DNA of 64,000 nt from an uncultured Gammaproteobacteria bacterium. Lineage in GTDB: Bacteria > Patescibacteriota > Microgenomatia > Levybacterales > GWA1-39-11. The notes beneath the pieces were generated by a model. It worked only from the letters and a program-made list of their open reading frames with translations, did no database searches and was not told where the DNA came from. The stretch spans positions 18,015 to 82,014 of the forward strand of contig CAZEGF010000006.1 in assembly GCA_964511965.1 (NCBI GenBank). The letters are read 5' to 3'. Shown piece by piece: positions 1 through 64,000 of this stretch (position 1 is the first letter of the stretch; the number at the start of each line of letters is the position of its first letter). The translations under genes and the position numbers were made by a program.

Positions 1-931
1 AGCCCTTGATGAAAATACCCCAGGGCTTGATACTTTCAACGTGGTAATCACATTCATCCATACACAGTTTAATAAAGAACTTTTGGACAAAATGCCAAAT
101 CTTAAATTTATTTCAACAATGTCAACGGGATTTGATCATATCGACACTGATGAATGTAAAAATAGAAATATAATCGTTTCAAACGTTCCAACATATGGAG
201 AAACTATCGTTGCTGAGCATACATTTGCATTACTTTTAGCAATATCAAGAAGGATTCCCGAATCCTTAGAAAGAGTTAAGGAAGGCAATTTTATGCCGTC
301 TGGTTTAACCGGATTTGAGCTTCGTGGAAAAACAATCGGAGTTATTGGGGTAGGAAGCATTGGAAGCAACGTAATAAGAATTGCAAGAGGATTTGGAATG
401 AATGCAATCGTATATAAAAGAACCCCTGATTATGCTTTGGAAAAAGAATTGGGTTGTAAATTCGTTGAGCTAACTGTTTTATATCAACAGTCAGATATTG
501 TTTCGCTTCATATACCTTATTCAAAGGAAACACATCATTATGTTGGGGAAGAACAATTCAACCAAATGAAGGATGGGGTTATAATCATAAATACAGCAAG
601 AGGAGCTTTAATTGATAGTATGGCTTTACTTAAAGCATTGGAATCAGGAAAAGTAAAAGCAGCAGGGCTCGATGTTTTAGAAGAAGAACCTCTTCTTGAG
701 GAAGAGAAAGATCTTCTATCCCAGTCGTTTGATAAAGATAAGTTGATGACAATACTTGAAGGTCATATGCTCGTAAATCATCCAAATGTTCTTGTTACCC
801 CACACAATGCATTTAATAGTACTGAGGCGTTGCATAAAATTGTTGAGACAACTCATCAGAATCTGACCGGCTTTATGAATAATATGCCTTTAAATGTAGT
901 TCCTGCTCCTAGGGAAGAACACCACACTTAA
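1..931 (+). CDS. D-isomer-specific 2-hydroxyacid dehydrogenase (NAD-binding), 5'-truncated at the window edge
   Basis: Translation carries the Rossmann motif GVIGVGSIGSNV and a catalytic-domain region (TGFDHID..VPTYGETIVAEHT) typical of D-lactate/phosphoglycerate dehydrogenase-family enzymes. The frame is open back to base 2, so the N-terminus lies outside the window. Confidence 0.8.
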   Translation, partial: ALDENTPGLDTFNVVITFIHTQFNKELLDKMPNLKFISTMSTGFDHIDTDECKNRNIIVSNVPTYGETIVAEHTFALLLAISRRIPESLERVKEGNFMPSGLTGFELRGKTIGVIGVGSIGSNVIRIARGFGMNAIVYKRTPDYALEKELGCKFVELTVLYQQSDIVSLHIPYSKETHHYVGEEQFNQMKDGVIIINTARGALIDSMALLKALESGKVKAAGLDVLEEEPLLEEEKDLLSQSFDKDKLMTILEGHMLVNHPNVLVTPHNAFNSTEALHKIVETTHQNLTGFMNNMPLNVVPAPREEHHT

Positions 932-981
932 ATTTCTTAAATTAATTTACTTCAGGTATAATATGATTCTAAGTATTTACT

Positions 982-2037
982 ATGATATTTCAAGAATATG
1001 CATTAGAAAGTCGAAAATTAATTGAGAATCATTTAAAGCAAATTCTCCATGCACAAAGAGAGTTATTACCTCAGTCTTTACAAAAACAAAAAATAATTGA
1101 ATCTCTGGAAGAATTCGTTTTCAAAGGCAAGCTGATACGAGGGACATTGTATTTACTAACGATAGAAATGTTTGGGGGATCTATAACAAAAAAACACTTA
1201 GATATAGCTTGTGCAATAGAGCTTGTTCATTCTTCATTATTAATCCAAGACGATATTATCGACAACGATTATTTTCGACGTGGTGGTAAGACTATTTTTG
1301 CTGTTTACGAAGAGAAAGGACACGAAGTAGAAGCAATTGATGCTAGGCATTTTGGGTTATCAATTGCATTGCTGGTTGCTGATGTTTCGTTTTACTTAGC
1401 AATGGAGTTAATTTCCAATTTTGACTCGGATGTCGTTGGTAAAATGATGAAATATTTTTCACAAGAAATTACAAAAGTTGCTCTTGCTGAGGGAATTGAT
1501 TCGGAATTTGGTCAGACAAAAGAAGAAGCAACAAAAGATGAAATTATCGATATTTATACATTTAAAACTGCGAGATATACTTTTTCACTCCCATTAGTAC
1601 TTGCTTGTTTGGCATTGAAAAAAGACGAAAAAACCCTAAAAGAAATTGATACTCTCGGAGAGTATGTGGGTACAATTTTTCAAATAAAAGACGACGTTAT
1701 TGGTCTTATAGGTGATGAAAAAGAAATTGGTAAACCGGTTGGATCTGATGTTCGGGAAAACAAAAAAACGCTTATTAGATTTTTATTATTTGAAAAAGTA
1801 GATGATGATGAAAAAAATACAATCAAAAGGTTATTTGGAAATGAAAATTTCACTAGAGAAGATTTGGAATATATAAAAGATTTAGTTTCAAAATATAAGA
1901 TAATTGACATATTAAATTCCGATATTAAAAAAATAATGGATAAAGCCTGGGATTTATTTAATAGTTTAGACATAAATAATGAAAAAAAAGAGGTTCTTAA
2001 AAATCTTTTCGAATTCAATCTAAATAGAACAGCTTAA
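982..2037 (+). CDS. trans-polyprenyl diphosphate synthase (GGPP/FPP synthase family)
   Basis: Both aspartate-rich motifs are present: LIQDDIIDND (first DDxxD) and FQIKDDVIG (second DDxxD). Confidence 0.85.
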   Translation: MIFQEYALESRKLIENHLKQILHAQRELLPQSLQKQKIIESLEEFVFKGKLIRGTLYLLTIEMFGGSITKKHLDIACAIELVHSSLLIQDDIIDNDYFRRGGKTIFAVYEEKGHEVEAIDARHFGLSIALLVADVSFYLAMELISNFDSDVVGKMMKYFSQEITKVALAEGIDSEFGQTKEEATKDEIIDIYTFKTARYTFSLPLVLACLALKKDEKTLKEIDTLGEYVGTIFQIKDDVIGLIGDEKEIGKPVGSDVRENKKTLIRFLLFEKVDDDEKNTIKRLFGNENFTREDLEYIKDLVSKYKIIDILNSDIKKIMDKAWDLFNSLDINNEKKEVLKNLFEFNLNRTA

Positions 2038-2054
2038 TTTGAATAATAAAATCA

Positions 2055-2405
2055 TTGGAATATAATAAGGATATGAATTTAATACTTCGCCTAATCATTC
2101 TTATCATTTCTGTTTTTGTTGCCGCATTTATTATTCCAGGAGTTGCAATTGATTCGACAACAACCCTTATTGTTGTATCAATTGTTTTGGGTCTTGTTAA
2201 TACGTTTCTAAAACCAGTTCTTATTATCCTTACTATTCCTTTAACAATCCTTACTCTTGGTATATTTCTCTTAATACTTAATGGACTACTAGTTTTGTTG
2301 GTGGGATCAATTGTCCCGGGGTTTCATGTAAGTGGAATTTTGACAGCTATACTATTTAGTATCGTAGTATCTTTGGTGTCCTCATTACTTTCAAGTTTGT
2401 CTTAA
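2055..2405 (+). CDS. small multi-TM membrane protein (DUF360 / phage-holin-family-4-like)
   Basis: 116 aa, almost entirely hydrophobic helices. Resembles YvlD/DUF360-type membrane proteins. Confidence 0.5.
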   Translation: MEYNKDMNLILRLIILIISVFVAAFIIPGVAIDSTTTLIVVSIVLGLVNTFLKPVLIILTIPLTILTLGIFLLILNGLLVLLVGSIVPGFHVSGILTAILFSIVVSLVSSLLSSLS

Positions 2406-2423
2406 GGTTAGTGCGAATACACC

Positions 2424-2864
2424 TTATAGTCCCTGAATGTCCGTATTCAATTGAGTGCTGTCACTATCCGGATTTGGAACAGGAGTAAGTAATATTTCCT
2501 CATCTGTTGGAGTTACTGTGGGAGTTACCGGTGGTGTTGTTGGTTGAATTACTTGTTGTTGAACCGGTGGTGTTGTTTTTGCCGGTTGGCCGGTTGACTG
2601 CTTCATAATAATGTAATACAAAGCACCCAAAACAATAATTAACGTTACTAAAATAAAGGCAACAATCAAAAGTCCATTGTTTTTCTTACCTGGTGAAGGA
2701 GGGGCGACAACCGGAGCCGTTGCTATCGGTGGTGGAGGTGTTGGTGGAACAGCAGCAGTCGGAACAGTTGCATCGGTTGGGGGTGCAACAGGAGTTACCT
2801 GAGGTGGAGGTGTAGTTGCTCCTTCTGGTGGTGTTGTTGGTTGTGTTTGATCTTTATTTTCCAT
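2424..2864 (-). CDS. hypothetical Pro/Thr-rich single-pass membrane protein
   Basis: Low-complexity PT-rich flanks around one hydrophobic helix (LLIVAFILVTLIIVLGALYYII). Confidence 0.4.
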   Translation of the reverse strand: MENKDQTQPTTPPEGATTPPPQVTPVAPPTDATVPTAAVPPTPPPPIATAPVVAPPSPGKKNNGLLIVAFILVTLIIVLGALYYIIMKQSTGQPAKTTPPVQQQVIQPTTPPVTPTVTPTDEEILLTPVPNPDSDSTQLNTDIQGL

Positions 2865-2872
2865 AGGTCTCC

Positions 2873-3619
2873 TTACGGTTTTGGTGTAACTGACGTTGTT
2901 ACTACAGGTGTCGTAGTTACAGTTGTGGTTGGGGTTGGTGAAACTCCTGTAAGTTTGGCAAGATCAGTATGAGCTTTAAGGACTGCAGCCTGGGCTGCAA
3001 CAACTTTAGTAAATACCGCTTTTATGTCTGTCATAAATTGCTTAATTGTACTTGAAACATTTGTTTTAAGAGCAGTATCGGTAGTTAGCGTTACTACATA
3101 ATCCTTTGCTGCTTGATCACTTACAGCTGTTATAGCAAGATTAATCGCTGCTGTTGCATTAGTGATATCATTTTTTAGTGTAGCCGTATTTTTACCGGCA
3201 GCAGCTAGCTCTCCTTCTTTAGTTGAGATTTTTGTAAGAATTGTAGTTAATCTCTCTAATCTTTTTGACATTTCATCTGTTCTATTTTTGTTAATGTTGT
3301 TAATTCTTGCGTCAATGTTTGTAACTATTGATTGTTTTTTAGCGTCTTTAATTTCAAGGACTTTTGTCTTAAATTCTGTTCTTGCAGCCTCCATTTTGTC
3401 ATGCAACTCGGTTTTCGCGTCCTTCATAGCTTCATGAATTGTGGGGCGGACTTTAAGCATTTCGCGCTTGGTTGTTGCTGTGGGAGTAACCGATGTAGCT
3501 GCAAGAGAAGTTTCGGTAGTAGATGTAGTAGAAACCGTATTTGATTCTTGCGCAAATGCAAAAGCTGGGGAGATGCCGAAAATTAAGACAGAAAATATAA
3601 CGAGCAGTTTATTTCGCAT
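2873..3619 (-). CDS. hypothetical secreted coiled-coil protein
   Basis: An internal Met (MRNKLLVIFSVLIFGISPAFAFAQ) gives a signal peptide. The rest is Ala/Lys/Thr-rich helical sequence. Start chosen at the signal-peptide Met. Confidence 0.45.
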   Translation of the reverse strand: MRNKLLVIFSVLIFGISPAFAFAQESNTVSTTSTTETSLAATSVTPTATTKREMLKVRPTIHEAMKDAKTELHDKMEAARTEFKTKVLEIKDAKKQSIVTNIDARINNINKNRTDEMSKRLERLTTILTKISTKEGELAAAGKNTATLKNDITNATAAINLAITAVSDQAAKDYVVTLTTDTALKTNVSSTIKQFMTDIKAVFTKVVAAQAAVLKAHTDLAKLTGVSPTPTTTVTTTPVVTTSVTPKP

Positions 3620-3625
3620 ATACCC

Positions 3626-3655
3626 ATGATAGTAAAAAAGAGGTTGTTGTGTCAA
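3626..3655 (-). promoter_or_regulatory. sigma70-like promoter (TTGACA-N18-TATCAT) ending 6 nt before the ATG; possible leaderless transcript
   Basis: On the minus strand: TTGACA (plus 3650-3655), 18-nt spacer, TATCAT (plus 3626-3631), then gggtatATG. Confidence 0.3.
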
Positions 3656-3793
3656 GTTTTGAGGTTTGGTTTTACGGGTCCTTACTCTCCTCACCCCCAT
3701 TTGCGATTCTTAACACCGGCTCTAATTGTATAGAAAAATATTTGTTCGCTTGTGTTAGATTCTCAATGGGGGTCCCCCAGTCGAGCCACCCGT

Positions 3794-4939
<1,146 letters not shown>

Positions 4940-4998
4940 TTACACGAAGTGAAGCTTGCTTACCAGATAATTGTTTATAATTATGATATAACTCGTTT

Positions 4999-5565
4999 AT
5001 GGCAAAAGCATATGAACATGAAGTGGAAATCAAAGTAAAGGTCCAAAGTCTTGACGATTTACATAGCAAACTTGTCAAATTAGGATTCGTGTTTGATGAA
5101 CCAGTGGTCCAGAAAGATGTGATATTTATCAACATACTAGATGGATGGCCTGAATTTAATCCAAATAGAATAGCACTTAGAATACGGGAGGAAAATAACA
5201 AAATACTTTTTACTTTTAAAAGACCAGTCGCAAACGAACTGGATAAAATAGAGCGAGAAACAGAAATAGGCGATGCATCTAAAATGCGCGATATTATTTT
5301 ATTTTTGGGTTTTACAGAGATTTCAAAGGTTAATAAAAAAAGAATAACTGCTGAGAAAAACGATATAAGTATCTGTCTTGACGAAGTTGAGAATCTTGGA
5401 AGTTTTATAGAAATAGAAAAACTAACGGACGGAAAAGCTAGTGAAAAAGTTCAACAAGAGCTGATGGATTTCTTGAACAGTTTAGGAATAGAAAGCTCGG
5501 AAAGAATAACTCAGGGTTATGATACTATGATGGCTTCGCTTATCTCTTCTCAAAATACAAAGTGA
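4999..5565 (+). CDS. CYTH-domain protein (CyaB/thiamine-triphosphatase-like)
   Basis: Starts EVEIKVKV and carries LRIRE and other CYTH beta-barrel signature positions. About 188 aa. Confidence 0.55.
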   Translation: MAKAYEHEVEIKVKVQSLDDLHSKLVKLGFVFDEPVVQKDVIFINILDGWPEFNPNRIALRIREENNKILFTFKRPVANELDKIERETEIGDASKMRDIILFLGFTEISKVNKKRITAEKNDISICLDEVENLGSFIEIEKLTDGKASEKVQQELMDFLNSLGIESSERITQGYDTMMASLISSQNTK

Positions 5566-6316
5566 CTGAGGAGGAGATGGTTTGAGTTCCGGGTTGCAAG
5601 TCTGCTGATGGTGCATTTCCACCACCAAGGCTTACAGCTTCAGTCTTATACATCATAGGAAATGGACCATTATCATTTGTTGACTCAACAATATTTGTTA
5701 CTTTTCCAAGTCTTATCCCCAACTCATTTGCCAATTTTTGTGCTTGCTCTTTTGCATTAGCAATCGCTTTGTTTCGGGCTTGTTCTCTGTATTTTTCAGG
5801 TGATTCTACCGAATAATTTGTTCCCATAACTTGATTTGCGCCGCCTTTTGTTGCAGCGGCAATAACATCTGGAAGCTTTGACGTGTCTTTGACTTTAACG
5901 GTTACCGTTGTATTACCATTGTAGCCGGTGATTGTTCCAGCTCCACCTTTTGTATAGTCGTAGTTAGGCATGATCGAGTAATTTGAAGTCTTGATATCTT
6001 TTTTATCAATTCCAAGTTGGGTTAGATTTTCAACTATTGCATTATTGACTTTATTGATTTGATTTTGTGCATCATCAACGGACTTTGCGTCATTTGTAAC
6101 AATTCCAAGATCAACAGAGGCATTATTTGGAGTTATATCAATTTTTCCTTCTCCAACGACAGCAAGTTCTCCAGAAGCTTGACTGGAGGAAATTTTTAAG
6201 GGGTAGGAAATATTGAAATAGTTAACAATCCACAAAAATAAGACGGTTAATATCAATATCCAGGCGTAATTAGCAATTAATTTGTTTTCCTTGAAGTAAT
6301 TTTTATAATCTGTCAT
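5540..6316 (-). CDS. SIMPL-domain (DUF541) secreted protein
   Basis: N-terminal TM/signal sequence. The pattern of alternating NA...K..A..LANELGI and the two-lobed SIMPL layout are present. Confidence 0.6.
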   Translation of the reverse strand: MTDYKNYFKENKLIANYAWILILTVLFLWIVNYFNISYPLKISSSQASGELAVVGEGKIDITPNNASVDLGIVTNDAKSVDDAQNQINKVNNAIVENLTQLGIDKKDIKTSNYSIMPNYDYTKGGAGTITGYNGNTTVTVKVKDTSKLPDVIAAATKGGANQVMGTNYSVESPEKYREQARNKAIANAKEQAQKLANELGIRLGKVTNIVESTNDNGPFPMMYKTEAVSLGGGNAPSADLQPGTQTISSSVTLYFEKR

Positions 6317-6348
6317 ATATATATCTTATAAAAAAAATGATCTTAAAA

Positions 6349-7167
6349 TCAAGACTTGAGAGAGATACTGTTGCCTATTTTTTCAACAAATCCTTCCTTT
6401 ATTAATTGTTTGATTGCTTGGTTGTAGAACTCTTTGTTTTCAAACTGTTTCGAAAGTGCGGTTTCAGACATTACCTTTTCCAGCAGGAGTTTTAATATCG
6501 CTCCTCTTACTTGCCGTATCGACCCTTCAAATTTTGACTGCTTTGAATACGTCTCACTTTTCCTATTAGGGTTAGTTGTCGTTTTTCCTATATAGGCGCC
6601 GTAATCCATCAACGCATAATACCAGTCTCGTGGATTTTTGGTGTCTAAAGAGTTTTCAATGAATGGGTAAATTTGCTGATCACTGACTTTTTCTTTTTCA
6701 CGGAAAAATTCGTGGATAAAAACCCTTCGGATATTTGTTTCAATAAAGACAACAGGCAGGTTATAGGCAAATGCCATTACCGCACCTGCAGTATTCGGTC
6801 CCACCCCGGGAAGCTTTACTAGTTCCTCTTTGAGGCTGGGAAACGCATTATTATACGTTTCACAAATTATTTCAGCTGTGCGTTTCAGATACAGAGCGCG
6901 TCTATTGTAACCTAAGCCTTGCCATAGTCTTAATACATCTGATGTGGAAGCTTTTGACAAATGTGAAACGCTAGGTAAGGCATGAATAAAGTCTGCATAT
7001 TTTTCAATTACACGACCAGTTTGGGTCTGCTGCAGCATCATTTCAGAAACGATTATCTTGTAGGGATCGGTAGTGTTTCGCCAATCAAATTCTCGTTTGT
7101 TTTCTTTATAAAAAGTATAAATTTTCTTTTTAAATCCGGGGATTTTTTGAAGTACCCTTTTTTTCAT
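6349..7167 (-). CDS. HhH-GPD base-excision DNA glycosylase (MutY/EndoIII family), apparently lacking the 4Cys Fe-S cluster
   Basis: MLQQTQTGRV...LPGVGPNTAGAVMAFAY HhH-GPD motif. No C-terminal Cys cluster is visible. Start placed at MKKRVLQ. Confidence 0.7.
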   Translation of the reverse strand: MKKRVLQKIPGFKKKIYTFYKENKREFDWRNTTDPYKIIVSEMMLQQTQTGRVIEKYADFIHALPSVSHLSKASTSDVLRLWQGLGYNRRALYLKRTAEIICETYNNAFPSLKEELVKLPGVGPNTAGAVMAFAYNLPVVFIETNIRRVFIHEFFREKEKVSDQQIYPFIENSLDTKNPRDWYYALMDYGAYIGKTTTNPNRKSETYSKQSKFEGSIRQVRGAILKLLLEKVMSETALSKQFENKEFYNQAIKQLIKEGFVEKIGNSISLKS

Positions 7168-10100
7168 AGTCGTGTCTGTACACAATGAAGTACATTACCG
7201 GTATGAAGAATAACATGATAATTCCTGAAAAAGAAAGCCCGGCAATAATTGCCCCACCCAGTCCCCGCCAGAGAGGATTGGATAGAGATATTGGGATAAG
7301 CCCCACAATGGTGGTAAATGAGCCTATAAAGACGGGTTCTAACCTACTTGCCGCTCCATCCGCAATTGCCTCTTTAAATGGCATTCCGAAAGACAAATTT
7401 CTATTGAATTTATCAACCAAAAACATGGCGTGTGTTACCACGATTCCAAATAGAGAAAGAACTCCAATAAGAGCAGGGAACGACAATGGAGTTCCGGTTA
7501 TTGCAAAGACAATAAATACTCCGGAAACTGCAAGCGGGATAACAAGCATAACAATAAGTGCCTTTCTATAGCTTCGGAATTGGATAACCATGGTTGCCAA
7601 AATAAGAATTCCGGCAAGGATCATCGACTGCAGAATTGAGGTAACTGATTTTTGATTTTCTTCATTTACTCCACCAGTTCTATACTCATATCCGTCGGAT
7701 AACTTAAGTCCGTCAACGTATTTGAGAAGATTTTCATTAGCTTTAGAAACCGAATATCCCTTGCTAACCCCAGCACTTACCGAAATTGTTCTTTTTGTAT
7801 CTAAGTGAGTTATAGCAGTAGGGTTAGTATCAAGCTTTAAGGTACCTAAAGAAAGTAGTGGAACATAGCCCCTATCGCTGTCAGGAATTGATAGACGGGA
7901 AAGATCCTCAGGGCTTTGAGTGTCAGCATTCATCCGAAATACAATGTCTTTTGAATCTTTTTCGCCAAATTTAACGCTTTTAAAAGTAAGTCCGGTTGTA
8001 AAAGTTCTGAGCCAAATACCTAGTGAATCTTGTGTTATGCCTGATGAAGCAAGTTTTGATGGATCGGGAACAAAAGTAAGTTTTGAAGTTCCCGGATTTA
8101 CACTTTTTGTAACATTAATTGTACCCGGCTGTTTTTGGAGATAAAGCATAATCTTGTCAGCATAACCGTCTAATGTTGCAAGGTCATCTCCCAGTAATTG
8201 TACTTGTACTTCAGCACCTGCAGGTGGGCCACCTGAAAGCTCAACAACCGACACTTTACCCTCGCTTTTAATATGTTTTAATTCTTCCCGGATATTATTT
8301 GCAATAGTTAGTGAGTCCATTTTCCGTTCGTTTTTTGAAGGCAACGAAAGCGTAAATAGAGTTACGTTACTGCCTGATCTAAAATCCTGTGCTCCGGCAT
8401 CAATACCTTTTCCAATTTCAGCACTCACATATTCAATACCTTTTGTTTTTCTTAATTTGTCAAGAAGTGATTGAGTAGCACGGGTTACCTCAGGAGTATT
8501 TGTTCCACTAGGTAATTCTAAATTTACATAAATATAGTCATTTCCACTTTTAGGAAAAAACTCATTTGTAACAAAGCCAAAAGGTACTAACAGATAAGAA
8601 AAAATCGAAAATACAACTACTGCAGTAAGAACTTTTTTTCGAGCATTTTTTGAAGAAAGAATTCGGATGATAATTCTTTTGTAATATTCTGCAAAATGCT
8701 CGATATCAATAATTCTGTCGTTAAAACGGGAAGCAAAAACTTTTGTTTTTTTGATCCGATGTCCTCCAACAAAACTTTCAAATTTATTATATAAAACGGT
8801 TCTTGTTCGAATTGAGATGTAGGCAAAAAGAGCTGAAAGTAAAAGAATAAAAACCACAAAAGGATTGCCTTTGAAAAGTGACAGTATTAAAAATGCGACA
8901 AGAAAAACGCTCACAATTTTAAGAAGCACAACGACCCTTCTTGGCATGCTAAATTTAAGAACTAATATCATTAGAGGAATTGTGATAAGAACTGCAATTG
9001 CAGTTGAAGAGTAGAGAGTTGTAGCAACAACAATTGGTATAGTTTTAATAAATTCACCAATAATCCCTTTCGACAAAAGCAATGGCAAAAATGCCCATGA
9101 AGTTGTAATTGTCGTGCTCCAAATTGGCACAATAAGATCACGCCATACTAAAAGTCCCGTCTCTTGAGGAGTGAATTTTTTCGTTCTGTAGTAAGAAGTC
9201 ATGCCGGTTACAACAACTATCGTGTCATCAACTAAAAGTCCAAGAGCAAGAAGCAAAGAAAATAAAGTCAAAAAGTTGAGAGAAAGTCCCACGCTGTGAA
9301 TAACGGTAAATGTAACAAGAAATGTGAGAGGGATTGTGAGCACTGCAATGAGTGCTTGTCTTATACCGAGAAAAACAAGAAAAGTTATAAATACCAAAAT
9401 AAGAGTATCACGAAAGCTACCGGTTAAATTGCCAAATTCGTCTTCGATAAGATGTGAAGAGTCGGTAATACTTATTACTTTAAAATCATTTTTGTAGGGT
9501 TTTATTGCATCTTCAACAATTTTTTTGGTTCTCTTAGAGCCCTCATCAATTGTTGCAGTACTGTTTTTATAAACAGAAAATGTTGCAACAGTAGATCCCT
9601 TCGAGTTGTTGTCTGCAATAAATGCTTTTTGAAGACCCGGTTTTGTTTTTTCTGAAATAGTGGCAATTTCTGAAAGTTTTACTTGCTCACCTTCGACTTT
9701 TAAAGTAACATTGCGAAGATCTTCTGTTGAGGCAACGGATGGATTTATACCAACAGGAAACGATAAATTTTGAGAATTAACAGACCCCGATGGGTAGGAG
9801 GCAAGAAGAGTTCTTATTGTACCTGAAAGTGCTAAGGGGTTCAGACCATTATTAGTTATCTTTTCCGGATCGGCTAAAATTTGAATTTCTTGATCTTCAA
9901 TTCCCGAAACTGTTACTCTGTCAATTATCGTGTCATTTTCAAGCTTGTCTTTTAGCTGTTTTGAAAACCTATATAGCGAAGCCGGATCATCACCTTTTAT
10001 AGCAAAAATCCAGATGGGTTGATCTTCAAAATCAAATTTTCTGACAATTGGACTTTTGGCATCTTCAGGAAGATCGGTTACCGTATCGACAGATGATTTA

Positions 10101-10477
10101 AGATCTGCTTCTGCCTTCTCAGGACTAATATTTGAACTAAACTCTGCGATAATGGTTGATACGGATTCGTTAGAACTTGAATTAAGAGTTGTAATTCCTT
10201 TCGTTCCTTTAATCGCATCTTCAATTGGATTTGTGACAAGTTCTTCAACATCCTTTGGACTTGCACCTGGAAGAACGGTTGTTACTGCAACAATTGGAAT
10301 TTTAACTTCAGGATTAAGCCTTCTGGGAAGCGTTAGAAAACTTGTAACCCCTGTTGCAATTATCAAAAATAACAACAGAAGAACAATTCTGACGTTAGAT
10401 AAATATTTTGCCTTAAAGGATGTTAAAAGAGCCGGATCAAACTTAAGGCGTGACAGGTATGAATTTTTTTTCTCCAT
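7130..10477 (-). CDS. RND family efflux transporter permease (AcrB/HAE1-like)
   Basis: 1115 aa with two blocks of about 6 TM helices alternating with large periplasmic loops. Typical RND architecture. Confidence 0.85.
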   Translation of the reverse strand: MEKKNSYLSRLKFDPALLTSFKAKYLSNVRIVLLLLFLIIATGVTSFLTLPRRLNPEVKIPIVAVTTVLPGASPKDVEELVTNPIEDAIKGTKGITTLNSSSNESVSTIIAEFSSNISPEKAEADLKSSVDTVTDLPEDAKSPIVRKFDFEDQPIWIFAIKGDDPASLYRFSKQLKDKLENDTIIDRVTVSGIEDQEIQILADPEKITNNGLNPLALSGTIRTLLASYPSGSVNSQNLSFPVGINPSVASTEDLRNVTLKVEGEQVKLSEIATISEKTKPGLQKAFIADNNSKGSTVATFSVYKNSTATIDEGSKRTKKIVEDAIKPYKNDFKVISITDSSHLIEDEFGNLTGSFRDTLILVFITFLVFLGIRQALIAVLTIPLTFLVTFTVIHSVGLSLNFLTLFSLLLALGLLVDDTIVVVTGMTSYYRTKKFTPQETGLLVWRDLIVPIWSTTITTSWAFLPLLLSKGIIGEFIKTIPIVVATTLYSSTAIAVLITIPLMILVLKFSMPRRVVVLLKIVSVFLVAFLILSLFKGNPFVVFILLLSALFAYISIRTRTVLYNKFESFVGGHRIKKTKVFASRFNDRIIDIEHFAEYYKRIIIRILSSKNARKKVLTAVVVFSIFSYLLVPFGFVTNEFFPKSGNDYIYVNLELPSGTNTPEVTRATQSLLDKLRKTKGIEYVSAEIGKGIDAGAQDFRSGSNVTLFTLSLPSKNERKMDSLTIANNIREELKHIKSEGKVSVVELSGGPPAGAEVQVQLLGDDLATLDGYADKIMLYLQKQPGTINVTKSVNPGTSKLTFVPDPSKLASSGITQDSLGIWLRTFTTGLTFKSVKFGEKDSKDIVFRMNADTQSPEDLSRLSIPDSDRGYVPLLSLGTLKLDTNPTAITHLDTKRTISVSAGVSKGYSVSKANENLLKYVDGLKLSDGYEYRTGGVNEENQKSVTSILQSMILAGILILATMVIQFRSYRKALIVMLVIPLAVSGVFIVFAITGTPLSFPALIGVLSLFGIVVTHAMFLVDKFNRNLSFGMPFKEAIADGAASRLEPVFIGSFTTIVGLIPISLSNPLWRGLGGAIIAGLSFSGIIMLFFIPVMYFIVYRHDYEKKGTSKNPRI

Positions 10478-10483
10478 GAGAAG

Positions 10484-11980
10484 TTATTTGACGCGGGCAA
10501 CTCGGTCGCCAGCCACTACAGTTCTTGTAAGGATGATTTCGTCCCCTTGAGAAAGTCCGGATGCAACTTGAGCATATTGACCAATAATCGAGCCAAGCTT
10601 AATCTTTTTGGTTGTAGCTTTACCATCCTTAATAACAAAAACATACGATGCATCAGCGCTTTGATAGATTGCATCTAGAGGAACAAATGGAACAGCAGTT
10701 GATGTGTCTGCATATCCAACAGGAAGTTCAACGGTAATAAATTCATTATTAGTCAAATTATTTTGAAAATCGGTTGGCACGTCAAAAATTACAGAATACA
10801 AAGACCCATCAGTTGCTTCAGTTGAGATATAAGCCGGTGCTGTTTTATAAGACTTTCCGTCAATAGAAAGAGTTGCCTCATCAACTTGCGATAGTTTTTG
10901 TGCAATTTCTCTTGGCACACGGGCAACTGCTTTAAGCTTTTGCGCACCATGAATAAGAGCAATTGGAGTTCCAGGATTTACCGCTTCACCTTCCGTAACA
11001 TAAATCCGGTCAACCACTCCAGCAAATGGAGAAGCCGGATACATTGTTGCTTCCTGGATTTGGGCAAGTTTTAATTGAAGTCCGGATATTTCAACTGATA
11101 GATTTAATGCTTTTTCCTGAAGATCAAGTTGTCTTTGTGTAAGGTCTTTGGTCATATTTGAAAGATCTGCAGGTGGTTTGTCTCCTGCTCCTTGATATTC
11201 GGATGCTCTAACTCCTGCTTGAAGTTGATTTACAGCGGACTGATATTGGGAAATAATTTGCTTGGTTTGCAAGATTTGTGCATCATTTGCACCACCAACA
11301 TTAGTTGATTCCAGAGTTGAAAGCGTTGAGTTAAGACTTGAAACAATATCCTGATTAAGTGATAACAATGATTTTGTTTCATCAATCGATTTTGAAGTTA
11401 TATCTCTCAATTGGTCCGAATTATCATCTGATTTATTAGCTATATCTCTTTGTTTTTTAATAACATCTTTTTGGATGTCTAAAGTGTCTTTTGCATTTTT
11501 ATTTGTTGCATATGCAATTTCTCTTTGAATACCGGCAGCATTTCCCCCCTGATAATTTGAAGAAAGAGAGACTAAAGTTGTTCCTTTCCCAACTTGTTGC
11601 CCTTCGCTAACATTTATGGATGAAACAATTCCTGGGGTTTGTGCCACAACTTTTATAACTCCGCTTTTCTCAATTTGAGCCTGGACCTTAACAGTTGGTG
11701 CAGAGCCTATAGAGTATGCAGCAACTTCTTTTTCCGGTGTAGTAACGGTAGCTTCCTGCTTAGGTTTTCTTAAAAATGAACCAACTACGATAAGAATAAA
11801 AATTACAAGAAGTACTACAAAGAATGAGGTCAAGGGCTTTTTATCAATGGTTTTACCTGCTCTTTTTAAGAGGTTTTTTACCTTTAATTTGAATGTTGAG
11901 AAATTACCAAACTTTTTAAAGCGAGTGAAGATCGGGGCAGACCTTTTTGAGCTTGGCAACCGCTTGATACGGTTTGCCAT
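10484..11980 (-). CDS. efflux periplasmic adaptor (HlyD/MFP family) with a long coiled coil
   Basis: N-terminal TM, a long heptad-rich segment, and a C-terminal beta-barrel region (GAQKLKAVARVP..., IKLGSIIGQYAQV). Lies immediately upstream of the RND pump. Confidence 0.75.
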   Translation of the reverse strand: MANRIKRLPSSKRSAPIFTRFKKFGNFSTFKLKVKNLLKRAGKTIDKKPLTSFFVVLLVIFILIVVGSFLRKPKQEATVTTPEKEVAAYSIGSAPTVKVQAQIEKSGVIKVVAQTPGIVSSINVSEGQQVGKGTTLVSLSSNYQGGNAAGIQREIAYATNKNAKDTLDIQKDVIKKQRDIANKSDDNSDQLRDITSKSIDETKSLLSLNQDIVSSLNSTLSTLESTNVGGANDAQILQTKQIISQYQSAVNQLQAGVRASEYQGAGDKPPADLSNMTKDLTQRQLDLQEKALNLSVEISGLQLKLAQIQEATMYPASPFAGVVDRIYVTEGEAVNPGTPIALIHGAQKLKAVARVPREIAQKLSQVDEATLSIDGKSYKTAPAYISTEATDGSLYSVIFDVPTDFQNNLTNNEFITVELPVGYADTSTAVPFVPLDAIYQSADASYVFVIKDGKATTKKIKLGSIIGQYAQVASGLSQGDEIILTRTVVAGDRVARVK

Positions 11981-11992
11981 AATTAAGGACAG

Positions 11993-12021
11993 ATTGTATC
12001 AGTTTTTAGCTTCAAAAACAA
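11993..12021 (-). promoter_or_regulatory. sigma70-like promoter with extended -10 (TTGTTT-N17-TGaTACAAT) for the HlyD-RND operon
   Basis: Minus-strand reading aCTTGTTTttgaagctaaaaacTGATACAATctgtcc, about 12 nt upstream of the ATG. The same TGATACAAT extended -10 recurs upstream of alaS. Confidence 0.4.
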
Positions 12022-12033
12022 GTGTGTTTTTCT

Positions 12034-12060
12034 GTCATTGCGAGCACAGCGAAGCAATCT
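12034..12060 (+). repeat. solo copy of the ~27-bp GIY-YIG-associated repeat (TGTCATTGCGAGCacAGCGAAGCAATC)
   Basis: Near-identical to 22695-22721 (reverse-complemented) and to the interrupted copy at 22345-22387. Confidence 0.7.
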
Positions 12061-12071
12061 CGTTCCTGTCA

Positions 12072-12300
12072 TCCGGGGCTTGACCCGGGATCCATTACAA
12101 CTTAAATATATTTTTCTCTTCTCTTGTGCCGACAAGAGAAGCAGAAGCTCTTTGCATGTCAAGGGTCGCTAATTTTCTTCCTTTGTGAAGGGTGTGAAGC
12201 CTACCCCCTCCTCGACAAGTTCGCGAGGAGTCCCCCCCGCCTGCACTGCAGTCAGAAAATTCGGGCGCGCATTCCTTGAAATGCAAAAAAAGACCAACAA
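12072..12300. other. GC-rich structured intergenic element (candidate ncRNA or element remnant)
   Basis: Local GC clearly exceeds the flanks. Stem-loops at 12072-12092 (ATCCGGGG-cttga-CCCGGGAT), 12119-12142 (CTTCTCTTG-tgccga-CAAGAGAAG) and about 12210-12232 (CTCCTCG-acaagttcg-CGAGGAG). Not matched to tmRNA, RNase P, SRP or tRNA motifs. Confidence 0.35.
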
Positions 12301-12322
12301 TCGATGATCTAAGGTGATTATT

Positions 12323-12344
12323 AAAAAAAGCGACGCTTTTTTGG
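12323..12344 (-). terminator. A/T-rich hairpin (AAAAAAGC-gac-GCTTTTTT) directly after the stop of the 12350..13084 gene; possibly bidirectional
   Basis: Perfect 8-bp inverted repeat with a 3-nt loop, flanked by A/T runs on both sides. Confidence 0.45.
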
Positions 12345-12349
12345 ATGGG

Positions 12350-13084
12350 TTACTCCGTGAATTTGAAAGTGGAGAGGATTTGATCAAAAATATTTTTTGG
12401 TAATTCTGGAAGATTATTTTTAGGAAAAAACTTTGGGTTAGGAAAGCCATAAAATAGGTAGTAATCTGTCTTGTTTACCTGAAAGGGAATATTTGTAATT
12501 GAGACCCAGGGTGAAGCAATGCCTATGGGTTGGTTGGGGATAAATGTACTAATATATTTTTTAGCTTTTAATCCTGAGAGTTCTGTGTCAACTATGGTGA
12601 TTTTTGTGTAATCATTGGATATTGGTGGACTAAATTTGCCCTTAATTATTTCAAAGAATTGTACTGGTCTTTCGTTACATAAAGCTTGTGGATTGTTCTT
12701 AATTGATTCTTGGTAACTTACCAATACAAGGTCTTGAGCACTAACTGTACATTCCTCATTCGACAAAAGAATACCACTTGGATATTTGAAACTAAAGCCA
12801 TCACCTTGATAGGTTTTCCAATCTGCTGTCGGATCTGGAGTTGGAGTGGGAGATGTTTGGGTAGCTATTGGAGTAGGGGTGGGTTTGGAAACAATTTTTA
12901 AAATTGGTTCGCGGTAAACATAGCCAGCGGCTGTACCTCCTGCAAGAAGAAGAAAAATTAGAATACCAATAATTGCTTTGATAGAAAATTTACTGGCAGG
13001 TTTTATTGGACTTGGAGTTTCTGAAACAACTGGGGGCGTTGGGTTTGGGATTTCGGAAACTGGTGGGTTTTGATCTTCTTCCAT
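12350..13084 (-). CDS. hypothetical membrane-anchored secreted protein
   Basis: N-terminal Pro-rich segment, then a TM (IIGILIFLLLAGGTAAGYVY), a PT-rich linker and a globular C-terminal domain. Confidence 0.4.
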   Translation of the reverse strand: MEEDQNPPVSEIPNPTPPVVSETPSPIKPASKFSIKAIIGILIFLLLAGGTAAGYVYREPILKIVSKPTPTPIATQTSPTPTPDPTADWKTYQGDGFSFKYPSGILLSNEECTVSAQDLVLVSYQESIKNNPQALCNERPVQFFEIIKGKFSPPISNDYTKITIVDTELSGLKAKKYISTFIPNQPIGIASPWVSITNIPFQVNKTDYYLFYGFPNPKFFPKNNLPELPKNIFDQILSTFKFTE

Positions 13085-13119
13085 AAGTTTAGTTTTTCAT
13101 ACTTGCAGGGGAGTTTCAA

Positions 13120-14313
13120 TCATTCGTATCTTAAGGCTTCTATAGGAGATAATTTTGATGCACGAAGAGCTGGTGCCATTCCAAATATAACACCAATAAG
13201 AATTGAGAATGTGAAGGCAAGAACGATAGACCATGGTGTTACGGATGACACCAGTAGCTTTGCCAGTATAAATGATCCAGTCATCCCAATAACTATTCCG
13301 ATTATTCCTCCAGTTAGAGATAACATAACTGCTTCGAGCAAAAACTGTTTTAAAATATCAGACCTTTTTGCACCTAAAGCTTTTCGAAGACCGATCTCAC
13401 GAGTCCTTTCAGTAACACTAACAAGCATGATGTTGGCAACTCCAATTCCTCCGACAAGAAGAGATATAGCCGCTATTCCTCCAAGAGCGATTGTTAGGAC
13501 ATTTGTAATGTTGCCTACTATCTCAAGTGAAGACTCTGCAGACTGGACAGTAAAGTCATCTTCAGTAAGACGTTTTAATAGAACTTTTTTTATTTGGTTC
13601 TCAACAAATCTGATTTGTGAATCTTTATTAGCAGCAACATAGATAGCGTTTATTTGCGTCACACCAAATTGTTTTTTGGCTGCATTTATTGGAATAACAA
13701 TAACCTTGTCCTGATCTATCCCAAAAATTGCTCCCCGTTTTTTTAAAATTCCTGTGATTGTGTATATATTATTTCCAATAAAAATTCTTTTGCCTATTGG
13801 ATTTGAGTCAGGAAAAAGATCATTTTTTACAGTGCTTCCTATAATTGCCAAAGGGGCACCGGATTTTGCCTGTGTTTCATTAAATGAAACACCACGTTCT
13901 ACAACTGCATTTTTAACAGTTTCAGAATAATTAGCTGTTGTGCCTAGAATTGATGTGGATTTTTCACTTTTACTTTTATATTTGACAGTGCTAACCTGTT
14001 GAACAACAGGTGCAACCTGCGCATAATTTCTCAATTTTGTCTCTATATTTTGTGCGTCTTGTAATTGCAATTTATTAACAACAACTCCCCCAGGAGTTCT
14101 TGATCCTGTACCACTCCCTGGAATTACAAAAATTAGATTAGATCCAAATCCCTGGATTTGATTGGTGATGTATGTTTGCAAACCGGTACCAACCGAGACA
14201 AGCATAATGATTGCAAATACTCCAATGATAATTCCAAGTGTAGTTAAAAAACTTCTTAGCTTATTTGCAATAAGTGACCTGTATGCTAATTTAAATAATT
14301 CTTGTGCTTCCAT
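13120..14313 (-). CDS. ABC transporter permease, MacB/FtsX family
   Basis: N-terminal TM, MacB-like periplasmic core domain, and a C-terminal FtsX 3-TM bundle (LRKALGAKRSDIL motif). Confidence 0.85.
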   Translation of the reverse strand: MEAQELFKLAYRSLIANKLRSFLTTLGIIIGVFAIIMLVSVGTGLQTYITNQIQGFGSNLIFVIPGSGTGSRTPGGVVVNKLQLQDAQNIETKLRNYAQVAPVVQQVSTVKYKSKSEKSTSILGTTANYSETVKNAVVERGVSFNETQAKSGAPLAIIGSTVKNDLFPDSNPIGKRIFIGNNIYTITGILKKRGAIFGIDQDKVIVIPINAAKKQFGVTQINAIYVAANKDSQIRFVENQIKKVLLKRLTEDDFTVQSAESSLEIVGNITNVLTIALGGIAAISLLVGGIGVANIMLVSVTERTREIGLRKALGAKRSDILKQFLLEAVMLSLTGGIIGIVIGMTGSFILAKLLVSSVTPWSIVLAFTFSILIGVIFGMAPALRASKLSPIEALRYE

Positions 14314-14385
14314 CTTAAGTAAAAGTAAAAAGCAAAAAGAAAATTTTAAAATTATTTTTCATTTTTAATTTTTTATTTTTAATTT

Positions 14386-15057
14386 TCAAACTATGGTGCC
14401 GTCGGCGATTTTTATTATTTTTTTTGCTTGGTGTGCAATATCTAATTCATGAGTGATCAATACTATCGTTTTTCCTTGATGATTTAATTCTTTTAAAATA
14501 TTCATGACATCATTTCCAGATGATGTATCCAAATTTCCTGTTGGTTCATCAGCAAGAATAACTTCTGGATCATTCATAAGAGCTCTGGCTATGGCAACCC
14601 TTTGTTGTTGCCCTCCTGACAATTGGTTTGGTCTATTATGAATGCGTTCCGCAAGGCCAACTTTAGTCAAAATTTGGATAGCTCTTTCCTCACGTTCCTT
14701 TTTCTTAACACCGGCATATATAGAAGGAAGTACAACATTTTCTAAAGTTGTTGAGCGGGGTAGAAGATTAAAAGACTGAAAAACAAATCCAATTTGACGG
14801 CTTCGAATACTTGATAGTTCATCTTCACTAAGTGATTCTACTGCAGTACCGTTGAGAATATATTTTCCGGAAGTAGGGGTATCCAAAAGTCCGATAATAT
14901 TCATAAGCGTTGATTTTCCACTTCCGGAACGTCCTGTTATAGCAATAAAATCTCCTTTTTGAACCGTTAGCGTTACTCCTTTAAGAACTTGAGTTTTTAC
15001 ATCCCCAGTCACATATTCTTTCTTAACATTCGTAAGTTTGATGACTGGTTGCTTCAT
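14386..15057 (-). CDS. ABC transporter ATP-binding protein (MacB/LolD-like)
   Basis: Walker [10 protein letters not shown], signature [15 protein letters not shown], Walker B ILADEPT. Confidence 0.9.
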
Positions 15058-15066
15058 GAGAAGTGC

Positions 15067-16131
15067 CTATTTTTTGACGGGAACGCTATTGGGATCTACT
15101 ACCAAAAGTTCTCCTTCCGATAATCCACTCGTGATTTCAGTTTCCGTGTCACTTTGCAATCCTAGAGTTACATTTCTTTTTACATATTTATTCCCCTCTT
15201 TTATATAGACCTTATTATCATCTGTAAGACTTGATAGAGGAACTGTTAGTACATTTGTTTTTCTATTCGTAATAATAGAAGCATTTCCATTCATCCCAAC
15301 CCTGTACATATAGTTATCGTTAGAAGAAATGACCGCTTTTACATCAAATGCGTTTCCACCGGTCGAAGTGGTATGTGTAGTAAAGTCTATGGAACTAACT
15401 TTTAAATGCAGTGTTTTGCCCGGATAGGAATCTAATTCAACATCAACAGTTTGGCCAATTGCAACACGGCTAATATCTGCTTCATCAACCTCCATTCGGA
15501 AAGAAAGAGAGGATGGATCAGTAACGGTAAAAGTTGTTGCCGGCGTTATATTGACACCGGCCGTTTTTACATCGGCACGTGTAACTATACCTTCGATTGG
15601 AGTTGTAAGAATAGATTCTTGACGGGCAAGATCTTGAAGTTCGACTGAATTTATTGTCAAATCAAGATTGTACTGGTTGTTCTCAAGTAGTCTTCTCATA
15701 TTTATATTAACTGCATCAGATGGTTTTGCCGCTTGCTGACTTTGATTTGTCTGCTCGAAATTATTTCTTTGTATCGAATAGTTAAGAAGTGCTGTTTTCA
15801 TATTTTTCAGAGCAGTTGCCTGATCAAGTGTTGCGATTGTCTGTCCGGCCACGACCAAGCTTCCTTTTTCAACATTCAGCGTTACAAGTTTTCCTCCAAT
15901 TTGAAATGCGAGATCAACTGATTTTTCGGAAGTTATAGTTCCAGTAATGGCAATTGATTGGACAAGATTTTCTCTGGTGACTTTTTCTGTTTCAATAGGT
16001 TTTGGCGGTTTTGGTTTTAGGAGAAACCCTAGAGCAAGAATTATTACAAGAATAACAGCAGAAATTATTTTATGCCTTTTTGCAAAAAGGATGATTTTTG
16101 CAAATTGAAACCTGACTTTATTAAGCCACAT
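15067..16131 (-). CDS. periplasmic adaptor subunit (MacA/HlyD-like) of the ABC efflux system
   Basis: N-terminal TM plus a coiled-coil and beta-barrel adaptor layout. First gene of the three-gene operon with the ABC ATPase and FtsX permease. Confidence 0.7.
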   Translation of the reverse strand: MWLNKVRFQFAKIILFAKRHKIISAVILVIILALGFLLKPKPPKPIETEKVTRENLVQSIAITGTITSEKSVDLAFQIGGKLVTLNVEKGSLVVAGQTIATLDQATALKNMKTALLNYSIQRNNFEQTNQSQQAAKPSDAVNINMRRLLENNQYNLDLTINSVELQDLARQESILTTPIEGIVTRADVKTAGVNITPATTFTVTDPSSLSFRMEVDEADISRVAIGQTVDVELDSYPGKTLHLKVSSIDFTTHTTSTGGNAFDVKAVISSNDNYMYRVGMNGNASIITNRKTNVLTVPLSSLTDDNKVYIKEGNKYVKRNVTLGLQSDTETEITSGLSEGELLVVDPNSVPVKK

Positions 16132-16185
16132 AACAATATTATTGCATTATTTTGTTATAAAAATAAACCGGTATCAAAATTCCCC

Positions 16186-16214
16186 TTGACACAGTTTGTA
16201 CCGTTTGTTAATAT
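16186..16214 (+). promoter_or_regulatory. sigma70-like promoter TTGACA-N17-TAATAT
   Basis: ccccTTGACAcagtttgtaccgtttgtTAATATcccc, upstream of the 16240 ORF. Confidence 0.45.
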
Positions 16215-16239
16215 CCCCAATACGACTGCCCGCGTTCAT

Positions 16240-17034
16240 ATGTCACAACATACAACTCTGGCAACAACAAAAAAAGTAGCAGTCACCATAACTCTTCCTA
16301 GTGTTAACTTTGAAGCACTTCTTAAAAAAATAAAAGAATTTTCCGTCCAGCTTTTCTCAAGTATTTATAACCCAATGAGCAGTGGTATTGGTAAAGCTTC
16401 CGAAGAAGCAACATCACGCGCACAAAGATTAAAGTTTCCAAAAATGGAAAAAAATAAATTCAAATTTGATAAAAAATATCTTAAAGTTATTATTCCAGTT
16501 ATTCTAGTTCTTATTGTTATGTCAGCAATAGTAAGCTTAGTTAGATCACTACCTGATGCACAAAGCAAACCAACCTCAACAAATCAAGTATCGGCCCCAG
16601 ACGTACTATCAACTATTAATTTAGACAAAAAATTCACTTTTCCATTAAAAGATGATAAAGGTGCAGTTGTAGGAAATTTTGAATATATGATCCAATCTGC
16701 AACTCTTCAAAAACAAATAATTGTCCAGGGACAACGAGCAACAGCAGTTGCCGGCAGACAGTTTCTTATTGTTAATCTAAAAATTACAAATAGTCTAAAA
16801 AAGACTATCCAACTTAATACAAGAGATTATATTCGTATAATTACAGCAACCGATCCTAACGAACAACTCGCTGCAGACATTCATAATGACCCAGTCGAAG
16901 TACAAGCAATCTCAACCAAATTTACCAGAGTTGGAATAGCAATTAACGAATCGGACACTAAGAAAACAATTCACATGAAAGTTGGAGAGATTGATGGAAC
17001 CAAGCAAAACATTGATCTTAACTTTAAATTCTAA
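16240..17034 (+). CDS. hypothetical membrane-anchored extracytoplasmic protein (possible DUF4352-like beta-sandwich)
   Basis: Internal TM (YLKVIIPVILVLIVMSAIVSLV) followed by a beta-rich domain. The start codon is uncertain; alternatives are 16375 and 16444. Confidence 0.4.
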   Translation: MSQHTTLATTKKVAVTITLPSVNFEALLKKIKEFSVQLFSSIYNPMSSGIGKASEEATSRAQRLKFPKMEKNKFKFDKKYLKVIIPVILVLIVMSAIVSLVRSLPDAQSKPTSTNQVSAPDVLSTINLDKKFTFPLKDDKGAVVGNFEYMIQSATLQKQIIVQGQRATAVAGRQFLIVNLKITNSLKKTIQLNTRDYIRIITATDPNEQLAADIHNDPVEVQAISTKFTRVGIAINESDTKKTIHMKVGEIDGTKQNIDLNFKF

Positions 17035-17078
17035 ACCTTAATAGGAAAGATTAGTAGTTATTCCTGCCTAGACTTCGT

Positions 17079-17318
17079 ATGACCAATTCAAACAATACTA
17101 TCCCTAACCATCTACTTGCCGAGATAAAATCGGCTCTTGAAAGCGTTAAATACGGAAGCATTGAAATATTTGTCCAAAACAAAGTAATAACTCAAATAGT
17201 AGTTCGTAATATTCATAAAACAAGTATGGATATTGAAAGGCAAGAGTCTCACAGTAGTGTTACCAGTCACATTGCAACCCACTCTCATATACAAAAAAGT
17301 TCTGTTAAGATTAGATAG
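17079..17318 (+). CDS. small DUF2292 (YezD-like) protein
   Basis: LLAEIKSALESVKYGSIEIFVQNKVITQIVVRN matches the YezD-family core. Confidence 0.5.
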   Translation: MTNSNNTIPNHLLAEIKSALESVKYGSIEIFVQNKVITQIVVRNIHKTSMDIERQESHSSVTSHIATHSHIQKSSVKIR

Positions 17319-17397
17319 CTATATTTGGCTAAATAGGTCTTGACACTACTATTTATATAGTATATAAGTTAGGGTAATCGATAGAGCTGACCGCAAA

Positions 17398-17450
17398 CGG
17401 AGGCTTCTTCACACAATCATTTTTTGTGTGCGGAAGTCTCCGTTTTTTTG
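17398..17450 (+). terminator. intrinsic terminator or attenuator hairpin followed by T7
   Basis: CGGAGGCTTC..cacac..gtgtg..GAAGTCTCCG then TTTTTTTG. A TTGACA-N17-TATAAG motif (17340-17368) sits just upstream. Confidence 0.55.
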
Positions 17451-17536
17451 TTTCTTGGGGCTACCGGAAATAAAACTAGGCGGGAGAAACGAAGTGCTCT
17501 TGAAAAAGAAATCTTAAACCAAAGGAGGTGAAATAT

Positions 17537-18808
17537 ATGACAAATTTCAAAAAACAAATTTTCTCAGTAGTCGCAGCTGGATCTCTACTCGTAAGCGTAG
17601 CAACTCCAGTTCTTGCGGATACTACAATACAAATTTCTGGAAACGGAGCTGGTTCAGACAACTATACAAAAGTTGAACAAACCAACACAAACACCGTTAG
17701 CCAGAATAACACAGCAAATGTCACCAACAATGTTACCTCAAATGCAGACACAGGAAACAACAAAGCTGGTTTTAACACAGGAGGCGATGTCAACATCGGC
17801 ACTGGAAAAGCTACAACCGTTGCAAACGTAACCAACACTTTGAACAGCAATGCTGCTCAAATTGCAGGATGCAATTGTGAAGGAGACACTAATGTTAAGA
17901 TTTCCGGAAACGGAGCTAAATCTGACAATACCGTTACTTTGAAAGATACGAATGTAAATTCAATCGGACAAAATAACGTTGCTAACGTTACCAACAATGT
18001 TGATAACAATGCAAATTCTGGTGGCAACACTGCAAATAGCAACACAGGTGGAGATGTAATGATCAACACCCAAGGAGCTACAGCTGTTTCAAACGTTACG
18101 ACCGTTGCAAATGCAAATTCTGCAATGATCGGAGGCGGAGCTGGAGCTGGACACAATTCTGCTTCTTTTGTAATTTCTGGTAATGGTGCAGGAAGCGACA
18201 ACTGGATTGACGCTAAACTCAACAATACCAATTCTGTTTCACAAGGAAATACAGCAAATGTTACAAACAATGTTGATTCTGATGCTAAAACAGGATACAA
18301 CGATGCAGGATTTAATACCGGAGGCGATGTAATGATCGGCACCGGAGCTGCTTGGTCAGAAGCAAACGTAGACAATATGGTTAACTTTAATTCAGCTAAC
18401 CTCGACTGCGGATGTGTAACTGATGTACTTGCTAAAATCGACGGAAATGGCGCTACACCTGAAGGCCACGGATACTGGGACTTCTGGAACAAGAATGATA
18501 ATACTATCCTTCTTGATTTAGTTAACGCTAATAACGTTGGACAAGGTAACAATTCTTACCTCAATAACAAAGTCAATGCTGACGCAAAGACCGGAGGTAA
18601 CGATGCTGACCTTAATACCGGTGACACTTATGGATCTGATCCATCAATCGGAACCGGACCAGCAACTAACGTAACCGATGTAAATAACAGCGGAAACGTT
18701 AACACTGTTGGAGGAACACCATTTGTAATCCCAATGCCTGGTGATTCAAGTGTTTCTATTTCTTTCAACTTTCAAGCTTTAATGGCATTCTTCGGAATGC
18801 ACGTTTAG
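17537..18808 (+). CDS. secreted Asn/Thr/Gly-rich repeat protein (4 x ~90-aa repeats, each ending in CxC)
   Basis: Signal peptide MTNFKKQIFSVVAAGSLLVSVATPVLA. Repeat units begin ISGNGAGSDN and contain NTGGDV.IGTG and NCxC/DCGC. Strong SD AGGAGGTG 8 nt upstream of the ATG at 17537. Confidence 0.7.
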   Translation: MTNFKKQIFSVVAAGSLLVSVATPVLADTTIQISGNGAGSDNYTKVEQTNTNTVSQNNTANVTNNVTSNADTGNNKAGFNTGGDVNIGTGKATTVANVTNTLNSNAAQIAGCNCEGDTNVKISGNGAKSDNTVTLKDTNVNSIGQNNVANVTNNVDNNANSGGNTANSNTGGDVMINTQGATAVSNVTTVANANSAMIGGGAGAGHNSASFVISGNGAGSDNWIDAKLNNTNSVSQGNTANVTNNVDSDAKTGYNDAGFNTGGDVMIGTGAAWSEANVDNMVNFNSANLDCGCVTDVLAKIDGNGATPEGHGYWDFWNKNDNTILLDLVNANNVGQGNNSYLNNKVNADAKTGGNDADLNTGDTYGSDPSIGTGPATNVTDVNNSGNVNTVGGTPFVIPMPGDSSVSISFNFQALMAFFGMHV

Positions 18809-18923
18809 TTTGATACAGAAACAAGTAGGGTGCTTTTGTTAGCACTTCGACAAGACCACCCTACAAGTTTCGAAACGACAAATAAACTTAAAACGAAAAA
18901 CTTAAAACTTAAAAACAAGAAAA

Positions 18924-21182
18924 ATGAATATTAAAAGAATACAACAATTACTGTCACTTACATTAATACTTGTTATATTTGTAGGAAAACTTGCAGTACC
19001 AATGGCTGTTCTTGCAGAAGATGCACCAACACCTCCTGCCGCACCATCTGCTCCTAGCGCACCGTCAGCACCATCTGCACCTACACCACCGGAACACAAC
19101 GACACTCCACCACCACCGCCTGCACCAAAACCACCCGTTAAAAATGACACTCCACCATCTGCACCAACACCACCACCAGCACCATCCGGTTCCACTGACG
19201 GACCAAGTGGTAACACACCAACTCAAAATCAAGAAGTAAATCCAACTACGACATCCGGAACCGGCGGAACAAATGGGAGTGGAAATGTAGGAGATACTAC
19301 TATTGGAACCGGGGAATCAAATGCTAACGGAAGCATTACAACAACGGGAAACAATAACACCGCTGTTAATGGAGGATGCAACACGTGTGCGGGTGGGAAC
19401 GGAACATCGGTTGGAAATTCGGGTAACGGGGTAGGTTCAAACAACAGCGCAACATCAAATGATAATAATTCAGCAACGACCGGCCAACACAACAGTGCAA
19501 ATGTTGCAAACAATCTTACACTTGGTAGTAATTCGGGCAACAATAACGCTTCATTTAATGTAGGTGATTCCTCAATAACAACTCAAGATGCTAACACAAC
19601 AGGAACCGTTATAACTTCTCTTAATACAAATGTAGATGGGGTTGCGGTTGCAACATTTGATGTAGCAGATAATCACACCGGAGACATTATACTTGCTCCT
19701 GGAAATGCAACAAGCAGCTGTACAAATGGATGTGGAGCAACTAACAATACTTCAAACACGGCAAACGGGGCTAATTCAACAAATAATGCATCAAACAATT
19801 CAACGAATAACAGTATTACAGACCAATCAAATAATGCTGTAATTGGAAGTACTCTTGATCTTACTGCAAACTCAGGTGATAACCAATCAAGCTTTAACAC
19901 CGGAGGAGATTCTTCAATAACAACAGGAGACGCAAATGTATCAGCAAATGTACTCACAATGGCTAACAATAATATCGCCGGAAATGTCCTTTACAACGTT
20001 GTTAATATATATGGTAACTTGGTCGGAGATATTATCCTTCCTCAATCAACAATTGACTCGCTTCTTTGCAACACTTGCGGAGGTTCATCGACTTCAAATA
20101 ATAAAAATGGTGACAATTCAACAAATACGGCTTCAAATAACACTACAAACAATTCAACTACAAATCAAAGCAATAATGCACAAATTGACAACAACATAAA
20201 TATAAATGGAACAACGGGAAATAATGACTCAAGCTACAACACGGGAGGAAATTCTGATATTCAAACAGGAGCTTCAAATGTTGTTGCAAATGTACTTAAC
20301 GTCGCAAATACTAATATTGATGGAGGAACATGGTGGTTGGTTATTGTTAACCAAGCTGGAAAATGGATTGGAAAGATTGTCGGATCACCTGACGGAGCTA
20401 ACATGGCTGGAAGTGCCGGAACAGAATTTGAAGTAGATCCAATAACAGGTGAAGTAACAGCAGTTGGTGCAAACACTTCAAATAGTGGAAATGGCGACAA
20501 TACAACAAATACAGCTTCAAACAACACTACAAATAACTCAACAACAACTCAAAGTAATGACGCTAAAATACAAAACAACTTAAATCTAACGGCAAACACA
20601 GGTGGTAATGCAACAAACTTTAATACTGGTGGAAATTCAAATATCAAAACAGGAGATGTTAATGTCATTGCAAATCTAGTCAACTTCGTCAACAACAACA
20701 TAACCGGAGGCGGTAAATTAGTTGTCACGGTTGTTAATGTATTTGGTAGCTGGATTGGAGACTTCGTAGCACCCGGACAACAAAAACAGGCACATAATAC
20801 TACTTCAGGAAGTTCAAACGGTGGAGGGTCAAATAACAACAATAATAATGGAAACTCAAATTCTGGAGGATCATCTATAGTATCCGGAGCTAAAGGAAAT
20901 GCTTTGATAACTGCAAATGTTGATAATTCCGGTAACACAAACACTTATGGCGCAGGAAGCGTTGAAGGTGCAAATACAACCGGCGGATCTACCCACAATG
21001 AGGCTACTGTTGCAAAAAGCGTAGGGCAAGACGGTTCTGCGACAGTAGCTAAAAAAACAATCGCAATAAATCTCGCATGGTTACTCCTTGCGCTTCCATT
21101 GTTTGGGATCGCAATGATTGCTAAAAAATCTTTTGTTCCTGTCCGAACACTCGCGATACGGGGAATACATCTCTTCTTGTGA
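18924..21182 (+). CDS. large secreted Asn/Thr/Gly-rich repeat protein with a Pro-rich stalk and C-terminal TM anchor
   Basis: Signal peptide, an (APS)n/PPPP linker, then about 130-aa repeats (..CNTCGG...NTGGNS.I.TGDANV.ANV..VGDIILP). C-terminal hydrophobic helix followed by KK. Confidence 0.7.
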   Translation: MNIKRIQQLLSLTLILVIFVGKLAVPMAVLAEDAPTPPAAPSAPSAPSAPSAPTPPEHNDTPPPPPAPKPPVKNDTPPSAPTPPPAPSGSTDGPSGNTPTQNQEVNPTTTSGTGGTNGSGNVGDTTIGTGESNANGSITTTGNNNTAVNGGCNTCAGGNGTSVGNSGNGVGSNNSATSNDNNSATTGQHNSANVANNLTLGSNSGNNNASFNVGDSSITTQDANTTGTVITSLNTNVDGVAVATFDVADNHTGDIILAPGNATSSCTNGCGATNNTSNTANGANSTNNASNNSTNNSITDQSNNAVIGSTLDLTANSGDNQSSFNTGGDSSITTGDANVSANVLTMANNNIAGNVLYNVVNIYGNLVGDIILPQSTIDSLLCNTCGGSSTSNNKNGDNSTNTASNNTTNNSTTNQSNNAQIDNNININGTTGNNDSSYNTGGNSDIQTGASNVVANVLNVANTNIDGGTWWLVIVNQAGKWIGKIVGSPDGANMAGSAGTEFEVDPITGEVTAVGANTSNSGNGDNTTNTASNNTTNNSTTTQSNDAKIQNNLNLTANTGGNATNFNTGGNSNIKTGDVNVIANLVNFVNNNITGGGKLVVTVVNVFGSWIGDFVAPGQQKQAHNTTSGSSNGGGSNNNNNNGNSNSGGSSIVSGAKGNALITANVDNSGNTNTYGAGSVEGANTTGGSTHNEATVAKSVGQDGSATVAKKTIAINLAWLLLALPLFGIAMIAKKSFVPVRTLAIRGIHLFL

Positions 21183-22288
21183 TACGAAAGGCGGTTATTT
21201 TCATAATCTGCCTCATTGCAAACCTCACATTAACCAATCATGTAAAAGCCGATGAGATTGTCGTTAATGTCAACGGAAACGGATCCGGATCAACTAATCA
21301 AGTACAAGTCACTTCTCAAAATACTACCCAAGTTAGTCAAAATAATGATGCAAGTGTAACAAATAATACGACTTCAAATGCAAATACCGGCAACAATAAC
21401 GCCTCAAATAATACCAATGGGAGTGCGACAATTTCAACAGGAGATGCCACTTCATCAACTGCCGTTAACAATCAAAATATTAATTCAAATGCTGCAGATA
21501 CTAATTGTGGATGCCAAAGTAGCTCTTCAGTTACAGTTTCAGGTAACGGAGCAGGTTCTAATAATTATGTAAATGGCTCAAATTCAAATTCTGCCTCCGT
21601 TAACCAAACAAATAATGCATCAATTCAAAATAACGCAACTACAAACGCCAATACCGGCTACAATGAAGCTTCTTACAATGGTAACGGTTCTACATTTATT
21701 ATGACTGGAAGCATTTACTCAACGACAAAAATAAACAACAAAAATATTAATAACAGCGCATACTTTGGTGCAACAGGTCTTGAGAGTAGCTTTTTATCTA
21801 TTTCCGGAAATGGGGACGGATCAGACAACTTAGTAGCATTTACCAACAACGTTAGCGTAGTTGTAACTAATACAAATGTAGCAACAATTAATAATAATGT
21901 AGAAAATAATTTAAATACTGGAGGAAATAAAACTCTTGGAAATTTGGGTGATGTAGCTATAGTAACCGGGGGGATCATAAATGATGTAACGGTTAATAAC
22001 GAAAATATAAATAGCAGTTTTGTAGAAGTTGTATGTGGTTGTAAAACTCCGGAATCACCGGAGCACCCAAATCCTCCATCCACTTCAACACCGGGAAGTT
22101 CAATTGTTCAGGGGTCAAGCGGTAGCTCAAGTTCAGGATCATCAAATGGAACCCCAGGAAATGTTCTTCCAGTTACCGGAAGTTCTATTCCATGGTCACT
22201 TTTTGCAACACTTGTGTTATTCTTCATGTTCCTTTCAGGGCTGTATCTGCGTTTCCATGGGGCTAATGCACCTCCATCAAGAGTTTAG
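21179..22288 (+). CDS. LPXTG-anchored Asn/Thr-rich repeat surface protein
   Basis: Signal peptide and three family repeats ending in NCGC/VCGC. The C-terminus is LPVTG, then a hydrophobic helix, then a basic tail (LYLRFHG): a sortase sorting signal. Confidence 0.75.
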   Translation: MIRKAVIFIICLIANLTLTNHVKADEIVVNVNGNGSGSTNQVQVTSQNTTQVSQNNDASVTNNTTSNANTGNNNASNNTNGSATISTGDATSSTAVNNQNINSNAADTNCGCQSSSSVTVSGNGAGSNNYVNGSNSNSASVNQTNNASIQNNATTNANTGYNEASYNGNGSTFIMTGSIYSTTKINNKNINNSAYFGATGLESSFLSISGNGDGSDNLVAFTNNVSVVVTNTNVATINNNVENNLNTGGNKTLGNLGDVAIVTGGIINDVTVNNENINSSFVEVVCGCKTPESPEHPNPPSTSTPGSSIVQGSSGSSSSGSSNGTPGNVLPVTGSSIPWSLFATLVLFFMFLSGLYLRFHGANAPPSRV

Positions 22289-22303
22289 AGTAGCCTTAAC
22301 CCT

Positions 22304-22325
22304 AAAACCCCGGAAGGGGTTTTTT
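22304..22325 (+). terminator. rho-independent terminator AAAACCCC-ggaa-GGGGTTTTTT
   Basis: Perfect 8-bp stem, GGAA tetraloop, T6 tail. Lies 16 nt after the stop of the LPXTG gene. Confidence 0.75.
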
Positions 22326-22344
22326 GATGGTAAACTTCTCTCTC

Positions 22345-22387
22345 TGTCATTGTGAGGAGTCCTGCGAAGTAGGACGACGAAGCAATC
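22345..22387 (+). repeat. GIY-YIG-associated repeat copy with a 16-bp internal insertion; inverted partner of 22695-22721
   Basis: TGTCATTGtGAGgagtcctgcgaagtaggacgaCGAAGCAATC. Abuts the GIY-YIG stop codon. Confidence 0.65.
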
Positions 22388-22722
22388 TAAAGTAATTCAT
22401 CATACAAATCTTTCCAATCTTTATTTTTTGTTTCAATCAAATCAATTTTTTTCTTTCTTGACCCTCCCATTATCTGTTTTTCCCGACTAATAGCTTCGTA
22501 TGGGGTCTGGAAAATTTCAAAATATACCAGCTTATGCACATTGTATTTAGAAGTAAAACTTTCAACAGCGCTATTTTTATGTTGCCAAACACGTCTTATC
22601 AAATCTTCAGTTACTCCCGTATATAAAACTTTATTGTTAAAGTTTGTAAGAATGTAAACATAATACTGTTTGTTTCTCACCAATATAGTATAAAGATTGC
22701 TTCGCTTCGCTCGCAATGACAT
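22387..22722 (-). CDS. GIY-YIG nuclease family protein
   Basis: YYVYILTNFNNKVLYTGVTEDLIRRVWQHKN is the GIY-YIG core, about 110 aa. The N-terminus (MSLRAKRSNL) is encoded by the repeat. An alternative start lies at 22743. Confidence 0.8.
   Translation of the reverse strand: MSLRAKRSNLYTILVRNKQYYVYILTNFNNKVLYTGVTEDLIRRVWQHKNSAVESFTSKYNVHKLVYFEIFQTPYEAISREKQIMGGSRKKKIDLIETKNKDWKDLYDELL
22695..22721 (-). repeat. GIY-YIG-associated repeat (reverse orientation; its reverse complement is TGTCATTGCGAGCGAAGCGAAGCAATC)
   Basis: Forms the 5' end of the GIY-YIG ORF and the upstream region of the sortase gene. Inverted relative to 22345-22387. Confidence 0.7.
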
Positions 22723-22744
22723 ATTGCGTGCTACAATACACAAA

Positions 22745-23302
22745 ATGAAACGAAATCTTCAAAAATGGGTTGGAAACATTTTGATCGCAATTTCCTTGCT
22801 GGGGCTTCTTTTCATTTATTACCCGGTTCTTAAGGAGTTTTTCTTTCCGCCTCATTTTACCGAAGCACAGAAAAAAAGCATTGGGTTTTCTATTGAAATC
22901 CCATCAATTAAAGTGTTCTCCCCGGTTATTGCCAATGTTGATCCATTCAACCAGCAAGAATATATTGAAAAGCTTAAAAATGGGGTAGCCCAGGCCAAAG
23001 GAACCAGTCTTCCCGGTCAAAAAGGTACTATATATATGTTCGCTCACTCATCAGATGTGCCATGGAGGATAACACGTTATAACACAGCATTTTTTAAATT
23101 AGATTTTGTTAAAAAGGGGGATAGGATCGTTTTGAGATATGAGGGTAAAGAGTATCGATATATGATTTATGATAAGAAGACTGTCTGGCCATCAGACACA
23201 AAATATTTGAAAGAAAATCAGGGGAATATATTGATTTTGCAAACGTGCACTCCGGTTGGAACTGCACTACAAAGACTATTAGTTTTTGCAAAGCCTAGTT
23301 AA
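22745..23302 (+). CDS. sortase family transpeptidase
   Basis: N-terminal TM, a His in MFAHSSD, and the catalytic LILQTCTPVG (TLxTC) motif. Adjacent to the LPVTG protein. The ORF-track start at 22697 reads through the repeat, so the ATG at 22745 is preferred. Confidence 0.8.
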   Translation: MKRNLQKWVGNILIAISLLGLLFIYYPVLKEFFFPPHFTEAQKKSIGFSIEIPSIKVFSPVIANVDPFNQQEYIEKLKNGVAQAKGTSLPGQKGTIYMFAHSSDVPWRITRYNTAFFKLDFVKKGDRIVLRYEGKEYRYMIYDKKTVWPSDTKYLKENQGNILILQTCTPVGTALQRLLVFAKPS

Positions 23303-23365
23303 TGATTAATGGTTGATGCTTGATGGTTAATTAACTATTAGTCATTTATCATTAGCGATAAATGT
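23300..23365. repeat. AT-rich imperfect palindromic TGATG-rich element directly after a stop codon (family member 1)
   Basis: TAATGATTAATGGTTGATGCTTGATGGTTAAT ... TTAACTATTAGTCATTTATCATTA. The arms are approximate reverse complements. Confidence 0.5.
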
Positions 23366-23439
23366 AGTGTATGGGGGAAGAACGGAAAACAAACTTTTCG
23401 GTTTGCTCAATTCTCCCCCCGGGTACACCTTGTCGGCGG

Positions 23440-23739
23440 TTAAGCTGTCACATTCTGTTCTTGCCGTATCAGGTCCTTGAGGGCTTCGGAGAACTCCGGT
23501 AAGTCTTGAATTGGCATTTCCCGAACGTATTCGATGGCGTTGTTAATGTCATCGATGGCCGCGTTAATGCAAGACAAAACCCATTTCCGCCTCTCTTCAG
23601 CCGAAGTTCCAGTTGGCAGAGGAGTGCCGTGGGGGGTGGCGAGGACGCGTTGGCTGTGAAGGACGTTGCTTGCCCCTTTGATTCGCGCCGCCGCGTGATC
23701 GAGTCTTTCCCACGCGTTGATGGTTTTGATCGAAGTCAC
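23440..23739 (-). CDS. hypothetical small protein (MTSIK family, GC-rich island)
   Basis: GTG start with a GAGGAGG SD 6 nt upstream. Paralogous to the 23791..24192 gene (shared MTSIKxxNA N-terminus and a W.L..NA.DD...A.E C-half). High-GC codon usage. Confidence 0.5.
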   Translation of the reverse strand: MTSIKTINAWERLDHAAARIKGASNVLHSQRVLATPHGTPLPTGTSAEERRKWVLSCINAAIDDINNAIEYVREMPIQDLPEFSEALKDLIRQEQNVTA

Positions 23740-23790
23740 TTTTTGCCTCCTCAGGCTTGCCCCTTCTACGGGGCGGAATTGGGACGAAAC

Positions 23791-24192
23791 CTAGTTCCCG
23801 TCAGATGGCGGGTTCGTGATTTCGTAGGTCTGCAGCTTGCTAGCTGGTTTCACTTGCGCAAGGCGAAAGGCTTCCGCGACTGTGCTGACACCGACGATTT
23901 GGAGTGGTCTGCGATTCCGTTGGCTGATCATGCTTTTCACCTCTTCAGAGAGAGGCGGGACTTCGCCGTCCGGGATGGACTTTATGTGTTCCATAGCGAC
24001 CCGAAGGTCGTCCATGGCGTTCATCAGGCCCAACATGAGCCATGTCCGGCTTCCGTCGGGCGTGTCGCTACCTGGGAGATCCCCAAGCTGCGATGCGATC
24101 AGGTTGGATTCCAGGGCATCGTAGATTTCACTGGCCCTGGCATTGCCTTGCCTGATCCTGTCCATTGCGTTGGTTGCTTTGATAGATGTCAC
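23791..24192 (-). CDS. hypothetical small protein (MTSIK family paralog, GC-rich island)
   Basis: GTG start with a GAGGAGG SD. Paralog of the 23440..23739 gene. Confidence 0.5.
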   Translation of the reverse strand: MTSIKATNAMDRIRQGNARASEIYDALESNLIASQLGDLPGSDTPDGSRTWLMLGLMNAMDDLRVAMEHIKSIPDGEVPPLSEEVKSMISQRNRRPLQIVGVSTVAEAFRLAQVKPASKLQTYEITNPPSDGN

Positions 24193-24447
24193 TTGTTGCC
24201 TCCTCAGGCTTGCCCCACTTAAATGGGAATGGTCGTAATTGTCACCGGTTACAGCCGGGTGAGAAATATGGTCGTAAGGATCAAGCCCAGGATCAGAAAC
24301 GCTAAACGCGCACCACCTCCTAGTTCCTTGATCATAGAGTTGAGAATTAGGAACACTCCCAACAAGCCAATGAACCAGGTATAAATGGTTGCCTCCTCAG
24401 GCCGATTTGGCCGCGTTGTACGCGGTATAGATCGTGAATTCAGATGT

Positions 24448-24789
24448 TTAGGGCTGTTGAGAAGACTCTCCCTCAGAAGGTACTTTTCCGAGTGATTGGG
24501 CTATGATGTAGATTTGCAACTTGCTCCTGCCTTCAGCATTACGCTTCAGGACTTCCGGCATGAGGACAATGTCCTCTTCGTTGGGGTCAATCAACTCAAT
24601 TTCGGCAAGCCGCCCGTGCAATTGCGCGTACAGCTTGGCTTTGAAGTTGTAAAGCCCCATCAGATCCGCTTTTGACATTGAGAGTACTGCTTCAGCAGTC
24701 TTGACGCCGTTTCGCATCAGGTTGTTGTAGACGCGATTTGTGAAACCGATCACACTTAAAGGAGTTTCCCCCTCAAGATGGATTGCCAT
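24448..24789 (-). CDS. hypothetical helix-hairpin-helix DNA-binding protein (RNAP alpha-CTD-like)
   Basis: LSVIGFTNRVYNNLMRNGVKTAEAVLSMSKADLMGLYNFKAKLYAQL resembles an HhH/alpha-CTD fold. ATG start with a GAGGAGG SD. High GC. Confidence 0.4.
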   Translation of the reverse strand: MAIHLEGETPLSVIGFTNRVYNNLMRNGVKTAEAVLSMSKADLMGLYNFKAKLYAQLHGRLAEIELIDPNEEDIVLMPEVLKRNAEGRSKLQIYIIAQSLGKVPSEGESSQQP

Positions 24790-24820
24790 GAACTTGTCCT
24801 CCTCAGGCGTTTTTGATTAA

Positions 24821-24867
24821 GTTTTCGCTCGCACAACCTCGTCAGACGGGGCTCTGCGAGCGAAAAC
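24821..24867. promoter_or_regulatory. 13-bp perfect inverted repeat with a 21-bp spacer (GTTTTCGCTCGCA-N21-TGCGAGCGAAAAC); candidate operator or recombination site
   Basis: Lies upstream of the first island gene on the minus strand. No U-tract on either strand, so it is unlikely to be a terminator. Confidence 0.4.
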
Positions 24868-24999
24868 TTGTTACAAGAATGTGATTTCAAGGTGCTCATT
24901 TTTTCCCAAACCCGCGAGTTTTGAGCTTATCAAAACATTAAGGAGAAGAATAAAAAATGTGGGAATATTATAAGACTGTACAGAGTTGAAGTCAAAAAC

Positions 25000-25025
25000 A
25001 AACCCCCTTGTGTCCAAGGGGGTTT
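25000..25025 (-). terminator. rho-independent terminator (AAACCCCCTTG-tgtc-CAAGGGGGTTT); the T-tract is on the minus strand
   Basis: Perfect 11-bp stem. Minus-strand tail TTTGTTTTTG. About 30 nt downstream of the stop of the 25051 gene. Confidence 0.7.
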
Positions 25026-25050
25026 GAATTGGAATCCGCCAGTTGGCGAA

Positions 25051-25650
25051 CTAGTTAGTGTTTGTAGATCCACCAACTTCTACTCCAACTGAGTTTGATG
25101 CTGGATTAGTGGTAACTGTGTTACCTCCTCCAACATTAAAACTTTGGCTGTTTCCACCTGTATTGGCACTAGACCATACATTTGTATTTACCGCAGTTGT
25201 ATTTGTTTGACTAACAACCGTAGAATTGCTGTTAATCACTACAGCTTTTGACGAGCTAAATGCTCCTCCACCTGTGACGGTTACTGTATTTGAGTTACTA
25301 TCACAACCACAATTTGATGTGTTTGTGTTAGTTCCTCCTGTGACTGATACACCAACGATGTTGGTAGCAGCGCCTGTGGTGATGCTGTTTGAACCACCAT
25401 TTCCTACATTAAAGCTTTGTTTGTTTTTACCGGTATTAGCGGACAAACCAGCCCATGTATTTACAGCGGTTGTATTATCTTGAACAGTAGTTGATGATGA
25501 AATGTTTTTAACTATAGCTTTTGTGTAGCTAAAAGAACCATTTCCGGTAACAGTAACAGTATTTGTTGCTGCAAATGATGCTGGGGCTACTACGCTCACC
25601 ATCATTGTACCGATTGCAACTGCTGATGCGATTTTTTGTTTGATATTCAT
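25051..25650 (-). CDS. secreted Asn/Thr-rich repeat protein (2 repeats, each ending in NCGCDSNSN)
   Basis: Signal peptide MNIKQKIASAVAIGTMMVSVVAPASFA. Same family as 17537-22288. Its 5' UTR AAGGAGGTGAAATATATG is identical to that of the 17537 gene. Confidence 0.65.
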   Translation of the reverse strand: MNIKQKIASAVAIGTMMVSVVAPASFAATNTVTVTGNGSFSYTKAIVKNISSSTTVQDNTTAVNTWAGLSANTGKNKQSFNVGNGGSNSITTGAATNIVGVSVTGGTNTNTSNCGCDSNSNTVTVTGGGAFSSSKAVVINSNSTVVSQTNTTAVNTNVWSSANTGGNSQSFNVGGGNTVTTNPASNSVGVEVGGSTNTN

Positions 25651-25926
25651 ATATTTCACCTCCTTTTTATTGGGATACTCCTGCCGAACCGAATGATGAA
25701 AAAAACCACAAAAAAATCCCTCGATAAACTCAGGATTTTAATTTTTGGCAGTTTATATTCATATCAGGCAGGTCAAAAGGAAATGAATTCAGGGTTCTAA
25801 GGGGCAACGTAGAACGTTAATGTTAGTTATTATATGCTAGTGTCCAGCAGGTCTGTCAAGACTAACAATCTATATATTTATATTATCAAAGATATCATCT
25901 TATATTTATTTTTTGAGGTCGCTTCC

Positions 25927-25956
25927 TTGACTTTGTAGCTTATCATCTGTTAAAAT
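25927..25956 (+). promoter_or_regulatory. sigma70-like promoter TTGACT-N18-TAAAAT upstream of nusA
   Basis: ccTTGACTttgtagcttatcatctgtTAAAATcaacc. Confidence 0.4.
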
Positions 25957-25977
25957 CAACCTAACAAACAACAGAAG

Positions 25978-26004
25978 TGGTGGGAGTTCCCCACCATTTT
26001 TTTT
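25978..26004 (+). terminator. hairpin followed by T8 inside the nusA leader; its T-tract ends 6 nt before the ATG (possible attenuator)
   Basis: TGGTGGG-agttc-CCCACCA then TTTTTTTT cgcaat ATG. Confidence 0.5.
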
Positions 26005-26010
26005 CGCAAT

Positions 26011-27021
26011 ATGCCGGCAATACAAAGAAGCGAGTTCTCACTCGCACTCAACCAAATAGCACAAGAACGAGGTGTTGATCCTGAAATAATTTTAGAGAGT
26101 ATCAAGACCGCAATTTTGGCAGCTTACAAAAAGGACCATGTCCAAGAGACAGTTGATGAAGATGAAGCAGTTGAGGCTGATAAGTATTCTGCAGAGATCA
26201 ATTCAAATACCGGTGAAACTAAAATAATGTACGAAGGGAAAGACGTAACTCCACCGGGATTTGGTCGAATTGCAACCCAAACAGCAAAGCAAGTTCTTCT
26301 ACAAAAAATCCGAGAACGTGAGAAAGATGCCATTATGGCTGAGTACACAAAAAGAATTGGAACAGTAGTAACAGGAAACATTTTAAGATTTGCAGGTAGT
26401 GCGATTATAGTTGATATCGGTAAGGCTGAAGCTTTGATTCCTCCAAATCACAGAATTCAAAACGAAAATTATTATCTCAATAAGAAAATGGCTGTTTATA
26501 TAGTCGAAATCGCTGAGGATGAAAAGCGCGGTCGCGAAATTATCGTTTCAAGAACTCATAACGGACTTTTAGAAGGACTTTTACGCCGGGAAGTTCCTGA
26601 AGTAGCATCAGGAAGTGTAACCATCAAAGAAATTGTCCGAGAACCAGGATCAAGAGCAAAAATTGCAGTTCATTCAGACCAATCTGGTATTGATCCTGTT
26701 GGATCTTGTGTCGGCCAAAAGGGAGTAAGAATACAGGCTGTTATTGATGCAATTGACGGACTTGAAAAAATTGATGTTATCCAATGGAATAGTGATACAT
26801 CAAGATTTATAGCAAATGCTCTTTCTCCGGCAAAAAATCTAACAATTGAACTGAATGAAAAAGAAAAATTAGCAACGGTAAAAGCACCAAAAGAAGAATT
26901 ACCTCTTATTATTGGTAAAGAAGGACAAAATGTAAGACTCGCTTCAAAATTAACAGGTTATAACATCGAAGTTGAAGGAATTGAAGCACCTTTAGAGCCA
27001 GAGCCTGAGGAAAAAGCCTAA
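26011..27021 (+). CDS. nusA: transcription termination/antitermination factor NusA
   Basis: N-terminal NusA domain, an S1 domain and two KH domains (GSCVGQKGVRIQAV). Lies upstream of infB. Confidence 0.9.
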   Translation: MPAIQRSEFSLALNQIAQERGVDPEIILESIKTAILAAYKKDHVQETVDEDEAVEADKYSAEINSNTGETKIMYEGKDVTPPGFGRIATQTAKQVLLQKIREREKDAIMAEYTKRIGTVVTGNILRFAGSAIIVDIGKAEALIPPNHRIQNENYYLNKKMAVYIVEIAEDEKRGREIIVSRTHNGLLEGLLRREVPEVASGSVTIKEIVREPGSRAKIAVHSDQSGIDPVGSCVGQKGVRIQAVIDAIDGLEKIDVIQWNSDTSRFIANALSPAKNLTIELNEKEKLATVKAPKEELPLIIGKEGQNVRLASKLTGYNIEVEGIEAPLEPEPEEKA

Positions 27022-27046
27022 TCATGAGAGTTCTAACGTTAAATAT

Positions 27047-28504
27047 ATGGAAAAACAAGCAGAATCTACAAAAATCTATCCTCCTGTCGTATCAGTTCTA
27101 GGCCACGTTGACCACGGAAAAACTACTTTACTTGACGCTATCCGAAAAAGTAATATCGTGGGTGGAGAAGCCGGTGGCATAACCCAAGCAATTGGAGCTT
27201 CAAAAATAGAGGTTGAACACGAAGGAAAAAAGAGGTTTATAACCTTTATCGATACTCCCGGTCATGAAGCATTTGCCAATATGCGCTCCCATGGTGTCAG
27301 TGCATCTGACATTGTGCTTCTTATTATTGCTTCAGATGATGGCATAAAACCCCAAACAAAGGAATCAATCGAAAAGATTTTAGCTTCAAAATTACCTTTT
27401 ATCGTTGTTTTTACCAAAATTGATGCTGAAGGATCTCAAATTGAAAAAATAAAACAGCAGTTGGCAAACGAAGGAGTACTGCTTGAAGGACTTGGAGGAG
27501 ACGTTCCATTTATTGGAGTTAGTGCAAAAACCGGTGAGAAAATTTCTGATCTTTTGGAGCTTATTGTTATCGTGTATGATTTTTCTGAAATTTCAAAAAC
27601 CGAATCCTCAGACTTTCAAGGGGTTATCATCGAGGCAAAATTAGATAAAAGACGAGGGATATTAGCGTCACTTGTGGTGAAAAATGGACAAGTTGCAGTT
27701 GGCGACAAGGTGTATACGGAGAAAAAAGAAGCCGGGAAGATCCGTGCATTAGTAGACACGACCGGTCAACAAGTAAAAGTAGCGATGCCTGGGGATGCTG
27801 TAGAAGTTCTTGGGTTTACCGAAGTTTTGCCTGCCGGAAGCATAGTTAACACAAAAGCTATCTCATCGGAGCAAAAAGAAAATGTTGATACCACTCACAA
27901 AACTGCTGATTTTTTGGCAATCCTTCAGAATAAGCAAAATGAAAAACTTCCGGTCATTATAAAAACCCAAACAAGCGGTGAATTTGAAGCTATTTTACAA
28001 ACGTTACCAGACGATGTCGAGGTTGTATTTGAGGGTCGTGGTGAGATTTCGGCTTCAGATGTACTTATGGCAAAAGATTTTAAAGCAATTATTGTTGGTT
28101 TTAATGTAACAATTGAGAAGCAAGCAAAAGTTCTTGCCGATTCAAACAAAATATTCTATAGGACATATAACATCATCTATAATCTTCTTGACGAATTGGT
28201 AGATGCAATCGCACTTATTCGTGAACGCCAACAAAGAAAAGTTCTTGGAAAAGCTCAAATTTTGGCTACTTTTGAAGGAAATGAAGGACAGATATTAGGA
28301 GTTAGAATTACCGAAGGAAGGCTCTCAGTTGGTGATAAAATCATTATTTCCCACGCTGAGGAGGAAACTGCCGACAGTAAAATTATTTCATTAAAACAAG
28401 GTAAAAAAGATATAAAAGAGTTAGGGAAAGGCAACGAATGCGGTATTATGATAGATCCTCAAGTTGACTTTACTATAGGTGATATGGTAATATCCTGTTT
28501 GTAA
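27047..28504 (+). CDS. infB: translation initiation factor IF-2 (short form)
   Basis: G1 motif VLGHVDHGKTTLLD, DTPGHEAF and TKID. 485 aa, lacking the long N-terminal extension. Confidence 0.9.
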   Translation: MEKQAESTKIYPPVVSVLGHVDHGKTTLLDAIRKSNIVGGEAGGITQAIGASKIEVEHEGKKRFITFIDTPGHEAFANMRSHGVSASDIVLLIIASDDGIKPQTKESIEKILASKLPFIVVFTKIDAEGSQIEKIKQQLANEGVLLEGLGGDVPFIGVSAKTGEKISDLLELIVIVYDFSEISKTESSDFQGVIIEAKLDKRRGILASLVVKNGQVAVGDKVYTEKKEAGKIRALVDTTGQQVKVAMPGDAVEVLGFTEVLPAGSIVNTKAISSEQKENVDTTHKTADFLAILQNKQNEKLPVIIKTQTSGEFEAILQTLPDDVEVVFEGRGEISASDVLMAKDFKAIIVGFNVTIEKQAKVLADSNKIFYRTYNIIYNLLDELVDAIALIRERQQRKVLGKAQILATFEGNEGQILGVRITEGRLSVGDKIIISHAEEETADSKIISLKQGKKDIKELGKGNECGIMIDPQVDFTIGDMVISCL

Positions 28505-28508
28505 ATAT

Positions 28509-29888
28509 ATGAATCCGACAATTGCGCAGGAAATCAGTCTTTTCAAAGGTTTTTTGGATCAGGCATCTGACCTTGGTATTTTTATTGGTAGTCATCAAAA
28601 TCTTGATACGGTTGCCGCTTCTCTTTCTCTGTATCTTTCACTAACTCAAGCTGGAAAAAAAGTCCAGATAATCTCGAAAAAAGCACCAACTGTTGAAGTT
28701 TCAAATCTAGTAGGTGTAAATAAAATTACTGAAAATTTTACATCAAGTAATTCAAGTAAACTAGTAGTATCACTACCTTATATTAGAGGAGAGGTTGAAA
28801 AAGTTCTTTTTACCGAGTATCCAAATTCAGAAAATCCAACAAATATTAATTTCCATTTGACAGCAGCTCCCGGAAAAAGTATTACACCATTCACAAATTC
28901 TGACGTAAGACTAATCTGGGAAGGTGGAGCTCCAGGCGCTATTATTACTGTTGGCGCAGGATCAATGGATGAGCTTATGGGTGTTGTAGATGCTGCTTCT
29001 GTCAAGATTGTTAATATCGATAATTTTTCAGGCAACTCACGATTTGGTGATGTTGTTCTTGTTGATGAATCATTTTCATCACTTTCTGAGATAGTTGGTA
29101 AAGTTCTTAAAGATCTTTCTCTCCCAATGGATATAGATGTAGCCCAGAATATTTTAGACGGAGTTCTATTTGCAACACGAAATTTTACAAAACCAAATAC
29201 TTCACCACTTGCTTTCGAAGCTGCTTCAAATGCAATGTATCAAGGTGCAAAAAGAAAAGCAGATGACGCTCAACCCCCCTTCGACAGAGCTCAGGGCAAG
29301 CAGGATCAACCAAGACGAGATCAAGGTTTCCAAAACACTCCAAGACCCTTCGACAATGCTCAGGGCAAGCGAGATCAAAACCGTGACCAACGAGGGCAGT
29401 CCTTCGACAGAGCTCAGGATAAACAAAATAGACAACAACCAAGAGTGAACGATGCTGATTTTCCTGCGATGCATATGCAAGGACCAAGAGGATCACAAAA
29501 CCCAACTGATAACAGAAGATTTAATAATCCACAAAGAGGTGGACAATCTGCTCCACAACGTCCACAACAGTCCTTCGACAGAACTTCCTCCAATTCGGCG
29601 GACAGGCAGGGTGGGCAATTTGGACAAGGCCAATCAGCTGTTGATGATATAAGAAACCGGATCAGACAACAACAAGAAGAAAAGTCAGCTGTTTCAAATC
29701 AAATGCCAGTTGATGATGATTTAAATCAACCAATTATGGACGCACAGTTAGTAAATGAACCAACAGTTGCTCCAATTGAAGATGTAACAATGCCAGAAGA
29801 GCAAAATTACAATGAGGCTCCAACAGATGAGATTCCAGATGATTGGTTGATGCCAAAAGTCTTCAAAAGCTCCAAGAACAACAACTAA
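28509..29888 (+). CDS. DHH-like (degenerate) domain protein with a disordered Q/R/D-rich tandem-repeat C-terminal region
   Basis: The N-terminal 250 aa resemble NrnA/DHH-DHHA1 but the DHH residues are replaced (SHQNLDTV). The C-terminal half has (P)FDRAQGKxDQ repeats, encoded by about 60-bp tandem DNA repeats at roughly 29270-29430. Confidence 0.5.
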   Translation: MNPTIAQEISLFKGFLDQASDLGIFIGSHQNLDTVAASLSLYLSLTQAGKKVQIISKKAPTVEVSNLVGVNKITENFTSSNSSKLVVSLPYIRGEVEKVLFTEYPNSENPTNINFHLTAAPGKSITPFTNSDVRLIWEGGAPGAIITVGAGSMDELMGVVDAASVKIVNIDNFSGNSRFGDVVLVDESFSSLSEIVGKVLKDLSLPMDIDVAQNILDGVLFATRNFTKPNTSPLAFEAASNAMYQGAKRKADDAQPPFDRAQGKQDQPRRDQGFQNTPRPFDNAQGKRDQNRDQRGQSFDRAQDKQNRQQPRVNDADFPAMHMQGPRGSQNPTDNRRFNNPQRGGQSAPQRPQQSFDRTSSNSADRQGGQFGQGQSAVDDIRNRIRQQQEEKSAVSNQMPVDDDLNQPIMDAQLVNEPTVAPIEDVTMPEEQNYNEAPTDEIPDDWLMPKVFKSSKNNN

Positions 29889-29947
29889 CCCAGTGTTTAA
29901 GAGTGACTTATTGATTATATAGCCTCAATCTGGTAGAATACATTTCT

Positions 29948-30217
29948 ATGCCATTAACAACAGACGAAAAAACAGTCATTATTAAAGACAACGCCGTCAT
30001 CGACGGAGACACAGGATCACCGGAAGTGCAGATAGCACTTCTTACACATAAGATCACAAAATTGACGGATCATCTAAAAATCCATCAAAAAGATTTCCAC
30101 AGTAGACGTGGACTTCTAAATATGTTATCAAAGAGAAGAAGGCTTTTTAATTTCTTAACAAAAGTTGACAAAGTCCGTGCTGAAGGCATCGGCAAAAAAG
30201 TCGGCCTCGTAAAATAA
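29948..30217 (+). CDS. rpsO: 30S ribosomal protein S15
   Basis: DTGSPEVQIALLT...HSRRGLLNMLSKRRRLFNFL matches S15. Confidence 0.9.
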   Translation: MPLTTDEKTVIIKDNAVIDGDTGSPEVQIALLTHKITKLTDHLKIHQKDFHSRRGLLNMLSKRRRLFNFLTKVDKVRAEGIGKKVGLVK

Positions 30218-30235
30218 GCAAAGCTTGCTTTGCTT
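30216..30235 (+). terminator. perfect 20-bp palindrome AAGCAAAGCTTGCTTTGCTT after rpsO (rpsO terminator or pnp leader hairpin)
   Basis: 8-bp stem with a CTTG loop, overlapping the rpsO stop codon. Position is analogous to the rpsO-pnp intergenic hairpin. Confidence 0.5.
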
Positions 30236-30293
30236 CGCAAAGTAGCACTCACAATTACTTGTTTGTTGTTGGGGGAAGGATAAAAAAATTTAA

Positions 30294-32675
30294 ATGAAAA
30301 AATCTACAAATAAAGTTTCCAAATCTTTTGATTTAAATGGAAAAACAATAACATTTGAAATGGGCGAGCTTGCTCAGCTTGCTACATCTAGTGTTTTGGC
30401 TCGAATGGGTGACACTGTCGTTTTGGCAACAGTTACCATGGGTCGCAATGACACAACTCTTAATTATTTCCCACTTTCGGTGGATTATGTTGAAAGACTA
30501 TATGCCGGAGGAAAGATCAAAGGATCAAGATGGGTTAAAAGAGAAGGAAGACCAACAGATGACGCAGTTTTGACCGGTCGACTTATTGATCGTTCTATCC
30601 GTCCACTATTCCCTAAAGAACTTAAAAAAGACGTTCAAGTAATCGTAAATGTTCTATCAGTTGATGGAGTAAATGACCCAGACATTTTGGCTATCAATGC
30701 AGTTAGCATGGCACTTTCTATCTCAAAGATTCCATGGAATGGACCAGTTGGTGCGATGCGAGCTGGTGTTTTGACTGAAGACAGCACAAATACTCCAGTT
30801 ACAAACCCAGACACTACAAGTCCTCTTTCGCTTGATTTGGTTTTGACAGCAAGTCCTACAGGTCATACTCTTATGGTTGAAGCTGGTGCATCTCAAATTC
30901 CAGAAGATGTTGCATTAAAAGCTGTAACACTCGCCCGTGAATGGGGATCAAAATTAGTTGAATTTATTAAAGAAGTTACAAAAGAAATTGGTGAAGCAAA
31001 AATTGAATTAACAATTGATGAGACAAAGGCTGATTATGTAACGCTAGTCGAAAAATCCTACAAGAAAAATGTAATCGATGTTTTGGAAGGAGAATTAGGT
31101 GAAAATGTGAGTGGAGAGTTGGGTAAAATAGTTGACCTTATAGCAGAGGAAGAAGCCAAAAAGCTTAAAGAAGGGGAGAGTGTAGACAAAAGTAAATTAT
31201 TTGATGCAGTTGACTACGTTTTCAAAAAGATAATCCGGGAAAATATCGTTGAAAAAGACAAAAGATTTGACGGTCGAAAATTGGACGAAGTAAGACCAAT
31301 TACATCCTCTGTCGGATATTTACCACGAGTTCATGGATCGGCTTTATTCTCACGGGGAGAAACCCAAGTTCTTTCAGTAGCAACTCTTGCCTCATCTTCA
31401 TTCAGCCAATTGGTTGAAACTCTTGATGGTGAAGAAACCCAACGATACATGCATCATTATTCATTCCCTCCGTATTCAGTTGGTGAGACTGGAAGAATTG
31501 GAAGCCCAAATAGACGTGAGATCGGTCACGGAGCACTTGCACAACGTGCTTTAGAAGCTGTTTTGCCGCCTCTTGAGACATTCCCATATGCAATTCGAGT
31601 TGTGTCTGAGGTTATGTCTTCGAATGGATCAACTTCTATGGCATCTGCTTGTGGATCTACGCTTGCTCTTATGGATGCAGGTGTACCAATAGTAGCTCCG
31701 GTTGCCGGAATTGCAATTGGACTTATGACTTTGGGTGACAAATATAAAATTCTGACCGACATTATTGGTCTTGAAGATTTTGCTGGGGATATGGACTTTA
31801 AAGTTGCCGGAACGAAAAATGGTATTACTGCAATTCAACTTGACGTTAAGAAAGATGCGTTGACTGACGAAATGGTTTCTGAAGTATTTGAGCGGGCAAA
31901 GAAAGCTCGACTTGAGATATTAACAGTTATGATGAAAGCACTTTCCGAATCAAGAAAAGAAGTCAGTGAATTTGCTCCAAAGATCAAGATGATTAAGATC
32001 GATCCTGAAAAGATCGGTGGACTTATCGGACCCGGAGGCAAGATGATCAAAAGTATTATCGCTTCAACTGGTGCTCAGGTTGATGTAGAAGATGATGGCT
32101 CTGTATCTATTTCAGCAGTTGATGAGGAAGCAGTCCAAAAAGCAGTTGAATGGATTGAGGGACTTACACATGAAGTAAAACCGGGAGAAGAATATGAAGG
32201 AACGGTAAAGCGTATGATGAATTTTGGAGCATTTGTTGAAATTTTACCCGGAAAAGAGGGACTCGTTCATGTATCTGAGATGTCAACAGATTACGTACAA
32301 GACCCAGCAGACGTTGTCCAACTTGATCAAAAAGTAAAGGTAAGAGTAAAAGAGATTGATGAAATGGGAAGAATTAATCTTTCAATGAAATTTGGAGAGG
32401 ACGCTGACAAACCATCAAAAAGACCTGAAGGAGAAGGAAGTGGTGGAGACCGCGGCGGTGATAGAGGACCAAGAGGTGGTGGATCACGTGGTGGATTTGG
32501 CGGAGGACGCGGAGGTTCAGGAGGCGGAGGTTTTCGTAGTGGTGGACCACGACGTGACTTTGGCGGAGGTAGTAGAAGTGGTGGGTCTTCAAGAGGTTTT
32601 GGTGGACGAAGATCAAGTGGAGCAGATAAAAAACCTAGTTATCAAGGCGGACGCCGGGATGATTGGAGAGGTTAG
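30294..32675 (+). CDS. pnp: polyribonucleotide nucleotidyltransferase with a C-terminal RGG/Gly-Arg-rich tail
   Basis: Two RNase PH domains plus KH and S1 (GTVKRMMNFGAFVEILPGKEGLVHVSE). The last 90 aa are GGDRGGDRGPRGGGSRGGFGGGRGG... Confidence 0.95.
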   Translation: MKKSTNKVSKSFDLNGKTITFEMGELAQLATSSVLARMGDTVVLATVTMGRNDTTLNYFPLSVDYVERLYAGGKIKGSRWVKREGRPTDDAVLTGRLIDRSIRPLFPKELKKDVQVIVNVLSVDGVNDPDILAINAVSMALSISKIPWNGPVGAMRAGVLTEDSTNTPVTNPDTTSPLSLDLVLTASPTGHTLMVEAGASQIPEDVALKAVTLAREWGSKLVEFIKEVTKEIGEAKIELTIDETKADYVTLVEKSYKKNVIDVLEGELGENVSGELGKIVDLIAEEEAKKLKEGESVDKSKLFDAVDYVFKKIIRENIVEKDKRFDGRKLDEVRPITSSVGYLPRVHGSALFSRGETQVLSVATLASSSFSQLVETLDGEETQRYMHHYSFPPYSVGETGRIGSPNRREIGHGALAQRALEAVLPPLETFPYAIRVVSEVMSSNGSTSMASACGSTLALMDAGVPIVAPVAGIAIGLMTLGDKYKILTDIIGLEDFAGDMDFKVAGTKNGITAIQLDVKKDALTDEMVSEVFERAKKARLEILTVMMKALSESRKEVSEFAPKIKMIKIDPEKIGGLIGPGGKMIKSIIASTGAQVDVEDDGSVSISAVDEEAVQKAVEWIEGLTHEVKPGEEYEGTVKRMMNFGAFVEILPGKEGLVHVSEMSTDYVQDPADVVQLDQKVKVRVKEIDEMGRINLSMKFGEDADKPSKRPEGEGSGGDRGGDRGPRGGGSRGGFGGGRGGSGGGGFRSGGPRRDFGGGSRSGGSSRGFGGRRSSGADKKPSYQGGRRDDWRG

Positions 32676-32715
32676 TATCAGGAAATAGTGAATAGTAATT
32701 AGTGATTAGTTAATT
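32676..32715. repeat. post-stop AGTGA/TAGT-rich AT-rich element (possible relative of the TGATG family)
   Basis: AGTGAATAGTAATTAGTGATTAGTTAATT immediately after the pnp stop. Confidence 0.3.
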
Positions 32716-32721
32716 CAATTC

Positions 32722-33543
32722 TCAACTCTCAAATATCAAATCTACAGCTTTTTCCATAACCCTGTTAAATTTCTTGTTAAAGTCTTTGATTGTATCCCAG
32801 TATGGTTCGCGTGTTGCCTGATCCATAATAAAACCCCTATTATATTCGATTTGAATCCCAACTACCTTATTTCCAAAATCATTTTTTGGATTTCCAAAAT
32901 TCTGCATGATATACCCTCCTTTATATGAAGTATTTATCTCAACCTCAGTCTTTTTTACTCCAAATTCCTCTACTATAAATGTTTGAATACTTTGTATGAC
33001 TTTAGGTGGGCTTGTGGTAAACCCATTTGCAGGATCCACTTCTCCAGTATGAGGTAATCCAAAGTTGGAGAGTATAAAGCTTGGCATAGTTCTATTTTCA
33101 CCCGGTAATTTTCTATCCCGTTTGCCGGTACGCTGATCAAAATCCCCAGTGTCGTGGTGATCCCACAAAATTACTTTGTCAAAACCTAACTGTTTTGACT
33201 CTTTAATAAGCCTTGATATCTCTTCATAATACGGATCATAATGATTTTCAAAATAAAAAGTCTTTTCTTCATCTGTAAGATGCAGTCCTTCTTTCCAGAT
33301 AGTATTTCCATGAAAGTCTTGATGTTTGAATAGTGAGTGATCTCGTGGTTGGTTGAGACTTCCAAGGCCCCTTGTATATTTTGACTTTAGATTTCCTAAA
33401 GCATGTGGGTGATAAGCAGTATTTCCAGTATATTTGTCGCTAAATTCTCCGATTTGCCACCAGTCCAAAGCAACTCTATGCTCAAGTTCCTCAAAACTTT
33501 CCGAATCATGCGGGGCTGAGGTAATAAGTGGCAATATCATTTC
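32722..33543 (-). CDS. N-formylglutamate amidohydrolase (FGase) family protein
   Basis: LITSAPHDSE, ILWDHHDTGD and HDxxxH-type metal ligands. Start placed at MILPLIT; the upstream part of the ORF-track frame is unlikely to be coding. Confidence 0.5.
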   Translation of the reverse strand, partial: EMILPLITSAPHDSESFEELEHRVALDWWQIGEFSDKYTGNTAYHPHALGNLKSKYTRGLGSLNQPRDHSLFKHQDFHGNTIWKEGLHLTDEEKTFYFENHYDPYYEEISRLIKESKQLGFDKVILWDHHDTGDFDQRTGKRDRKLPGENRTMPSFILSNFGLPHTGEVDPANGFTTSPPKVIQSIQTFIVEEFGVKKTEVEINTSYKGGYIMQNFGNPKNDFGNKVVGIQIEYNRGFIMDQATREPYWDTIKDFNKKFNRVMEKAVDLIFES

Positions 33544-33606
33544 TGTCTTATTATATATCCCCTTAATGCTTAATTCTTGCCCCTTAATTCTTGTTATAAT
33601 GATCTT

Positions 33607-34773
33607 ATGGATTCTGCCCAGGGTGATAGCCCTTCTGATCAAAATGTAGCAAGTAGCACGCAGCAAGTAGCAAGTAGTCAACCCGAACCATCAGTCGAAC
33701 CGGTCGCTGATAATGGAACCCAAATTGCGAAGCTTGAAGGTTTGATAAATAACGCGCGTCTCCCAGAAGATCTCAATCAAGCGGCCCGTGCAATGGTTGC
33801 ACGTCTTAAAATAGTCAAAGATCAACCCTCTTTTTACACGGAATATGACACAATGTCTCGATATATCACATGGATAACAGCCCTTCCTTGGAACAAAATG
33901 TCCCAAGATATTCTCGACCTTGCCCACGCCAAGCAGGTTTTGGACAAAAACCATTTTGGGCTAGAGGTGGTAAAGGAACAAATTTTAGAGTTTTTATCCA
34001 TCATGATTTTGACAAAGCAAAGAGCTGGGCAAGAGGGGTCAGATATCATAGCTCGTGCTCCAATATTGTCTTTAGTTGGTCTTGCCGGTGTTGGAAAAAC
34101 AACAATTGCGTACTCAATTGCTGAGGCCTTGGGGCGAAAAATAGAGCGCATTCCATTTGGAGGAATGGGATCTGCTTCTCAACTTCGTGGCAAGTCGCGA
34201 CTTTATTCAGATAGTGAGCCGGGGTTTGTGATAAAAGCACTACGCCGTGCAGGTACTTCAAATCCGGTTATTTTACTTGACGAAATTGATAGGGTGAGCG
34301 AGGAGGCCCGAAGTGACATCATGGGAGTACTTGTCGAGCTTTTGGATCCACTTCAAAACAAAGCATTTACGGATCATTTTATAGACTATCCGGTAGATCT
34401 TTCCCAAGTCCTTTTTATAGCTACAAGCAACAACACAAAAGACATCTCAACGGCTGTAATTGACCGTCTTGAAATCATTCAAATGCCTTCATATACTGAT
34501 GAGGAAAAAATTGTGATTGGAAAAACTTTTGTTTTGCCACATGTCCTTCACGAATCAGGACTTACGCCAAATGATTTTGCGATAAATGATGATGTATGGC
34601 CGGAGGCAATTGTCAGACCTTTGGGATATGATCCTGGAATTCGTGGTCTTCAACGCGTGATTCAGGGAATCGTGAGAAAAACGGTTTATTACATGATGCT
34701 TGGGAAAATTCCTCGTGGGCAGAAATTTATTGTAACAATGGAGAACATTAAAAGCTTCGTTAGTGCTTGGTGA
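33607..34773 (+). CDS. Lon-like AAA+ ATPase lacking a protease domain
   Basis: Near-colinear with the Lon ATPase module: LPWNKMSQD...HFGLEVVKEQILEFL, Walker A LVGLAGVGKTT, Walker B VILLDEIDR, sensor-1 IATSNN. The ORF ends where the Lon protease domain would begin, and no protease domain lies nearby. An alternative start is at 33577. Confidence 0.75.
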   Translation: MDSAQGDSPSDQNVASSTQQVASSQPEPSVEPVADNGTQIAKLEGLINNARLPEDLNQAARAMVARLKIVKDQPSFYTEYDTMSRYITWITALPWNKMSQDILDLAHAKQVLDKNHFGLEVVKEQILEFLSIMILTKQRAGQEGSDIIARAPILSLVGLAGVGKTTIAYSIAEALGRKIERIPFGGMGSASQLRGKSRLYSDSEPGFVIKALRRAGTSNPVILLDEIDRVSEEARSDIMGVLVELLDPLQNKAFTDHFIDYPVDLSQVLFIATSNNTKDISTAVIDRLEIIQMPSYTDEEKIVIGKTFVLPHVLHESGLTPNDFAINDDVWPEAIVRPLGYDPGIRGLQRVIQGIVRKTVYYMMLGKIPRGQKFIVTMENIKSFVSAW

Positions 34774-34860
34774 TTAATTATTAATGATTGATGACTGATG
34801 GCTAAAAAAAGACTATAATATCAACATATTTTAACCATTAATAATTAGTCATTAACCATT
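34771..34860. repeat. AT-rich imperfect palindromic TGATG-rich element (family member 2), containing a TATAAT
   Basis: TGATTAATTATTAATGATTGATGACTGATGG...gacTATAAT...AACCATTAATAATTAGTCATTAACCATT. The arms share an inverted TAATTATTAATG core. Confidence 0.5.
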
Positions 34861-34861
34861 T

Positions 34862-36535
34862 ATGGATACTCAAAATACAAATAACTCTCTCACTCTCATT
34901 CCCCTTGGTGGAATTGGAAGCGTTACCAAAAACATGTATTTATACATATACGGTAATGACATCTTGATTGTTGACTGTGGGATGGGATTTCCGGATGCAT
35001 CAACCCCTGGAGTAGATTTTTTGATCCCTGATATTACCCATCTTAAAAAATTGGTAGCAGGTGGCAAAAGAATTGTAGGACTACTTCTTACCCATGGACA
35101 CGAGGATCACATTGGAGGAGTACCATTTGTTCTTGATCAACTTCCATCATTTCCTATCTATGCAACACCACTTACGGCTGCATTTACCAATGAAAAGCTG
35201 AAAGATTTTGGACTAAATCAACGCGTTGTTGAGGTCAAATTTAAAAAAGACTTTAACCTTGGTGCTTTTACCGTTCGCTTTTTACACATTACCCATTCGG
35301 TTATGGATACATCAAATATTTTTATCAAAAGCCCTATTGGGAATTTCTATCATGGGTCAGACTACAAGTTCGACTTAACTCCTCCGGATGACAAACCATC
35401 TGACATGCATGGGATTGCAGCAACTGCAAGTGAAGGAGTTCTTTGCATGTTGTCAGATTGTCTTGGTGCAGAGCGGGAGGGGCATAGTAAATCTGAGCGC
35501 AAAATCAGTGATAGTTTTGAATCAGAATTCAGACGCACGAAAGGAAGGGTATTTGTAAGTACTTATTCATCAAATATATCTCGTATGAATCAAGCGATTG
35601 AGGCGGCTATGAAATTTAACCGCAAAGTCTGCTTTATTGGCCGTTCATTTATCAAAGCACGGGATATTGGAAGACAATTAGGATACATGAAATTGCCTCA
35701 AAATATGGAGATAAAACCACAACAAGTAATGAGTATGGATCCATCAAAAGTTATGATTTTGATCCCCGGATCTCAAGCTCAAGAAGAATCGGCACTGGTC
35801 AGGGTTGCAAATGACAATGACAAAGCGCTTCGGATAGATAAAAACGACACGGTTATTTTTTCTGCAGATCCAATTCCTGGAAATGAAGTTAATATTTATA
35901 AGCTAATTGACACTATTGTTAAAAGAGGAGCCAGAGTAATTCACAGTGACATGACTGATGAATTCCATGTGTCAGGACACGGGTCGCAAAATGATATTAA
36001 ACTTTTGGCAACTCTGACACAGCCTCGGTTTGCTTTCCCGATAGGTGGGAATTTCAGACACATGAGTGCATTTAAGAGAATTATGGGAGATCTTGGTATG
36101 CGCGAACAAGATATTATACTTCCGGAGTATGGACAGGAAGTAATCTTTAATAAAATAAGCTACCGGTATGGAGCAAAGGTGCCTTTGGCAACTGTGTATG
36201 TAGACCAGATTACGGGTGAGGAAATGGAGAAATTTATTTTGATGGACCGTCAGAAAATTAGTGAGGAGGGGATCATGATTGTTATCGTTGAAATAGAGGG
36301 GGAGACTGGAAAAGTAGTCTCTACACCTGACATAATTGCCCGTGGGTTTGTTTTCCCTGAAAAAGAAGGTTTTGCTAAAAAGCTCAATGAAGAATTACTC
36401 GTTGAATTGGGACAAAAAACTCCAAAGAGCAACAATATGGGAACTTACAGAAAGATCATTCAAAGAACGAGTGAAAACCTTCTGTATAGAATGAAGCGTG
36501 AACCTCTCGTCATCCCCGTCGTGATTGAAGTTTAA
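34862..36535 (+). CDS. rnj: ribonuclease J
   Basis: Metallo-beta-lactamase HGHEDHIGG motif, followed by beta-CASP and a C-terminal domain. 557 aa. Confidence 0.9.
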   Translation: MDTQNTNNSLTLIPLGGIGSVTKNMYLYIYGNDILIVDCGMGFPDASTPGVDFLIPDITHLKKLVAGGKRIVGLLLTHGHEDHIGGVPFVLDQLPSFPIYATPLTAAFTNEKLKDFGLNQRVVEVKFKKDFNLGAFTVRFLHITHSVMDTSNIFIKSPIGNFYHGSDYKFDLTPPDDKPSDMHGIAATASEGVLCMLSDCLGAEREGHSKSERKISDSFESEFRRTKGRVFVSTYSSNISRMNQAIEAAMKFNRKVCFIGRSFIKARDIGRQLGYMKLPQNMEIKPQQVMSMDPSKVMILIPGSQAQEESALVRVANDNDKALRIDKNDTVIFSADPIPGNEVNIYKLIDTIVKRGARVIHSDMTDEFHVSGHGSQNDIKLLATLTQPRFAFPIGGNFRHMSAFKRIMGDLGMREQDIILPEYGQEVIFNKISYRYGAKVPLATVYVDQITGEEMEKFILMDRQKISEEGIMIVIVEIEGETGKVVSTPDIIARGFVFPEKEGFAKKLNEELLVELGQKTPKSNNMGTYRKIIQRTSENLLYRMKREPLVIPVVIEV

Positions 36536-36556
36536 ATTTTTAGGTTTACAATTAAG

Positions 36557-38269
36557 TTGATAAATTCTAATCTTATGGCGGGTGCAGAAAATAGCGGCAA
36601 TTTAGAAAACGAGAGAAAATTTTTGCTCAGTGGTATGCCTCAACAAGCAGAAGGAGCTCCTTCTGTAGAAATTACCCAAGGTTATCTAGTTATAGAACCA
36701 GACCGAGAAGTTAGAGTCAGACAAGAGGGAGATAGATTTACTTTATGTAGAAAAACAGGTGAAGGTCGTATCAGAGGTGAGGATGAGTATGAAATCTCAC
36801 TGGAAGTTTTTAATATTTTATGGGGAGAAATAATTGGAAAACCAATCGAAAAAACAAGATTTACAGTACTTGAAGCCGGTACTGAAATGACGGTAGACAA
36901 ATATCGAGGAGAGCTTGAGGGTCTCATCGTTGCAGAGGCAGAATTCCCTGACGAAGAAAGTGCAAATAAGTTTGAAAAACCATCCTGGGTGGATGAAGAA
37001 GTCACTGGCGTCAAACGGTATAGCAATAAAAACTTAGCTCTTCATGGTTTGGATAAGTCAGAATCACAAAATACCGAAAATTCCCCCGAAAAAATTGAGA
37101 TTTCAGATGAAATGCTTGAAAGGTTTGTTAGCAAAGTAAAATCCCTTGTTGATGAAACCCACGACCGGTCGGTTAGAGTAGGGGTGGGAGGAAGAACAAG
37201 CGCCGGTAAAACAACTGCAGCAATTGGCAGATTGTTGTCTGAATTTCCAGATATGGTAACGGTTATATCTACTGACGATTTTGCAAAAGGATCTGAATAT
37301 TTGAAAGAGCAACTAGAAAAAGGGCGGAAATTAAATTATGACCACCCTGATTACTACGACACCCCCTATGCAAGACGGGTGATTGATACACTATCTGAGG
37401 GTGAGCCAGCTCTAAAGCCGGTATTTAATTTTAAAAAAGGTGAAGGCGAACCGGATGGTGAAGAAATGGTTGATTCTAAAAAAATAATTGTTGTTGAGGG
37501 GTTATATGCATTAAGTCCGGATCTTTTGGATATTTATGACACAACCGCCTTTGTTGATATCAGTATGCATGGAAGCATCATAAGACGTCTTATGCGTGAT
37601 GTGAAGAGAACCAATATGACTCCGGCACAAATTCTTCGCTACTATGTTGATTATGTTGAGCCAATGTATCAGGAATTTATTCTTCCAACAAAAGAAAAGA
37701 CTGAATTTGTTATTCAAAATGAATACGATCCGGCAGTTGAATCTGGGAGAAGTAATGCACGTGATGCTCAGGTGAAATTTATAGGTGATGTAGTTGATTC
37801 AGAACTTATTAAAAGTGGGAGTCAATATTTGGGAGAATTCGACCAGACGGACGAATATTTTTTCTTTGATAAAAATACAATAGACAGTCAAGAATATCTT
37901 AGGATCCGAAAAGATGGGATTAGACGGGTTCTTACTTACAAAGGACCACCTAACAGAGATGATCCTTACAATAACCGCGCAAGGATGGAGTTTGAGATCT
38001 CAGAAGAAGATGAGAAGTCTCTAAAATCAGGCGTTACACCAGATGTTGCTATCTATAAGAGAAGGAAAATGTATTTATTGGATGGTGCAGTTGTTATGAG
38101 AGATACTGTTAAAAGTGAACGGGATGGAGTGGCAAGAGATCTGGGAAATTTTGTCGAGATCCATCTGTCAGGAGACACATCATCAGACCCTGATACTCTT
38201 GAAAAAGTTTGTAATAAATTGAAATTGGATCCAGAAAATATCTCCAACACCTCATACAGTAGAATGTAG
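36557..38269 (+). CDS. CYTH - uridine-kinase/PRK-like P-loop - CYTH fusion protein
   Basis: N-terminal CYTH (ERKFLL...EYEI), central Walker A GVGGRTSAGKTT with PRK-family features, and a second CYTH-like C-terminal domain. Confidence 0.6.
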   Translation: MINSNLMAGAENSGNLENERKFLLSGMPQQAEGAPSVEITQGYLVIEPDREVRVRQEGDRFTLCRKTGEGRIRGEDEYEISLEVFNILWGEIIGKPIEKTRFTVLEAGTEMTVDKYRGELEGLIVAEAEFPDEESANKFEKPSWVDEEVTGVKRYSNKNLALHGLDKSESQNTENSPEKIEISDEMLERFVSKVKSLVDETHDRSVRVGVGGRTSAGKTTAAIGRLLSEFPDMVTVISTDDFAKGSEYLKEQLEKGRKLNYDHPDYYDTPYARRVIDTLSEGEPALKPVFNFKKGEGEPDGEEMVDSKKIIVVEGLYALSPDLLDIYDTTAFVDISMHGSIIRRLMRDVKRTNMTPAQILRYYVDYVEPMYQEFILPTKEKTEFVIQNEYDPAVESGRSNARDAQVKFIGDVVDSELIKSGSQYLGEFDQTDEYFFFDKNTIDSQEYLRIRKDGIRRVLTYKGPPNRDDPYNNRARMEFEISEEDEKSLKSGVTPDVAIYKRRKMYLLDGAVVMRDTVKSERDGVARDLGNFVEIHLSGDTSSDPDTLEKVCNKLKLDPENISNTSYSRM

Positions 38270-38282
38270 TTGGAACTCCAAT

Positions 38283-38678
38283 TTATACGAGGTTACATAT
38301 TTTCTCTTTGATTTCATTTCTAATTTCTCTGAAGGTTTCAAGAGAACTATCAAAAGGATCTTTTATTGGTAATAATTTTATTTTTGGACTGTTTTTTAAG
38401 AAATCCGGTATGGATTCTTCAGGAGCCAATATATAGATTTCATCTGCTTCATCAACCATTTCTTTAGTTACGTATTTAACTTTATGATTTGAAACATCAA
38501 TCCCATCCTCTTTCATAACGTCAATTACTGCTTGAATAGGTTTTTTGTATTTCTCTGGGGTGTGATTTTGCAGTCCCGCACTCGTTGCATTGGAAGATTT
38601 AGTAAAGAAATTATAATAAGCTTCTGCCATTTGGCTTCTTGCAACATTTCCTGCACACACAAATAATACTTTTTTCAT
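38283..38678 (-). CDS. low-molecular-weight protein-tyrosine phosphatase / ArsC-family arsenate reductase
   Basis: P-loop VLFVCAGNVARSQMAEA (CX5R). Start placed at MKKVLF. Confidence 0.8.
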   Translation of the reverse strand: MKKVLFVCAGNVARSQMAEAYYNFFTKSSNATSAGLQNHTPEKYKKPIQAVIDVMKEDGIDVSNHKVKYVTKEMVDEADEIYILAPEESIPDFLKNSPKIKLLPIKDPFDSSLETFREIRNEIKEKICNLV

Positions 38679-38743
38679 CTTCAAAATTATAACAAACCTT
38701 CTTGTTTCAAAACTCCCTAATACGGTACAATAAAGTACTGCCC

Positions 38744-40447
38744 ATGAATAACGATCGTCCCCCAATTAATTGTGCTTACTTCTCCATGGAATTCATGTTG
38801 GAATCGGATATTCCTACATATGCAGGGGGACTTGGAGTTCTTGCCGGGGATCTGATGCGTTCTTGCGCTGACATGGGTGAGCCGGTTGTTGGGATGTCCC
38901 TCGTTTATAACGATAGTACTTATAAGCAAGTTATAAATCCTTCCGGTACTCAAAATTACGAACAGCTCGTCTGGCATAAAAATGATCAACTGACAAAATT
39001 ATCAAATAGAGTTGAAGTAACAATTCAAGGCCAGAAAGTCATTGTTGGCGTGTGGCGGTATGACATTGTTGGTATCGATGGTTATGTAGTGCCAGTCTTT
39101 CTTCTTGATACTGATTTTATCGACAATTCTGAGTATGCACGAAGCCTTACACAGAACCTTTATGAAGGGGGAGTTAGGCTTGATCAAGAAGTTTTGTTAG
39201 GCATGGCAGGCGTAAAAATGCTTCGGTCTCTTGGATATAACGACATCAAGACTTTCCATATGAATGAAGGACACGCTTCATTTGTTCCACTTGGGTTACT
39301 TGCTGAGAAAGGATTTAAGGATGAGGAAGTCAAAAAGCTCTGTGTATTTACAACACATACTCCAATTCCTGAAGGGCATGATAAATTTGATTACGATTAT
39401 GCCCATAAAGTTGCAGGAGATAATTTGCCATGGCATATACAAAAACTAGCCAGTGAAAAAGAGCTTCATATGACGATTCTTGGGATGAGTATGAGCAAAT
39501 ATATTTTTGGAGTTAGTCAAAAGCATGGACGAGTAAGTCAGAATATGTTCCCTCAATTTCATATCGGGGCTATAACAAATGGTGTGCATCACAGGACGTG
39601 GATAGGTACAGAACTTGCAAATCTTTATGATAAATTTTTACCTGAATGGGTACGATACCCTCGAGTATTTAAGAATGCTATTGAAAAAATTCCGGATGAA
39701 GAGTTGTGGAGAGCACACCAGGAAGAAAAAAGAAGACTTTTAGATCATGTTAATAACCATCTGACCTCTGTTTCAAATGAGCAAGAGCGTATAAATCCAC
39801 CAGAACCAGAGCAATTTGATATCGATACATTAACTATTTCACTTGCCAGAAGACTCGTACCATATAAAAGACCACTGCTTTTATATTCTGATTTTAATAG
39901 ACTTCTTGAGATAGGTGATGGTAAATTGCAAATCATCCAATGTGGTAAAGCAGCACCTGGGGACGAGGGAGCAAAGAGTTTTGTAAGGCAGATAATTGAT
40001 ATCTCAAAGCAATTAAAAGGACGCATAAAAGTTGTTTATTTGGAAAATTATTCACCACTTTTGGCCCGCCAACTCGTCCGTGGGTCAGATGTTTGGCTCA
40101 ATACTCCACGCCGTCCACTGGAGGCATCCGGAACATCAGGTATGAAAGCTGCCATGAATGGGGTGCTTAATTTTTCTGTTCTTGATGGATGGTGGATAGA
40201 GGGATATCAGATAGATAGTGAGTCAGGATTTTCGATAGGTCCAAATGATGAAAGTCTGACACCGGAAAACAATGACCAGCAGGATATTGATGATATGTAT
40301 AATAAGCTCCAAAACGAGATTATCCCTCTTTATTACAATAATAGGAAAGATTGGATCAATCGCATGAAACATGCAATAACTTTGGGTGGATACTTTAACA
40401 CCCACCGCTGCATCTCCGAATACAAAGAAAAAGCCTGGCAAGTATAG
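38744..40447 (+). CDS. alpha-glucan (glycogen/maltodextrin) phosphorylase, GT35 family
   Basis: PLP-site signature EASGTSGMKAAMNG. Start at MNNDRPP is preferred over 38702, which overlaps the convergent upstream gene. Confidence 0.85.
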   Translation: MNNDRPPINCAYFSMEFMLESDIPTYAGGLGVLAGDLMRSCADMGEPVVGMSLVYNDSTYKQVINPSGTQNYEQLVWHKNDQLTKLSNRVEVTIQGQKVIVGVWRYDIVGIDGYVVPVFLLDTDFIDNSEYARSLTQNLYEGGVRLDQEVLLGMAGVKMLRSLGYNDIKTFHMNEGHASFVPLGLLAEKGFKDEEVKKLCVFTTHTPIPEGHDKFDYDYAHKVAGDNLPWHIQKLASEKELHMTILGMSMSKYIFGVSQKHGRVSQNMFPQFHIGAITNGVHHRTWIGTELANLYDKFLPEWVRYPRVFKNAIEKIPDEELWRAHQEEKRRLLDHVNNHLTSVSNEQERINPPEPEQFDIDTLTISLARRLVPYKRPLLLYSDFNRLLEIGDGKLQIIQCGKAAPGDEGAKSFVRQIIDISKQLKGRIKVVYLENYSPLLARQLVRGSDVWLNTPRRPLEASGTSGMKAAMNGVLNFSVLDGWWIEGYQIDSESGFSIGPNDESLTPENNDQQDIDDMYNKLQNEIIPLYYNNRKDWINRMKHAITLGGYFNTHRCISEYKEKAWQV

Positions 40448-40448
40448 T

Positions 40449-41144
40449 TTAGGTGTAGTAATAATCAACAATTCCTTTTGCTAGGATTTCATCAGAATTA
40501 AGAGTTCTATCTCCCAAAGCCTCATAATTTACAGCAAGTGGCAGCTCTGTGCAGCCCAATATGATTGCCTCAGCACCTTTTGAAAACATATCATTCAAAA
40601 CTCCAATATACTCATTTTTAGTTTGGCTGCTTTGAGTCCCTGCAATAACATTTCTTATCAATGTTTCTACCACTTTCAATTGTTCCTCCGTTGGCAAAAC
40701 GGTTTCAATAGATTTTTCTTTTAAAACCTTTTGATAGATCCCAGACCCAACAAGGACAGGAGTTCCAAGAAGTCCAACTTTTTTAAATCCGCGATTTACA
40801 CATTCATCAGCTACTAATTCGATCATAGAAATAAAAGGCACATCTGTTTGTGATCTTAGTTTTTCAAGCAAGATATGAACTGTGTTGCTTCCAATACATA
40901 ACCTTGTTGCCCCAGCAGATGACAGAGTTCTTGCTGACTCGATAAGCATTTGTTCTGCTGATTCAATATTATCTTTGTTGGAAATAAAATCTGGAACCGG
41001 TACAGAGTCAATTAAAATCCGGGGAAAATCAGAATTATTTTTAGCACTATATTTGCTCTGTGCAAACTCAATTATTTTTTCATAGATAAAGTCAGTTGAT
41101 TGCGGACCAACTCCGCCAATAATACCTATTTTCTTTGTATTCAT
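40449..41144 (-). CDS. aspartate/glutamate racemase family protein
   Basis: KKIGIIGGVGPQST N-terminal motif and a second-half Cys motif (GCTELP). Confidence 0.8.
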   Translation of the reverse strand: MNTKKIGIIGGVGPQSTDFIYEKIIEFAQSKYSAKNNSDFPRILIDSVPVPDFISNKDNIESAEQMLIESARTLSSAGATRLCIGSNTVHILLEKLRSQTDVPFISMIELVADECVNRGFKKVGLLGTPVLVGSGIYQKVLKEKSIETVLPTEEQLKVVETLIRNVIAGTQSSQTKNEYIGVLNDMFSKGAEAIILGCTELPLAVNYEALGDRTLNSDEILAKGIVDYYYT

Positions 41145-41240
41145 ATGTGAAGTATAGCAAAATGTTTTATAACTGGTGAGCTTGATAAATATGCCCATTT
41201 TCTCTATTATGTTAATACTCTGAAAAGGAGTGTCACGCCC

Positions 41241-43415
41241 ATGCCAAAAAGAAAAAAGAGAAAACCCTACAAAAGAAGAAGTAAAGGACTCCAGCTCAAA
41301 AAAGGAACAGTATACACACTATCTGCAGTAGGGCTTGTCTTTGCGGCACTAGCATCAGCCGCTTCATACACGAGAAATGGTTCTGCTTTGATTCAGATCA
41401 ATGATTACTTGATAAATTTCTTCGGATTTTTTTCATTTTTAATTCCTATTATTTGTGTTCTTGTAGCCTTATTTATATTGCAAATGAAAAATAGTCTCTC
41501 CCGTCCAAATATTTCAATTGGTTTTATTGTATTTACTATTTCAATTCTCGGTTTATTCCAAAGTGGAATGGTAGGACACGATCTCTATTTCTACACAAAC
41601 AATATTATTGGTCCTATTCTTACCATGACCCTTTTTGCACTCGGTGCATTTATTGGATTTGTGGTTTGTATGAATTTGTCATTTACAGAGATTGGAATGT
41701 TTCTTTTCTCCTCTGTTAAAAATGCAGGGGTTGGTGTTGGAAAAGGAGTAACTCCATTACTAAAAACTAAAGATAAATTTGCGACCGATATGGCTCCCAT
41801 GACAATTAAAGGTCTTGGTGATGATGATCTTAAAATATCTGAGGCAAAGGTTGAAAAAGTTGCAGCTCCCGCCAAATCAGCAGCTCCAATCCCGATGCCT
41901 ACAAAGAAAGGTGTCCTACCAGAAGAAATGATATTAAATAAACCACTCGAGATGGGTATGTGGGAATACCCTCCGTTCTCGCTTCTTGCAGAGAATAAGG
42001 ATAAGAAACGTGATACCGGAGATGTTAAAAGAATTGCGGGAACAATTGAGCGCACTCTTCAAAGCTTTGGTGTTAAGGCTCAGGTTGCAGAAATTAATGT
42101 AGGTCCATCAGTTACCCAGTATGCAATTAGAATTCCTGAAGGAACCAAACTTACAAAAATAACAACACTTGCAAATGATTTGGCCCTTGCAACCGAGGCT
42201 CCGGGTGGGCAAATCAGAATTGAAGCACCAATTCCCGGTAGAAGTCTTGTTGGAATTGAAATACCAAATAAATCTTTGGAATTTGTATCGCTTCGCACAA
42301 TGCTTGAGAGCAAGAAAATGCAGGAATCCAAGTCAAAATTGGCTGTTCCATTGGGACTTAATGTTTCGGGTGAGGTAGTAGTTGCCGATATTGCAAAGAT
42401 GCCACATACCTTGATAGCCGGTACCACCGGTTCCGGAAAATCTGTCATGGTAAATGCATTTATTGCTTCAATACTATTTCGAGCATCTCCTTCTGAAGTT
42501 AAATTTATTATGATTGACCCTAAAAGGGTTGAGTTGACCGGATACAACGACATCCCACACTTACTGTCCCCAGTTATTGTGGAAGCAGACCAGTCGGTTA
42601 GTGCTTTGAAATGGGCTTTAAAAGAAATGGATAAGCGTTACACGAAATTTGCTGAAGCCGGAGTAAAAAATATTGATAGCTACAATGAACTTGCTGGATT
42701 TCAGGCAATTCCTTATATCGTTATTGTCATGGACGAGTTAGCTGACCTTATGGCGCTTGCTCCGGTTGAGGTTGAGGATAGTATTGCTCGTCTTGCTCAA
42801 ATGGCCCGTGCTACCGGAATTCATTTAGTTCTTGCTACACAAAGACCTTCGGTTGATGTCATAACCGGACTTATCAAAGCAAATATTCCTTGTCGTATCG
42901 CCTTTAACGTTTCATCAGGAATTGACTCAAAAGTTGTTATTGATTCTCCTGGCGCCGAAAAGTTATTAGGAAAAGGAGACATGCTTTTTGTCCCTCCAGA
43001 CCAGGCGCGGCCAACACGCATTCAGGGAACATTTGTATCAGATCAAGATGTAAAGCGTCTTGTTAACTTTATAAAGTCTAAAGGAATTCCTGTAGAATAC
43101 ACCTCAGAAGTTATTGAGCAAGCCGTTAACATAAAGGGCCGTGGGGGTAGTCTTTCAACCGTTAATGCAGGTGGGGACGGGCGAGATGAATTATTTGAAC
43201 AAACAGTCAGAATGATTAGTCAGCACGATAGAGCGTCAGCTTCACTTATTCAAAGACGATTACAAGTTGGTTTTAATCGTGCAGCCCGTCTTTTGGAACA
43301 ATTAGAAGAAGCAGGCGTTGTGGGTCCTGCTGATGGGTCAAAGCCCCGCGATGTATTAGTACGAAATGCTGATGAGTTCCTCAACGGCCCACAACAGGAA
43401 GAGTTTAGTAGTTAG
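41241..43415 (+). CDS. ftsK: DNA translocase FtsK/SpoIIIE
   Basis: N-terminal 4 TM helices, a linker, Walker A GTTGSGKS, and a gamma wHTH domain (LIQRRLQVGFNRAARLLEQLE). Confidence 0.9.
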   Translation: MPKRKKRKPYKRRSKGLQLKKGTVYTLSAVGLVFAALASAASYTRNGSALIQINDYLINFFGFFSFLIPIICVLVALFILQMKNSLSRPNISIGFIVFTISILGLFQSGMVGHDLYFYTNNIIGPILTMTLFALGAFIGFVVCMNLSFTEIGMFLFSSVKNAGVGVGKGVTPLLKTKDKFATDMAPMTIKGLGDDDLKISEAKVEKVAAPAKSAAPIPMPTKKGVLPEEMILNKPLEMGMWEYPPFSLLAENKDKKRDTGDVKRIAGTIERTLQSFGVKAQVAEINVGPSVTQYAIRIPEGTKLTKITTLANDLALATEAPGGQIRIEAPIPGRSLVGIEIPNKSLEFVSLRTMLESKKMQESKSKLAVPLGLNVSGEVVVADIAKMPHTLIAGTTGSGKSVMVNAFIASILFRASPSEVKFIMIDPKRVELTGYNDIPHLLSPVIVEADQSVSALKWALKEMDKRYTKFAEAGVKNIDSYNELAGFQAIPYIVIVMDELADLMALAPVEVEDSIARLAQMARATGIHLVLATQRPSVDVITGLIKANIPCRIAFNVSSGIDSKVVIDSPGAEKLLGKGDMLFVPPDQARPTRIQGTFVSDQDVKRLVNFIKSKGIPVEYTSEVIEQAVNIKGRGGSLSTVNAGGDGRDELFEQTVRMISQHDRASASLIQRRLQVGFNRAARLLEQLEEAGVVGPADGSKPRDVLVRNADEFLNGPQQEEFSS

Positions 43416-43445
43416 AAGCTATTAGCCAGAAGCAAACTAATAATT

Positions 43446-44072
43446 ATGAGAAAGATTTCTGAGATTCTTTCCGATGCCCGAATTGAAAAAGGTTATTCCT
43501 TGGAGCATGTAGTAAAAGCTACAAAAATCCGCAAAGAATTTCTTATAGCAATTGAAGAAGGGAGATATTTTGATCTTCCATCTGAGAGTTATGCATTGGG
43601 TTTTATAAAAAACTATGCTGTTTTTGTTGGGGTTGATAAAAATAAAGCCGCGGCACTTTTTAGGAGAGAGTATGAAGGTGGGCATAGCAAGGTTTTACCT
43701 ACTTTCAAAAGTAAAGACAGAAAATTAACGAGAAAAATATTTTTAACTCCAAGAAATCTTATTATTTCTCTTGTTGTAATAGTCATATTTGGATACATTG
43801 CTTTTCAGTACGGGTCATTTTTCCTGGGACCTCGTCTGGAAGTACTAACCCCAAAAGACCACTCTTTGGTTCGGAACAATATTGTTGAGGTGAGTGGCAA
43901 AACAGACCCTTATGCCACAGTTTTGATCAACAATGAGGAGTCATATGTTCAACTTGACGGTACTTTCAAAAAAACCCTCTACCTTTTTGAAGGTCAACGC
44001 CAAATAACTATCGATTCAAAAAACAGGAACGGTAAAAATACCAGAAAAGTCCTTCAAGTTATTGTACGCTAG
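43446..44072 (+). CDS. RodZ-like HTH membrane protein
   Basis: N-terminal Xre-type HTH, a TM (ISLVVIVIFGYIAF) and a C-terminal DUF4115-like beta domain. Confidence 0.6.
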   Translation: MRKISEILSDARIEKGYSLEHVVKATKIRKEFLIAIEEGRYFDLPSESYALGFIKNYAVFVGVDKNKAAALFRREYEGGHSKVLPTFKSKDRKLTRKIFLTPRNLIISLVVIVIFGYIAFQYGSFFLGPRLEVLTPKDHSLVRNNIVEVSGKTDPYATVLINNEESYVQLDGTFKKTLYLFEGQRQITIDSKNRNGKNTRKVLQVIVR

Positions 44073-44172
44073 TACGGAATCTATATAGTTTGTACCTACT
44101 TTGAGATATTGATTTAAAAATTTTCACATGATAGGCTGAAGACCACCGATGTAAAGTATACGTCGGCAAGCT

Positions 44173-44454
44173 TTGCTTATGATAGATACTGTCCAGGCTG
44201 TTCTACTATTTGTTATCGTGCTTTTGACTATTCTTTTTGTAGTTTTGGGCATTCAAGTTTTTTATATATTAAAAGACCTTCGAGTTACTCTTAAAAGAAC
44301 AAATAACATCCTTGAGAATGCTGAAAAAGTCTCCGATGGAGTAAGCAATTCAATTGAATCGGTTCAAAATATGTTTGGTGGTGCTTCAACCATTGGATCT
44401 ATAGCCGGACTTTTATCAATGTTCCGGCGTAAATCAAAGGAGAAAGAATCGTAA
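44173..44454 (+). CDS. DUF948-family small membrane protein
   Basis: N-terminal TM followed by a helical LKDLRVTLKRTNNILE segment. Paired with the YtxH-like gene, as in ytxG/ytxH arrangements. Confidence 0.45.
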   Translation: MLMIDTVQAVLLFVIVLLTILFVVLGIQVFYILKDLRVTLKRTNNILENAEKVSDGVSNSIESVQNMFGGASTIGSIAGLLSMFRRKSKEKES

Positions 44455-44455
44455 T

Positions 44456-44749
44456 ATGCAAGAGAAACATGGACCTAGCGGACTTCTGGTTGGGCTTATA
44501 ATAGGCGCTGCAGTCGGTGCTTTGGTTAGTACAAAAAAAGGCCGAAAAATTCTCAAAGATGTAATTGACTACGGTATCGAATACGTTGGAAACACCGTTG
44601 ACATGGAGGATATTGAAACAATCCTTAACGATGATGAAGAAGAAATGATGGGTGGAGAAGTAGAAGCTGAAGGAAAAGTGGAAAAAGAGACAGAACCAGA
44701 AGAACCCTCCCGCCGCAAGAGACTATTTAGAGGAATTAAGAGGAAATAG
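44456..44749 (+). CDS. YtxH-like small protein
   Basis: GLLVGLIIGAAVGALVSTKKGRK motif, then an acidic tail. Confidence 0.45.
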   Translation: MQEKHGPSGLLVGLIIGAAVGALVSTKKGRKILKDVIDYGIEYVGNTVDMEDIETILNDDEEEMMGGEVEAEGKVEKETEPEEPSRRKRLFRGIKRK

Positions 44750-46112
44750 CAGGATACCATCTTGTTATATTATTGGGTTCCTTTTCTCTGATAATTTTTC
44801 CAGTTTCTATAAGTTTATTTATATACATATTTATTGCCTTGTGGGGTAGACCTGATTCCTTAAGGGTTTTCATGATATCAGTAGTTCTTATTCCTGGATT
44901 TTGTAATATGATTTCATTGATTTTAATTAAGCTTGTGGAGTTGTTTATCGAATTCCCTTTATTCGACGATTCTTTATGAATAGCAAGCGCTTTAGGAGCA
45001 TATTCTTCCCAGGGAATATTTCTCCATTTATCTCTGAGGGCTTTCCCTTCTGGAGTATCAGTAAGAGCGATCCTTAAAGGTTCTAAAACCTCGGTTACTA
45101 ATTTTTCTCCTTCTTGAAGAATAGTCACAACAGATAAATTTCTCCCACCCTTAAATTCACCTCTATTTAAATATCCACCACGTGCTAGGTCTAAAACAAG
45201 ATTGCTAGCAACATTTCTTGTGCTGTTTGGGTTCTTTTTTTGCATCTCTGAATGTACTGCATCGATATTGAATTCACTTACCCCTTTTTGTGTAAGTGAT
45301 GAAATTGCTTCAAGGGCTGGTTTAAGGTTATATTTGTGTGTAGTGTGTGGGATATCGTGAAAATCTGGATTTATACTATAATTGATTTTCATTTTTGAAT
45401 TATCAGGACTTACGGAATCAAATAAAACAAGACCTTCATCCTGAAGTGCTGAGAGGGCATATGGAGCAACATTTGCTGGGCTTTCCAAAAAATCTATTAT
45501 ATCAACGATCCTGATATCCGAATCATTTTTTCTCTTTGCTAAATATTCTAATATTCTTGCTCTGTTGTAGGGTGCACGTGAATCTGTTTTTGAAATCGTA
45601 GATCCTAAAATTTTCTCAAATGCAATATTATTTTCGGCGGCATATTTTAGTAAAAATTTTGATATAGGATCTCCATACTCCCTCCCTGCTTGCGTTTGTG
45701 TAAATCCTACTGATTTTTCTTGAAAACCGGTATGGTATCCGACATCTTCAGCAACCATCCCAATAGGTATTAGAGATCTTTTTGCATGACCTCTTTGTAC
45801 AGCCCTTGCCGTTTTCCACGCTCCGTCAGAATTATGTACAAATGTCCTATGGAGGTCACCGCTTGAAATTATTGTTCCAGGAATGTTTGGAATGGAAAGG
45901 AACGTAATTTGTTTTCCAGCATGATTGGCAATAGACGAAAGAATAGCCGCATACCGTTCTTCCGGATCTGCTGGAAATTCCGATAGTCTGGTGATTTCAT
46001 CTTGTTCTACGTGTGGATCTTTTAACTCTGACACGATTCTTAATGCTTGTCTGGAGTCTGGATCTTGATGGGTTAAAATAAAGCTTCCATAAGAAGTTCC
46101 TTCATTTTCCAT
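44736..46112 (-). CDS. hypothetical protein with C-terminal winged-helix domains
   Basis: 458 aa. The C-terminus (ILQNPGIRTTDIMKTLKESGLPHKAINMYINKLIETGKIIRE) is wHTH-like. No catalytic motif recognised. Confidence 0.35.
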   Translation of the reverse strand: MENEGTSYGSFILTHQDPDSRQALRIVSELKDPHVEQDEITRLSEFPADPEERYAAILSSIANHAGKQITFLSIPNIPGTIISSGDLHRTFVHNSDGAWKTARAVQRGHAKRSLIPIGMVAEDVGYHTGFQEKSVGFTQTQAGREYGDPISKFLLKYAAENNIAFEKILGSTISKTDSRAPYNRARILEYLAKRKNDSDIRIVDIIDFLESPANVAPYALSALQDEGLVLFDSVSPDNSKMKINYSINPDFHDIPHTTHKYNLKPALEAISSLTQKGVSEFNIDAVHSEMQKKNPNSTRNVASNLVLDLARGGYLNRGEFKGGRNLSVVTILQEGEKLVTEVLEPLRIALTDTPEGKALRDKWRNIPWEEYAPKALAIHKESSNKGNSINNSTSLIKINEIILQNPGIRTTDIMKTLKESGLPHKAINMYINKLIETGKIIREKEPNNITRWYPAISS

Positions 46113-46137
46113 ACATAAATCGTATCATAATAGGTTT

Positions 46138-46803
46138 TTAAGTGCTAAATTTATCTGCCCACGCAACCGGATCTTTGTGCCAATCTTTCACAAAGTCAAC
46201 TTGTTCATTTGGCCAGTATCCATGTTGATCAGCAACTTCCAAAACGTCAGGAAGAGTGGTTAGAGTAACCAAATGAATCCCTGCATTTTCTAACCGTTTT
46301 CTAGAATCAAAAAGCTCATAAGAAAAAATCGCATAAGCAGTATCTACAATTGCGCCCTTAGCTCTTATTGCCTCTGCAGATTTAAGTATTCCATCTCCTG
46401 TACTTACAGTGTCTTCCATGATTACGACCGTATCTCCTTCGTTTACAATCCCTTCAACTTGATCACCAGCACCATGATCTTTCGGATTTGGTCGGACGGG
46501 CACTTGAGGGATCCTAAGTCGATCGCCAACTCCTTTTGTCCATGGAGGACCAGCTGAAACAACACCGGCTAGAAGATCGGGACGTTTTGCAAATTGCATT
46601 TTAGAAACAAAATGGTCAACAACTTTTGTACTTCCATCAAGATCTCCGTGTAATATCCTTAGGTTAGAGTAAAAAGGGGTTAAAAGACCACCGCTCCATA
46701 TGTATTTTGGATAGTCAGCAATACTAAACACCTTGTCGCCGAGAAGAATCTGAGCAACTTCTACTTCTGAAGAAAATTCTGGAGGGCTTACTCTTTCTGC
46801 CAT
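46138..46803 (-). CDS. orotate phosphoribosyltransferase-like type I PRTase
   Basis: PRPP-binding motif VVIMEDTVSTGDG and an OPRT-like N-terminal region (LLTPFYSNLRIL). Confidence 0.65.
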   Translation of the reverse strand: MAERVSPPEFSSEVEVAQILLGDKVFSIADYPKYIWSGGLLTPFYSNLRILHGDLDGSTKVVDHFVSKMQFAKRPDLLAGVVSAGPPWTKGVGDRLRIPQVPVRPNPKDHGAGDQVEGIVNEGDTVVIMEDTVSTGDGILKSAEAIRAKGAIVDTAYAIFSYELFDSRKRLENAGIHLVTLTTLPDVLEVADQHGYWPNEQVDFVKDWHKDPVAWADKFST

Positions 46804-46934
46804 GGCTTAATAGTAGCAGTTTGATTTGATATTTCAAGAAGGGTTTGTACATAGTCTTGGTGCAATTTTTGTTTAAAAGATATAAAATTCACTTAGAATT
46901 TGTTATACCCGTAGGGTGCAATTCCTATACTTAT

Positions 46935-47882
46935 ATGAGAAAAAAGGTTGTATTTGTTGGTGGAGGAACCGGTGGATTTACAGTCCTTACAGGACTTCGG
47001 GCGTATGACTATGATCTTTCAGCGATCGTTAATATGGCAGATGATGGTGGATCAACAGGAGTACTTCGGGAAGAATTTGGAACACTACCGGCAGGGGACA
47101 TAAGACGCGCTCTCATTGCTCTTTCTGACAGCAACAAGAAAGTTTTGTCAGAATTGTTTAATTTCCGGTTTGAAGAAAGTTCTTCTCTTCACGGACACAG
47201 CATGGGGAATTTACTTCTAACCGCTCTTGAGAAAATTACCGGTGATTTTGGAAGTGCAGTAAAAGAAGCTGGCGAGGTTCTAAATATTGATGGAAAAGTA
47301 ATCCCGGTAACTTTAACCCCTACAACTCTTCATGCAACACTTACTGACGGGAAAGAAATAATTGGTGAGACAAATATAGATATTCCAAAGCATGATGGAA
47401 CTATAACTATTAAAAATGTATTTTTGGAGCCTGAAGTTAGCGTCAATCCAGAGGCTTTAAAGGCTTTAGGAGAAGCAGATTTTATCATTCTTGGTCCCGG
47501 AGACGTATATACGTCAATTATCCCAAATTTAATAATTCATGGAGTGTCTGATGCAATAAAAAATTCAAAGGCAAAGCTTATATATAACGTAAATATCATG
47601 ACGAAATTTGGAGAGACAAATGGATTTGCAGCATCAAGTTTTGTTTCGAAAATGGAAGAATTTGTCGGACCGGAAAGAATAGATGTTATTACAGTCAACA
47701 CTCAAAAACCAACAGGTGAAATTGTTGAAAGATATAAAGATGAGAAAGTAGAATTTGTTGAAAATGATTTGGGTGATGACCCAAGAGTAGTAACCGGGGA
47801 TTTTTTGAGAGATGGAAAGTTCCTACGTCACGATAGCGAGAAGTTAGCAAATGCACTGAGTGAGATAATAAGAAGCGTTTAG
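46935..47882 (+). CDS. YvcK/CofD-family gluconeogenesis factor (UPF0052)
   Basis: KVVFVGGGTGGFTVLTGL...NMADDGGSTG signature. Start placed at MRKKVV. Confidence 0.8.
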   Translation: MRKKVVFVGGGTGGFTVLTGLRAYDYDLSAIVNMADDGGSTGVLREEFGTLPAGDIRRALIALSDSNKKVLSELFNFRFEESSSLHGHSMGNLLLTALEKITGDFGSAVKEAGEVLNIDGKVIPVTLTPTTLHATLTDGKEIIGETNIDIPKHDGTITIKNVFLEPEVSVNPEALKALGEADFIILGPGDVYTSIIPNLIIHGVSDAIKNSKAKLIYNVNIMTKFGETNGFAASSFVSKMEEFVGPERIDVITVNTQKPTGEIVERYKDEKVEFVENDLGDDPRVVTGDFLRDGKFLRHDSEKLANALSEIIRSV

Positions 47883-47899
47883 GGTTTAGTTAAATCAAT

Positions 47900-48520
47900 A
47901 TGGACAAAAAGGAGAAAGCGGAAAAAATTGTTAAAAAATTGAAGGAGTTGTTTCCTGATCCGAAAACTCCTTTAAAGCATAGCAACCCTTGGGAGTTGTA
48001 TGTTGCAGTTGCTCTTTCAGCACAACAAACAGATGTTGGAGTAAACAAAGTAACAGAATCGTTATTTAAAAAATATAAAAAATTAGATGATTATAGGAAG
48101 GCAACTTTAGAAGAATTCGAACAAGACATACGGTCCATTAACTTTTACAAAGGAAAAGCAAAGGCAATAAAAAAGGCCGCCGATATTGTTTCAGAACAAT
48201 ATAAAGGACAGATGCCTCAAAAAATGGAAGAATTGATTGCGCTTCCATTTATTGGAAGAAAAACCGCAAATGTAATTTTACAAGAAGCTTTTGGAATATC
48301 AGATGGTGTAGTTGTTGATACTCATGTTAAAAGATTGTCAAACTTGTTTGGTTTGTCTACTCAAAAAGACCCGGTAAAAATTGAGAAGGATCTGATGGAG
48401 TTATTGCCACAAAAAGATTGGCGCGGATTTGGTCTGGGTATGATTTATTATGGCCGGACTTATTGTAAGGCCAGTTGCAAACACACCGATTGCCCACTAA
48501 GAGAGTATATTAATATATGA
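47900..48520 (+). CDS. nth: endonuclease III
   Basis: HhH-GPD motif plus a C-terminal 4Cys cluster, CKASCKHTDCPL. Confidence 0.9.
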   Translation: MDKKEKAEKIVKKLKELFPDPKTPLKHSNPWELYVAVALSAQQTDVGVNKVTESLFKKYKKLDDYRKATLEEFEQDIRSINFYKGKAKAIKKAADIVSEQYKGQMPQKMEELIALPFIGRKTANVILQEAFGISDGVVVDTHVKRLSNLFGLSTQKDPVKIEKDLMELLPQKDWRGFGLGMIYYGRTYCKASCKHTDCPLREYINI

Positions 48521-49176
48521 CTGATCAAATAAATGAGCAAGACCAAAACCTCAAAGATTTACTAGGATTTGATCCAAAAGATAATGGAGAAGGAGCTGTT
48601 TTGCCAGGTAAAACTTCAATTCCAAAGGATGTTCAGATTAAATTTTCAGAGACGGTACATTATAGTTTTAATGACGAGCGAATAGACCCTTCAAGACTTT
48701 TATTTGTAGCAAAAGATGGAGATATGGTAATAAGAGAATACTGGGCTTGGTCAAGAAATTCAGAAACAAGAGAGGTTGATTTAGTCCCAAACATTGCCCT
48801 TAGAATTACGGATGATGGAATAGCAATTGATTGGCCTACGGATGACTCTCATGGTTATACAATGCATAGAAATAATACGATGGTATTCTTTGGAGCCAAT
48901 GGGGTTGAAATTAATCTTCGTAATGAAGAGGGTGCTGACCCAATAAATATTGAATGGGATAGTGAAGGTAAATTAAAAAATGCGGGTAAATGGGATTATG
49001 GTCTTAAATTTGGTGATAGACAATATGATATTCCTAAACATTTAGATATCCAGGCAGTGAAAGATTTGAGGTTACCTGGGCCATTAGTAAAAGATCCTTT
49101 TAATGCACCGAGTGAATTTGATATTGCTTGGAAAACATCAAGCCCTTTGGAATTTATGGGTATTAAACCGGCTTAG
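48517..49176 (+). CDS. hypothetical protein
   Basis: 219 aa with no recognised motif. Start codon overlaps the nth stop, suggesting translational coupling. Confidence 0.4.
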   Translation: MTDQINEQDQNLKDLLGFDPKDNGEGAVLPGKTSIPKDVQIKFSETVHYSFNDERIDPSRLLFVAKDGDMVIREYWAWSRNSETREVDLVPNIALRITDDGIAIDWPTDDSHGYTMHRNNTMVFFGANGVEINLRNEEGADPINIEWDSEGKLKNAGKWDYGLKFGDRQYDIPKHLDIQAVKDLRLPGPLVKDPFNAPSEFDIAWKTSSPLEFMGIKPA

Positions 49177-49180
49177 TAAA

Positions 49181-49525
49181 TTATTCTCTCCCTCGGTCTA
49201 AAGCATGAAGACCAATTAAAAATGCACCTGCACCTACAGAAATAAGAAGACCAATATCCTGCGGATTAAGATCTAATTCATTTTTTGGACCCATATCAGA
49301 ATCTATACCTGAATGTAGTACTTCAGCATTCTCAGTTTGTAATCGTGTATGGTGATCCGGAATTGAGTTTATTTCATCAATTGTGTAACAAACACTACTC
49401 GTAAGTACCGCAAATCCAGCAACGTACCCAGCGGCAGTAAGAACATCTCTTTTTGAACTTTTAAATCTTTCAAGCATAGGCGAATTGTACCAAAAATTGT
49501 TAAGTTCTTGTGAGGTTATTATCAA
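49181..49525 (-). CDS. hypothetical small membrane protein
   Basis: Two predicted TM helices. Sits in a convergent arrangement. Confidence 0.3.
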   Translation of the reverse strand: MIITSQELNNFWYNSPMLERFKSSKRDVLTAAGYVAGFAVLTSSVCYTIDEINSIPDHHTRLQTENAEVLHSGIDSDMGPKNELDLNPQDIGLLISVGAGAFLIGLHALDRGRE

Positions 49526-49558
49526 GCCTCAAATGAAGCTTAGCCCTATACTGCAACT

Positions 49559-51067
49559 ATGGAAAACATGAATGGGGGATCAGCTCCAACAATGAGTTCG
49601 GGACCAGCGCCTAGCCAAGGGTCAAGTCCTACAACAGGAATTGAAATAAATTCAAATTTCAAAGGCGACGGATTTTCTTCTAAAGGACTTTCAATGTTCA
49701 AAGACATCGGAAAATTTGACGCACCAAAACCCATGATTGATATATCAAATACCTCATTTGAAAGTCACACAAAACCTCATGCTGAAATTCCAAAACAAGA
49801 AACTGCGAAAAAGGATTCAATTATAGACATCAACCATGGAAGAGAAGAGCCAAAATCTATGTTCAAAGATATTGGACATTTCGATACATCAAATCCAATG
49901 ATTGATATCTCAAGACCATACGATCATATGCCGGAAGTATCGCATCAAAATACAACCGAACCAATTCCCCAAAAAGAAGAATTCAAAACACCTATAATGC
50001 ACGAGTTAAAACCTAACAAAGCTGAAGAAGTTCAAAAAGAAACGCGTACTGAATTTGAAACACCCACTCACACAGAGGTTGATTCAAAACCTGAAGTTCA
50101 ACCAGAAGTCAGAACAGAGTTTGACCATGCTACAAAAGAAGAGCCGCAGACTGAGGCATTACCACAAGTAAAAACAGAAACCAAAACCGAGGATCAACCG
50201 GAAGTTCAGTCATATCCAGAACCAGAAGTAAGAATAAGTCCTCAGACCAAAACAGAAGTTTTGCCAAAAACCGAAACCCAGCCAGAGGTTTCGACTAAAA
50301 CAGAGACTAAAACAGAAACTAAAACAGAAACCGCAGCAGAGACTTTGCTGGCTCCAACACTTGCCAAAGAACAAAAAATTTCTTTAAAAAAAGCAAAAGT
50401 TGCTGTCAAAAAAGCAGTAAGAAAAGTACTTAAAAAAGAAGAAAAAACAGAAACAAAAAGTGAAAGTAAAACTGAAAAAAAGAAAAAACAAACTTTGGAA
50501 GAAAAAGCTCAGGAACTTTTTGAAAAAAGAAGACAAGAAGTTGAAGAAAAAGAAAAAGAAGAAAAGGAAAAAGGGCAACAAGATGAAATTCTCTATTTTG
50601 AAAAAGATAAGAAAGTTAATACATACCGCACAATGGTGGCCACGTTAGCGGCTCAAAGAATACATGAAAATGGAGAAGAAATAACCGGTAAAAATTTAGC
50701 CGATGCGATCTCATCAAATATTTTGCAGGGAGACAGTAGTGAAGTTGTGCAAGGAGTACAGGATGATATGTCAGCAGACAAAGTAATAGACGAAATTTCA
50801 AAAATAGGGACAATCAAAGATAACCATACGTTACACCGGGTAATCCGAGAAATTACAGACAGATATACTGCGATCAAACTTTCATTTAAGAAAAATACTG
50901 ATGCAAAAAAAGAAGATGCAGAGCGGGTTTATGGGAAAACTTTAGACCAAGTGGGGGCAAATTTTAGAGAAGACAAATCAAGGGGTGAGATAGTTGAGGA
51001 AAAAAATGGAACTTTAGTTTATTACACAAATAAAGCTTACCAAGAGTACGACGTCCAATCCGCTTAA
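49559..51067 (+). CDS. hypothetical low-complexity Lys/Glu/Thr-rich protein (KTETKTE repeats) with a globular C-terminal ~150 aa
   Basis: Long KTE/PEV repeats encoded by short DNA tandem repeats near 50290-50330. A poly-K/E charged stretch follows. Confidence 0.5.
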   Translation: MENMNGGSAPTMSSGPAPSQGSSPTTGIEINSNFKGDGFSSKGLSMFKDIGKFDAPKPMIDISNTSFESHTKPHAEIPKQETAKKDSIIDINHGREEPKSMFKDIGHFDTSNPMIDISRPYDHMPEVSHQNTTEPIPQKEEFKTPIMHELKPNKAEEVQKETRTEFETPTHTEVDSKPEVQPEVRTEFDHATKEEPQTEALPQVKTETKTEDQPEVQSYPEPEVRISPQTKTEVLPKTETQPEVSTKTETKTETKTETAAETLLAPTLAKEQKISLKKAKVAVKKAVRKVLKKEEKTETKSESKTEKKKKQTLEEKAQELFEKRRQEVEEKEKEEKEKGQQDEILYFEKDKKVNTYRTMVATLAAQRIHENGEEITGKNLADAISSNILQGDSSEVVQGVQDDMSADKVIDEISKIGTIKDNHTLHRVIREITDRYTAIKLSFKKNTDAKKEDAERVYGKTLDQVGANFREDKSRGEIVEEKNGTLVYYTNKAYQEYDVQSA

Positions 51068-51122
51068 GATTTTTTACCCAACCTCGAGTTTTTTACCTCA
51101 ATCTGATACAATACTTTCTACT

Positions 51123-52955
51123 ATGACAGCTTCTGATATTTTAAATAAGTATATTTCATTTTTTGAAAAAAGAGGGCATACTCGGATTGAAAATAGTTCT
51201 CTTGTTCCGCTCAATGATCCTTCCACTTTGTTCACCTCTTCTGGCATGCAACCACTAGTTCCGTTTCTTTTGGGTGAAACACACCCATCTGGTATAAGAT
51301 TGGTAAACGCACAGAATTGTTTTCGCGCACAAGATATAGATGAAATTGGAGACAACAGACATACCACATTTTTTCGAATGCTTGGTAATTGGTCATTAGG
51401 AGATTATTTTAAAAAAGAACAGATTCCATTCTTTTTCGAATTCTTAACATCAGAACTAGGACTTGATCCACAAAAATTATTCGTTACGGTTTTTGAGGGA
51501 AACAGTATTATTCCAAAAGACTCAGAGAGCATTGAGATTTGGCAAAGTTTATTTAAGGAAAAAGGTATAGACGCAAAAGTTGGTGAAAGGATTTTTGAAT
51601 ATGGGGACACAAAAAACTGGTGGTCAAGATCTGGCACTCCGGACAAGATGCCTATTGGTGAGCCGGGAGGTCCTGATAGTGAAGTGTTTTACGACTTTGG
51701 TGAAGAGTTAAAAATTCACGAGAACAGTGAATTTAAAACAGAAAAATGTCACGTCAATTGTGATTGTGGAAGATATATGGAAATTGGAAATTCTGTTTTT
51801 ATGCAATACATAAAGACAGAGAACGGATTTGAAAAATTACCAAAACAAAATGTAGATTTTGGTGGAGGGCTTGAACGCCTTGTTGCTGCAACTGAAAACA
51901 AGAATGATGTTTTTGAGACCAGTCTGTTCTTCCCGATTATTTCAACAATTAGTTCGGAAACGAATAAAAAATACGAAGATCACGCAAAGGAGATGAGAAT
52001 AGTTCTAGACCACTTTTTAGCCGCTACTTTTATATCATCAAACGGGGTCACGCCATCCAATAAAGAACAGGGGTACATTCTCCGCCGTTTGATAAGACGC
52101 GGACTTGATAATTTTTATCTTTTAGATGGTAAAGATGTCTCAAAAGTTTTAGAAAAGATAGTTGATCAATACAAAGAAACTGACCAATATTTAGTTGAAA
52201 AGTTCCAACATATCAAAAACACAATACTGGAAGAAGAGGAGTCGTATCAAAGAGCACTTGCCGGGGGAAAGAAGTTGATCGAAAAAGAAATCGCAAAAAT
52301 TAATGAAGAAGTTACAGTTGGAGATGAATTAATGGGTGTGACATTAATTTCTGCAGATGTAGCATTTAAAGCTATTACATCATTTGGATTAGGTCCTACT
52401 CAGCTTGAAAGTCTTGGTTACTCTTTCGACAAGCAAGCTTTAGCGGAACTTATAAAACAACATCAAGATTTATCCCGTGCCGGAGCACAGCAAAAATTTG
52501 CAGGAGGACTGGCAGATCACGAAGAATTAACTGTTAAAGGGCATACGGCAACACATTTATTACATCAAGCATTACGGGATGTATTGGGTGAAAGTGCCTA
52601 TCAGACAGGTAGCAATATAACGACAGAACGCGTACGCTTCGACTTTACTTTCGACCGGAAGTTAACTGAAAAAGAAATCGCAAGAGTTACTGAAATTGTA
52701 AGAAAAAAAATAAAAGAAGATCTTCCAGTGCATTTTGAAATCATGCCTCTTAAGAAAGCAAAAGATTTAGGGGCAATTGGGCTTTTTGATGAAAAATACG
52801 GAAATGACGTAAAAATATATTTTATTGGGGACTACTCTATCGAGTTTTGTGGGGGACCACACGTAGAACACACTGCACAGATAGCGAGTTTTGATATACT
52901 AAAAGAAGAAGGCGTTGCGCGCGGTGTCCGTCGTATCTACGCCAAAGTAAGTTGA
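51123..52955 (+). CDS. alaS: alanine--tRNA ligase, short form (catalytic and editing domains, no C-Ala domain)
   Basis: N-terminal class II core (FTSSGMQ, FRMLGNWSLGDYFK). Editing-domain HTATHLLH...C motif near the C-terminus. 610 aa. Confidence 0.85.
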   Translation: MTASDILNKYISFFEKRGHTRIENSSLVPLNDPSTLFTSSGMQPLVPFLLGETHPSGIRLVNAQNCFRAQDIDEIGDNRHTTFFRMLGNWSLGDYFKKEQIPFFFEFLTSELGLDPQKLFVTVFEGNSIIPKDSESIEIWQSLFKEKGIDAKVGERIFEYGDTKNWWSRSGTPDKMPIGEPGGPDSEVFYDFGEELKIHENSEFKTEKCHVNCDCGRYMEIGNSVFMQYIKTENGFEKLPKQNVDFGGGLERLVAATENKNDVFETSLFFPIISTISSETNKKYEDHAKEMRIVLDHFLAATFISSNGVTPSNKEQGYILRRLIRRGLDNFYLLDGKDVSKVLEKIVDQYKETDQYLVEKFQHIKNTILEEEESYQRALAGGKKLIEKEIAKINEEVTVGDELMGVTLISADVAFKAITSFGLGPTQLESLGYSFDKQALAELIKQHQDLSRAGAQQKFAGGLADHEELTVKGHTATHLLHQALRDVLGESAYQTGSNITTERVRFDFTFDRKLTEKEIARVTEIVRKKIKEDLPVHFEIMPLKKAKDLGAIGLFDEKYGNDVKIYFIGDYSIEFCGGPHVEHTAQIASFDILKEEGVARGVRRIYAKVS

Positions 52956-53035
52956 TGGCTGATGTCTAATGTCTGATGGTTAATAAAAATAATCTGATTC
53001 ATTAATCATTGACCATAAATCATTAATCATTTACT
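52951..53035. repeat. AT-rich imperfect palindromic TGATG-rich element (family member 3) between the alaS stop and the next ATG
   Basis: TTGATGGCTGATGTCTAATGTCTGATGGTTAAT ... ATTAATCATTGACCATAAATCATTAATCAT. Confidence 0.5.
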
Positions 53036-53036
53036 C

Positions 53037-55298
53037 ATGAAGCTGCCTGCTATACCATTTTTAACAAAGAGTGTAAATACCGAGTTTTTTCTTGCGTTAA
53101 TTTTTGAAACAGACAAGGTAAGCTCTATACTTTTTAAAGAACAAGAAAAAACCCTTGTTATTTTAGGGTCTTCAGAAGCCCCCCTTGATCTTGAAGCATC
53201 TTCAACTGAAGATCTTGTAGTTTCTTGTGACAATGTAATCTCACGAATTGAAATGAGTCTTCCTGATGGTGCAAATCTTGAAAAAACGATATTTGCAGTA
53301 CCACATTCTTGGGTAGAGGATGGAAAAATAAAAGCAGAACGTCTAGCCCAACTTAAAAAAATCAGTACTGAGCTGGCTCTAACTCCAATGGGTTTTATTA
53401 TTTCAATCGAAGCAATTGTTGCCTTTTTGCAGAAAAAGGAAGGCGCACCGGTAAGCGGAATTTTTGTTGAAATATCTGAAAAATATTTAACAGCATTTAT
53501 TGTCAGAAGTGGAAACATAATTGATATTAAGAATGGAATGATTGACGGTACTGTAGAGGAAACGGTTGAGAAACTTTTGGGACAAGTGACAAAGTTAGAT
53601 GTTCTGCCTTCAAAAATAGTTCTTCTTCACAATAAAGAAGCAGAAGCAGTATCTCAAAAATTCCTCTCACATCATTGGACAAAAGAACTTCCTTTTATGC
53701 ACTTGCCGCAGGTTGCAATATTGGAGAAAGGCTTTGAGAACGAAGCAATCATTAATGGTGTAGCGACACAGTTAAATGTCACTATAAAGGGGGACATTGA
53801 TATTAGGACTTCCGAAGTTGTTGATGACAATAACCCATCAATAGAAATCACTTCAGATGACACATTTGGGTTTATTCAAGATGAGGACGTTGCTAAAAAA
53901 CCTCAAAAAGAAGAGAAAGAGATAAGTCCAAGAAAAGATATTCCGGTTTTTGCAGAAGACACAGATGGAAAAATTGAACCGATAATTAAACATCATGATG
54001 TAGAGCGCGTTGAACGAAGTGGCGAGGAAGTTTTTGAAGAAGATATGCCCGTTGAAGAAGACACAATGGAGCAGAAAAAAGGATTACCGCGTTTTGGAAT
54101 TATAAGTTCAGTTTCAGCTCTATTTACGCCAGAAGCATTTGCAAAAGTTCCAAAAATAATTGGTGGCGGCCGTAAATTAATTATCCCTCTTATTGCTCTT
54201 ATTGCTGTAATTTTAATTCTTATTGCCTATTATTCATTTATTTTGAAGGCTAGTGTTATCGTTTTTACCGATAAGAAAGCATTTGCACAAGATTCAATGG
54301 ATATATCGTTAACATCAAAAGGAGAGTCATCTTTTTCTGACAAAACATTGAAAATCTCAACGCTAGATGAAGAAGTGAGTGGGGAGGAAACTCAGGAAAC
54401 AACCGGCCAGAAAGATACGGGACAAAAAGCAACAGGAACAATAACGATTTTTAATAAAACTGAAGGGCCAAAACAATTGGATAAAGGTACAACTGTTATT
54501 TCTTCAAATAATTTGGAATTTACTCTCAACGATAATGTAAATATCGCCTCAACGAGCTCTTTTGCAACATCATTTTCAAATGCGAGTGCAAAAGTTACTG
54601 CTTCAAGTTTTGGAAAAGAATACAATATTCCTTCTCAGACAAATTTCACAATTAAGGGAATATCCACCTCTGATGTTTTTGGGAGGAATGAAGCTGCATT
54701 TTCGGGTGGTACAAAAGAAGAGATCCAGGTAGTTTCTGCTAAGGACTTAAAGGGGTTGCAGGATACCGTTACAAAAAGACTTTTTGAAAAAGCAAAAAGT
54801 GAGGCTGCTTCAAAGCTTTCAGCTGATGAAGCATTAGTACCAGTCTATTTATCAGCAGATTTCAAGGATAAAACATTTGATAAAAAGGAAAATGATCAAG
54901 CTAAAAATGTGAAACTAACTGCTACTGTCGATTACACATTAGGAATTTACAAAAAAGAAGAGCTTACTAAATTTATTTCATCATCAAAAGACTTTAATGT
55001 TCCAAAAGATTTCAAACTTTCGGTTGATGAAAGTACAATAAATATTTCAGATATTAAACAAAACAAAGATGATATAAGTGCAAAACTATCATATAACGCT
55101 GTGTTTAAACCAGAATTTGATGAAAAAACTATTCCATCTGAAATTTCCGGGAAAAGTGAGAGTAGTGCTATTAATAAATTAAAGACAACTCCGGGAGTAT
55201 CTGATGCGACAATTGTATTTAGTAATAAAATTCCCTTCTTGCCAGTATTTGTTCCGTTTAACAAGGGAAATATTACTGTTAGTATCAAGTCACAATAA
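53037..55298 (+). CDS. large bitopic membrane protein: degenerate FtsA/PilM-like actin-fold N-domain, TM, and an extracytoplasmic domain
   Basis: N-terminal FLALIFETDKV and VEISEKYLTAFIVRSG resemble the actin-fold phosphate-1 and phosphate-2 motifs, but key Asp/Gly residues are substituted. TM LIIPLIALIAVILILIAYY is followed by about 350 aa outside the cell. Confidence 0.45.
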   Translation: MKLPAIPFLTKSVNTEFFLALIFETDKVSSILFKEQEKTLVILGSSEAPLDLEASSTEDLVVSCDNVISRIEMSLPDGANLEKTIFAVPHSWVEDGKIKAERLAQLKKISTELALTPMGFIISIEAIVAFLQKKEGAPVSGIFVEISEKYLTAFIVRSGNIIDIKNGMIDGTVEETVEKLLGQVTKLDVLPSKIVLLHNKEAEAVSQKFLSHHWTKELPFMHLPQVAILEKGFENEAIINGVATQLNVTIKGDIDIRTSEVVDDNNPSIEITSDDTFGFIQDEDVAKKPQKEEKEISPRKDIPVFAEDTDGKIEPIIKHHDVERVERSGEEVFEEDMPVEEDTMEQKKGLPRFGIISSVSALFTPEAFAKVPKIIGGGRKLIIPLIALIAVILILIAYYSFILKASVIVFTDKKAFAQDSMDISLTSKGESSFSDKTLKISTLDEEVSGEETQETTGQKDTGQKATGTITIFNKTEGPKQLDKGTTVISSNNLEFTLNDNVNIASTSSFATSFSNASAKVTASSFGKEYNIPSQTNFTIKGISTSDVFGRNEAAFSGGTKEEIQVVSAKDLKGLQDTVTKRLFEKAKSEAASKLSADEALVPVYLSADFKDKTFDKKENDQAKNVKLTATVDYTLGIYKKEELTKFISSSKDFNVPKDFKLSVDESTINISDIKQNKDDISAKLSYNAVFKPEFDEKTIPSEISGKSESSAINKLKTTPGVSDATIVFSNKIPFLPVFVPFNKGNITVSIKSQ

Positions 55299-55307
55299 AA
55301 ATAGATA

Positions 55308-56039
55308 ATGCATAGATACTCATACGGAACAAATAACCTCTTCTCTCGCAAGAATACAAAAAAAATTCTTGGAATTTTTAGTATTAGTCTTGGTGTTATT
55401 ACACTTCTATATTTTTTCTTTCCTCTTCTTTCTTACCAACTGTATTTGTCATCAGCATTTGCTCAAAGTGACATAACAGCCCCTTTGCCTCAACGTTTTG
55501 TTCTCGGTACTGGAGGGTCGATTGGTGGACTTTTTACATCAGGAATTTCTAATGTAACTTCTGACTATAAAGATGCGAGAAATTGGTTTCCTCAAATTAA
55601 AAAACAAAGTACGAGCAGTCAAAAAGTTACAGAATATGAATTTTCGATTCCTTCACAGAGGATTTCGCACATGAAAGTGTCAACCGTAGACTTTGATCTT
55701 TCAAAACATTTAGTTCAGTACTTCTCAACTTCTAAAAGCCCCATTGATCATGGAACATCTGTTATTTTTGGCCATTCAACTCTACCTCAATGGTTTGATC
55801 CCACAAACTACATGACCATTTTTGCCCATATGCATCTGATTAAAAATGATGATGATGTGGTTCTGACTTTAAATGGTAAAGACTATCATTACAAAGTATT
55901 TTCTATTTCTGTAGTAGATTCAAAAGATCCAAATATTTTCGCTCAAAGTTATGATAATAGTTACATTACAATTATTACTTGTACACCACCCGGCACTACT
56001 TGGAAAAGGTTGGTAGTTAGAGCAGCGCTACAGAATTAG
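55308..56039 (+). CDS. sortase family transpeptidase
   Basis: TM anchor, His in VIFGHSTLP, and catalytic ITIITCTPPG. Confidence 0.75.
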   Translation: MHRYSYGTNNLFSRKNTKKILGIFSISLGVITLLYFFFPLLSYQLYLSSAFAQSDITAPLPQRFVLGTGGSIGGLFTSGISNVTSDYKDARNWFPQIKKQSTSSQKVTEYEFSIPSQRISHMKVSTVDFDLSKHLVQYFSTSKSPIDHGTSVIFGHSTLPQWFDPTNYMTIFAHMHLIKNDDDVVLTLNGKDYHYKVFSISVVDSKDPNIFAQSYDNSYITIITCTPPGTTWKRLVVRAALQN

Positions 56040-56075
56040 GGTTTGGCATTTAGTTGATAGCGTTTAGTAAAAAAT

Positions 56076-56291
56076 ATGGATGGACAAGAAACTATTCAAC
56101 AACAAACTCAGGAGGAAGTACAGTTAGCGCGGTCGTATAGACTTCAAGTTTGGAAAGATGCGATATACCGGTTTTTTTACAATATCTGGCCGTCAGTGTA
56201 TCAGTTTTTAACAGGATTTTTTTATCTTATGTTTAGAATTATCCGTGGGTTTTTTAGATCCGCAATGGAATCTTTGAAAGGAGGAGGGTAA
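56076..56291 (+). CDS. hypothetical small hydrophobic protein
   Basis: 71 aa with an aromatic-rich helix. Its stop lies 2 nt before the next gene, which has a strong SD. Confidence 0.25.
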   Translation: MDGQETIQQQTQEEVQLARSYRLQVWKDAIYRFFYNIWPSVYQFLTGFFYLMFRIIRGFFRSAMESLKGGG

Positions 56292-56293
56292 GT

Positions 56294-57565
56294 ATGGTTG
56301 CAAATGACGAAGCTTTAAAAGCGATACAAAAGAAATTGGTTGGTAAAACTCTTAACTATAAAGAGATTTATTCCATCATGGATGAAATTTCGCATGATAG
56401 ACTTGGAGATGTTTTAACTACTTATTTTGCCGCTTCCGGATATTCAAAAGGATTTACGTATGATGAGATTTATTTCTTAACAAAGGCTATGGTTGAAACC
56501 GGGGAGAAACTTCATTTCGAAGGGATTGTTGCAGACAAACATTCAATTGGGGGTCTTCCGGGAACAAGAGCCACTATGATTATCGTTCCAATTATTGCCT
56601 CAGCCGGCTTTAAAATTCCAAAAAGTTCGTCCCGTGCAATTACAACTCCTGCTGGGACCGCTGATTCAATGGAGTGTTTAGCAAATGTCACATTTGATGA
56701 AAAACAAATATATGAAATTGTAAAAAAGACAAATGCCTGTATTGTGTGGGGAGGAAGTTTTAAGATTGCCCCGGCTGATGACGAGATCATTCATGTTGAA
56801 GAACCTTTAGCACTTGAAAGTTTTGACAAAATTTTAGTGTCTGTAATGGCTAAAAAAATTGCTTTTGGTTCAAATCATGTTGTAATAGATATACCTTATG
56901 GTCCGACTATGAAAGTGCATCACAAAGAAGATGCAGAACTACTCGCTAAAAAATTCAAATATATAGCCAAAAGATTTGATATTAAACTTGAAACACTTAT
57001 CGCACATTCTCACCAGCCTGCAGGAAATGGTATTGGTCCACTTCTAGAAGCAAAAGATGCCTTGAAAGTTTTGGAGCAAACCGATGATAGACCATTGGCT
57101 CTTGAGAATAAGTCGGTTGAGCTTGCCGCCAAGCTACTTGAGTTATGTCTTGAGGATGCCGATAGTGATATAAAAAATGTTGCTGCGAAATACGAAACAA
57201 CACATGCCTGGGCGCACGACATTTTAGTAAGCGGAAAAGCTCACTCAAAAATGATCGAGATAATAGATGCTCAAAATGGTGACCCAAGTGTACTATCAAC
57301 CAAACTTCATGCAGGTCCTAAAACTAAAGAAGTAAAGACAGATAAGTCAGGTGTTATTAGAAGCATTAATAACAATAACGTTTCAATCGTAGCAAAAGTG
57401 CTTGGAGCCCCTCAAGATCATAGAGCTGGTCTATTTTTGAGAAAGAGGGTTGATGATAAAATTACTAACGGTGAAGTTATATTTGATATGTATTCAGAAA
57501 CAGATCACAGATTAGCCGAAGCCCACGATTCTCTACAGATGTTCCCACTTTATAAAATAGAGTAA
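56294..57565 (+). CDS. thymidine/pyrimidine-nucleoside phosphorylase family (AMP-phosphorylase-like)
   Basis: Glycosyltransferase family 3 signature DKHSIGGLPGTR and a TTPAGTADS motif. SD AAAGGAGGAGGG. Confidence 0.85.
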   Translation: MVANDEALKAIQKKLVGKTLNYKEIYSIMDEISHDRLGDVLTTYFAASGYSKGFTYDEIYFLTKAMVETGEKLHFEGIVADKHSIGGLPGTRATMIIVPIIASAGFKIPKSSSRAITTPAGTADSMECLANVTFDEKQIYEIVKKTNACIVWGGSFKIAPADDEIIHVEEPLALESFDKILVSVMAKKIAFGSNHVVIDIPYGPTMKVHHKEDAELLAKKFKYIAKRFDIKLETLIAHSHQPAGNGIGPLLEAKDALKVLEQTDDRPLALENKSVELAAKLLELCLEDADSDIKNVAAKYETTHAWAHDILVSGKAHSKMIEIIDAQNGDPSVLSTKLHAGPKTKEVKTDKSGVIRSINNNNVSIVAKVLGAPQDHRAGLFLRKRVDDKITNGEVIFDMYSETDHRLAEAHDSLQMFPLYKIE

Positions 57566-57587
57566 GCAAATATATAAGCCTGTAGTA

Positions 57588-57616
57588 TTGACTTTCCCCT
57601 CAAATTAGTGTATAAT
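57588..57616 (+). promoter_or_regulatory. near-consensus sigma70 promoter TTGACT-N17-TATAAT
   Basis: gtaTTGACTttcccctcaaattagtgTATAATgcaaccc, about 60 nt upstream of the GC-rich DUF262-like gene. Confidence 0.55.
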
Positions 57617-57677
57617 GCAACCCGCATCTCGTCAGAAATGATGAGGTAGCTCATTGACATGGCTAGGCTTACTTTGA

Positions 57678-58787
57678 GTGCCAGCCAAGGAGATCCCGGT
57701 GTCCGTTCGTCTTACCCACTTCGCCCTGGACGAGTTCGAATGCGCAACTGTGTTGCGTGGCGTACTCGATCCTGACACTCTGGAGGACATCCTAGTGGAT
57801 GTTTACCAGAGGGAAGTCCTCCACCAGGAGGGAAAGAAGCACAGCCTCATCGAGGCTTTGCGCAACGGCGCCCGCGTTCCCGATGTTGAAATCGGCATGC
57901 GCGGAGACAACTTCTCCATCGAGGGAGAAGGAGAGGGCTTCATCGTCCTCAACGACCCGGCCTACATCGTCGACGGCCTGCAGCGCATCAGCTCCGGTAT
58001 CGCTGTGATGAGAGAGGGCATTCGCCCTCACATCGGAGCGACTATCCACTTCAACACAGATAAGGTGTGGGAGAAGGATCGGTTCAAGACGCTGAATCAG
58101 GACCGCGTTCGTGTCAGCACGAACATCTTGCTCCGCAACTTGGGAGAGGAGAACGCCGCAATAGCGGTTTTGCTCCAACTCACCAGGTCGGATAAGGCGT
58201 TCGCCATGAACGGTCGTGTTTGCTGGAATCAGCAGATGGCTCGCAGCGAGCTCATCACCGCCCTCACCTTTGCGAAGGTGATTGGGAGGCTTCACATGCA
58301 CGTGGGTCCGACCGGCAACAGCCAGGTCGACCTGCTCGCTGATGGTCTCCAGACGGTAATGAATGCCGTTGGCAAGCAGGTTTTCAAGGACAACATCAAG
58401 ACGTTCTTCGACGTCATCGACAGGATGTACGGTGTCAAGCGCGTAACCTTTACGCGTGGGGCGGTGTACATGAGGGGGTCCTTCCTCCTTGCCTTGGCGA
58501 AGTTGTTCTCGAACCACTTGGAGTTCTGGAAGGACGAGAAGCGCTTCTTCGTTGAGGCGCCACTCGTACGGAAGTTGTCCACCTTCCCCATCGGAGATCC
58601 TCATGTCATCTCCCTTGCCTCCTCCGGAGGCAAGGCGATCGACCTGTTGTACCTCCTGATGGTGGAACACGTGAACAGCGGCAAGCGCACGAAGCGTCTG
58701 ACAGCACGTAACTACGTGCCGTTGTCCTCGGAAGTGGACGATGATGCTGATGACGGCGACAACAATCCAGAAGAGCCGGCTGCCTAG
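57678..58787 (+). CDS. DUF262 / ParB-like nuclease-fold protein with a DGxQR motif (GmrSD N-domain / DndB-like relative); GC-rich, likely acquired
   Basis: DVYQREV...HSLIEALRNGARVPDVEI...AYIVDGLQRISSG matches the DUF262 pattern (QR..W...LidSi..g.piP.i...iDGQQR). Clearly higher GC than the flanks. GTG start. Confidence 0.55.
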   Translation: MPAKEIPVSVRLTHFALDEFECATVLRGVLDPDTLEDILVDVYQREVLHQEGKKHSLIEALRNGARVPDVEIGMRGDNFSIEGEGEGFIVLNDPAYIVDGLQRISSGIAVMREGIRPHIGATIHFNTDKVWEKDRFKTLNQDRVRVSTNILLRNLGEENAAIAVLLQLTRSDKAFAMNGRVCWNQQMARSELITALTFAKVIGRLHMHVGPTGNSQVDLLADGLQTVMNAVGKQVFKDNIKTFFDVIDRMYGVKRVTFTRGAVYMRGSFLLALAKLFSNHLEFWKDEKRFFVEAPLVRKLSTFPIGDPHVISLASSGGKAIDLLYLLMVEHVNSGKRTKRLTARNYVPLSSEVDDDADDGDNNPEEPAA

Positions 58788-58871
58788 TCACTTAGTAGGT
58801 TTGTGAGTATAACCTGATGAACCAGTGTATCTGAATAAGACGCGCTGGGGGGTCGTAAACTCTCACCAATG

Positions 58872-58913
58872 GCCCCGCCTGCGCGAAAGCAAAGGCGGGG
58901 CTTTCTCGTTTTG
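58872..58913 (+). terminator. rho-independent terminator GCCCCGCCT-(12 nt)-AGGCGGGGC then TTTCTCGTTTT
   Basis: 9-bp GC-rich stem and a T-rich tail, 85 nt after the stop of the DUF262-like gene. Confidence 0.7.
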
Positions 58914-58948
58914 AACCCAAAATACCTTGTGGTAAAATAGGAAACGTA

Positions 58949-59902
58949 ATGCGAAAGTTCTCCATATTAATCATCCTTGCCGCTGTCATTTTCGTCTTTG
59001 TCTCACTTTGGTGGAATAACGGTTTATCTGCAGTAGATAGCCACGATAAATCTCAAAAATTCTTTGTTATTCCAAAAGGAACGGCTATAAGAACGGTCGG
59101 AAACGAGCTAAAATCCCAAAAGTTAATAAAAGATCCAGTTGTCTTCTTTATATATATTAAGCTTAATAATTTAGATCACGATATACAGGCTGGGTCATAC
59201 CGTTTGTCTTCATCGATGAGCCTGCCTCAAATTATGGAAACACTTGGGCATGGTACTGTTGACATATGGGTTACAATTCCAGAGGGGCTTCGCTCTGAAG
59301 AAATTGCGGCAATTCTTAAAGAAAGCATTCCAACTTATAAGCCTGAATGGATTGAACGTTTGTCTTCTGAGGAGGGATATCTTTTCCCTGACACATATCT
59401 GATACCACGTGATGCAACAATTGACTCAATAATTACCCTTCTTGAGAACAATTTCTACAAGAAAGTCATGACAGTTGGATTGACAAAGGATTCTCCACAT
59501 CTTAATAAAATTGTGACTGAAGCATCACTTATCGAGCGTGAGGCTAAATTTGAAGAAGATAGGCCGTATGTTGCTTCAGTTCTTGAAAATAGACTTGCTA
59601 TCGGCATGGCTCTGCAAATAGATGCGACTGTGCAGTATGTTACCGGTTACAATCAAACGACCAAGAAGTGGTGGAATCAGCCTGCTCCTTATCAGTTAAA
59701 GGTTTCATCTCCATACAATACATATATAAATACCGGTTTACCGCCTGCTCCAATATGTAATCCAGGTCTTTCTGCAATACAAGCAGCAGTGAATCCAAAG
59801 GATACTAACTATATATATTATGTAAATGATTCAAAAGGCAAGCTTCATTTTGCAGAAAATTTATCCGATCACAATAAAAATATACAAAAGTATTTGAACT
59901 AA
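58949..59902 (+). CDS. mltG: endolytic murein transglycosylase MltG (YceG-like)
   Basis: N-terminal TM plus YceG domain motifs (IPEGL..EI, GLPPAPICNPG). Confidence 0.85.
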   Translation: MRKFSILIILAAVIFVFVSLWWNNGLSAVDSHDKSQKFFVIPKGTAIRTVGNELKSQKLIKDPVVFFIYIKLNNLDHDIQAGSYRLSSSMSLPQIMETLGHGTVDIWVTIPEGLRSEEIAAILKESIPTYKPEWIERLSSEEGYLFPDTYLIPRDATIDSIITLLENNFYKKVMTVGLTKDSPHLNKIVTEASLIEREAKFEEDRPYVASVLENRLAIGMALQIDATVQYVTGYNQTTKKWWNQPAPYQLKVSSPYNTYINTGLPPAPICNPGLSAIQAAVNPKDTNYIYYVNDSKGKLHFAENLSDHNKNIQKYLN

Positions 59903-60143
59903 CCTCACCCTTTCAAATTGAGGTTCAGATAAGCATTGTTTAAAATCGTTTTTAAATAACAAAATTGTTGAGATTGTACGAAGAAAGAGTGAGGTAATTT
60001 TGAGCTCAATTTTTGTCAATTATAAAATAGGGTATTGACAATAATTATCAAATGCTGTATATGTAAACAACATGTAAAAAAAGATGGGTACATGTGTGCT
60101 CATCGTTTTTTTTCGTGATTGGAACAACTTCTTTATATTTCCG

Positions 60144-63100
60144 ATGCTAAAACAAAACAAATTGCGACAATATTGGGGAAAGCAAGTGGAAAAGCTCCCC
60201 GAAATGGATCTTTTGGGAATCCAGAAAGAATCTTATAAATGGTTTCTTGCTGAAGGAATTGCTGAGGTAATAGAAGAAATATCCCCTATAGAAGATTTTA
60301 CCGGTAAAAACTGGGAACTATCCCTTGGTGAATACCGTCTTGGAGAACCAAAAATTACAGAAGAGTTGGCAATGAAAAAAGGGCTAACTTATTTCTGTCC
60401 TTTGACTGTTGAAGCAACACTTCTCAATAAAAAAACCGGGAAAAAGGTAACTCAAGAAGTTTTCTTGGGTGAAGTTCCAAAAATGACTGAACGGGCAACT
60501 TTTATCGTTAACGGAATTGAAAGAGTAATTGTTAATCAAATCGTTAGATCTCCAGGAGTCTTTTTTACAGGAGCAGAAGACCCAATTACCGGAAAAACTC
60601 TCTATACTGCGGAACTACGACCGGTTCACGGATCTTGGCTTGAGATTTCAACAACAAGAACAGATATGATCGTAGTGAGAATAGACAGAAGAAAGAAATT
60701 CCTCGGAACTGTTTTTCTTAAAGCATTGGGAATTGAGACAAATGAAGAAATTTATGAAAAATTCAAAGATACTGAAGGTGCAGAAGATGTTATCAAGTTA
60801 ACGCTCTCAAAAGATGAAGCAAAAGGTTCAACAGATGCTCTTATTGAGATCTTCAAGAAATTAAATCCTGGCGAACCAGTCGTTATTGATACCATCAGAC
60901 AAAATTTCAGAGATACATTTTTTGACAGACGTCGCTATGACTTATCAAGAGTCGGCCGCTACAAAATAAATAAAAAACTTAATGGACTAAACGCAGGTGT
61001 TGATGGAGATGTAGCAACTTTGGCTGTCGAAGATATTATAGGAATTATTAAATATCTTATTGGTCTTACTCAGGGTAAGGGTAAAGTTGATGATATTGAC
61101 CACTTAGCCAACAGACGCGTGAGAAGTGTTGGAGAACTTGTACAAACAACCGCATTTAGAGTTGGTGCATTACGACTCGAGCGCATCATCAAAGAAAAAA
61201 TGTCTTTAACTTCAACTGAGGAGGTTTACTCTCCATCTCATTTCATAAACGCCCATCCAATTATTGCTGCAATCAATGAATTTTTCAGAACTTCTCAATT
61301 ATCTGCAATTCTGGACCAAACTAATCCATTAGCTGAAATTGACAATCTTCGCCGTTTGACTGTTATGGGAACAGGTGGTATTTCAAGAGAAAGAGCTTCA
61401 TTCTCGATCCGTGATATTAATGCGTCACAATATTCAAAAATTTGTCCTGTTAGAAGTCCTGAAGGTCCAAATATCGGTCTTGTGACTTATCTTGCGTTAT
61501 ACGCCAGAGTAAATGAGTTCGGATTTTTAGAAGCTCCTTATAGAAAAGTAGAACACGTTAAGAAAGGAAGTAAAACTGTTGCTAGGGTTACAAGCGAACT
61601 TGTGTACCTTGATGCAGATGTTGAATCCGATCAATACATAACTCATGCAGATATAAAAGTTGATGACTCAGGATTTATTGTTGACGAATTGGTTCCTGCT
61701 AGATATCGAGGAGAATATCTTGAAGTAGAGCAAAGTAAAATCAAATATATTGATGTTATTCCACGACAAGTGGTTGGAACCAGCGCATCTCTTATCCCAT
61801 TTGTTGATCACGATGAAGCGAACCGTGCTCTGATGGGTACACACATGCAGTGTCAAGCAGTACCTCTTATTAAGACTGAGTCTCCTGTTGTTGGTACCGG
61901 TATGGAAGCAACCGTTGCTGAAGCTATGGGTAGAGTTGTCAAGGCACCATTTGACGGTGAAGTAACATTTGTTGACGCAAATAAAGTTGTTATTTCAGGT
62001 AAGGGTGGAAAAATGGAATACGACATCGAGAAATTTAAGAGAACTGCACAAAATACGTATTTTTCAGAAAAACCGGTTGTATTTATGGGACAGAAAGTTA
62101 AAAAGGGAGACGTTCTTATCGATGGTCCAGCTACTGACAATGGTGAATTAGCACTAGGAAAGAATCTTCTTATTGCATACGCATCATATGACGGACTTGG
62201 ATATGAAGACGCTATTGTTATATCTGACAGACTTGTTAAAGATGATGAACTATCTTCAGTTCATATTGAAAAATATGAAGCGACAGTTGTTGATACAAAA
62301 TTAGGACCTGAAGAAACAACCAGAGACATTCCAAATGTTGCAGAAGAGGATTTGGCAAATCTTGATGAAGAAGGAATTGTTGTTGTTGGATCTGAGGTTA
62401 ATCCTGGAGATATTTTGGTAGGAAAGATTGCTCCAAAAGGTGAAACAGAACTTACAGCCGAAGAAAGATTACTAAGAGCAATTTTTGGTGAAAAGGCACG
62501 TGAAGTAAGAGATACTTCTTTGAGAATGCCTCACGGAGAACACGGCATTGTCACATCGGTTCAAGTTTTGGATCGGGATAAAGGAGACGAATTAGAGCCT
62601 GGAACGATTAGAAAACTTCTTATTGAAGTAGCACAATTAAGACATGTTGTCGTTGGAGATAAACTCGCTGGACGTCACGGTAATAAAGGTGTTATTTCAA
62701 AAATCGTACCACAATCTGACATGCCGTATCTTGAGGATGGAACACCGGTTGATATTATGATATCCCCAATCTCAGTACTTGGACGTATGAATTTGGGTCA
62801 GCTCCTTGAAGCACATGCAGGCTGGGCAGCGAAGCGATTAGGTGATAAAATAGCAGTTCCTGTTTTTGAAAAGACAGAAGAAGATAGACTTTTTGATCTA
62901 TTAAAGCAAGCAGGTATTCCTGCTGATGCTAAGGTAAAATTATATGACGCAAGAACTGGGGATGCATACGAAAATAATGTAGTTGTTGGTATCGGATACA
63001 TCATGAAGCTTATCCACATGGTTGAGGATAAGACTCATGCAAGATCAACCGGACCATACTCTCTTGTTACACAACAACCATTGGGAGGAAAAGCTCAAAT

Positions 63101-63551
63101 GGGAGGACAAAGGTTAGGGGAGATGGAAGTTTGGGCTCTTGAATCACATCGAGCAGCCTACACATTACAGGAAATGTTGACAATAAAATCAGATGACGTT
63201 GCAGGTCGTGCAAAGGCATTTGAGGCTATTATTAAAGGGGTTGATATCCCAACTCCAAAAGTTCCTGAATCATTTAAGGTTTTGATCCGGGAGCTTCAAT
63301 CATTAGGTATGAATATTCAACCAACAGCTGCTGTTATTGCAACTGATGATGAAGAAGAAGAGACAGCTGAAGTTAGTGAGGAAATAAAGAAAGAATCAGA
63401 AGAATTACAGGAAGCATTAGAAGTTGAAGATGTCGAAACAACAATTGATGATCAAGTTTTGACACCTGAAGCGGAATTGATTGCAGATTCAGTAGAAGGA
63501 ACTGAACCAACTGCCGAAGACATTCCGGTAGAAGAAGGAGGAGATAACTAA
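60144..63551 (+). CDS. rpoB: DNA-directed RNA polymerase subunit beta
   Basis: Conserved rpoB blocks throughout (GEPVVIDTIRQNF, NMQRQAVPL-type HMQCQAVPL, GQRLGEMEVWALE) and an acidic C-terminal tail. The ORF-track start at 60084 is probably upstream read-through; MLKQNKLRQYW is preferred. Confidence 0.93.
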   Translation: MLKQNKLRQYWGKQVEKLPEMDLLGIQKESYKWFLAEGIAEVIEEISPIEDFTGKNWELSLGEYRLGEPKITEELAMKKGLTYFCPLTVEATLLNKKTGKKVTQEVFLGEVPKMTERATFIVNGIERVIVNQIVRSPGVFFTGAEDPITGKTLYTAELRPVHGSWLEISTTRTDMIVVRIDRRKKFLGTVFLKALGIETNEEIYEKFKDTEGAEDVIKLTLSKDEAKGSTDALIEIFKKLNPGEPVVIDTIRQNFRDTFFDRRRYDLSRVGRYKINKKLNGLNAGVDGDVATLAVEDIIGIIKYLIGLTQGKGKVDDIDHLANRRVRSVGELVQTTAFRVGALRLERIIKEKMSLTSTEEVYSPSHFINAHPIIAAINEFFRTSQLSAILDQTNPLAEIDNLRRLTVMGTGGISRERASFSIRDINASQYSKICPVRSPEGPNIGLVTYLALYARVNEFGFLEAPYRKVEHVKKGSKTVARVTSELVYLDADVESDQYITHADIKVDDSGFIVDELVPARYRGEYLEVEQSKIKYIDVIPRQVVGTSASLIPFVDHDEANRALMGTHMQCQAVPLIKTESPVVGTGMEATVAEAMGRVVKAPFDGEVTFVDANKVVISGKGGKMEYDIEKFKRTAQNTYFSEKPVVFMGQKVKKGDVLIDGPATDNGELALGKNLLIAYASYDGLGYEDAIVISDRLVKDDELSSVHIEKYEATVVDTKLGPEETTRDIPNVAEEDLANLDEEGIVVVGSEVNPGDILVGKIAPKGETELTAEERLLRAIFGEKAREVRDTSLRMPHGEHGIVTSVQVLDRDKGDELEPGTIRKLLIEVAQLRHVVVGDKLAGRHGNKGVISKIVPQSDMPYLEDGTPVDIMISPISVLGRMNLGQLLEAHAGWAAKRLGDKIAVPVFEKTEEDRLFDLLKQAGIPADAKVKLYDARTGDAYENNVVVGIGYIMKLIHMVEDKTHARSTGPYSLVTQQPLGGKAQMGGQRLGEMEVWALESHRAAYTLQEMLTIKSDDVAGRAKAFEAIIKGVDIPTPKVPESFKVLIRELQSLGMNIQPTAAVIATDDEEEETAEVSEEIKKESEELQEALEVEDVETTIDDQVLTPEAELIADSVEGTEPTAEDIPVEEGGDN

Positions 63552-63554
63552 ATT

Positions 63555-64000
63555 ATGGAACCACAAGACGGTAATCAACAATATAGAGACGGTGCATTTG
63601 CGCCAAAAGCAGTACAACGCAGAAATGACGTTATTAATATTTCTGATTTTGAAGGATTGAGAATCACTGTTGCATCCCCTGATGATATTAAAAATTGGTC
63701 ATACGGTGAAGTAACAAAGCCTGAAACTATCAACTACAGAACTTTCAGAGCTGAAAAAGACGGTCTTTTTGACGAAAGAATCTTTGGACCTACGCGAGAC
63801 TTTGAATGTTATTGCGGAAAATACAAAAGAATCAGATATAAGGGTATAGTTTGTGACAGATGCGGTGTTGAGGTTACATACTCAAGAGTTCGACGTGAGA
63901 GAATGGGTCATATTACGCTTGCTGCACCAGTTATTCACGTTTGGTTCTCAAAAGGATCTCCTTCAAAACTTTCAACTCTTCTTGGAACATCACAAAAAGA
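63555..64000 (+). CDS. rpoC: DNA-directed RNA polymerase subunit beta' (3'-truncated at the window edge)
   Basis: ATG at 63555 begins ...[20 protein letters not shown]...[23 protein letters not shown], the Zn-finger N-terminus of beta'. Runs off the window end. Confidence 0.9.

Follow-up and report, generated by a model that had tools for sequence, protein, structure and literature searches.

Why does one gene in a Candidatus Levybacteria (Patescibacteria) chromosome stand so far above its neighbors in GC content, and what might its product do? Patescibacteria have genomes of ~1 Mb and few recognized defense systems, and gene flow among them is poorly understood. We analyzed a window of 64,000 nucleotides (i.e., the whole stretch of DNA considered here), in which the gene lies between a thymidine/AMP-phosphorylase-like (TP) gene and mltG and has TP, YceG, and sortase as neighbors. 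The original prediction, made for positions 57588 to 58913, had described a GC content far above that of the surrounding genes, and the difference held when computed. GC content was 0.56 to 0.57 across positions 57600 to 58800 against a window mean of 0.384 (standard deviation, 0.045; 500-nt windows), and the GC3 of the gene was 0.76, compared with 0.24 to 0.32 in TP, mltG, and rpoB. Just one other comparable GC island was present in the window, at about 23.3 to 24.8 kb.

Strains with an empty site (L077, L120, L121, and L123) had flanks 99.3 to 99.6% identical to the window, with the TP-like gene and mltG directly adjacent; in L077, positions 4430 to 4510 carry the empty site. Alignment with these strains defined an inserted cassette of 1,352 bp (GC content, 0.563; surroundings, 0.38) located 1 nt past the TP stop codon (TAA-G), where the empty allele has 3 nt (TGT). 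By this comparison, the cassette lay where it had been predicted, but the physical unit was slightly wider, and it held one gene only. Its features, all on the + strand, were as follows.

57567..58918, +: inserted cassette (promoter, leader, ORF, 3' UTR, and terminator), defined by alignment with the empty-site strains
57588..57616, +: sigma-70-type promoter, TTGACT-N17-TATAAT (11/12 match; best site in the region)
57620..57698, +: conserved noncoding 5' leader (~80 nt)
57624 to 57650, +: leader hairpin 1 (GAAA loop)
57660 to 57687, +: leader hairpin 2, the imperfect palindrome GGCTAGGC-N11-GCCAGCC
57687 to 57692, +: Shine-Dalgarno sequence AAGGAG
57699..58787, +: cassette gene, probably 362 aa from GTG 57699 (mechanical ORF, 369 aa from GTG 57678)
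58871..58913, +: intrinsic terminator (10-bp GC-rich stem, inner 2-bp helix, and U-tract)

A sharp rise of 18 GC points limited to one gene might also be produced by a chimeric assembly or by read-through from a contaminant at 57.6 and 58.9 kb, the chimera having been a concern raised with the original prediction. We now regard either as next to impossible. Independent samples in ENA, JGI, and Logan yielded a 100% identical filled allele at seven loci, with both junctions matching base for base, and we rejected a chimera because at least seven independent assemblies gave this exact allele. The same junctions recurred in a divergent genome (L007), and the left junction recurred in L008; moreover, where it carries the promoter, the insert is AT-rich and resembles the host. 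Among at least 10 assemblies with a 100% identical TP protein, seven loci carried the identical insert and three were empty. Both alleles were represented in samples such as the ERZ272829xx set, SRR19554463, and Ga0268298. The cassette is a discrete insertion that is polymorphic for presence and absence within the species. No target-site duplication or terminal inverted repeats were found at its ends; with these and a recombinase gene lacking, a transposon- or integrase-type insertion was rejected.

The prediction of a solitary gene with its own promoter and terminator was confirmed. Both hexamers of the near-consensus promoter lie inside the insert and were kept in the 67%-identical homolog of L008, and transcription is predicted to start near 57623. 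The leader was 81 to 93% identical to that of L008, compared with ~66% for the coding sequence, and its core, GGCTAGGCTTACTTTGAGTGCC(A/G)GCCAAGGAG, was common to L117 (protein, 63% identical). A 1-nt indel identified the leader as noncoding. RNAfold gave it -28.9 kcal/mol (z = -2.1), with only one compensatory pair among the three lineages compared. Its conservation did not extend across the family and was confined to the lineage of the window, L007, L008, and L117; it may reflect RNA structure or recent recombination instead of an operator. At the other end, the terminator reads GGCCCCGCCU...AGGCGGGGCU at 58871 to 58902 and then UUUCUCGUUUU up to 58913, ending 5 nt inside the right insert border. 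A terminator scan missed this hairpin because its loop exceeds 8 nt, but RNAfold recovered it, as had been predicted (3' UTR, 58785 to 58918; -50.7 kcal/mol; z = -3.8). An Rfam search with the leader and 3' UTR returned only a chance snoRNA match (21 bits; gathering score, 90), and the whole window contained no Rfam family and no tRNA. Internal repeated binding sites were looked for in the gene, and none were found.

The predicted 369-aa ORF was present at 57678..58787 (+) from a GTG codon, but the true start is probably GTG 57699. There, AAGGAG lies upstream, the 1-nt indel relative to L008 falls upstream, and homologs align only from that point; one public gene call also has 362 aa. Judged by dN/dS (about 0.35 with L007 and about 0.19 with L008), the gene is under purifying selection, and it was intact in most of the >60 genome loci translated. 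An overlapping antisense ORF of 292 aa (57792..58670) was rejected as the cause of the high GC content because 22% of synonymous-codon shuffles gave an antisense frame at least as long. Public gene callers often call this shadow ORF in place of the real gene. The protein (pLDDT of the AF2 model, 87.5) has three parts.

57699..58157, +: N-terminal ParB/Srx-fold (DUF262/DGQHR-like) domain
58158..58712, +: family-specific all-helical C-terminal domain
58713..58784, +: disordered acidic C-terminal tail (SSEVDDDADDGDNNPEEPAA; pLDDT of <50 for residues 355 to 369)

The DUF262/DGQHR superfamily is defined by a QR pair, a DGQ(Q/H)R pentapeptide, and FxxxN (PMC4619093). The N-terminal domain had the ParB/Srx fold and all three motifs (369-aa numbering): Y43-Q44-R45-E46, D99-G100-L-Q102-R103, and F136-x-x-x-N140. 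Across 33 sequences, Q44, R45, D99, G100, R103, F136, and N140 were invariant, Q102 was conserved in at least 90%, and the third pentapeptide position was L or Q. Thus, the YQRE and IVDGLQRISS stretches on which a DUF262 signature had been predicted were present, with positions invariant or nearly so in 33 homologs, but profile support was below threshold in Pfam and absent in NCBIfam. The Pfam match to GmrSD_N (PF03235) reached 18.3 bits against a gathering threshold of 33.2 (E = 0.0027; residues 38 to 136). Similarly, 15 of 33 relatives matched this family, all below threshold (best E = 1.1e-4), and one of 33 matched Pfam DndB (E = 0.015). NCBIfam, which includes the TIGR DGQHR/DndB models, gave no match to the protein. 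There was no ParBc or helix-turn-helix (HTH) match in Pfam, and the position of the GERRxRA box reads DGLQRIS. The C-terminal domain is conserved at residues including W183, Q185, H206, H208, D248, H280, W284, and D307 and in the motif H331-x-N333-S-G-K-R-T; it matched none of the solved structures, and a sequence-profile search of the PDB with the protein gave nothing relevant. Acidic tails occurred in most homologs, with lengths varying across the family.

A defense or modification-sensing module had been proposed from the DUF262 signature, and the motifs and the fold speak for it. In such a minimal type IV system, a stand-alone DUF262 NTPase would sense modified or foreign DNA and then cut it, deplete nucleotides, or signal an unlinked host effector. 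DUF262 proteins that lack DUF1524 are essential in Menshen, Dazbog, and PD-T4-2 (PMC10952713), and strain-level presence/absence with frequent horizontal transfer is typical of defense genes. However, no PADLOC family matched the protein even at E values of ≤10, and the PADLOC models include GmrSD, BrxU, SspE, Menshen, and Dazbog. The protein has no DUF1524/HNH domain by Pfam (no match in the C-terminal half, which is all helical). As predicted, a DUF1524/HNH partner was also missing among the Pfam matches listed for the 64 kb (25 of 69 families), dnd, ssp, and dpd genes were not seen in the 64 kb, and there was no dnd gene among the neighbors at 68 loci of the family. PADLOC found no defense system among the 55 ORFs of the window; it gave only cross-matches fitting housekeeping genes, apparently pairing an FtsK/SpoIIIE protein with SspH and TGT with DpdA. 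Furthermore, because the cassette transfers by itself from genome to genome, a partner would need to be universal. The case for defense was weaker than the original prediction stated, being a guess from distant relatives through a subthreshold Pfam match with no NCBIfam or PADLOC match, and we consider it distinctly unlikely.

The route by which the gene arrived is recorded in its flanks, where two tracts could be delimited.

58919..59041, +: right-hand co-conversion tract (native mltG promoter and first codons with donor-type variants)
57427..57566, +: possible, weakly supported left-hand recombination tract (3' end of the TP-like gene)

On the right, 18 of the 24 differences from an empty-allele strain over 3,248 nt fell in the first ~125 nt (binomial P = 4e-21), and many of these variants were common to L007. 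On the left, three of 17 differences (57427, 57430, and 57547) lay within the last 140 of 4,469 nt. L007 carried a 98.9% identical cassette (15 differences) at the same junction, with flanks of only 75% (TP) and 66% (mltG) nucleotide identity. After the same TP stop codon, L008 carried a 67%-identical allele, of which only the left junction was seen, as the contig ends inside the gene. Lineages with TP identities of 87%, 78%, and 69% were empty at this junction, and the same cassette with about 145 nt of upstream sequence occurred in unrelated contexts (L030/L038 and L032/L042). We rejected vertical codivergence as the sole history because the window and L007 cassettes were 98.9% identical and the mltG proteins were 61% identical. 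These comparisons demonstrate that the cassette arrived and spreads among related genomes by homologous recombination via the flanking genes, with ~120 nt of donor flank carried along. The foreign acquisition that had been predicted was therefore borne out by the empty-site allele, the co-conversion tract, and the near-identical copy in a divergent genome. With a promoter, an ORF, and a terminator set between two genes and a deviant base composition, the cassette is a self-contained, horizontally mobile expression unit with the build of a phage "moron" (promoter, leader, one gene, and terminator).

Patchy presence at one conserved site together with co-converted flanks is also the pattern of homing. 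A free-standing, homing-endonuclease-like selfish gene would encode a ParB/Srx protein that makes a nick or cut at or near the empty TP-mltG junction of cassette-free genomes, and repair from a cassette-bearing copy would bring in the gene and flanking markers. This reading, which we judge unlikely, accounts for the use of the same junction in three diverged lineages (both sides in the window and L007; left side only in L008) with empty sister lineages, for the steep tract adjoining the insert, and for a nearly identical cassette amid flanks of 66 to 75% identity, where unaided RecA recombination should be very inefficient. The gene also has its own expression signals and foreign composition with no integrase or transposase, and in phages it is accessory between conserved genes. 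Some ParB/Srx-fold proteins, Osa and GmrS among them, have been proposed to act as nucleases (PMC4619093). However, the cutting of DNA by GmrSD, BrxU, and SspE is attributed to DUF1524, with DUF262 described as the NTPase (PMC10952713). Moreover, Pfam, NCBIfam, and structure revealed no homing-endonuclease catalytic domain (LAGLIDADG, GIY-YIG, HNH, His-Cys, PD-(D/E)xK, or EDxHD) in the protein; the sole hint was a PHROG HNH match at E = 0.16, and the C-terminal domain is purely helical. Natural competence of these bacteria is assumed, and DNA uptake with ordinary recombination would give the same pattern. In the literature, we found no paper tying ParB-like proteins to homing or DUF262 to Patescibacteria.

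The cassette gene belongs to an unannotated family of ~500 sequence clusters, with 526 cluster representatives, encoding ~360-aa proteins. In 61 of 65 genome loci (mostly Patescibacteria), the family gene was GC richer than its flanks. Gene and flank GC contents were 0.575 and 0.476 in cellular genomes (P = 4e-11), compared with 0.557 and 0.559 in phage contigs (P = 0.8). At 33 IMG/VR loci, the gene lay next to Erf, RecE-like and Cas4-like exonucleases, a ParB-like nuclease, an MT-A70 methylase, PrimPol, or a T4-type portal, and its place in phage contigs was within replication/recombination modules. It was accessory in phages too (present in six of 47 related phage loci), and in a neighbor-joining tree, viral sequences were basal to and interspersed among cellular ones. 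INPHARED phages and PLSDB plasmids yielded no match. No partner was general across 68 to 69 genome loci; the best candidate, an unannotated protein of ~250 to 300 aa encoded directly downstream, occurred at seven of 69 loci and was clade specific. VirD4-like genes lay upstream at five loci, and a ParB-like gene lay upstream at three non-Patescibacteria loci. Insertion contexts differed at almost all of the 68 loci, which argues against homing, and most family loci lay outside defense islands, which, with the placement in phage modules, argues against defense.

From composition and context, we infer that the family belongs to phage replication/recombination modules as an accessory gene and that Patescibacteria have repeatedly captured it. 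Such an origin would explain the GC-rich, foreign look of nearly all Patescibacteria copies. It does not fully explain the GC3 of ~0.75 kept in AT-rich genomes by both the window and L008 alleles, whose synonymous sites are as deeply diverged as those of the adjoining TP gene; in the L117 allele, GC3 was down to 0.45. One speculation, to which we would assign a low probability, is that the family is a new self-propagating single-gene element, in which a ParB/Srx-fold nickase or nuclease, dependent on NTP and equipped with a novel helical specificity domain, homes into intergenic sites of phages and ultrasmall Patescibacteria, and constant movement or recombination-linked GC-biased repair keeps GC3 far higher than in any cellular host. 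A phage-derived passenger with no present cell function (i.e., neutral cargo that recombination has spread and that has yet to decay) would fit the foreign composition, accessory status, and lack of a conserved genomic partner. Purifying selection (dN/dS, 0.19 to 0.35), intact reading frames in most of the >60 loci translated, a strong conserved promoter and leader, and retention in genomes streamlined to ~1 Mb make this very unlikely.

Our best inference for function is an NTP-gated DNA-binding protein for conflicts between mobile elements, and we give an even chance to the overall explanation of a mobile, phage-derived cassette encoding an NTP-gated DNA-binding switch. The protein would act as a switch comparable to DndB, KorB, and ParB and not as a restriction nuclease. 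By analogy with DndB, its probable targets are the conserved leader upstream of its own coding sequence, with the palindrome serving as an autoregulatory site, and related sites on phage or mobile-element DNA that enters the cell. Expressed from a strong promoter, a copy in the chromosome could thereby hinder phages relying on the same protein-site pair, in either replication or gene expression, resulting in exclusion.

The locus offers a clean, base-resolved case of one gene moving between Patescibacteria genomes, documented by filled and empty alleles, a conversion tract, and an almost identical copy from a divergent species. Its unannotated family links Patescibacteria to phages and adds to the DGQHR/DUF262 (ParB/Srx) superfamily a new domain architecture in which no nuclease is present; the family is thus well suited to asking how the NTP-binding module acts alone (DNA clamp/repressor, sensor, or nuclease). 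The consistent GC excess offers an easy way to find such cassettes by composition, and it raises the question of how the gene stays GC rich in AT-rich hosts. If homing by a nickase or nuclease were true, the protein would represent a seventh catalytic class of homing endonucleases and a gene-drive-like element in the candidate phyla radiation.

Compared with known systems, the cassette protein has only the fold in common with the ParB-type CTP switches (ParB, Noc, KorB, PadC, and pNOB8 ParB): it lacks the GERRxRA box, a recognizable HTH or dimerization domain, and a ParA partner, and its gene is not core but polymorphic within the species. In GmrSD, BrxU, and SspE, the QR, DG(L/Q)QR, and FxxxN motifs form the NTP pocket, and all are kept here; however, the protein lacks the DUF1524 His-Me/HNH cutting domain, is about 200 aa shorter, has an unrelated C-terminal domain, and has no PADLOC match to them. 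Like phage morons and the free-standing homing endonuclease genes of T-even phages, the cassette has one ORF, a promoter and terminator of its own, precise insertion between two conserved genes, deviant composition, patchy presence among relatives, and co-converted flanking markers. Unlike morons, it sits in a bacterial chromosome with no visible prophage around it; unlike the T-even genes, it encodes no known catalytic domain, and cleavage of the empty site is putative. It differs from DndB in its motif (DG(L/Q)QR instead of DGQHR), in having no significant HMM match (also for TIGR03233), and in being mobile and solitary. DndB/DGQHR proteins (PF14072 and TIGR03187) are likewise stand-alone proteins of ~360 aa with an N-terminal ParB/Srx domain, a helical remainder, the QR pair, a DGQxR pentapeptide, and FxxxN, and BFVD "sulfur modification" and "DNA-sulfur modification-associated" proteins were among the best whole-length structural matches. 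DndB acts as a dimeric repressor of its own expression, for which it binds palindromes in its promoter (PMC4507180), and the ultraconserved leader of the cassette holds an imperfect palindrome.

The original prediction described a solitary GC-rich gene with its own promoter and terminator, and each of these elements was recovered in the window, as listed here together with an antisense ORF.

57588-57616: promoter TTGACT-N17-TATAAT, matching 11 of 12 consensus positions
57678..58787, plus strand: mechanically called open reading frame (ORF) with a GTG start, 369 aa
57792-58670, minus strand: antisense shadow ORF, a by-product of GC3-rich codons
58871-58902: terminator with a 10-bp GC stem, followed by UUUCUCGUUUU

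The G+C content over positions 57600-58800 is 0.56 to 0.57, against a window mean of 0.384 (SD, 0.045; 500-nt windows). The contrast is strongest at third codon positions (GC3, 0.76 versus 0.27 in the neighboring thymidine-phosphorylase-like [TP] gene, 0.32 in mltG, and 0.24 in rpoB). The terminator, overlooked by a pattern scan because of its long loop, was recovered by RNAfold (3' untranslated region fold, z = -3.8 versus shuffles). Regarding the start codon, comparison with homologues makes GTG at 57699 the likely start, giving 362 aa. Family-wide conservation begins there, an AAGGAG Shine-Dalgarno sequence lies 6 nt 5' of it, a 1-nt indel relative to L008 (a divergent allele) is located between 57678 and 57699, and one public gene call uses this start. 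The dN/dS ratios (~0.35 versus L007, a near-identical cassette in another lineage, and ~0.19 versus L008) indicate purifying selection. Most public assemblies of this locus (L119, L122, L124, L126, and L127) annotate an antisense shadow ORF (270 to 331 aa) in place of the real gene. An overlapping antisense gene was rejected as the cause of the high G+C content, as 22% of shuffles yielded an equally long antisense frame.

Metagenomes were searched with the upstream TP protein, and contigs encoding an identical TP protein were also looked up. Both searches recovered filled and empty alleles of the locus (i.e., the TP-mltG junction with and without the cassette) from the same species. In the empty allele (L077, L120, L121, and L123; flanks 99.3 to 99.6% identical to the window), mltG lies 34 nt after the TP stop codon, and positions 57567-58918 of the window (1,352 bp) stand in place of only 3 nt. 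The cassette is an insertion that is polymorphic within the species. It was present at 99.9 to 100% identity in seven loci from independent samples, which excludes the assembly chimera against which the original prediction had cautioned. No target-site duplication, terminal inverted repeat, or recombinase was found at the insert. In the right flank (3,248 nt), 18 of the 24 differences between filled and empty alleles fall within the first 125 nt beside the insert (binomial P = 4e-21), and many of the variants near the insert are common to L007. Such clustering is the mark of homologous recombination in this flank.

L007 (Logan DRR274959) contains a 98.9% identical cassette with exactly the same junctions, between flanks of much lower identity to the window (TP 3' end, ~75% nucleotide identity; mltG, 61% protein and 66% nucleotide identity). 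In L008, a 67%-identical allele directly follows the same TP stop codon; the contig ends inside the gene, so only the left junction is seen. The locus is empty in lineages with TP 87%, 78%, and 69% identical. A homing-endonuclease-like selfish gene would account for the co-conversion tract and for spread to the same site across flanks of only 66 to 75% identity. We consider this main rival, which has no catalytic signature, unlikely; a ParB-fold homing element, something much more unusual, is likewise unlikely. The same cassette with ~145 nt of upstream sequence also occurs in unrelated contexts (L030/L038 and L032/L042). Taken together with the alleles and the recombination tract, these copies indicate that the unit is a mobile promoter-leader-gene-terminator module. 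The closest TP homologues place the host, by their taxonomy, in Candidatus Levybacteria (Patescibacteria/CPR). The insertion also rebuilt the mltG promoter (58911-58938), with the -35 element TTGAAC derived from the last bases of the insert and a native extended -10 element (TGGTAAAAT); because the insert supplies the -35 element, the cassette may alter mltG expression.

A scan of cellular genomes, with one genome per species, resulted in 68 loci: 45 bore Patescibacteria lineage labels, 10 were given as unspecified "bacterium," and the others were from doubtful bins or from Acidobacteria, Planctomycetota, and Armatimonadota. The gene was GC-richer than its flanks in 61 of 65 genome loci (mean, +9.7 points G+C and +22 points GC3), usually as a GC island limited to the single gene in low-GC hosts. 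No neighboring gene was conserved across the genome loci. Five loci (L021/L001, L053, L064, and L065; positions 2332-4980 in L021/L001) contain a VirD4/TraG-like type IV coupling protein just upstream, a hint that some copies travel on conjugative or mobilisable islands. In seven loci, the gene is directly followed by a clade-specific, unannotated protein of ~250 to 300 aa, and a small ParB-like protein overlaps the gene start in three non-Patescibacteria loci. The positions of both are listed below, with related viral contigs included for the ParB-like protein.

Downstream protein: L006, 7055-7903; L021, 7071-7973; L044; L049; L050; L054; L068
Overlapping ParB-like protein: L060, 11-727; L061, 5099-6007; L072, 5492-6016; L115, 2576-3541

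The downstream protein (222 to 300 aa, with an HTH-looking N terminus; gap, -28 to +90 nt) belongs to a clade mostly labelled Saccharibacteria. It had no match in Pfam and PHROG searches, and its position is that of a possible lineage-specific partner. The ParB-like nuclease-domain protein (DGFHR motif) was found in Acidobacteria/Armatimonadota MAG loci and related viral contigs, and in L108 and L115 a Cas4-like exonuclease comes next, 3' of the gene. Patescibacteria lack this three-gene arrangement.

We detected 33 family loci in IMG/VR. On these viral contigs, the gene matched its flanks in G+C content (0.557 versus 0.559; p = 0.8), whereas in cellular genomes it did not (0.575 versus 0.476; p = 4e-11). 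Viral neighbors were genes of phage replication and recombination: an Erf-like annealing protein, RecE-like and Cas4-like exonucleases, a ParB-like nuclease, an MT-A70 methyltransferase, a PrimPol primase, and a T4-type portal. Phages, too, have it as an accessory gene, with only 6 of 47 phage loci that share the upstream gene family containing it, and there was no match in the cultured-phage (INPHARED) and plasmid (PLSDB) collections. In a neighbor-joining tree, viral sequences were basal and also interspersed among cellular ones. The most economical interpretation is an accessory gene of phages, captured by Patescibacteria on repeated occasions and subsequently exchanged among them.

Regarding the persistence of high GC3, the window and L008 alleles lie behind the same TP stop codon and share the AT-rich promoter and leader, and both have GC3 values of ~0.75 in genomes with values of ~0.3. 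At synonymous sites, the two alleles have diverged about as far as the adjacent TP gene has (third-position identity, 0.50 versus 0.46). The L117 allele (1-1148; Logan SRR29748427) has a G+C content of 0.457 and a GC3 of 0.45. Evidently, some copies drift toward the AT-rich composition of the host and others stay at ~0.75. Repeated allele replacement out of a GC-rich pool, selection on G+C content, or recombination-associated GC-biased repair could each produce the high GC3; the 15 differences between the window and L007 are too few for polarising.

The promoter and 5' untranslated region (57575-57715) are 81 to 93% identical between the window and L008, compared with ~66% for the coding sequence and the flanking TP gene. 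The leader core, GGCTAGGCTTACTTTGAGTGCC(A/G)GCCAAGGAG, also lies upstream of the L117 allele (protein, 63% identical); no conservation was found outside the window/L007/L008/L117 lineage. Because an indel shifts the frame, the leader is non-coding. Its fold comprises two hairpins, one capped by a GAAA loop, with one compensatory pair; the second doubles as an imperfect DNA palindrome whose end coincides with the Shine-Dalgarno site. The best-studied of the stand-alone DGQHR proteins, DndB, represses its own promoter as a palindrome-binding dimer (PMC4507180), and by analogy autoregulation through the leader element is a reasonable inference.

A second GC-rich island lies at 23360-24860 on the minus strand (G+C content, 0.49 to 0.56 versus 0.38) and contains four short genes, each after the same GCCTGAGGAGGCAA ribosome-binding context. 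The following features were identified there and beside it.

22387-22743, minus strand: stand-alone GIY-YIG domain protein, 118 aa (Pfam E = 1.5e-15)
23440-23739 and 23791-24192, minus strand: two paralogous proteins, 99 and 133 aa, both starting MTSIK
24448-24789, minus strand: RNA polymerase alpha-CTD-like protein, 113 aa

The island genes had no other Pfam match and no relative in IMG/VR; the island is probably another foreign cassette. The GIY-YIG gene, which overlaps a sortase gene start just upstream of the island, could encode a free-standing nuclease linked to it. Large secreted or surface proteins with N/T/G/S-rich repeats (one with a Pro/Ala-rich GC spike near 19,000) cluster at 17528-22288 and 25051-25659, with sortase genes on either side.

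The original interpretation of the cassette protein was partly supported. The Pfam GmrSD_N (DUF262) match, at 18.3 bits (E = 0.0027), fell below the cutoff of 33.2 bits, NCBIfam gave no match, PHROGs gave a weak match to a family of unknown function, and a profile search of PDB sequences gave nothing relevant. An AlphaFold2 model from a 33-member alignment was confident (pLDDT, 87.5), and Foldseek against the PDB agreed with a ParB/Srx fold. The best whole-length BFVD matches were viral GmrSD_N-only, "sulfur modification" (DndB-like), and ParB/Srx proteins of 300 to 380 aa. Relatives form a compact family: 212 word-seeded members (~340 to 370 aa) all lacked a Pfam domain, and an exhaustive profile search gave 526 clusters (50% identity) among 1.84 billion representatives. 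The protein has no HNH/DUF1524 domain, and no partner gene was found. A minimal type IV restriction enzyme or defence sensor, the function first suggested, is weakened by these absences and by the lack of any PADLOC model match, and we regard it as quite improbable. The feature itself is real and well delimited, and the original observation is confirmed.

We favor a protein that binds, and probably hydrolyses, an NTP, given its conserved motifs and what these motifs do in GmrSD, BrxU, and SspE (PMC10952713). Its action would be that of an NTP-gated DNA binder, not a nuclease; it would autoregulate, and in the cell it would interfere with phages or other mobile elements reliant on the same pairing of protein and site. 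The chances of this mechanism and our account of the cassette both being right are roughly balanced, with most of that weight on what the cassette is. In the 33-member alignment, Y43-Q44-R45, D99-G100-x-x-R103, and F136...N140 are invariant, and Q102 is at least 90% conserved. We conclude that the protein represents a new and as yet uncharacterised branch within the DGQHR/DUF262 (ParB/Srx) superfamily, on a moron-like cassette moving among Patescibacteria and phages; its conserved motifs are the same three by which Machnicka et al. defined DGQHR/DUF262 domains (PMC4619093).
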